Assembly (NCBI GenBank): GCA_016933055.1
Contig: JAFGBS010000027.1
Coordinates: 30,001-62,000 of the forward strand
Direction: 5' to 3'
Length of the DNA: 32,000 nucleotides
DNA from: Promethearchaeota archaeon
GTDB lineage: Archaea > Asgardarchaeota > Lokiarchaeia > Sigyniarchaeales > Promethearchaeaceae
Positions 1 to 32,000 of the stretch are shown piece by piece. Each line of letters starts with the position of its first letter. Within the stretch, counting starts at the first letter, position 1. The notes under the pieces were generated by a model. It did no database searches, had not been told where the DNA came from, and was given only the letters and a program-made list of their open reading frames with translations. Both the position numbers and the translations under genes were made by a program.

Positions 1-2268
1 AGCCCGTGCAAAAGCAATGAGCTGTCGCTGTCCGGTAGAGATATTAACTCCCCCTTCTTTGATTGAGGTTTGATATTTATCGGGAAGTTTTTCTACGAAA
101 TTATGTAACCCAAGGAATTTCGAAATTTCTACCATCCTTAGTCGATCATCTTCAACTGGATTTTCAATTGCATAAAGCAAATTATTTTCGATGGTGTCAC
201 TGAATACGAAAATGTCTTGGGGAACCATGGAAATATATTCACGGAGGGTTTCCTTTTTTATTTTACGAATATCAATTCCATCCAGAGTAATCTTGCCGTC
301 ATCTACATCATAAAATCGCGCAATTAATTTGATGATGGTTGTCTTGCCTGCACCCGTATGACCCACTATTGCAATAGTTTTTCCTGCGGGTATTGAGAGA
401 TTTAAATTCTTTAGAACGTATCCTTTTGATTGTTCATGTTGAATTAATCGAATTTGTTCTTTGATGATTTGTTGCACATGAATAGGCAGTTCTGCAATTT
501 TTGCAGGGGGAACGTTCATTTGAGCAAGAAACCGTGCAATTTGCGAGGAATCCACTTTTTGACTTCCTTGTCCACGTCCGCTTATCATATTACCTCCTTC
601 ACCAGATTGTTGTCTTCCCCCCATCGAAGATACATTCATTTGTTGCTTTATGGCTTTTTCTAGCATATTAGTCATATTTTGGAACATCTGTTCCTTTTGA
701 GGAGTCCACTCTTGAGGGAGGAGGTCTTCATCATTGCCTGGTATCTCGACTCCACCAAAATCATTTTTGCACTCGGGGTGATTTTCAGCATACTGTGTTC
801 CGGGAACTGCATAACCGTAAGAACCCAAAATAGTATCAATCTTTTCGGGTATTGTCTTGAGATCTGTACCCATCAACTGCATGAATAAAGTTCGTCTAAT
901 CTGGGATGGAATTGTTGGCAATTGCTCCAATAAGTAGGAAGAGTATGGTTCTGGGAATTGTTTTACACGTTCTAATGCCATTTGGATCATGGGATTTTTA
1001 GCTGGCAAGAGTTCTGAATCTTTTTCTGAATCATCTCTTTTTTCATAGTTCTCTTCTGATCCATTCAAGCTGTATGCAAAGGATACATTTTGGAATTGGA
1101 TTGTTCCGTTTACTTGATTTAAAGATAAGGGATTTTTCGGTTCCTTGATTTCTACTCTTGTTTCAAGCAACGATAATATCCTATCTGCACTTGCAAATGC
1201 TGATTCGATGATGTTTTGAATCTGCAATAACATCATGAATGGTCGGAAAAATTGAGACAACATGGAAATAAACGCAGTTAACGTACCAACGGATGCGGCT
1301 ATCCCTAAAAGACTAATGTCTTTTACATAGAGAATACCTCCGGAAACCAGTATTCCAATTGTAAGTATTGTTGTAATGAATTGGATTGCAGGGATGAAGG
1401 TACCCATTAATCTTCGAATTTGGTACATCGCCTCGTAGTTCTGCTTATTTGCTTCGTTAAATTCATTTATTGCTTTCTCTTCTTGACCAAAAGCTTTTAC
1501 AGTTTTTCCTCCCTCAATATTTTGTTGAATCGAGGATGTTACTCCGCTAATGGTTTTTCTAGCTTTCTTGAAAGCTCTTATTGCAAATTTCCTAAATAAC
1601 CACATTAGAAATATGAAAACTGGGATAATTGTAAGACTGAAGAGCGTCAAGATTGGATTTAACAGAAACATTATGACTAGTGTGAGAATAATACTGATAA
1701 TACTCGTGATGATTTCTACGAATTGACCACCCACAAGCATATTTAGTTGATCAATATCATTAGTTAAGATAGAAATTATGTCACCAGAGGGTCTACTATC
1801 AAAAAATGATAAACTCATACCTTGCAGCTGGGAAAATTGGTCATTTCGTATGGACAAAACTACTTTTTGAGATAGTACCCCCATACCCATTAAACTGAGA
1901 TAATTAGAAACTCCTACAATGATTACCATTATTCCATATAATAGTGAGCGTGATTGTAGGAATTGCAATCGATCTGGTACTGCTGTATTCAATATACGAT
2001 CAATTATGCGTGCGGATAAGAGGGGGATAAATCCATTTATTACGGTCCCAACAATTAATAAAAAAAACAAAATGACGAATTTACCGCGATAGGGAGTTAA
2101 ATATGAAAAAATCCACTTCCATAAGGTTTTTCGAGAATGATCTAATTTACTTTTTCCTTCCATAAAGATCGGAGGCCCTCTACGAAATCCCGGTTGTCTT
2201 GGTTTATTTTCTAATTCTTGTTGTCTTTCTTGTTTAGTCTTATCTTTCTGTACATCTGCTTGACTCAT
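1..2268 (-). CDS. ABC exporter half-transporter (TMD+NBD, TM288-like subunit), 3'-partial, with ~210-aa insertion in the NBD
   Basis: Not in the ORF track because it has no stop in the window. ATG at 2268-2266 overlaps the upstream TGA (ATGA). Manual translation: MSQADVQKDK...GFRRGPPIFMEGK...SFFDSRPSGDIISILTNDIDQL (TMD)...AFASADRILSLL...IQFQNVSFAYS-[insert]-YVLKNLNLSIPAGKTIAIVGHTGAGKTT (Walker A)...EGGVNISTGQRQLIAFARA (non-canonical signature) at the window edge. No stops in the segments translated. Confidence 0.93.
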   Translation of the reverse strand, partial: MSQADVQKDKTKQERQQELENKPRQPGFRRGPPIFMEGKSKLDHSRKTLWKWIFSYLTPYRGKFVILFFLLIVGTVINGFIPLLSARIIDRILNTAVPDRLQFLQSRSLLYGIMVIIVGVSNYLSLMGMGVLSQKVVLSIRNDQFSQLQGMSLSFFDSRPSGDIISILTNDIDQLNMLVGGQFVEIITSIISIILTLVIMFLLNPILTLFSLTIIPVFIFLMWLFRKFAIRAFKKARKTISGVTSSIQQNIEGGKTVKAFGQEEKAINEFNEANKQNYEAMYQIRRLMGTFIPAIQFITTILTIGILVSGGILYVKDISLLGIAASVGTLTAFISMLSQFFRPFMMLLQIQNIIESAFASADRILSLLETRVEIKEPKNPLSLNQVNGTIQFQNVSFAYSLNGSEENYEKRDDSEKDSELLPAKNPMIQMALERVKQFPEPYSSYLLEQLPTIPSQIRRTLFMQLMGTDLKTIPEKIDTILGSYGYAVPGTQYAENHPECKNDFGGVEIPGNDEDLLPQEWTPQKEQMFQNMTNMLEKAIKQQMNVSSMGGRQQSGEGGNMISGRGQGSQKVDSSQIARFLAQMNVPPAKIAELPIHVQQIIKEQIRLIQHEQSKGYVLKNLNLSIPAGKTIAIVGHTGAGKTTIIKLIARFYDVDDGKITLDGIDIRKIKKETLREYISMVPQDIFVFSDTIENNLLYAIENPVEDDRLRMVEISKFLGLHNFVEKLPDKYQTSIKEGGVNISTGQRQLIAFARA

Positions 2269-4052
2269 TGAAATTTCCCTCCAGGAATAACGGGTGAAGA
2301 ATATTCGAACCCACCTTTTTGCTTCCTATACAAGGTTTCATAGATTTGCTTGTAAAGCACATTATCTTTCATTAATTCTTCATGTTCTCCCATTCCAACG
2401 ATTCTTCCCTTATCCAAAACGATAATAATATCCACATTGCGAATCGTAGAGACGCGTTGGGTTATGATGAAAGTTGTTGTATTTTGCATTACCTGTTCGA
2501 GGGCTGATTGAATTTTATATTCTGTTTCAACATCGACCGAAGACGTAGAATCATCAAAAATAAGAATACCAGGTCGAACTAGAATAGCTCTGGCAATGGA
2601 TAATCTTTGTTTCTGGCCTCCACTGAGTCTCGTACCTCTTTCCCCTACTAAACTATCGTATCCATCTGATAAAGATTCAATAAATGCATCCAAATTGGCA
2701 ATTTTTGCAACTCTCTTAATTTCTTCAAGAGTAGCGTCATCTTTACCAAATGATATATTTTCTGCAATGGAACGGTTAAACATGAACGTTTCTTGACTTA
2801 CAATTCCGATATTTTTTCTTAAATCTTGAATTTTATAATCTCTAACATCAACCCCGTCAATTTTCACAGCCCCTTGATGAACATCATAAAATCGCGGTAA
2901 GAGATTAATGATACTAGATTTCCCAGAGCCAGTGGTCCCAATTATTGCAATCTTTGCTCCCGGTGGCACTTTGAAAGAAATATTATGTAAAATCGGGTTA
3001 CTCTGGAGATACCCGAATGTAACATGTTCGAATTCTACTTTTCCTTTGAAACCTTTGGTGGGTACGGGAACCGCATCTTTTTTTTCTTGTACATCTGGTT
3101 GAGAATCAAATACCTCTTGAATTCGTACCAATGAGGAATCTGCTTGTACAAAGGCCAACATAATGTTAGAAAATATGGTAATTGACCAAGTGGAGTACCC
3201 AATGTACGATATTACCGTAGATATAATAGAAAAGGGTATCTCACCACTGAGATATAACCGACCACCAGACATTAGTGCTAATACAAACATCAAACCAACA
3301 ATTACAACGTTTAAAGGTAAAAAAACACTGGACCATTTAGCCGATTTCACACTTGCATTATAAAAAGCAGTATTTTTTCCGTCAAATTTTCTCTTTGCTT
3401 TCTTCTGGTTGGAAAAAATACGTACTACTTGAGCACCTAATATATTCTCCTGCATTTGTGAGGTCAAATCTCCAAATGTGACTCGAGTTTCTAGAAAAAT
3501 AGGCTTCAATTTGTAAGTAATGAGTAGAGAAGCAATAAGAGATATTGGAATGCCAGCGAATATCCATGCCAGACGTATTTCTAAGAGTATAGTCGATGTT
3601 ACAACGCCCACCATCTGAAATAACGCTTGGATTCCAGTAGCAAGTCCAAATCCAAAAATTTGAGTAGTTTGTTCCACATCGCTGGTTGCTCTTGAAATTA
3701 ATTGCCCCGTTTCTTGTCTGTCAAAGTAGGCAAACGATTGTTTGTAAATTGCAGTTTGTAAATCACTACGAAGCTCATATTGTGCTCGAGAAGAGACTTC
3801 TGCACTTTTTATTCTACCCCATCGACCGAATAAGAATCCAAAAAAACCAAATAACACTGAAATACCAAAATAAGTCCATAAATGACTGATTTCTGGTTTT
3901 GGGACACTAGGATCGAGTGCACCAACTAATCTCCCAATAAAAATTGGAGGAAATAGTGATGTTGCTACTGAAATAGCCTGGAAGAGAAAAGATAACCAGA
4001 AATTTCGCTTACTCCTCATCCAATACTTGATAATCATGCGCAAGGAATTCAT
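2265..4052 (-). CDS. ABC exporter half-transporter (TM287-like, degenerate-site subunit)
   Basis: N-terminal 6-TM domain; Walker A GTTGSGKS, signature LSGGQKQR, Walker B ILIFDDS (D replaces catalytic E), switch ITQR (Q replaces H). Confidence 0.95.
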   Translation of the reverse strand: MNSLRMIIKYWMRSKRNFWLSFLFQAISVATSLFPPIFIGRLVGALDPSVPKPEISHLWTYFGISVLFGFFGFLFGRWGRIKSAEVSSRAQYELRSDLQTAIYKQSFAYFDRQETGQLISRATSDVEQTTQIFGFGLATGIQALFQMVGVVTSTILLEIRLAWIFAGIPISLIASLLITYKLKPIFLETRVTFGDLTSQMQENILGAQVVRIFSNQKKAKRKFDGKNTAFYNASVKSAKWSSVFLPLNVVIVGLMFVLALMSGGRLYLSGEIPFSIISTVISYIGYSTWSITIFSNIMLAFVQADSSLVRIQEVFDSQPDVQEKKDAVPVPTKGFKGKVEFEHVTFGYLQSNPILHNISFKVPPGAKIAIIGTTGSGKSSIINLLPRFYDVHQGAVKIDGVDVRDYKIQDLRKNIGIVSQETFMFNRSIAENISFGKDDATLEEIKRVAKIANLDAFIESLSDGYDSLVGERGTRLSGGQKQRLSIARAILVRPGILIFDDSTSSVDVETEYKIQSALEQVMQNTTTFIITQRVSTIRNVDIIIVLDKGRIVGMGEHEELMKDNVLYKQIYETLYRKQKGGFEYSSPVIPGGKFQ

Positions 4053-4056
4053 TTTC

Positions 4057-5946
4057 TTAGCTCTCCGTCTGATGTGTTTCGAGAAGAGGTGTAGAAACTC
4101 CTACTCTATCTTCAAATTGACTATAATGTAATTCCGCGTAGAAACCGTTTTTGGCGATTAGCTCACTATGTGTACCTTGTTCCACAATATCCCCCTCGTT
4201 CATAACAAGTATTAGATCAGCATCTCGAATTGTCGAAAGTCGGTGGGCAATCACAAAACTTGTACGATTTTTCATTAAATCGTCCATTGCTCTTTGAATT
4301 AGGATTTCGGTTCGAGTGTCTACTGAGCTCGTAGCTTCATCCAGTATCAAAATCGAAGGATTGGCTAGTACTGCCCGCGCGATAGTTAAGAGTTGCATCT
4401 GTCCTTGGGAAATATTCGTTACTTCTTCATTAAGAACCATGTTGTAGCCATCGGGCAGTGTTCGAATAAAATGATCAGCGTTTGCAGTTTTAGCAGCTTC
4501 AATTACTTCTTCATCCGTTGCATCCGGTCGACCGTAACGGATGTTTTCTATAATAGACCCGTTGAATAACCATGTGTCTTGAAGGACCATCCCAAAGCAG
4601 CTTCTCAAGCTTTCTCGGGAATATTCACGAATATCATGTCCATCTACAATAATCGCTCCATTTTTCACATCATAAAACCGCATGAGTAGTTTTACCATGG
4701 TTGTCTTGCCAGCTCCAGTAGGTCCAACAATTGCAATTTTTTTACCCGGGTGGGCAACAGCAGAGAAATTTTTTATAATAATCTTGTTGGGGTTATATCC
4801 GAATTCTACATTTTGGAATTCTACTAACCCTTCAATACACATATTTACAAATGGAGTTTTACTATCGGCAATTTCTTCCTCCTCTTCCAAAAATTCAAAC
4901 ACTCTCTCAGCAGCAGCTGCAGTTTGTTGGAATGTATTAGATATATTAGCGATTTGGGTTAATGGACGTGTAAACGTTCGAACATATTGAATAAAAGCTT
5001 GAATGTTTCCTAATGTAATCGTACCATTAGCGGTTAAGATACCTCCTAATACTGCAACTACGACATAACCTAAATTACCAATAAATGTCATGATGGGCAT
5101 CATAAGACCAGCATAAAATTGAGATTTCCATGCGGATTCATAGAGTTCAGTATTGTGCTTATCAAATTTCTTCAAACTCTTTTCTTCCCCATTAAAAGCT
5201 TTCATCACCAGATGCCCTCCATACATTTCCTCAACATGCCCATTAATATGTCCTAAGGAATCTTGTTGTTGTTTGAAATATTTCTGTGAACGTTTAATTA
5301 TGACTCCAAGAAACAAGAGAGATAAGGGGATTATCACTAAAGATACCACTGTGAGTAACCAACTGATCGAGAACATCATCACTAATACACCGACAAGAGT
5401 AACCAGTGATGTTATGAGTTGAGTTAAGTTTTGACTTAAATTTTGATTTACTGTATCCACATCATTTGTAAATCTGGAAAGGACTTCTCCTTGTGTAGTG
5501 TTGTCAAAATATTTTAATGGCATCCTGTTTACTTTATCTGAAAGTTCCTTTCTCATTCGATATGCGATATCAGTACTAACATTCGCCATTATCCAACCCA
5601 TAACATAACTGAATAGAGCAGAAACAAGATAAAGACCTAACACAATCAATAATATTTTTCCAATCTCCCAAAAATCAATTGAACCTGTTCCGGAAATTTG
5701 TGCGATCAGTCCCTCAAATAGAGTTGTGGTAGCCCTTCCAAGAATTTTTGGTCCGACAATTGCTGCAACTGTTGATAACACTGCAAAAAAAAGAACTATT
5801 AGGAGAGACCATTGATACTTTCGCATATACTGGAACAATTTTTTCATTGCAGTGCTGAAATTCTTTGCTTTTTCCGTTCCCATTGCCATTGGTCCATGAC
5901 CACCTGGGCCAGAGGGTCCACGACGTTGTTTTGATGGTCCCATCAT
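4057..5946 (-). CDS. ABC exporter half-transporter (TM288-like, consensus-site subunit)
   Basis: Gly/Pro-rich N-terminal leader; Walker A GPTGAGKT, non-canonical signature ISQGQMQ, Walker B LILDEATS, switch IAHRLST. ATGA overlap with the upstream gene. Confidence 0.95.
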   Translation of the reverse strand: MMGPSKQRRGPSGPGGHGPMAMGTEKAKNFSTAMKKLFQYMRKYQWSLLIVLFFAVLSTVAAIVGPKILGRATTTLFEGLIAQISGTGSIDFWEIGKILLIVLGLYLVSALFSYVMGWIMANVSTDIAYRMRKELSDKVNRMPLKYFDNTTQGEVLSRFTNDVDTVNQNLSQNLTQLITSLVTLVGVLVMMFSISWLLTVVSLVIIPLSLLFLGVIIKRSQKYFKQQQDSLGHINGHVEEMYGGHLVMKAFNGEEKSLKKFDKHNTELYESAWKSQFYAGLMMPIMTFIGNLGYVVVAVLGGILTANGTITLGNIQAFIQYVRTFTRPLTQIANISNTFQQTAAAAERVFEFLEEEEEIADSKTPFVNMCIEGLVEFQNVEFGYNPNKIIIKNFSAVAHPGKKIAIVGPTGAGKTTMVKLLMRFYDVKNGAIIVDGHDIREYSRESLRSCFGMVLQDTWLFNGSIIENIRYGRPDATDEEVIEAAKTANADHFIRTLPDGYNMVLNEEVTNISQGQMQLLTIARAVLANPSILILDEATSSVDTRTEILIQRAMDDLMKNRTSFVIAHRLSTIRDADLILVMNEGDIVEQGTHSELIAKNGFYAELHYSQFEDRVGVSTPLLETHQTES

Positions 5947-8162
5947 GACAATGCATCCTCCTTAAGTTGCGAAAAAGCTATTTCTCTGTAAGTTTCGCAT
6001 GTTTTCAATAATTCGTTGTGTGTTCCTTTTCCTACAATTTTACCTTCCTCTAATACTATAATTTGTTCAGCATACATGACCGTGGAAACTCGCTGTGTAA
6101 CGATTAACACAGTGCAATCTCCTATATATTTCTTTAGCGCACGTCTTAAGGCTGCATCCGTCTTAAAATCGAGAGCAGAGAAACTATCATCAAAAATTAG
6201 AATAGGTGACTGTCTTATCAATGCCCGAGCAATCGATAAGCGTTGTTTTTGCCCCCCACTGACGTTCGATCCTCCTTGAGAAATTGCTCTTGAAAATCCT
6301 TCAGAACTGGATTCAATGAATTGCTTTGCTTGAGCGATTTCAATAACTGATTGAATTAATTCCTGATCTGCATTTTCATTTGCATACCTCATATTACTCT
6401 CAATCGTGCCAGAAAAAAGAGTATTTTTTTGAGGAACATACCCTATTTGTTTCCGAAGATCATCTTGAGTTATGTCCCGTATATCTATTCCATCTATTAA
6501 AATTTCACCTGAGCTTATATCATAAAACCGGGGAATCAAATTAACGAGTGTAGATTTCCCTGAACCAGTTGCTCCAATCAAAGCAGTGGTTTCTCCAGGT
6601 TTTGCAGTGAAACTGATACTATGCAAAGCATCTTCCTCGCCTTTCGGGTATCGAAATGATACATTGCGAAATTCAATCAATCCTTGCGGTGGCTTAGAAA
6701 ATGTTTTAGGTTTTATGGGATCATTGATGATAGGTTCAGTATTTAATACCTCTCGGATTCGTGTTGCAGAAACGGATGCACGAGGTAGGATTATAAACAT
6801 CACTGAAATCATAAGAAAAGACATCACAATCTGCATTGCATAAGTGAGAAAAGCCATAAGATCTCCCACTTGCATAGTTGCATCGGCAATTTCATGTCCT
6901 CCGACCCAAATAATTCCAATAGTAAGTCCATTCATTATGAGCATCATCATTGGCATGAGAATAACTATAATGCGATTGGTAAATAGAGTAACTTTTGTGA
7001 GATCCAAATTTGCCTTATCAAACCGTTTTTCTTCAAACTTTTGTCTGTTGAATGCTCGTATAACCATTATACCAGATAAATGTTCCCGAGCCACCAAATT
7101 CAAGCGATCGATTAAAATTTGCATACTTTTGAATTTAGGATAACCCACTGCAAAAGTGATCATTACCAAACCTATTAATATAAGGACTGCTAATGCAATT
7201 ATCCACCACATGGATTGCGCTTTGCCTAATGCTCTGATTATTCCTCCAATACCCATAAGAGGAGCAAATGCAACTAAACGGATTAGGAAAAAAATGACCA
7301 TTTGGAGTTGAGTAACATCATTAGTTGAGCGAGTAATTAAGGAAGCTGTAGAATATTTATCAAATTCTGTGCTTGAGAATCCTTCTACTTTTTCAAAGAC
7401 GTCATACCGAACGTCTCGGGCCATTCGGGCGGCTACTTGAGAGGCAAAATACCCCACAAATATTGTACATACTACAGACAGTAAAGTAAATAGTAACATG
7501 AATGCCCCCACTCGGAGGATGTAATTGCGCTGTAATTTGTCCATATCCATGCCCACAGAAATATATTCTGCACGAATAGCTGTAACTGTTATCTGATCGA
7601 TCCAGCTTTCACCTAACGCTGAAAAACTATCATAGATACCTTCCGCAATCATAGAACGAACTGATAAAGGTAAAGTGGTTATATTATCCCAACTTGTTAT
7701 ATTAAATCCAATATCAAAACCCCTCTCGATGGCCATTTCTGGATTTAAGATAATCTGATTAATCGCAAAACTAGCCAGAATTGCTTTGGTCATATTTTGA
7801 TAAAGGTCAGTTTTATCTTTTCTCCTTAAATTATTAAGAACATAAACTGATTGATTTTCTAATAATGGATAATCATTAACATATTCGTCATAGTTCTCAG
7901 AACTATTATCTAATAGAGTGTAATATCCAAAAACCATTGATTCCGTTTCATTGTCCCAAAAAAGCGAGGTATAAAACATTTGTTCTTGACTATAGGCTAT
8001 TGGAGCTGAACTTTCAACCCCTCCATGCTGAATTCCTGTATCCACAATATTCGACATGTAATCAGGTAATAATAAATCTAAATTCACTTGTGCAAAGAGC
8101 AATGCAATGGCGAACAAAATCATACCGACATAGGGTTTTGCATATTTTACTATTCGAACCAT
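5943..8162 (-). CDS. ABC exporter half-transporter (TM287-like) with large TM1-TM2 extracytoplasmic loop
   Basis: Walker A GATGSGKS, signature VSGGQKQR, Walker B LIFDDSFSALD, switch VTQR. Loop of about 170 aa between the first two TM helices. Confidence 0.95.
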   Translation of the reverse strand: MVRIVKYAKPYVGMILFAIALLFAQVNLDLLLPDYMSNIVDTGIQHGGVESSAPIAYSQEQMFYTSLFWDNETESMVFGYYTLLDNSSENYDEYVNDYPLLENQSVYVLNNLRRKDKTDLYQNMTKAILASFAINQIILNPEMAIERGFDIGFNITSWDNITTLPLSVRSMIAEGIYDSFSALGESWIDQITVTAIRAEYISVGMDMDKLQRNYILRVGAFMLLFTLLSVVCTIFVGYFASQVAARMARDVRYDVFEKVEGFSSTEFDKYSTASLITRSTNDVTQLQMVIFFLIRLVAFAPLMGIGGIIRALGKAQSMWWIIALAVLILIGLVMITFAVGYPKFKSMQILIDRLNLVAREHLSGIMVIRAFNRQKFEEKRFDKANLDLTKVTLFTNRIIVILMPMMMLIMNGLTIGIIWVGGHEIADATMQVGDLMAFLTYAMQIVMSFLMISVMFIILPRASVSATRIREVLNTEPIINDPIKPKTFSKPPQGLIEFRNVSFRYPKGEEDALHSISFTAKPGETTALIGATGSGKSTLVNLIPRFYDISSGEILIDGIDIRDITQDDLRKQIGYVPQKNTLFSGTIESNMRYANENADQELIQSVIEIAQAKQFIESSSEGFSRAISQGGSNVSGGQKQRLSIARALIRQSPILIFDDSFSALDFKTDAALRRALKKYIGDCTVLIVTQRVSTVMYAEQIIVLEEGKIVGKGTHNELLKTCETYREIAFSQLKEDALS

Positions 8163-8164
8163 TT

Positions 8165-8692
8165 TTATGTATCCTTTTGTAGTTTTTCTTTCGCTTCCGT
8201 AATTTTCTTTAACATTTCTTGGTGAAATTCTTCCATTTCTTCTAGTTTTTCTCTTTTTTGGTCAACTGATTCATTACATGAAAGTATTTTATTAATAGGT
8301 CTAAATCTGCTGAAATCTTCTTGATGGAGATCTACCTCGTCTAAATATTGCTCTAAATGTTCCTGAACTGTTTCAAACATGGATAGAATTGTTTGTTTGA
8401 GAACTGCATGTCGTTGTTTCCCGAATTCATTCAGAAAATAGAAATGCTTCGGTCTCCCGGGTATTTCTACATCTTCTTCTTTCATATTAAGGTATCCCAT
8501 TTCGTGCATTTTTTTTATTGCTCGATAAATTCGGGTATGGGGAATATGGGGATCTATCTCTGTTAAATCGCCGTATGTGAAACCATTGGGATTATCATTA
8601 TTGGCAATTGTATTTAACAATAGCAATTCCTTGAAATTTTCCATAAATTTTTGCATGAAATCATGAATGTAACTCAATCGGTTTGTTGTCAA
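8165..8692 (-). CDS. PadR-family winged-helix transcriptional regulator with C-terminal coiled coil
   Basis: GFTYGDL...HTRIYRAIKKMHEMGYL...GRPKHFYFLNEFGK matches the PadR helix/wing pattern. First gene of the ABC operon (2-nt gap). TTG start; an ATG at MQKF is an alternative. Confidence 0.8.
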   Translation of the reverse strand: MTTNRLSYIHDFMQKFMENFKELLLLNTIANNDNPNGFTYGDLTEIDPHIPHTRIYRAIKKMHEMGYLNMKEEDVEIPGRPKHFYFLNEFGKQRHAVLKQTILSMFETVQEHLEQYLDEVDLHQEDFSRFRPINKILSCNESVDQKREKLEEMEEFHQEMLKKITEAKEKLQKDT

Positions 8693-8813
8693 ACTATATC
8701 ACAGATTTTTTTTCAAGATGAAAAAAAATATTGGTTCTTGAATTTAAAGATTTAGACTTACCTTTCTTTTTGTTTTTAAAATACAACCTAAGATCGTAAT
8801 TAGTAAAGTCATC

Positions 8814-8830
8814 ATACAGATTTTCTGTAT
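8814..8830. promoter_or_regulatory. Inverted repeat ATACAGA-TTT-TCTGTAT, candidate operator in the divergent padR / acyltransferase intergenic region
   Basis: Perfect 7-bp arms with a 3-nt spacer. The 9-mer ACAGATTTT recurs at 8701-8709, just upstream of the padR start. Confidence 0.35.
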
Positions 8831-9067
8831 AAGATATAACTGTGCAACTCATCGTTGACACAAATGCTTATGATAGAACCAATGCAATGTACACATATTA
8901 TCTGAGGATCTACCATACAATCGGTCAAAACAAGTAAAGATCTCTAGTTTTTCCTTTTTTTGTGTGTATCAGAATGATGAAAACCAGTAATTCAGTATGA
9001 ACTCTAAGTAAAATTCAGCGATATTATTAAATAGAAGATTAATCAATTATCTGTCTAGATAAAAACT

Positions 9068-10018
9068 ATGTCGATTAAACAATATAGTGAAAAAGTCCCA
9101 AAGTCAAAATGGCTCGCTCATAACTATAAATATTACACACGAATGGCGGAAACGGAAAAAGATTTTAATCGAGTTTTCCGAATCCGATACTCAGTATTTC
9201 ATGATGAACTAAACGAGGCACCATATAATGAAGAGGGTCTTGATTATGATGCCTTTGATATTAACAAATGTGCGGATTATGTCTTGTTGTGTGTAAAAGA
9301 AACTGAAGAAATAGTGGGTTTATACCGAACTATACCACATAGCAAAGCTATTCCCGAATTAGGCTATTATTACTCCGCAATTGAGTTTAACTTGGATGCA
9401 GTTATAAATGATCCTAAGTACAGCAATTCCGTATCCGATCTAGGGCGTTTAGTTATACTGAAAGAACATCGTGGTGGAACTCAGCTCCTTCTCCTTTGGA
9501 TGGGTTTGTTACAGTTTTGTATTAACAATAAAGTTCGTTATCTCCTCGGATGTGGTTCCCTTGCTGCAGATATCACTAAAAAAGATGTCGAAGATTTATT
9601 GTGTATATTAGAGAGTAAAGGAATGATTAAACACAAGCCCAATGTCTTTCCTCGACCCCCATCCGAACAAAGAATTCTGTGTAAAAAATATATGGATAAA
9701 GACCCCAATCCTGAGTTATTAGAGAAAAGAGATGATTTAATCGATTTTAATATCCCGGAAAAGCCCTCGAAAAACATAGAACTACCCTTTCTAATCCGTA
9801 GATATCAACAAGTTGGGGCTGTACTTATCGGCTATCCAAGTTTTGATGGATACGACTTCGGAACTTACGATCTCTTTGTTATGATTGATCGAAAAACCTT
9901 GAAAACTTGGATTGCAATATTCGGTATCAAAGCAAAATTATTAGCCGATAGGCTTCATAAAGGTAAGAAGAAAAAGAAAAAAATCGTATTGTATCCGCGT
10001 AAAAATAAAAAAAGTTAG
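9068..10018 (+). CDS. GNAT-fold N-acyltransferase, OlsB (ornithine N-acyltransferase)/COG3176-like
   Basis: RIRYSVF..E...GLDYDAFD...IVGLYR...YYSAIEFNL...DLGRLVILKEHRGG..LLLLWMGL...YLLGCGS...LPFLIRRYQQVGA..IGYP.FD.DFGTYDLFV follows the OlsB-family motif order over the full length. Lys-rich C-terminal tail. Confidence 0.8.
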   Translation: MSIKQYSEKVPKSKWLAHNYKYYTRMAETEKDFNRVFRIRYSVFHDELNEAPYNEEGLDYDAFDINKCADYVLLCVKETEEIVGLYRTIPHSKAIPELGYYYSAIEFNLDAVINDPKYSNSVSDLGRLVILKEHRGGTQLLLLWMGLLQFCINNKVRYLLGCGSLAADITKKDVEDLLCILESKGMIKHKPNVFPRPPSEQRILCKKYMDKDPNPELLEKRDDLIDFNIPEKPSKNIELPFLIRRYQQVGAVLIGYPSFDGYDFGTYDLFVMIDRKTLKTWIAIFGIKAKLLADRLHKGKKKKKKIVLYPRKNKKS

Positions 10019-10247
10019 GATGCATCACGGGTTCACTCAGAAATTACATCCACAATCTAAAATTTCTGGGTGTCTAGATACTGGAGAAGGTCATCTTTTC
10101 CTTTTTTATGTTCCAAAACTCCTAATGTTTGGTGATTACTTTGGATCTACTCCTCATCTAATTAACACTTGATAATTTTTGTTAACGAAATACATGAGAG
10201 TAAATAATTTGATAAATGGTGATTATCCCTTCTAGTTGAGATTAGAA

Positions 10248-10888
10248 TTAAGATTTTTTTGGTAGTGGAATCTTCTCATATTTTTTATAGGAACGAAATT
10301 CGTCATAGAAAAATACACTTGCAGAGTCTTCATAGGAATAACAGATTGGATTGATAAAAATCGTTCATGCAATTAGTTTATTTCTTTTTTTAGTGCTGAT
10401 ATATGATTCCTCTGAAAGGAAAATATCCCAAAAATCAAAAACATTATTCTTTGAGATTTAGTTAAATCTTTGAATTTGATCAAATTCATTTACATTGGCT
10501 AAGAATTTCAAAAAATCACCGATAAAAGTTTTGCAGTAAAGAAAACAGTTTATTGTAGATCGAAGTTGTTCTTCGGGACTATGCCATTGGTAAACCCTAA
10601 AATTACATATGTATGCTGAGTTAGTATGTAGTATTTAGCTTTCCGATCACTACTCACTGTTTCTTCATGAGAAACATTGACTAGAGTATTATTGATTAAG
10701 ATTTTCGTATGCCTTTGAAGAGTGGTCCTTGAACATCTCACTCTTCAGGTCAATACCATAAAACTTTATCTATAGAAACAATCAATAGTGATGTAATTCA
10801 TAAATTCATATCATTTGATAAGGATTTTTGCTTATTGAATAGAATTGTTTTATCAGTGGTCAGTTAGATCATATTTAAAATTCCACAT
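10248..10888 (-). pseudogene. Decayed winged-helix (ArsR/HTH_20-like) transcriptional regulator
   Basis: Frame of ORF 10550-10741 reads MVLT*RVRCSRTTLQRHTKILINNTLVNVSHEETVSSDRKAKYYILTQ (recognition helix plus wing). A shifted frame continues SPEEQLRSTINCFLYCKTFIGDFLKFLAN...DFWDIFLSEESYIS... with internal stops. SD-like GAGGT and ATG near 10888. Boundaries approximate. Confidence 0.5.
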
Positions 10889-10916
10889 CTCACACACTAC
10901 CTCGCTGCAATTATAT

Positions 10917-11921
10917 TTAACTGAAAGATATTGCTTTTTCTCGTTTTACAGCTAAATTATCCCATTTTCCACAGCGACTCCCCCAACGAGCGATTAATTG
11001 CCCATTCTGCTTAATTTCGACTACTTCACAATGATTAGGACAATCTTTACATTCAAAACCTTTAGATTCAAAGATCAATTCAGGTATATCCCATCCGTAA
11101 AAGTTCGATGGATGTGGATTCTCTTCCATTGTTTCTTGAGCTAAAATCGCTATCCCGATTGCTCCCATAACATCATAATTTTTGGGAACGTATATATCAA
11201 GATTTAAGGTCCGTTGGAATGCTTCTCGGATTCCCTTATTTGCTGCCACGCCCCCTTGGAACATTATTGGGGCGCGTATGTCCTTACCTTTTCCGACATT
11301 ATTTAAATAATTACGGACCAATGCTTCGCACAACCCACGAATGATGTCTGGTATTGCGTGCCCCAGTTGGGTTTTATGAATCATGTCACTTTCTGCAAAT
11401 ACTGTGCACCGACCTGCTATTGAGACAGGTTCACTTGATTGAAGAGCTAGGTCTCCAAATTTTTCTATCGGAATTTTCAATCGGCGAGCTTGTTGATCTA
11501 AGAAGGAACCTGTACCTGCAGCACATACTGTATTCATAGCAAAATCAATGGCAACCCCTTCACGGATGATAATAATCTTGGAATCTTGCCCACCTATTTC
11601 TATTACGGTTTGAATGTCAGATCTAACATGTAATGCAGCGAGAGAATGGGCTGTAATTTCGTTTCTTACAACATCTGCACCAACAATTACTCCCGTCAAT
11701 TGTCGTGCAGATCCCGTTGCTCCTGCACCGCTTATTTCGATAATCTCTGGAAATTTTTTCTTAAGTTTATCCTTCATAATTTGAATTCCCTTTTGAACAG
11801 ATGCAATGGGCTTACCTTCTGTTCGGATATATACTGTTTCAATAATATTTCTGTTATTATCAATTACTGCAAGATTGGTTGAAATCGATCCGACATCAAC
11901 CCCGATGTAATATTTTTTCAT
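10917..11921 (-). CDS. Acyl-CoA dehydratase activase-family ASKHA ATPase (HgdC/YjiL-like) with C-terminal Cys cluster
   Basis: GVDVGSISTN, EIGGQDSK, MNTVCAAGTGSFLDQQA, RCTVFAESD, FQGGVAANKG; C-terminal CKDCPNHC...GSRC. SD GGAGGT upstream. Confidence 0.92.
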   Translation of the reverse strand: MKKYYIGVDVGSISTNLAVIDNNRNIIETVYIRTEGKPIASVQKGIQIMKDKLKKKFPEIIEISGAGATGSARQLTGVIVGADVVRNEITAHSLAALHVRSDIQTVIEIGGQDSKIIIIREGVAIDFAMNTVCAAGTGSFLDQQARRLKIPIEKFGDLALQSSEPVSIAGRCTVFAESDMIHKTQLGHAIPDIIRGLCEALVRNYLNNVGKGKDIRAPIMFQGGVAANKGIREAFQRTLNLDIYVPKNYDVMGAIGIAILAQETMEENPHPSNFYGWDIPELIFESKGFECKDCPNHCEVVEIKQNGQLIARWGSRCGKWDNLAVKREKAISFS

Positions 11922-11923
11922 TA

Positions 11924-13039
11924 TTAGGGTATAACCTCCATAATTTGTACTTGTTGGGTCTTATCTTCTTTTTTTCGTTTTAATAAATCCACAAATGCCT
12001 CTAGACGAGTTTGAAAACCCGCTTCACCAGTATGTTCGTCTACAACGAGTGATAGGAACGGCATATCATATTTCCTACTAATCTCAGGTGCAATTGCTCG
12101 AGTAATTATCTCTGGCATGCAAGTGAATGGATATAGATGCACATTACCATCGAATCCAAGCTTTTTATAGTAAATAATATCTCCCAAGTTTTCTTGGGTT
12201 TCTCCTCCCACCCTATGGGCTACGTAAGGTTCACCGAGTTTTCGTGCTTTTAAATAGTGCATTTTCTTGAATGGGTTCAATTTTTGGCCAATATCAATAA
12301 ATCTACGTAGAGTAATGGGTGTTTCAACAATAACACCTAAATTATTCAATTTTCTACATACATCCACATTTAAAGCCGGTTCTAACACGACGTATATTTC
12401 TCCCGTTACCGAAACCTTTAACCGACCTTTATCCTTATACGTCTCTATTTCTCTTTTGAAAATTTCCGGTATCTCCTTGTAGAGTTTTCGTATGTTTAAT
12501 AACCCTCGAGTCTCTACGATCTTCCGAAATAATTTTTGTGCGAGTCTATCGGTTGAACCTTTTATGACCTCTAATGCTCTGTAACGATACACTAAGTTAT
12601 CCACTCGATCGGTAAGGCGATTTTTAACCCACGTAATCTGAAACGCACGTATTGTTTGGAGTGTATTTAATCCGGCACTTTCAGCTTTCAATGTTTTCAG
12701 AATATTGAGAGGTTTTTCATAATCTATATGCACAAATCGAAAATTATCATAACCCATGTCTTCTAAAATCAATTTTTGCACAGGCCAGTAATACCCAAAG
12801 CGGCAGTAGGCGTTGCATCCTCCCATACCAATTACATCTGCTCCTTTATTTAACATTTCGATAAATGTTCCTAAAGTTAATTTAAATGGAGTACAAACAA
12901 ACTCTGGTCCATATCGAGCTCCCAATTCTGCGGTTTTTTTTGTAGGTTTAATAGGAACCAAAGCATCTATTCCCAATTCATTCAAAAGAGATTCAATAAC
13001 GTATGTTAATGATCCAAAATGGGGATAAGTAAACGGCAT
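11924..13039 (-). CDS. CoA-substrate activase partner subunit (2-hydroxyacyl-CoA dehydratase-like fold)
   Basis: CTPFKLTLG, GGCNAYCRFGYY, VTGEIYV, PFTCMPE, DEHTGEAGFQTRLEAF. TAATG overlap with the upstream gene. Confidence 0.82.
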   Translation of the reverse strand: MPFTYPHFGSLTYVIESLLNELGIDALVPIKPTKKTAELGARYGPEFVCTPFKLTLGTFIEMLNKGADVIGMGGCNAYCRFGYYWPVQKLILEDMGYDNFRFVHIDYEKPLNILKTLKAESAGLNTLQTIRAFQITWVKNRLTDRVDNLVYRYRALEVIKGSTDRLAQKLFRKIVETRGLLNIRKLYKEIPEIFKREIETYKDKGRLKVSVTGEIYVVLEPALNVDVCRKLNNLGVIVETPITLRRFIDIGQKLNPFKKMHYLKARKLGEPYVAHRVGGETQENLGDIIYYKKLGFDGNVHLYPFTCMPEIITRAIAPEISRKYDMPFLSLVVDEHTGEAGFQTRLEAFVDLLKRKKEDKTQQVQIMEVIP

Positions 13040-14145
13040 TAGGCACTCCTCTTTCTCTTCTTTTTTCTGTTTACCATATCCATAAACGCTTCCAATCTTG
13101 TTCTCAAACCCGTTTCACCAGTAAGCTCATCAAATGTCAATTGAAGAACTGGGATTATAGGATTTCTTTTAGAAAATTGTGATACCATCTCTCCTACGAT
13201 AGAATCTGGTCCGCAACTGAAAATAATAATATGAATTATTCCATCTATCGATCTGTCTTCTAAAAAATGCATCACAGTACCTAAAAGTTCTCTCTCATAA
13301 TCGAAATACATATTGAAGTCTAATTTTTCCATTTGTTCTTCTATGATCTCACGAGGCATTTGCTCTGATGTGATCAAATTTACTCCGGCATCAATTAATT
13401 GCTGCTTAATGTTTAGAGAGGCATAAGGATCATTAATCATATAAGAATGTCCTACAAGAGCAATTTTTAATGGTATTGAGTTATCCTTAAGATCTGGGGG
13501 GTGATTTACAAAAATTTTATCCTGTTTCCAATCCGCTAATTCCTTAGGAGAAAGTATTTTCTTTTGTTTCCACAATTTATGAGATCTAAAAGCGCGTATC
13601 GCAGCACGAATAATCTTAAACGGATTTTTGGTGAACATTCTACCGATCGAAAATACAATTTGAACGATTCGCCATTTACCATGCCCTAACTTAGCTTTGG
13701 AATACGTGGGCATAATAATAGGGGGTAAATCCGGATGCATAGAACGCATTGCCTCTGCTAAACCAATAAACTTTGGACAACCAATATTAGTTTTATGCTC
13801 ACTCTGGAATCGGGGAATAAATATGTAATCTACTTTATCTTTCAAAGCCATAGTGTGACCATAATAAAGTTTTGTCGAATAGCAATCCTCATCTGGAGCA
13901 CATGATATACCCGTAGTTTTAATTTTTTTATTTGTTTTTGGGGATAAGATAACTTGCGCCCCTAATTCCTCGAAGAATGTTGTCCAAAGAGAATAGAATT
14001 TATAAAAAAGCAATGCTCGAGGAATTCCCACTGTTATTTTTAATTTTCCGCGTTGTATTTTTGATGCTGGTGTGGATTTCGTAAAATTCCCAATTTTAGG
14101 ATCTGATTCCTTTGCTTTCGGAATTTCAGTCTCGCTTGTTAACAT
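13039..14145 (-). CDS. DUF2229 CoA enzyme activase-related protein
   Basis: VGIPRALLFY..W.TFFEELG, CYSTKLYYGH, CPKFIGL, GHSYMINDPYASLNI, SCGPDS, DELTGETGLRTRLEAFMDM. Confidence 0.85.
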   Translation of the reverse strand: MLTSETEIPKAKESDPKIGNFTKSTPASKIQRGKLKITVGIPRALLFYKFYSLWTTFFEELGAQVILSPKTNKKIKTTGISCAPDEDCYSTKLYYGHTMALKDKVDYIFIPRFQSEHKTNIGCPKFIGLAEAMRSMHPDLPPIIMPTYSKAKLGHGKWRIVQIVFSIGRMFTKNPFKIIRAAIRAFRSHKLWKQKKILSPKELADWKQDKIFVNHPPDLKDNSIPLKIALVGHSYMINDPYASLNIKQQLIDAGVNLITSEQMPREIIEEQMEKLDFNMYFDYERELLGTVMHFLEDRSIDGIIHIIIFSCGPDSIVGEMVSQFSKRNPIIPVLQLTFDELTGETGLRTRLEAFMDMVNRKKKRKRSA

Positions 14146-14156
14146 CGCTCTATTTT

Positions 14157-14194
14157 CTCCTCCGAATAATTTCCGATATATTGTCAGTTATAAA
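14157..14194 (-). promoter_or_regulatory. Archaeal-type promoter (TTTATAA, 14188-14194) and SD (GGAGGAG, 14157-14163) of the activase operon
   Basis: Minus strand reads TTTATAA-N24-GGAGGAG-N11-ATG. Confidence 0.5.
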
Positions 14195-14743
14195 CATTCC
14201 AAGTTTCATCATAAAATGAGACACTTCTTAATCCTCTAAATTTTGGAAAGTTCATGATTGGATTAATCCAGTAAAGATTTGGATTGAAGTTATAAAAAAG
14301 CATCCAAAAAAGTAAAAAAGGATATTTTAATATTAAATAACCTTCTGATTGCCCTGTTAAATATAAAAATCTGCATTAATTCTATGCGATTTAGTGCCTA
14401 AATCCTACAAATCTAGTTCTCTAGCTCGACTAGTGACTCAAAATCATCCAATCTAATTTTTAAGGTAATTCTCTTGAGCTTAACCTACTAAAATCACAAA
14501 ACAATATCCCACTTTTCGAATCTGTTCTGATTAACTACAAATCTCTGTGGTGTTGAGGATGGACTCAGATTTATATTACTTATTTCTACGGAACAGCGAC
14601 TGGACTCAGATAATTAGAAACATAGAGGGTTTAAATTATTATTGAAAGGCTGAATTATTAGGATGTAAAGTAATTTGGTAATCTATAGAGATAGATAAAC
14701 AAAACCGGGATCTTTCAGTTTCAATAACCAATGATGTAAATCC

Positions 14744-14770
14744 AAAGAGAAGAGAAAAATCATCGAAAAA
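14744..14770 (-). terminator. T-rich tract after pncB, possible archaeal intrinsic terminator
   Basis: Minus strand TTTTTCGATGATTTTTCTCTTCTCTTT directly follows the stop codon. Confidence 0.3.
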
Positions 14771-14772
14771 GG

Positions 14773-16230
14773 TCAATCCTTTTTATACTTGTGTATTAAT
14801 TTTTGTCTGATATCATGAATAGTCTGCGAAATATAAATTTTATACCGATCTGGTTTCTCTAATCGATAAAAACGATGGGATAGATGGTTTACATCATGTT
14901 CCATATTTTGTCTTCCTTCTCTCCATGTAAGACGTTTATTCGTTCGATTCCCATTTTGAAACAAAATTGTCAGCATAGGCTCCATTATTTCGACGTTATC
15001 AAGAGCTATCTTTTCCTTGGGATGATATGGGTCATAAAAGTCTTGAGGAATTCGTATTTTATTATCGATTAATTCAACATTTAATTCCATTAAATCAAAT
15101 TTCATTGTAAGGTGGTCTCCCTCTTTTTTATAACACCGAAATAGTTCTTTATCTCCAGGAATATTAGTCTTTGAGGGATCTCCCGATACCTTGATGCGAG
15201 GATGTGATTTATATTGTGCAAGTTTATACACTCCTCCTAAAGCGGGTTCATCATAACAAGTCACTAATTTCGTTCCGATTCCCCAAATATCTGCTTTGCC
15301 CCCCTGCTTTTTAAATGATTCAATGTAATATTCATCCACATCATTTGAAATTATAATTTTAGTATTTGGAAATCCTGCAATATCCAACATTTTTCGAGCT
15401 TCTTGACTGAGTTTTACCATGTTCCCCGAATCCAATCGAATTCCCATCAACTCGTTACCTTTTTTCTGCAATTCCTTCCCAACTTTTATTGCATTTAACA
15501 CTCCTGATTTTAATGTATCATAGGTGTCTACTAACAATACAGTTGACTCGGGGTAAATTTCACTGTATCGCTTAAATGCTTCATATTCTGATGGATAACT
15601 CATGATCCAACTATGTGCTTGAGTTCCCGAGGCTTTAAGTCCTTCTCCAAGATGTTTTGCGGCTAAAACATTCGAAGTACCTTCACATCCCCCTAACATA
15701 CTAGCATATGATGCAATTAGGCTACCGTTATTACCTTGTGCTCTTCGTGCCCCAAACTCGAGAATCGGTTGCTTTCCGCTAGCAAGCCACATACGATTGG
15801 CTTTAGTTGCGCATAAAGTGGGGAAATTAAGAGAATTTAAGAGAAAGGTTTCTACGAGTTGACATTGAACTAAAGGTCCACTAACTTCTAAGATTGGTTC
15901 ATTCGCAAATACCACTCTACCTTCGGTAAATCCTTTTACAACTAACTGGTTATCCATAGTAGAGAGATATTCTAAAAAATTATCATCAAGGGAATTATAG
16001 GATTTGAGATACCTAATTTGATCTTCAGAAAATTGAAAATTTTCAAGTATGTCCAAAAAGTGTTCTACACCAGCAAGGATTGCATAACCCCCATTGAATG
16101 GATTTTCTCGAAAAAAATAATCAAAAACCACATGGTCCATTCCAATTCCATCTACATAATAACCATTACACATACTGAATTCGTAAAAATCAGTCAGTAA
16201 TAACAAATCCTTCATGTAGTCATGCCACAT
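14773..16230 (-). CDS. pncB: Nicotinate phosphoribosyltransferase
   Basis: LLTDFYEFSM, EFGARRAQG, GTQAHSW (phospho-His), LVDTYD, GIRLDSG, ISNDVDE, WGIGTKLVT, LGGVYKL. Start may be the second Met (16215). Confidence 0.96.
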   Translation of the reverse strand: MWHDYMKDLLLLTDFYEFSMCNGYYVDGIGMDHVVFDYFFRENPFNGGYAILAGVEHFLDILENFQFSEDQIRYLKSYNSLDDNFLEYLSTMDNQLVVKGFTEGRVVFANEPILEVSGPLVQCQLVETFLLNSLNFPTLCATKANRMWLASGKQPILEFGARRAQGNNGSLIASYASMLGGCEGTSNVLAAKHLGEGLKASGTQAHSWIMSYPSEYEAFKRYSEIYPESTVLLVDTYDTLKSGVLNAIKVGKELQKKGNELMGIRLDSGNMVKLSQEARKMLDIAGFPNTKIIISNDVDEYYIESFKKQGGKADIWGIGTKLVTCYDEPALGGVYKLAQYKSHPRIKVSGDPSKTNIPGDKELFRCYKKEGDHLTMKFDLMELNVELIDNKIRIPQDFYDPYHPKEKIALDNVEIMEPMLTILFQNGNRTNKRLTWREGRQNMEHDVNHLSHRFYRLEKPDRYKIYISQTIHDIRQKLIHKYKKD

Positions 16231-16248
16231 TTTTATGATCTAAAAAAA

Positions 16249-16278
16249 GTGTAGCACAGATAAAAAAGGTGTGTAGCA
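16249..16278. repeat. Direct repeat GTGTAGCA x2 (22-nt period) in the compact pncB/pncA divergent intergenic region
   Basis: TAAAAAAAGTGTAGCACAGA followed by TAAAAAAGGTGTGTAGCATT; core copies at 16249-16256 and 16271-16278. Confidence 0.55.
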
Positions 16279-16289
16279 TTCTTTCATAT

Positions 16290-16922
16290 ATGATAGAAAT
16301 AAAAAAAAAATCAGTACTTATCGTAATAGATATGCAAAATGATTTTCTTCCTGGAGGAGCGTTAGCCGTGGAAAATGGAGATCAAATAATAGATGGCATA
16401 AACAAAATAGCAGAAAAATTTTTTAATGAGGGGAATCCTGTTGTTTTTACGCAAGATTGGCATCCCAAAAATCATGCATCCTTTGCGAGTTCCCATGAGG
16501 GGAAAAACCCTGGAGACACTATCAAGGGAATTTATGGGATAGGACCGGTATTATGGCCGGATCATTGTGTTCAAAATACATCTGGTGCAGCAATCAATGA
16601 GCGGGTTCAAACTAAATATGGGATTGCTATTGTGCGCAAAGGATATCGCCAAAACATTGATAGTTATAGTGCGTTTTTTGAAAATGATCACCAGACACCC
16701 ACTGGATTGTCCAATTTCTTAAAAGGGTTAGGAGTGAAGATCGTGTATATCTGCGGACTGGCATTGGACTATTGTTGTTATTTTTCTGCTATCGATGCGA
16801 AATCAGAGGGATTCGAGGTTATTTTCCTAAAAAATTTAACAAAAGGTATAGACATTCCGGAAAATAATATTCAAAAAGCGCTAGAATCGATGAAAAATGC
16901 TGAAATAGTTATAATTGAATAA
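16290..16922 (+). CDS. pncA: Nicotinamidase/pyrazinamidase
   Basis: VIDMQNDFLPGGALAV, TQDWHP, WPDHCVQ, VRKG, YSAFFEND, GLALDYCC (catalytic D/K/C and metal ligands). ATG 16290 preferred over the GTG at 16269 in the track. Confidence 0.96.
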   Translation: MIEIKKKSVLIVIDMQNDFLPGGALAVENGDQIIDGINKIAEKFFNEGNPVVFTQDWHPKNHASFASSHEGKNPGDTIKGIYGIGPVLWPDHCVQNTSGAAINERVQTKYGIAIVRKGYRQNIDSYSAFFENDHQTPTGLSNFLKGLGVKIVYICGLALDYCCYFSAIDAKSEGFEVIFLKNLTKGIDIPENNIQKALESMKNAEIVIIE

Positions 16923-16959
16923 TTCACAATCAGGAGCCTTATTTTTTATTTTATAATAA

Positions 16960-18168
16960 ATGGAACCCTCAAATAACATAGTGAATTTACCTAATCTATA
17001 CGTAATGAAGCAACACCCCATCCAACATATGTTAAAAAGCGAATTTATTAAATTGGAGGAAAAAGAAGATAGTTTTCTTTCAGAATTTAATAACAAAGTC
17101 ATAAAATTATTCAAAAATGCGTTCTGGAAATCAAAATCACTGAAATATAAAGTATTTTTACTTAAAACCATAATTTTTCAGCGAAAAGCAACTCGACGAC
17201 GAGCTAAATACAATCTACATGGAACCCATGTACCTGCATTTTTAATCTTTTCTGTAACACATCGTTGTAATCTCCGCTGTAAAGGTTGTTACGCAAATAC
17301 TTTCAGGGATTTGAGTGGAATCCCTCCTAAGGAACTTGAACTGAATAAGATGGAACAAATTTTGGGTGAAGCAAACGATGCTGGATCTAACATAGTTCTA
17401 TTAGCGGGGGGTGAGCCTTTTGTGAGAGTGAAGGAATTATTCCACTTAGCGACAAAATTTCCTCAAATTATCTTTCCCGTTTTCACAAATGGGACATTAC
17501 TTAACCAAGATATTATACAAACTCTCAAGAAACATCGTAATATTATACCTGTGTTAAGTATTGAAGGCCACATGGTTGAGACAGATGCACGTAGGGGAGA
17601 AGGTATTTATAAAAACATCCTTAATGTTATGCAATTGCTAAACCAAAATGCTATTTTTTTCGGTACATCGATAACTCTAACACGAAAAAATTTCACTCTT
17701 GTAACAAATCAAAGTTTTATCGAGAGTATATTGGGATATGGTTGCAAGCTTTTTTTCTATATTGATTATGTACCGGTAATCTCAGGTACAGAAGAATTAA
17801 TGTTGACCGAAGAGCAAGCAGAATCAATACCTCAAATAACCACTAAATATCAAAGTGAATATCCCGCATTGTTTATTGGTTTTCCAGGAGATGAAGAGAA
17901 AATGGGTGGTTGTTTGTCTAGTGGGCGAGGTTTCTTCCATATAAGCCCAGAAGGATATGTAGAACCATGTCCATTCGCACCGGTCCAAGCTGCAGATTTA
18001 AATGAAGTGAGTTTTCTAGATGCATTACAAAGTCCTTTATTAAAAGCAATTCGAGCTAATCATGACAAATTGGTGGAAACGCAAAGTGGTTGTGCACTTT
18101 GGGAAAACCAGGAATGGTTAAGAGATCTGAATTTGCAAGTTAAAGCGAAAAAAGTTACTCCTGGATAA
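16960..18168 (+). CDS. Radical SAM protein with reduced SPASM/twitch C-terminus
   Basis: CNLRCKGC (CX3CX2C), AGGEP, FTNG, SIEG, GCLSSGRGFFHISPEGYVEPCPFAP...SGCALW. A TATA-like TTTTATAA at 16949-16956 suggests the real start is ATG 17005 or later. Confidence 0.9.
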   Translation: MEPSNNIVNLPNLYVMKQHPIQHMLKSEFIKLEEKEDSFLSEFNNKVIKLFKNAFWKSKSLKYKVFLLKTIIFQRKATRRRAKYNLHGTHVPAFLIFSVTHRCNLRCKGCYANTFRDLSGIPPKELELNKMEQILGEANDAGSNIVLLAGGEPFVRVKELFHLATKFPQIIFPVFTNGTLLNQDIIQTLKKHRNIIPVLSIEGHMVETDARRGEGIYKNILNVMQLLNQNAIFFGTSITLTRKNFTLVTNQSFIESILGYGCKLFFYIDYVPVISGTEELMLTEEQAESIPQITTKYQSEYPALFIGFPGDEEKMGGCLSSGRGFFHISPEGYVEPCPFAPVQAADLNEVSFLDALQSPLLKAIRANHDKLVETQSGCALWENQEWLRDLNLQVKAKKVTPG

Positions 18169-18217
18169 CCTTATACTTTTTCATGAAATTCTCAATTTAT
18201 TTTTTTAATTTCAAACA

Positions 18218-18225
18218 TTTTAAAA
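18218..18225 (+). promoter_or_regulatory. TATA box (TTTTAAAA) of the hydrolase gene
   Basis: Ends about 22 nt upstream of ATG 18248, consistent with a leaderless archaeal transcript. Confidence 0.35.
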
Positions 18226-18247
18226 AATTTAACATCGACTACAATTT

Positions 18248-19033
18248 ATGCCAAAAGCTTTAGTTAATGACATTGAGATGCATTATGAATTGAGAGGATC
18301 GGGAAAGTCCCTTTTACTCATTCATGGTCTAGGTTCAAGCGGTCGAGATTGGGAGGATTTTGTTCAACTCTTACCAAATTTTCAAATCATAACTATTGAT
18401 TTACGGGGACATGGTCAGACTTCTAAACCCAAAGGCCCATATAGTATTAAATTATTTACACATGACATTGTCTCTCTTCTTGAATTTCTAAAAATTCAAT
18501 CCACGAATGTATTAGGGATTTCTTTAGGGGGTTCAATAGCGCTGCAAATGGCGATTGATTTTCCTGAATATGTAAAAAGTATTACTGTGATAAATGCACC
18601 AGTTGAAATACAAGTTGATTCATTTAAGATGAAAATGGAAGCCTTAAAACGATCATTGATCGTAAGATTAGTAGGAATGAAAAAGATGGGAGAAATATTA
18701 GCTACTCGATTGTTTGTTAAACCGGAACAAGAGGATCTACGTAAAATGCTAATCAGGAGGTGGGCTCAAAATGATAAAAAAGCCTATCTTGCTGCAATGC
18801 ATGCACTTATGGGTTGGAGTGTAAAAGCCCAACTTCATAAAATTAAATGTCCCTCTCTAATAATTGGATCAGATGACGATTACACTCCCTCATCAATTAA
18901 ACGTGAGTACACAGCATTAATACCAGATGCTAATTTTATTGAAATTAAAGATGCAAGGCACGCTGTATCTGCGGAAAAACCTGAAGAACTTAGTGAAATT
19001 GTACGAAATTTCATTGCAAATATGAATGCGTAA
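18248..19033 (+). CDS. Alpha/beta hydrolase (3-oxoadipate enol-lactonase-like)
   Basis: LIHGLGSS oxyanion motif, IDLRGHGQT, GISLGG nucleophile elbow, GSDDDYTP acid, ARHAV His. Confidence 0.9.
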   Translation: MPKALVNDIEMHYELRGSGKSLLLIHGLGSSGRDWEDFVQLLPNFQIITIDLRGHGQTSKPKGPYSIKLFTHDIVSLLEFLKIQSTNVLGISLGGSIALQMAIDFPEYVKSITVINAPVEIQVDSFKMKMEALKRSLIVRLVGMKKMGEILATRLFVKPEQEDLRKMLIRRWAQNDKKAYLAAMHALMGWSVKAQLHKIKCPSLIIGSDDDYTPSSIKREYTALIPDANFIEIKDARHAVSAEKPEELSEIVRNFIANMNA

Positions 19034-19095
19034 TAGATGGATAGAATAAGGTGAAAAACAAGAATTAATGATTTTATATGTAAACAATAAAAGAA

Positions 19096-20064
19096 TCACA
19101 ACGTATAACGATAATAACTAAAACTAAATGGTTTGAAGTATTTTAACCAAAATTCTCTTCCTATATTATTAACAGATTCAAAGTCTACACATAATCTCTT
19201 ATATCCGTGATCTAAAGTCCATTGAACTGCTTGTTCTAAAAGTCGTTTTCCTAAATCATGATTTCGATAACTTGGGGAAACATACAGACCCGTAATGCTT
19301 ACAGATCCAGAATCCTGCACGATAGTAGAAACATCTTCTGCATCGGATTCAATTTGAATGAAACCGATTGGTGTAGAATCATCAAATGCTAACCAAAACT
19401 TATGACCCTCCTTCTCGGCCCATTTCCGAAAATAATGGATATTGGTGGTTTCTTTATGTAAAAAAATGGGGGCTCGAGCTAAATATTGCTCAAGTTCTAA
19501 ACTTAAGGGTATGACTAAATGAAGATCACTTAGTGTTCCCACCCTTATTTCATAGTCTTCGGTGATTTTCTTATGGTCTATTGAAAATTTTCCTACATTC
19601 ACTGCACCATCTATAATATACCTTCCGAACCCTAGCCAGGCAATGGTTTCTTGAACTATCGTTTCAGCTTGATAGACACTAATCATATGGAATCGATATC
19701 CTCTGTCTATCCATGTACTTGCGATTTCTTTATACATATTATAATAGATTTCGCTATGATCGTCGTCCGCATAGTGACCCCATTCTGGAATGTAAATTGC
19801 ATTCATTCTGTCTTGGTAGGATAAAATTTGTTTTCCACAAAAATATCCTATTACATCATCATCATGGATGGTGACGACACCTGGGTAGTGTTCAATGATA
19901 TCTTGTAGAAATGCTTTCATACGCTCCTCTTTTTTAAGGGCTTCTGGTAAAAACGGCATTTTATGGAATTGTTTTAAATAACTCTTAACTGCGAGTTTGG
20001 CAACATCGTCTAAATACTCATGAGAGAAACGTACGATTTTTGTTTTGGGACGGACAACAGTCAT
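19096..20064 (-). CDS. Tandem GNAT-family N-acetyltransferase
   Basis: C-terminal GNAT with motif A LYVSPSYRNHDLGKRLLEQA...N..GREFW.K.F; degenerate N-terminal GNAT. Confidence 0.82.
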   Translation of the reverse strand: MTVVRPKTKIVRFSHEYLDDVAKLAVKSYLKQFHKMPFLPEALKKEERMKAFLQDIIEHYPGVVTIHDDDVIGYFCGKQILSYQDRMNAIYIPEWGHYADDDHSEIYYNMYKEIASTWIDRGYRFHMISVYQAETIVQETIAWLGFGRYIIDGAVNVGKFSIDHKKITEDYEIRVGTLSDLHLVIPLSLELEQYLARAPIFLHKETTNIHYFRKWAEKEGHKFWLAFDDSTPIGFIQIESDAEDVSTIVQDSGSVSITGLYVSPSYRNHDLGKRLLEQAVQWTLDHGYKRLCVDFESVNNIGREFWLKYFKPFSFSYYRYTL

Positions 20065-20090
20065 ATATTTTAAAAAATGAGAATCCAGAC

Positions 20091-20097
20091 ATTTAAA
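20091..20097 (-). promoter_or_regulatory. TATA box (TTTAAAT) of the GNAT gene
   Basis: Ends 26 nt upstream of ATG 20064 on the minus strand. Confidence 0.4.
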
Positions 20098-20253
20098 GCT
20101 ACAGAATTGAGAGCCTAAAAAATCCTTTTAAATTATTTTATAAATCCCTTTTTTTTCGGCACCATTCTCAACTTTTATCCGTTTATTTGGTATTTGAATC
20201 TTAAATACTCTCAATCAGATTAAGTGATAAGTAGTTTTATTTTCGGGTAAAAT

Positions 20254-21948
20254 ATGATGGAGTCCTCCCAACCAAACATAATCATAATATTAAATGATGA
20301 TATGGGGTATTCCGATCTTGGATGTTACGGTGGAGAAATACAGAGTCCCAATTTGGATTATCTTGCAGAAAACGGATTAAAGTTCACAGAATTCTATAAT
20401 ACGGCACGGTGTGCCCCCTCTCGTGCATCCCTATTGACGGGATTACATCCTCATCAAACGGGAATTGGTATTTTAGTATCAGATGATCGCCCTGAAGGAT
20501 ACACAGGTACTTTAAATCGAAATTGCGTTACTATCGCTGAAGTATTACAAGAAAAGGGATATCGAACCTATATGAGTGGAAAATGGCATTTATGCCACGA
20601 AATACGAAAACCAAATGATGCATGGCCTAATAAAAGAGGATTTGATCACTTTTATGGAATAATAACAGGTGCTACTCCTTATTACTGGCCACGAACTCTG
20701 GTTCGAGATAATCAAAATATCGAGAAGGAAGCAAAAATGAATCCTGATTTCTATCTAACAGATGCTATAACCAATAATGCTATTCAGTATCTCTTAGATC
20801 ATTTTAAATCTTATAAGAATTCACCATTTTTTTTGTATGTTGCTTACACAGCACCTCACTGGCCTTTACATGCAAAAGACAAAGATGTTCAAAAATATAG
20901 AGGACAATTTGATTCAGGCTGGGACAAACTCCGTCAAGAACGGTTAAAGCAAATGATAAAAAAAGGTATAATTCATCCAGATTGGTTGTTAACTCCGCGA
21001 GATTCTGGTGAAAAACCCTGGGAAGATGTTATACATAAGGATTGGGAAGCTCGGCGTATGGAGGTATATGCTGCTCAAATAGATGCCATGGATCAGGGCA
21101 TCGGGAAAATTTTGGATACTTTACAGGAACATAATCAGCTAAACAATACTTTCATCCTATTTCTGAGTGATAATGGTGGTTGCGCTGAAGAAATTCTATC
21201 TTATTATCGAGTTGGAGCTCAGCTGGGGGTATTTCCTGAAGGAAGACCACGAACAAAATATAACAAAAGAGTAAAATTCGGTAACATCACAAGAAATATA
21301 CCGGGACCAGAAGATACGTATATGAGCTATGGACGTGCTTGGGCTAATTTATCTAATACACCTTTTCGCTTGTATAAGCATTGGACGCATGAAGGAGGAA
21401 TAGCAACCCCATTTATTGTACATTATCCAGATGGAATTCCCTTTAAAGGAGAGTTACGTGCCCAACCCGCCTTTTTACCTGACATTATGGCAACAATTTT
21501 GGATTTAACAGGTGCATCCTATCCTATTTCTTATCATGGTAATGAGATTTATCCTTTGGAGGGAGTAAGTCTGATCCCGGTTTTTAATGAAAAATCACTT
21601 GGTGAGCGAAAACTTTTTTTTGAGCATGAAGGGAACGCTGCGGTTAGAGATGGAAAATGGAAATTAGTACGTAATTATCCAGGGGATTGGGAGTTATATA
21701 ATATGATGGATGACCGTACTGAGTTGCATAATATTATTCAAGAACATCCACAAAAGGCAAACGAATTGATTAGAGCTTATGAAACTTGGGCCAAAAGGGT
21801 CAGAGTCTTCCCTAGAAAACATAAATTTATTGCATCGTATGGAAAATTTATTGGATCAATTGTCTATAATATGCAAAGGAGACGGAAACTTAAAAAGATT
21901 CAATCAGACATGAAAATTTTCGAGCAATACTGGAAAAGCCATAAATAG
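20254..21948 (+). CDS. Cys-type arylsulfatase (AtsA-like)
   Basis: PNIIIILNDDMGYSDLGCYG, ARCAPSRASLLTG (CxPxR), SGKWHL, YTAPHWPLHA, DQGIGK, LSDNG, EGGIATP, RDGKWKL, ELYN. No signal peptide visible. Confidence 0.94.
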   Translation: MMESSQPNIIIILNDDMGYSDLGCYGGEIQSPNLDYLAENGLKFTEFYNTARCAPSRASLLTGLHPHQTGIGILVSDDRPEGYTGTLNRNCVTIAEVLQEKGYRTYMSGKWHLCHEIRKPNDAWPNKRGFDHFYGIITGATPYYWPRTLVRDNQNIEKEAKMNPDFYLTDAITNNAIQYLLDHFKSYKNSPFFLYVAYTAPHWPLHAKDKDVQKYRGQFDSGWDKLRQERLKQMIKKGIIHPDWLLTPRDSGEKPWEDVIHKDWEARRMEVYAAQIDAMDQGIGKILDTLQEHNQLNNTFILFLSDNGGCAEEILSYYRVGAQLGVFPEGRPRTKYNKRVKFGNITRNIPGPEDTYMSYGRAWANLSNTPFRLYKHWTHEGGIATPFIVHYPDGIPFKGELRAQPAFLPDIMATILDLTGASYPISYHGNEIYPLEGVSLIPVFNEKSLGERKLFFEHEGNAAVRDGKWKLVRNYPGDWELYNMMDDRTELHNIIQEHPQKANELIRAYETWAKRVRVFPRKHKFIASYGKFIGSIVYNMQRRRKLKKIQSDMKIFEQYWKSHK

Positions 21949-22307
21949 AATAAAATCTTATCAACTTGTTTTCAAATTTTTCGATTTTTCACATATGCCA
22001 CTCAATATATGCTTGTTTTGCATTATAAGCGACATAGCAAAGATTTTGGATAATTTTCTCGAATATTGATTAAAATTTCGTGTAAAACCATTTGTATTTC
22101 GCTGTTGGAAGAAAAATTGTCAATTACTTTCTTATTCCTACCAATTAAGTGACTTTTTTGAAAATCACTTCTTAACTTTACTTTGGATTAAGATCAAAAT
22201 TGGAAGAGGTTTCTATAACTAATTTTTATTTTTCTTCATTACAGAATTGTTAAACCACAATGGGAATACGGATTTCTATTCCGAGTTTTGTAAAATATTC
22301 CAATCTT

Positions 22308-23543
22308 TCAGATAATCTCCGAATCCTTCTTTTCTATTGGAAATAAGGTTTCAATAACAGCATTATTTCTTTGCCCTTTGTTTTCAATTTCATTAAAACT
22401 ATGCATGAAATCATATATTTCCTTTCTAGTTAGCTCCTTTTGTTCGAGATTATGCGATATATATCCCCCTTGAAGAATCTCCATCATCTCTTTGGCAAAC
22501 CAAGCTGCATTTTTCGATTCTTGTCGTTTAATGAATGCGCGAAACACATTTTCTTCCCCAGTTGAGAACAATTTATTTCCGCACGGAATTTTCTCCAATA
22601 TACCATTACGATTCTCGATTTTATAATAAATCATATTATGTTCTCTGTAGGGAAATGACATTATTGCTTTATCACCCTCGACTCTAAAATAATATCCTCG
22701 AGTTTGATCCTTGGGATAAAGCTCCTTGTTTCCCCAATATCCCTCAAACCGAGCGGTGATATCTCCATTTTCAAAATTACTGAACTTTACGTCTATAATC
22801 GCTTTATCATCAATTTCCACAGCATAGTTTCTCTGTCCGAACATTTTCCTTGTTTTCATGACGGTTCCTATATCAATTTCTCTTACAGATTCAAATTTGT
22901 AACTCAATCCAAACCAATTTCGAAATACAGAATATACGTGTGGGCATAGATCTAATAATGCCCCTCCCCCTGATATTTTAGGATTCCAGAATTGTTCTTT
23001 GTTATGAACATATAATAAAAATTCATTGCCCAGACACCCTCTAAAGGATTTGATTTTTCCCAGTCTCCCCGAATCGATAATCGTACGACCTATTTTCACT
23101 TGATTGTCATACATTCGTTGGGTATACATGAATAATGGGACTTCTTTGATATAATCATATACATCTTCAACCTCCAATAAAGTTCGAGAAGGTGGTTTTT
23201 CTAACATTATCGACTTTCCATGCTCAGCAGCAATTTTTGCATACTTCATATGAGTATCGGGAGAGGTTGCGATATCAACTCCATCTATTACATTAAAAAA
23301 TTCCTCCAAATTTGTGTATACTTTGGACTTAAGGGCTTGTTTTAACAGAACCTTGTCATTATATCCCTCGGCTTTTCTTAAATCCCGCTTTACTTTCCTG
23401 TGATACCCTTTCATTGTCTTTTTTGCGGATTTAGGAGTCCTACTATAAAATGCAGTTATTATCCCTTCGGGAGTTTTCAAAATTGCAGGGATATGTGATA
23501 ATCTAACAATCCATCCGCATCCAATCACTCCAATTCGAAACAT
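22308..23543 (-). CDS. Gfo/Idh/MocA-family NAD(P)-dependent oxidoreductase
   Basis: RIGVIGCGWI Rossmann motif, HMKYA..AAEHGKSIMLEKP, SGGGALLDLCPH, DD.A. Confidence 0.88.
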   Translation of the reverse strand: MFRIGVIGCGWIVRLSHIPAILKTPEGIITAFYSRTPKSAKKTMKGYHRKVKRDLRKAEGYNDKVLLKQALKSKVYTNLEEFFNVIDGVDIATSPDTHMKYAKIAAEHGKSIMLEKPPSRTLLEVEDVYDYIKEVPLFMYTQRMYDNQVKIGRTIIDSGRLGKIKSFRGCLGNEFLLYVHNKEQFWNPKISGGGALLDLCPHVYSVFRNWFGLSYKFESVREIDIGTVMKTRKMFGQRNYAVEIDDKAIIDVKFSNFENGDITARFEGYWGNKELYPKDQTRGYYFRVEGDKAIMSFPYREHNMIYYKIENRNGILEKIPCGNKLFSTGEENVFRAFIKRQESKNAAWFAKEMMEILQGGYISHNLEQKELTRKEIYDFMHSFNEIENKGQRNNAVIETLFPIEKKDSEII

Positions 23544-23705
23544 ATTATATAATTAATTGTTACGCTTCAAATAAATTTGGAAATAAAAAATGCTATGAGA
23601 TCTCTTATGATTTTACAAGTCAAATTATTATAGAATTTTATACTCTCGCTTATGTATGATTCTGAATCTGGTGTACGGAATATTTTTGTGGTATAATGAA
23701 ATCTA

Positions 23706-24140
23706 TTATTCCTTGTTTTCCACCCTTTTTTTGACTTCAGTCTCTATAAAATCCATGAATTCTGCAAATTGTAAATAATTCACATCAGATGAATCATTCT
23801 CTATCATTCCTTGTTTTGTAAGGAAGTAACGTGTTGTATATTTCCATACATCATCGGAAAACGTCTCGAATTCTCCGAGATGATTTTCTCTCAAACTCGT
23901 AATAAATGCAAAAACAATATCATCGGAGGATGGTTCTTTAGATTCACTCCTCCGGATCCCATTCAGTAATAATCCATCTTTTGACCATTCCGCACCGCAA
24001 TTGGCACACTGAAGCTTTTTGGCATACAATGTTTGCAAACCATCACTATATAATATCTTACTCTTATCATCCACTTCATGAATGGCTGTTCCCACGGTAT
24101 CACATTTTGGACATCGGTAAATTCGTTCATCTTCCGTCAT
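23706..24140 (-). CDS. Small protein: N-terminal C4 zinc ribbon plus acidic helical domain, function unknown
   Basis: CPKC...IHEVDDKSKILY...LYAKKLQCANCGAEW, then a predicted helical region. ATG start, protein-like composition. Confidence 0.78.
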   Translation of the reverse strand: MTEDERIYRCPKCDTVGTAIHEVDDKSKILYSDGLQTLYAKKLQCANCGAEWSKDGLLLNGIRRSESKEPSSDDIVFAFITSLRENHLGEFETFSDDVWKYTTRYFLTKQGMIENDSSDVNYLQFAEFMDFIETEVKKRVENKE

Positions 24141-24236
24141 GCTTATCTCCCGATCCTTTTAACACCCTCATTCTATTTAAGTTATCCATTCTTTAGAAAA
24201 ACTTCTCAAATACTAAAAAATGTGGAACGAAACACA

Positions 24237-25397
24237 TCATCCATTCTTTTCTCGAAATTCGTTCACGAATTTAAAAAAAGCATCCTTATAGATCAAGGGT
24301 TTTACAAGACGTGGAAGATTTCTACTCAAAGGTTCGGATGTGCGAATTACTAATAGATTCGGCCCAGGTTTAGAAAGAAATTCTCGTATTTTCGGTTTTA
24401 AGTCTTCATAGGTTTCCACAAGATCAGTCCATTTATAATTCGTACCTTTAGCAACCTTGGGGAAATCAACTGATAACGAATTGCTGGGATGGGTACCGGT
24501 GGATGCATAACATGCATTATCTATAATAATATGATACAAGTTTTCCGGTTGGTATGCACCAATTGTAGAAAGGCTGCCCATTTGCATAAGAACTGCTCCA
24601 TCTCCATCTAGCACTACCACTCGATAGTTATAGCCTATTGAAATACCAAAGGAAATTGCAGCAGCACATCCCAGTGATCCTAAATTATATATAACTTTAC
24701 CGCTTAATTCTGGATCCACACCTCTATCTTTCAAAACTGAAGCAAGGCGACGAGAGATGCGACCTGTATTTGCAACAATAACATCTTCTTCATTCAATTG
24801 ATCTAAAACTGCGTTAATGGCATCCTCACCAACTAGTTCAGAATCGCAAGACCCCGAGACTTCCCCTTGGGGATAGTATTCTTCGAAGTAATTTCTTCTA
24901 ACAATTATCGCATAAGCTGATAGACGGGAATCGATATATTCTTTCGCAGTTTTTATCACATTTTCGCATTCTAATTCGTCATCGGGTAATACTGTATGAG
25001 GGATTTCTAACACATCTAATAAATCCCTCATGATTCGACCAATCTTAATGTGTTGGGGGTCATCTAGTTCACCATCTGGTTCTCCCCGCCACCCAATTAT
25101 TAAAAGTATAGGTATTGAATATACATGCGGATCAGTTAGAGAAGTCAAAGGGTTAACACATTTTCCCAAACCTGAATTCTGCATATAAACAACTCCAGTT
25201 TTCTTGGAGGGTGATCCTAAGTGATATCCCGCAGAAATTGCAATTGCCTCACATTCATTACAAGCTCTTACATGAGTTATATCTTCCGTGTTGTGATTTA
25301 AATAATTCACCACGTAGGTGAGTGTGGTTCCGGGTACACCGGTAAAAAAAGTAAACTCATGCTTTTTGAGTAGCTCCATAAAAGCTGGAACATCCAT
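24237..25397 (-). CDS. ThDP-dependent decarboxylase, fused alpha/beta, phosphonopyruvate/sulfopyruvate decarboxylase family (divergent)
   Basis: FFTGVP, NECEAIAISAG, YMQNSGLG, VYSIPILLIIGWRGEP, DPQH; ThDP motif DGDGAVLM...IIIDN. Confidence 0.85.
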   Translation of the reverse strand: MDVPAFMELLKKHEFTFFTGVPGTTLTYVVNYLNHNTEDITHVRACNECEAIAISAGYHLGSPSKKTGVVYMQNSGLGKCVNPLTSLTDPHVYSIPILLIIGWRGEPDGELDDPQHIKIGRIMRDLLDVLEIPHTVLPDDELECENVIKTAKEYIDSRLSAYAIIVRRNYFEEYYPQGEVSGSCDSELVGEDAINAVLDQLNEEDVIVANTGRISRRLASVLKDRGVDPELSGKVIYNLGSLGCAAAISFGISIGYNYRVVVLDGDGAVLMQMGSLSTIGAYQPENLYHIIIDNACYASTGTHPSNSLSVDFPKVAKGTNYKWTDLVETYEDLKPKIREFLSKPGPNLLVIRTSEPLSRNLPRLVKPLIYKDAFFKFVNEFREKNG

Positions 25398-25459
25398 ACA
25401 TGGGTGCTATTTTTTCATGGTTTTATTTTTTTCTTATTCCCATTCTCGAAAAGGTGATG

Positions 25460-27925
25460 TTATCCAAGTTCATTTTTAAAAGTTTGAGATTTATTGATGC
25501 GTTGGTTAATTAAATCAGTTATACTTTTGTATAACTCCACTTGTTTCTCTTCTAAATCCAAAATTTTGAGGAATACACGGTCAAGATTTCTTCTATCGTC
25601 CATCGTAAATTCTTCTTGCACATCCAAAAATCGACGAGAAATGATAGAATCTAGCCATTTTTCGATTCGTTCCACTTCTTTGGACGGAATTTGTCGGGGG
25701 TTGATAACCAGGATATTTTCGATATCAAAAGTAGCAGTATCTAATGCACCCATACCGAAACTTCTTCTCCCATTTAACTCAATCGATAAGTAAGTAATAG
25801 AGGATAGCAATGATGCCACTATAAGGTTAAAGTACTGCTTGAATTCTTCTTTAAGAATGATATTGTAAAATGTGTTATTTGACCAGATGGAACCATCTCC
25901 ATAGGAAAAATATACCTTATATTTAGAACTGAAGATCTTCTGTATGAAAATCTGAGTACCATTCTTATTCTTGGGAACCTCAATGGAGTAAAATGGTTGT
26001 TTATTTCTTAAAGTTGGGACATTTTCTATTCCACTTATATATTTTCCTTTATTTTGTCCCTTTGTTTGTTTTATTTGTAGAGATTTTCCATACTCAATAT
26101 ATTTAGCTGCTAAGGGGGTAGAATTTTTATTAATCTCCTTAGGGAGACATAAAATTAGATGATTTAATTTATTATGATTTAGAATCGGTTCAATCATTCG
26201 CTTAGGGCTCACAATATATGGTTTTAGGAATTCCTTTTCGATCTGAAATTGATAACCAAATCCGTTTCTTACGGTCACAATATCATCTATTTCTGCAATT
26301 TTTTCCAAGATGAAGAATTTATTCAACCCTGTTGTGATCCCCCTCGTTATTGATGCAATCTCCCCCAAATATAGAAGTTTAGAACCTAAACGTTGTTTAA
26401 GATCAAAATAGAGTGGTGGAGCTAAAATAAATTCATTTTCCCAACGAGTACCCGATTTGATGAATTTTTGTTCCATTACTCGCAATAAAAATTCTGGTGT
26501 ATTTTTTTCAAGAATGATCTCTGTATCGGGTAGTTGCTCTCTTATATAAAATTCTCTAAGGAACTTTGGAATAATTTTTGGCTTTATGGGGGTATTCAAT
26601 TTTATAAAATGGCATTTAGATTGTTTTTGGGCAGTATAGGGCTGATTACATAAGATCGTAGTAATTGTATTAATTTCTGCTGAATAAAATGCTCGGACAT
26701 CAAAATCCATGACTGAACATACCTCCGTATTAATCAAAATAAACTCTTGGAAATCAAAACCAAAGCCGATATTTAACCAACTATTGGAAGTTAAAAAACC
26801 TATAATCCCATTCCGTTTTAGTAGTTTCAAACCAAGATAAAAGAAATAAATGTAGAGATCTGACCGTTTGTTGATATGATACCCATTCTCTTTCATTTTT
26901 TGAGCGATGGACTTTTTGTAATCTTTATCTTCCATTATCCACTTGTTTAGATTCACTATACCTTGTGCCCGTATGTTTTCTTGCCTAACATAAGGTGGAT
27001 TTCCAATTATTATGTCAAATTTTTCTTTTTTTGGATATTCTTGAAGTAAACTATCACTACAAATAAAATGGGATTGGATTAAATCCAGATTAGGCGGTTT
27101 TTCATCGTATGAAATAAACCAAAGTTGGATTATGAAGTAAAGTTTGAAGATAATAAGAGGATTTATGTCAATCCCAAATATATTATGTCGAAAAATTTCA
27201 AATCTATTACGCTTATCGAAAGAGGAATCAAATATGGACTGCAATTGGAGCAAAATTTCTACCAGTTCTAAAAGGAATACACCAGTGCCACATGCAGGAT
27301 CCAGAATTCGAATATTTTTTATCAATGAATACAATAGATTTTTGTCTCTTTTATTGACTTTATTTAGAATCGAAGAATTTGGTTTCAGTAGGATGGACAG
27401 GAGTAAAGTATTATCAAGATTAGTATTTTTTTTGAAATAGAAAAACATGGTTTGTAGAGAAAGGATGTGAACAATACCACTGGGTGTAAATACGGCTCCA
27501 GAATCTAATACATTTGTTCTTGCCACGCGCTCCCCTAATAAATGAAATATTTTTGGAGTAATTCTATTTTTGCTTGACTGATTTTTGCTATGAGAAAATA
27601 TGAATTTTTCACCAAAAAATTGTAGATGCGTAGTAAATTCCTTAAAAATATGTTCAAATTTATCACTACACGATAGGAAATCCTTAATGGAAAATCTGTT
27701 ATTCCCACTCAACCAATTCGCTAGAAGCATATCAGTAGCATACGAGGAAAATAGCTTAATATAAGTTTTTTCACTCATTGCGTTATGTTGAAAGTTTAAT
27801 AACGTAATACGAGGTTTATTAGGAATTTCTCGAATGAACTTAGTGTAATTTTTTTGGATTTTATCATAAATTGAGTAAAAATCCTCTAATACGTCTGAAT
27901 TCATTCGGGGCATCGTAACTCTCAA
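25460..27925 (-). CDS. N6-adenine DNA methyltransferase, Eco57I/TaqI-like (gamma class), apparently solitary
   Basis: GAVFTP, motif I ILDPACGTGVFL, FGIDINP, motif IV IIGNPPYVRQE, SDLYIYF, GFLTSNSWL, RGITTGLNKFF, C-terminal DRRNLD helix bundle. TTG start overlaps the upstream stop; alternative ATGs at 27913 and 27904. Confidence 0.9.
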   Translation of the reverse strand: MRVTMPRMNSDVLEDFYSIYDKIQKNYTKFIREIPNKPRITLLNFQHNAMSEKTYIKLFSSYATDMLLANWLSGNNRFSIKDFLSCSDKFEHIFKEFTTHLQFFGEKFIFSHSKNQSSKNRITPKIFHLLGERVARTNVLDSGAVFTPSGIVHILSLQTMFFYFKKNTNLDNTLLLSILLKPNSSILNKVNKRDKNLLYSLIKNIRILDPACGTGVFLLELVEILLQLQSIFDSSFDKRNRFEIFRHNIFGIDINPLIIFKLYFIIQLWFISYDEKPPNLDLIQSHFICSDSLLQEYPKKEKFDIIIGNPPYVRQENIRAQGIVNLNKWIMEDKDYKKSIAQKMKENGYHINKRSDLYIYFFYLGLKLLKRNGIIGFLTSNSWLNIGFGFDFQEFILINTEVCSVMDFDVRAFYSAEINTITTILCNQPYTAQKQSKCHFIKLNTPIKPKIIPKFLREFYIREQLPDTEIILEKNTPEFLLRVMEQKFIKSGTRWENEFILAPPLYFDLKQRLGSKLLYLGEIASITRGITTGLNKFFILEKIAEIDDIVTVRNGFGYQFQIEKEFLKPYIVSPKRMIEPILNHNKLNHLILCLPKEINKNSTPLAAKYIEYGKSLQIKQTKGQNKGKYISGIENVPTLRNKQPFYSIEVPKNKNGTQIFIQKIFSSKYKVYFSYGDGSIWSNNTFYNIILKEEFKQYFNLIVASLLSSITYLSIELNGRRSFGMGALDTATFDIENILVINPRQIPSKEVERIEKWLDSIISRRFLDVQEEFTMDDRRNLDRVFLKILDLEEKQVELYKSITDLINQRINKSQTFKNELG

Positions 27926-28788
27926 TCATAGATGGTAATTTTTAATTGATTTCGCGCACATTTTCGACGATATTGATATTTCGGATATCCTATAGCTATA
28001 GTAGCAAGGATTCGGTGATTTCTAGGCACCCTTGAAAATCGCTTGATCTTAGGAAAAATATTCGCAATTATTGCATGAAATCCTAACCAGCAAGTTCCAA
28101 TTCCAAGAGATTCCGCAGTTAGGATAAGATTATAGGATGCTATTCCAGCATCCGCAGTTCTAAGAAACTTTTCTCCCTTTTTTGCGTGTACTATAACCAA
28201 ACATGGTGGATTGCGCAAGAAAGGATCTTCACTGTGATCGTTTAAGGATAATTTCCATTTTTCAATTAATCTGCGTATATTTCCCTTGATTTTTTTAGGA
28301 AGAAAGGGAATGAAGAGTTTAGCTATTTGAAATCGATACCCAATTTGTCTACTAATTTCATTGATCAATTTTTTATCTTTGAGAATAGTATATTCTAATT
28401 CTTGTGCATTATGACCTGTTGGAGAGAATATAAGATTATCCAATATCTTTTGAATGTCGTTGTCGGGAATTTGCTTATCTTTAAAACGGCGTATACTCCG
28501 TCGCTTAGCAACTAAATTACTGAGTTCTTCATACGATGAGAACGGTGGAATGAGTTCCTCTGCACCCTCAAATCCTATTTTTCGATACTGTATAGCACTT
28601 TTGGGACAAACCGATATGCAATGACCGCATATTGAACAAACTTCAGGATAATTCTCAAATGGGTACCCTTCATCATCAATACCAAATACAAAAGGTGGAC
28701 AAACTTGGGTACAAGTATTGCACTTAATACATAAATCCCGGTCGATAAAGAGATTGAGATTTTCTTGCATATAATATGATAGATGCAA
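27922..28788 (-). CDS. Nitroreductase family protein with N-terminal 2x[4Fe-4S] ferredoxin domain
   Basis: CIKCNTCTQVCP and CSICGHCISVCP; RRSIRRF, SPTGHNAQ, GIGTCWLG, IAIGYP. Confidence 0.93.
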   Translation of the reverse strand: MHLSYYMQENLNLFIDRDLCIKCNTCTQVCPPFVFGIDDEGYPFENYPEVCSICGHCISVCPKSAIQYRKIGFEGAEELIPPFSSYEELSNLVAKRRSIRRFKDKQIPDNDIQKILDNLIFSPTGHNAQELEYTILKDKKLINEISRQIGYRFQIAKLFIPFLPKKIKGNIRRLIEKWKLSLNDHSEDPFLRNPPCLVIVHAKKGEKFLRTADAGIASYNLILTAESLGIGTCWLGFHAIIANIFPKIKRFSRVPRNHRILATIAIGYPKYQYRRKCARNQLKITIYD

Positions 28789-28824
28789 TGTGTTTTTTTA
28801 ATCAATCTAATAAAAGAAAAAAAA

Positions 28825-29364
28825 TTATCTTTCTAAACGCAGAGTTGCAATACCGGGGATAGCTTTTCTTAACCGATAATGCAACATACCTTCCTCTGTA
28901 ACTTCTGTTTTAATTAAACCTTGTTCAATATCTTTTTCTGTTACCCATCCCCGTTCTTCTGCTTCAAATTTCTTGATAATCTGTCCGTTTTTTTCAATTT
29001 TAATCGGTGTTTTTGACTCTTCTACAAATTCTAATTCCACAAGATCGTCATGAATATCTTTGACTGTTAATGTTATCTTCCACATATCCCCTGGTCTCAC
29101 CATTCCCCTCATCTCTCCATAAATCCTTACTACGTCTCCTTTTTCTCCGGCAATCTCTACCAAACATTCTCCAATCATTGCAAGTGAATAACAACCGTGA
29201 GCGATTACTCCTTTTAATCCCATCTTTGCCGCATATTCGTCATCTATATGGATATTATTGCGGTCTGCGGAAACTGAAGCATATTTTGTGATATTATTAC
29301 GAGTAACTGGACCATAAGTATAGGTTAATGTCTTACCTACTTCTAAATCTGATAGTTTTACCAT
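28825..29364 (-). CDS. MaoC-family (R)-specific hydratase/dehydratase, catalytic subunit (HadB-like) with C-terminal insertion
   Basis: Hydratase-2 motif variant YASVSADRNNIH (D34/H39), GVIAHG, VRPGD. Confidence 0.85.
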   Translation of the reverse strand: MVKLSDLEVGKTLTYTYGPVTRNNITKYASVSADRNNIHIDDEYAAKMGLKGVIAHGCYSLAMIGECLVEIAGEKGDVVRIYGEMRGMVRPGDMWKITLTVKDIHDDLVELEFVEESKTPIKIEKNGQIIKKFEAEERGWVTEKDIEQGLIKTEVTEEGMLHYRLRKAIPGIATLRLER

Positions 29365-29365
29365 T

Positions 29366-29899
29366 TTAATATCCTCCTTCTCGAATAGCGGTAGTTACTT
29401 TTGATTGTACAACAAGTTTACCTTCTTCAGTATGGGTATCCATATGAACGACTAACCAGAGTTTTCCTGCTTTAATGTAAGCCTTCTCCATGAATCCCGT
29501 CGTGTAGAGTTTTTGTCCATGCTGGATAGGTAATTCTGCCTTTGAATAGTCATACTCTTGAGATGTATGAAGTAATTTGCCATAATTTCGAATTAGTTTA
29601 GGAGCTTGCTCTTCCCCCTCTTTTAGAGGAAATCTCCAGTTAATTACATCGAAAGCAGCTCCGTTATCCCCTACAGTAAAACAATTTGGGTAACAAGGGT
29701 GGGCAACGATATTTGAATAATCTGTTTTCCCATCGGCTGTTTCAGTTATCCTAACATACTTTGGATTTGTGTTCCCGAGTAATTCCGCAAACTGTACTAG
29801 ATTTTTACCTTTTACTCGATGGATCGACTTTTTGATTTTTTTTCCAATAAAAATTTTGAATTTTTCAGATAGTTTTTCTTCTTCAGGTGTTAATTGCAT
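29366..29899 (-). CDS. MaoC_dehydratas_N / FAS1-like hotdog subunit (HadA-like, non-catalytic)
   Basis: FAELLGNTNPKY, VAHP, LLHTSQEYDY, PIQHGQKL. Lacks the D-x4-H pair. 1-nt gap to the MaoC gene. Confidence 0.78.
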   Translation of the reverse strand: MQLTPEEEKLSEKFKIFIGKKIKKSIHRVKGKNLVQFAELLGNTNPKYVRITETADGKTDYSNIVAHPCYPNCFTVGDNGAAFDVINWRFPLKEGEEQAPKLIRNYGKLLHTSQEYDYSKAELPIQHGQKLYTTGFMEKAYIKAGKLWLVVHMDTHTEEGKLVVQSKVTTAIREGGY

Positions 29900-29921
29900 T
29901 ATAATTCAACTCTTTCTCACA

Positions 29922-29929
29922 ATATAAAA
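29922..29929 (-). promoter_or_regulatory. Candidate TATA box (TTTTATAT) of the MaoC operon
   Basis: Ends about 22 nt upstream of ATG 29899. A second candidate, the palindrome CTTATATAAG, lies at 29954-29963. Confidence 0.35.
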
Positions 29930-29987
29930 ACGATCAAAACCAGATTCTCATTACTTATATAAGAAGATTAACCCACTATTTATCTAT

Positions 29988-30016
29988 AAAAAATAAAAAA
30001 ATTAAGAAAGGAAAAA
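29988..30016 (-). terminator. T-rich tract after the Zn-ribbon membrane gene pair
   Basis: Minus strand TTTTTCCTTTCTTAATTTTTTATTTTTT directly after the stop at 30021. Confidence 0.35.
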
Positions 30017-30020
30017 TTAA

Positions 30021-31046
30021 TTAAATTTGTTTTTCTTGAGCACCTTTTCTAAAATTCATCGACAACAAAATACTTCCATAAGTCACTAATCCAATCCCTA
30101 CTGCTATGCCTAAAATCATAATCGAAGGGATTAAGATTCCCATTACAAAAAGACCTATTCCAACACCAATTTGACCTAAACCTCCAATTAAAGAAATTAA
30201 CTTGAATTTTCGTGAAATAGGGACATCAATATGGATAATTCTACCAGTAGATCCATCAATGAATGCTTGGTACTTCTTCTTATTATAAGTAAAATCAATT
30301 TCATACACGGGAAATTGAATGTAAAATACATCTCGTTCTTCAACCCTGTCGTCCCGGTCTGTAATCGTGTGAACTTCCTTTCTCATCTCTGACATTTGCC
30401 TGTTCATAACAGCTAAACGCATCGTTCTTTTTGCTTCCTCAGAAGAATAATTCGAATCAATGATCTCACCACCCAATTCCTTTACATGTGTAATATCAAA
30501 ATATTCCTTACCCGTGGTAGGAACCACATAATTCTTAAGATAGTTAGGGGTAGATTTCAACCCTAAGAGTGGAATTTGATACTCGCGCAAAACATTACCT
30601 GACTCCTCTCGTTGATAATAAGATACTGCCTCAAACCACCCCGGTCTATCAAAAGCGGGTCGATGGAAATTAGGCCAGTTATCTATTCCTCTATAATCGC
30701 TGGAAGCATTATATTCTCCTACCCAAATCGGATAAAATTTCAGAACTCGTTTTGTAATTGTTGCCGTGTTTTCAAAATCCTGAGGTGCCCCTGGTATTTT
30801 CTTAACCCAATCTTCCATTATTGATTGTGCTTCACTTGCCGTATAATTCGATCGAACAATGTAATGATCATTAAATATAAAGTTCTTCTTCGTTTCTTCG
30901 GGTAGTTCTTCTCCAGTAATGCTAGTACCATCTGGTCCTACCATCAGGGAAACTTGAATTGCTGTACCACAGAATTCACAGGTGTGAATCGGTGTAATTG
31001 GGACGTCTAAATTCGCAGCACAATTCGGACACACTATTTCTACCAT
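30021..31046 (-). CDS. Zinc-ribbon membrane protein (YdjG-like; CPNC/CEFC, FYPIW motif, C-terminal TM hairpin)
   Basis: CPNCAANL...CEFCGT; LKFYPIWV; FPVYEIDFTYNKKKYQAFIDGSTG; two hydrophobic helices at the C-terminus. Confidence 0.8.
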   Translation of the reverse strand: MVEIVCPNCAANLDVPITPIHTCEFCGTAIQVSLMVGPDGTSITGEELPEETKKNFIFNDHYIVRSNYTASEAQSIMEDWVKKIPGAPQDFENTATITKRVLKFYPIWVGEYNASSDYRGIDNWPNFHRPAFDRPGWFEAVSYYQREESGNVLREYQIPLLGLKSTPNYLKNYVVPTTGKEYFDITHVKELGGEIIDSNYSSEEAKRTMRLAVMNRQMSEMRKEVHTITDRDDRVEERDVFYIQFPVYEIDFTYNKKKYQAFIDGSTGRIIHIDVPISRKFKLISLIGGLGQIGVGIGLFVMGILIPSIMILGIAVGIGLVTYGSILLSMNFRKGAQEKQI

Positions 31047-31050
31047 TTTA

Positions 31051-32000
31051 TTATACTCCTTGCATCCTTATCATTAACCGTTTAGCCTTCCGATTCTCTT
31101 TCGTACTTGATTTTTCTAATTGCATTTTGAAAGCTAAACGAATCGGGATAGCTGTTAAACCTACCCCGACGATTGCAACAATCATCATAATTATTCCCCA
31201 TACTTCAGTCTCTTCAACAGCTGCGAATGCAAAACCAAAATTCCCTAAAACTGCCCCTGCTAAAAGGACAGCTAATGCAATTGCATAATTAATAATCCTT
31301 TTTTTGCGGGAAATTGGAATTTCTCCTTTCACCACCGTCCCCGAGTCTCCAGCGATTGAAACCTTATAATATTTATCGTTGAAGCTGTAACGGCAGATCC
31401 ATAAAGGAGCATGAACATATAATGGATCTTTAACGGTGATTTTGGAGTCGCATCGGACCAATCGGTTCAAACCCGAACTAGCTTGTGCCCGATTCTGATT
31501 TTCAACAGCACCATAGGTATTCATTTTAGCTTCATGCTCTTCTACCTCAGCATTAATGAACTCGCAGTTATCTTTCTTCACAAGATCAAAATCAAAATCA
31601 ATAAGATTATCCAATGATAAAGAATGCACAAATTCATAGAAACCATAAAACGCTGCATGCTTTCTGGCTATAACACTATTGCGCCCAGATCGATTGAACT
31701 CACTTTCAATTGGGCGCCAGACGGGGACTTGATACGCTTCTTGATAGGTTTCGGTCCTTGTATTCCCATTAGAATCTCTGACTGTTCTTGTGCGGGTTCG
31801 ATATCGAGTGACACTTCCTTGTTGTACGCCATAGAAATTCGTGTAAGAATCAAAAGGTACCATCCAAAAAGGTAAATACACAGCTTTCGTTTCTTCAATT
31901 CTGACCAATTTCATATCTACTTTGTGTTTACGTAAAAATTCTTCCACATTTGACCGTACTTCTAAATGAGTTTTGGTAGGAATCATCTTATGGCCGCTTA
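31051..32000 (-). CDS. Paralogous Zn-ribbon membrane protein (YdjG-like), 5'-partial
   Basis: YLPFWMV, Arg/Thr-rich hairpin TRYRTRTRTVRDSNGNTRTETY, APLWICRYSFNDKYYKVSIAGDSG.V.GEIP, two TM helices. The frame stays open from 31986 to the window edge (...SGHKMIP), and SGHKMIPTK aligns to NDHYIVRSN of the downstream paralog, so the true start lies outside the window. Confidence 0.8.
   Translation of the reverse strand, partial: SGHKMIPTKTHLEVRSNVEEFLRKHKVDMKLVRIEETKAVYLPFWMVPFDSYTNFYGVQQGSVTRYRTRTRTVRDSNGNTRTETYQEAYQVPVWRPIESEFNRSGRNSVIARKHAAFYGFYEFVHSLSLDNLIDFDFDLVKKDNCEFINAEVEEHEAKMNTYGAVENQNRAQASSGLNRLVRCDSKITVKDPLYVHAPLWICRYSFNDKYYKVSIAGDSGTVVKGEIPISRKKRIINYAIALAVLLAGAVLGNFGFAFAAVEETEVWGIIMMIVAIVGVGLTAIPIRLAFKMQLEKSSTKENRKAKRLMIRMQGV

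Follow-up and report, generated by a model that had tools for sequence, protein, structure and literature searches.

Few protein modules are as conserved as the nucleotide-binding domains (NBDs) of ABC exporters, and to our knowledge the beta1-beta2 turn beside the adenine-stacking residue is almost always only a few residues long. What, then, is a segment of more than two hundred residues doing in this turn in one subunit of an Asgard archaeal exporter, and does it belong there? The gene in question lies at the edge of a 32,000-nucleotide stretch of DNA (the window; positions 30,001-62,000 of its contig) from a Promethearchaeota archaeon, for which an initial annotation, made from the sequence alone, proposed an in-frame domain of about 210 amino acids within an NBD at positions 418-1071. 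Its open reading frame, P0002, occupies window positions 1-2268 on the minus strand and continues past the window start, with residues 1-756 encoded inside the window. The full frame, which the annotation expected from extending the contig, was obtained and encodes 849 amino acids (L001:1222-3768). The 93 C-terminal residues, among them Walker B Glu768 and H-loop His799, are encoded before the window start (L001:1222-1500).

P0002 is the last of four consecutive ABC half-transporter genes that are tightly packed or overlapping, all on the minus strand. At the head of the row is a gene for a probable PadR-like winged-helix regulator of 175 amino acids (8165-8692, minus strand), whose Pfam PadR match (E=0.0019) is below the curated cut-off and whose product is weakly similar to that of the PadR gene occupying the corresponding place in a homologous locus. 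The next two genes, P0005 (5943-8162) and P0004 (4057-5946), were classed by sequence alignment and Pfam as half-transporters of the degenerate and the consensus type, respectively; both lack the insert, and they constitute a second half-transporter pair (4057-8162, minus strand). P0003 (2265-4052; 595 amino acids) encodes the partner half-transporter, and its stop overlaps the start of P0002. PF00664 and PF00005 are present in all four proteins. In P0002 they are found as ABC_membrane at residues 65-344 (1e-47) and ABC_tran at residues 619-771 (4e-31), the type IV half-transporter arrangement, in which an ABC_membrane domain of six helices precedes an ABC_tran NBD.

A four-way alignment of these paralogues reveals a Walker B motif of LDEATSS, an H-loop of AHRLST and a non-canonical signature of ISTGQ in P0002. 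Its orthologues all keep LDEATSS and AHRLST, with either ISTGQ or ISIGQ as the signature. P0003 carries a degenerate Walker B (FDDSTS), an H-loop of TQRVST and a canonical LSGGQ signature, and DDSTS, TQR and LSGGQ are invariant in 14 partner orthologues. The two subunits thus display the opposite catalytic and signature pattern of degenerate-site heterodimers. The best half-transporter relatives of P0002 in the PDB are TmrA (1e-103) and TM288 (2e-100), and the modeled P0002 NBD superposes on those of ABCB1, TmrA and MsbA at ∼2 Å over 222-236 residues. These sequence features identify P0002 as the TM288/TmrA-like subunit of a heterodimeric type IV ABC exporter, the half that retains catalytic competence, and P0003 as its partner. 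The assignment of the partner is based on the conserved adjacency of the two genes; the pairing with the gene at 2265-4052, which the initial annotation had assumed, is kept in every locus fetched. Given the established head-to-tail geometry of NBD dimers, the insert would lie next to the A-loop at the consensus site, the one that hydrolyzes ATP. By analogy, toxic-compound export is the default expectation for this pump, because TmrA and TM288 are closest to it and PadR-controlled heterodimeric exporters are known, with the PadR-type protein LmrR repressing LmrCD (PMC4534193). The passages of an Asgard transporter survey that deal with ABC1 exporters term them multidrug-exporter homologues (PMC7997004).

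The unusual feature of P0002 is confined to its NBD. Residues 400-616 (window 421-1071), ∼217 in number, have no counterpart in P0003, P0004 or P0005 in the four-way alignment. They are located between strand beta1 (IQFQNVSFAY; window 1072-1101, minus strand), which ends in the A-loop Tyr399, and strand beta2 (YVLKNLNLSI; 391-420, minus strand), with Walker A (GHTGAGKT; 340-363, minus strand) beyond. As a result, the A-loop Tyr and Walker A are 236 residues apart in P0002, compared with 23, 23 and 24 in P0003, P0004 and P0005, values typical of the short hairpin of type IV exporters (∼22-24); the initial annotation was right about the short loop of the sister transporters, and its coordinates for the insert are correct. 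The beta1-beta2 turn itself comprises 4-7 residues in the three sister subunits and in all solved relatives. In PDB sequence comparisons, ABCB4, ABCB1, TmrA and TM288 align to P0002 residue 400 and resume at ∼614-618, and residues 401-613 are aligned by none of the 276 PDB sequences that match P0002 at E≤1e-20. AlphaFold2 (AF2) predicts strands on both sides of the insert in a model of the NBD with the insert, in which beta1 is strand E10-18; beta2 is likewise supported by the alignment, by the PDB relatives and by AF2. Residues F392, F397 and Y399 of beta1 are invariant in all four paralogues and in ten homologues.

One alignment, in which MAFFT put the beta1 strands of the sister subunits onto the last helix of the insert, raised the possibility of a duplicated pseudo-beta1. 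This was rejected, since the beta1 motif with Tyr399 precedes the insert without exception, and residues 596-616 are helical in the AF2 model. The junction between the insert and beta2 is covered in an independent 2017 metagenome run by a contig that is 100% identical over window positions 308-487; two metatranscriptome runs of the source study gave no coverage of the region. The P0002 segment is confirmed as a real insertion, in frame and located within the beta1-beta2 hairpin next to the A-loop Tyr.

The anatomy of the insert was derived from alignments and from two AF2 runs, one on the NBD with the insert (mean pLDDT 75) and one on the insert alone with 33 sequences (mean pLDDT 79.5), all of which concur on the layout. 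With pTM values of just 0.48-0.53, the placement of the modules relative to the NBD is uncertain. The insert begins with an N-terminal tether (residues 400-424; window 997-1071, minus strand) of variable length and pLDDT <50, which is acidic in P0002 and rich in Lys, Ser and Pro in homologues, and whose conservation (0.43) is the lowest in the insert. This is followed by module A (residues 425-504; 757-996, minus strand), a Met-rich unit of four to five helices with pLDDT 92-98 in the insert-only model. Its conserved motifs are NPM, K..(L/F)PEPYSS, P..IR, MG, P..ID, GYAVP.T and HPE..T.F, and homologues carry 0, 1 or 2 copies of it. A middle tether (residues 505-521; 706-756, minus strand; pLDDT <50) of highly variable length leads to module B (residues 522-616), which has pLDDT 90-96 in the insert-only model.

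Module B is present in every form of the insert, as a helical bundle fused directly onto beta2. Its first long helix, B1 (residues 522-548; 625-705, minus strand; AF2 pLDDT 90-95), bears a conserved M.K.LE..L motif and is found in every family member, including those that have module B only. A Gly/Met/Gln-rich loop (residues 549-572; 553-624, minus strand; pLDDT <50) comes next, with a family consensus of approximately GMGGEGGxMMGG and a central acidic residue. The closing helices, B2 (residues 573-616; 421-552, minus strand; from alignments and AF2), contain conserved R.LA...IP and P..V..AI.E segments and end in the near-invariant junction HEQSKG, in which H611-G616 are invariant among the ten closest homologues. 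In the AF2 model, helix 596-616 is continuous with strand 617-626, the two being joined through the near-invariant HEQSKGYVL. All the sub-segments of the initial annotation can be recognized in this layout, from the acidic linker and the helical block after it to the Gly/Gln/Met-rich stretch and the closing helical block. The Gly-rich stretch that had been called low-complexity is indeed present, but proves to be a semi-conserved loop inside module B, with a column conservation of 0.64 and dN/dS of 0-0.27 despite its predicted disorder.

Pairwise dN/dS values are mostly 0.1-0.25 for the modules, compared with 0.04-0.10 for the NBD and 0.24-1.6 for the tethers; the range for module A is 0.09-0.49, and the middle tether spans the full 0.24-1.6. 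Both modules are under purifying selection, with dN/dS well below 1, and the ten closest sequences share more than 40 invariant residues. Methionine makes up 7-12% of most inserts, 5% of the P0002 insert and 2-5% of several inserts that have module B only.

Homology searches reveal that the insert is restricted to one Asgard order. A word-indexed search with the insert alone recovered nine full-length homologues (31-39% identity over ∼88% of the insert), which their submitters labeled as Promethearchaeota or Hermodarchaeota metagenome-assembled genomes. An HMM search run exhaustively over 1.84 billion representatives matched 12 representative proteins; the nine of these that were retrieved either are flanked on at least one side by ABC-exporter sequence or are fragments truncated inside the insert. 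Among 400 genomes of the phylum, the insert profile matched 91, all from the order to which the window belongs and always at the same site, in agreement with the conservation among Asgard homologues that the initial annotation had raised. Matches were obtained in 80 of 135 genomes of family f3, in all four of f4, in the single genome of f2 and, weakly, in 5 of 13 of f1, and in none of the ∼247 genomes of all other families. In 16 fetched loci the upstream partner has a spacing from A-loop Tyr to Walker A of 22-23 residues and the downstream subunit one of 132-355. The gene order PadR, partner, insert-bearing subunit recurs in homologous loci. A Ras-family GTPase gene next to P0002 was considered as a candidate partner and rejected, as it is not conserved beside homologues.

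The insert is 109-332 residues long across the family and occurs in several forms. Proteins of ∼740 amino acids with a spacing of 132 have module B only, those of 824-1011 amino acids with spacings of 171-292 have A and B, and P0015 and G195 (969 amino acids), with a spacing of 355, have two copies of A followed by B. Members of family f1 combine a Lys/Glu-rich or degenerate module A with a recognizable module B. A search with the transmembrane domain only identified orthologues with 43-57% identity in this domain (33-41% in family f1) and reading frames of 737-1011 amino acids, whereas the best matches outside the order have 30-35% identity and reading frames of ∼600-670 amino acids. In a tree of the conserved core, built with the insert removed, all 29 insert-bearing sequences form one clade (support 100/99). 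Outside it fall four homologues from other orders together with P0004, all with the canonical 23-residue spacing. Because this single well-supported clade excludes the canonical-spacing homologues, the tree points to one insertion event, close to the root of the order. Since the B-only and A-A-B forms branch from within the A+B clade, they reflect loss and duplication of module A, and the insert has been kept in every member of a clade that spans four families.

The initial annotation had no name for the insert, and no described domain was matched by Pfam, PDB sequence or Foldseek searches. Pfam returned no match at E≤10 for the P0002 insert and no recurrent match across 33 inserts. A profile search of PDB sequences with the insert likewise gave no match at E≤10, CFTR included, and the best Foldseek result against the PDB (E 2.8) was not a credible match. 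Structure comparisons with the ESM Atlas reached TM values no higher than 0.35 with the whole insert and 0.53 with module A, the latter against short helical proteins, and a language-model feature search of the same resource with the whole insert and with module A produced no usable match. Atlas rows that included FliG, MgtE_N, DUF3106 and Metal_resist were rejected as homology, given TM values of 0.53 or less over short helical stretches. The best VIA-align row for module B is the KaiA C-terminal four-helix domain (12% identity); its score is below ∼13, the level that this tool treats as meaningful for helical bundles, and it has no accompanying sequence signal; it was attributed to common helix packing. 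In these comparisons the insert had no credible match to a described family, and module A is provisionally considered to be without a known fold. In the literature that could be searched, we found no paper that joins Asgard archaea, ABC transporters, insertions and the nucleotide-binding domain, and an NBD insertion was not met in the passages of the Asgard transporter survey that concern these terms (PMC7997004). What is new here, in sum, is a pair of undescribed helical modules at an unusual and mechanistically sensitive site of an otherwise canonical heterodimeric exporter, in one Asgard order.

How might such an insert work? Our preferred reading, to which we give slightly less than an even chance, is that it is a cis-regulatory appendage that acts on the ATPase cycle, its state being set by what module A binds. 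A helical domain was inserted directly after the adenine-stacking A-loop Tyr in an ancestor of the order. Module B is predicted to sit rigidly next to the nucleotide pocket at the consensus ATP site, because in the model its last helix runs straight into beta2, and could cap or buttress the adenine side of the active site. The tethered module A would bind to the NBDs or to a ligand or partner in the cytosol, and the two modules together would tune NBD closure and ATP turnover. The resulting appendage would be functionally akin to the CFTR regulatory insertion, yet made of folded modules. An effect on the nucleotide pocket or NBD closure is suggested by the rigid link between helix and beta2, the extreme conservation of the junction beside the A-loop and the universal presence of module B, and a role for module A in binding is suggested by its tethering and its variation in copy number.

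A tethered, copy-variable module fits pure recruitment equally well. Here module A would capture a cytosolic cargo (for example, a hydrophobic peptide or a lipid-linked substrate) or dock a partner protein, so as to deliver the cargo to the exporter or fix the exporter's location; module B would be a rigid stalk, and ATP turnover would be unaltered. Disordered linkers carrying zero to two copies of a module are typical for adaptor modules, and module A is under purifying selection; moreover, the Met content of most inserts recalls the Met-lined hydrophobic surfaces used in binding. Nevertheless, the B-only paralogues retain the insertion without the very module that would do the recruiting, the strongest conservation is found at the beta2 junction beside the ATP site, where a passive stalk has no need of it, and no candidate partner gene is conserved near homologous loci. 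We consider recruitment as the sole function possible but unlikely, and continue to prefer a regulatory role. A more ambitious version of the regulatory reading, and one that we regard as somewhat more doubtful still, is that the inserts constitute a new family of ABC control domains in Lokiarchaeia-type Asgard archaea, in which module B caps the consensus ATP site while one or two tethered Met-rich modules bind a signal, cargo or partner and gate the pump.

The remaining explanations fare less well. It is improbable that a surface hairpin simply grew by slippage and duplication, did no harm and was tolerated without acquiring a specific function. The tethers do have the appearance of such growth, being low-complexity, variable in length and weakly constrained (dN/dS up to 1.6), and the same surface hairpin tolerates an insertion in CFTR. 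But neutral expansion would not be expected to leave more than 40 invariant residues in the ten closest sequences, two modules that AF2 folds with pLDDT >90 and that evolve at dN/dS well below 1, or an insert retained throughout a clade of four families. Still less probable is a sensor of thiophilic, soft metals (Cu(I)/Ag(I)) or of redox state, in which metal binding to, or oxidation of, the Met-rich helices and the GMGG..MMGG loop switches the pump. Met enrichment with M-x-x-M or MMGG-type spacing is seen in many homologues, and one of the weak rows from a structure search with the Atlas model of module A is a Metal_resist-containing cluster (TM 0.53 over 61 residues), although TM values of this kind mean little for short helical stretches. 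The P0002 insert and several B-only forms, however, contain only 5% and 2-5% Met, respectively, His and Cys partners are absent, and no metal-homeostasis genes are located nearby. Finally, the source is a metagenome-assembled genome, and the insert might be an assembly chimera, a frameshifted fusion or a mobile, intein-like element that does not belong to the native protein. The probability of this is negligible. The frame is open, the junction residues are conserved and the insertion occupies the same codon position in ∼90 independent genomes; misassembly was rejected on the occurrence at one site in 91 genomes and on the bridging of the beta2 junction at 100% identity by the independent run. 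Intein or mobile insertion was rejected as well, since Pfam identified no intein splicing blocks and no transposase or endonuclease domains in the P0002 insert or across 33 inserts, every clade member carries the insert, and the phylogeny is consistent with vertical descent. The conserved site, the selection on the modules and the junction contig together exclude misassembly and random linker growth.

A folded and selected domain of 109-332 residues thus splits the NBD beside the active ATP site and has been kept through the whole history of the order. If the insert regulates the pump, it would offer a tractable prokaryotic model for how insertions at the site of the CFTR regulatory insertion affect NBD dimerization and ATP turnover, and it would add two domain families that are described in no current library. 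If it recruits a partner, it might provide a link between membrane export and the cytosolic machinery of the archaea most closely related to eukaryotes. A true control-domain family would mean that archaea had independently invented the regulated NBD, a principle otherwise found in eukaryotic ABCC proteins such as CFTR.

Comparison with known systems places the host exporter on familiar ground. TM287/288, TmrAB, LmrCD and BmrCD share with P0003/P0002 the PF00664 and PF00005 halves encoded by adjacent or overlapping genes. They also share a consensus half with the Walker B Glu, the H-loop His and a non-canonical signature, and a partner half that, like P0003, has the Asp and Gln substitutions and a canonical LSGGQ. 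A PadR-like gene upstream is common to the P0003/P0002 row and to LmrR/LmrCD (PMC4534193). These exporters differ from P0002 in their beta1-beta2 turn, which has 4-7 residues and no insert.

Accessory domains are known from other ABC proteins, such as the C-terminal regulatory domains of MalK, MetN and ModC, the CBS domains of OpuA and the N-terminal C39 or C39-like domains of PCAT1 and HlyB, and they regulate the transporter or recruit substrate. Like the Asgard insert, each is an extra cytoplasmic domain on an ABC ATPase or exporter. However, they are terminal fusions of known folds, whereas the Asgard insert is internal and splits the NBD beta-subdomain, and no similarity between the two was found by Pfam, Foldseek or VIA-align comparison.

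The initial annotation likened the insert to the R domain or to ABCB linkers; its closest positional analogue is instead the 32-residue regulatory insertion of CFTR NBD1, the NBD that forms the degenerate ATP site. This mobile segment (residues 404-435) separates beta1 from beta2 and had been believed to impede NBD dimerization; when most of it is removed, regulation remains intact, open bursts are shorter and gating is modestly altered (PMC2217481). The CFTR insertion is largely disordered and only a fraction of the length of its Asgard counterpart, with its two folded helical modules, and the two have no sequence similarity. In CFTR the insertion resides in the NBD that contributes the degenerate-site Walker A, whereas the Asgard insert resides in the consensus-site NBD. 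Because the CFTR insertion flanks a degenerate site and is mostly disordered, the analogy is one of position only. Nonetheless, each insertion is lineage-specific, each has mobile segments, and both occupy the beta1-beta2 site next to the A-loop aromatic residue (PMC2217481).

The genome that carries P0002, the 849-aa half-transporter bearing the insert in its nucleotide-binding domain (NBD; window 1-2268, reverse strand, running past the window start), is a member of f1, a family within its own order. In the core tree, from which the insert is removed, P0002 nevertheless clusters with sequences of another family of that order, f3 (support 98/94), and six f1 orthologues (loci L029-L031 and L054-L056) fall apart from it. 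Its transmembrane domain is likewise 50-54% identical to those of f3, compared with 33-41% for f1. Together, this grouping and the higher identity to f3 suggest either lateral transfer within the order or an old paralogy followed by differential loss.

Just before the window start lies a gene for a Ras-family small GTPase (L001:639-1208, forward strand; Pfam Ras, 1e-50), convergent with P0002 and 10 bp from its 3' end. This gene is not kept beside P0002 homologues in the homologous loci compared. Short contigs 100% identical to the P0002 gene, covering window 308-487 and other pieces, occur in a hot-springs metagenome run of 2017 (X2), whereas the source is apparently a sediment sample of 2021.

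P0005 (window 5943-8162, reverse strand) carries an extra segment of ∼170 aa (residues ∼35-210) between transmembrane helices 1 and 2, which is unique to it among the four half-transporters (the others being P0002, P0003 and P0004). Several N-x-S/T sequons lie within this segment, and residue 185 is the first of the Pfam ABC_membrane match. The segment probably forms an extracytoplasmic domain. A GNAT-family (Acetyltransf_5) protein, which also has a weak autoinducer-synthase-like match, is encoded upstream of the row of transporter genes, at window 9068-10018 on the forward strand.

Some genomes contain two tandem pairs of partner and insert-bearing subunit, as at L026 (G184:C37:19500-29500) and in G216:C68. 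The inserts of such tandem pairs differ, one subunit having helical modules A and B (950 aa) and the other only B (743 aa). Neither P0005 nor P0004, which make up the second pair in the operon of the window, carries such an insert.
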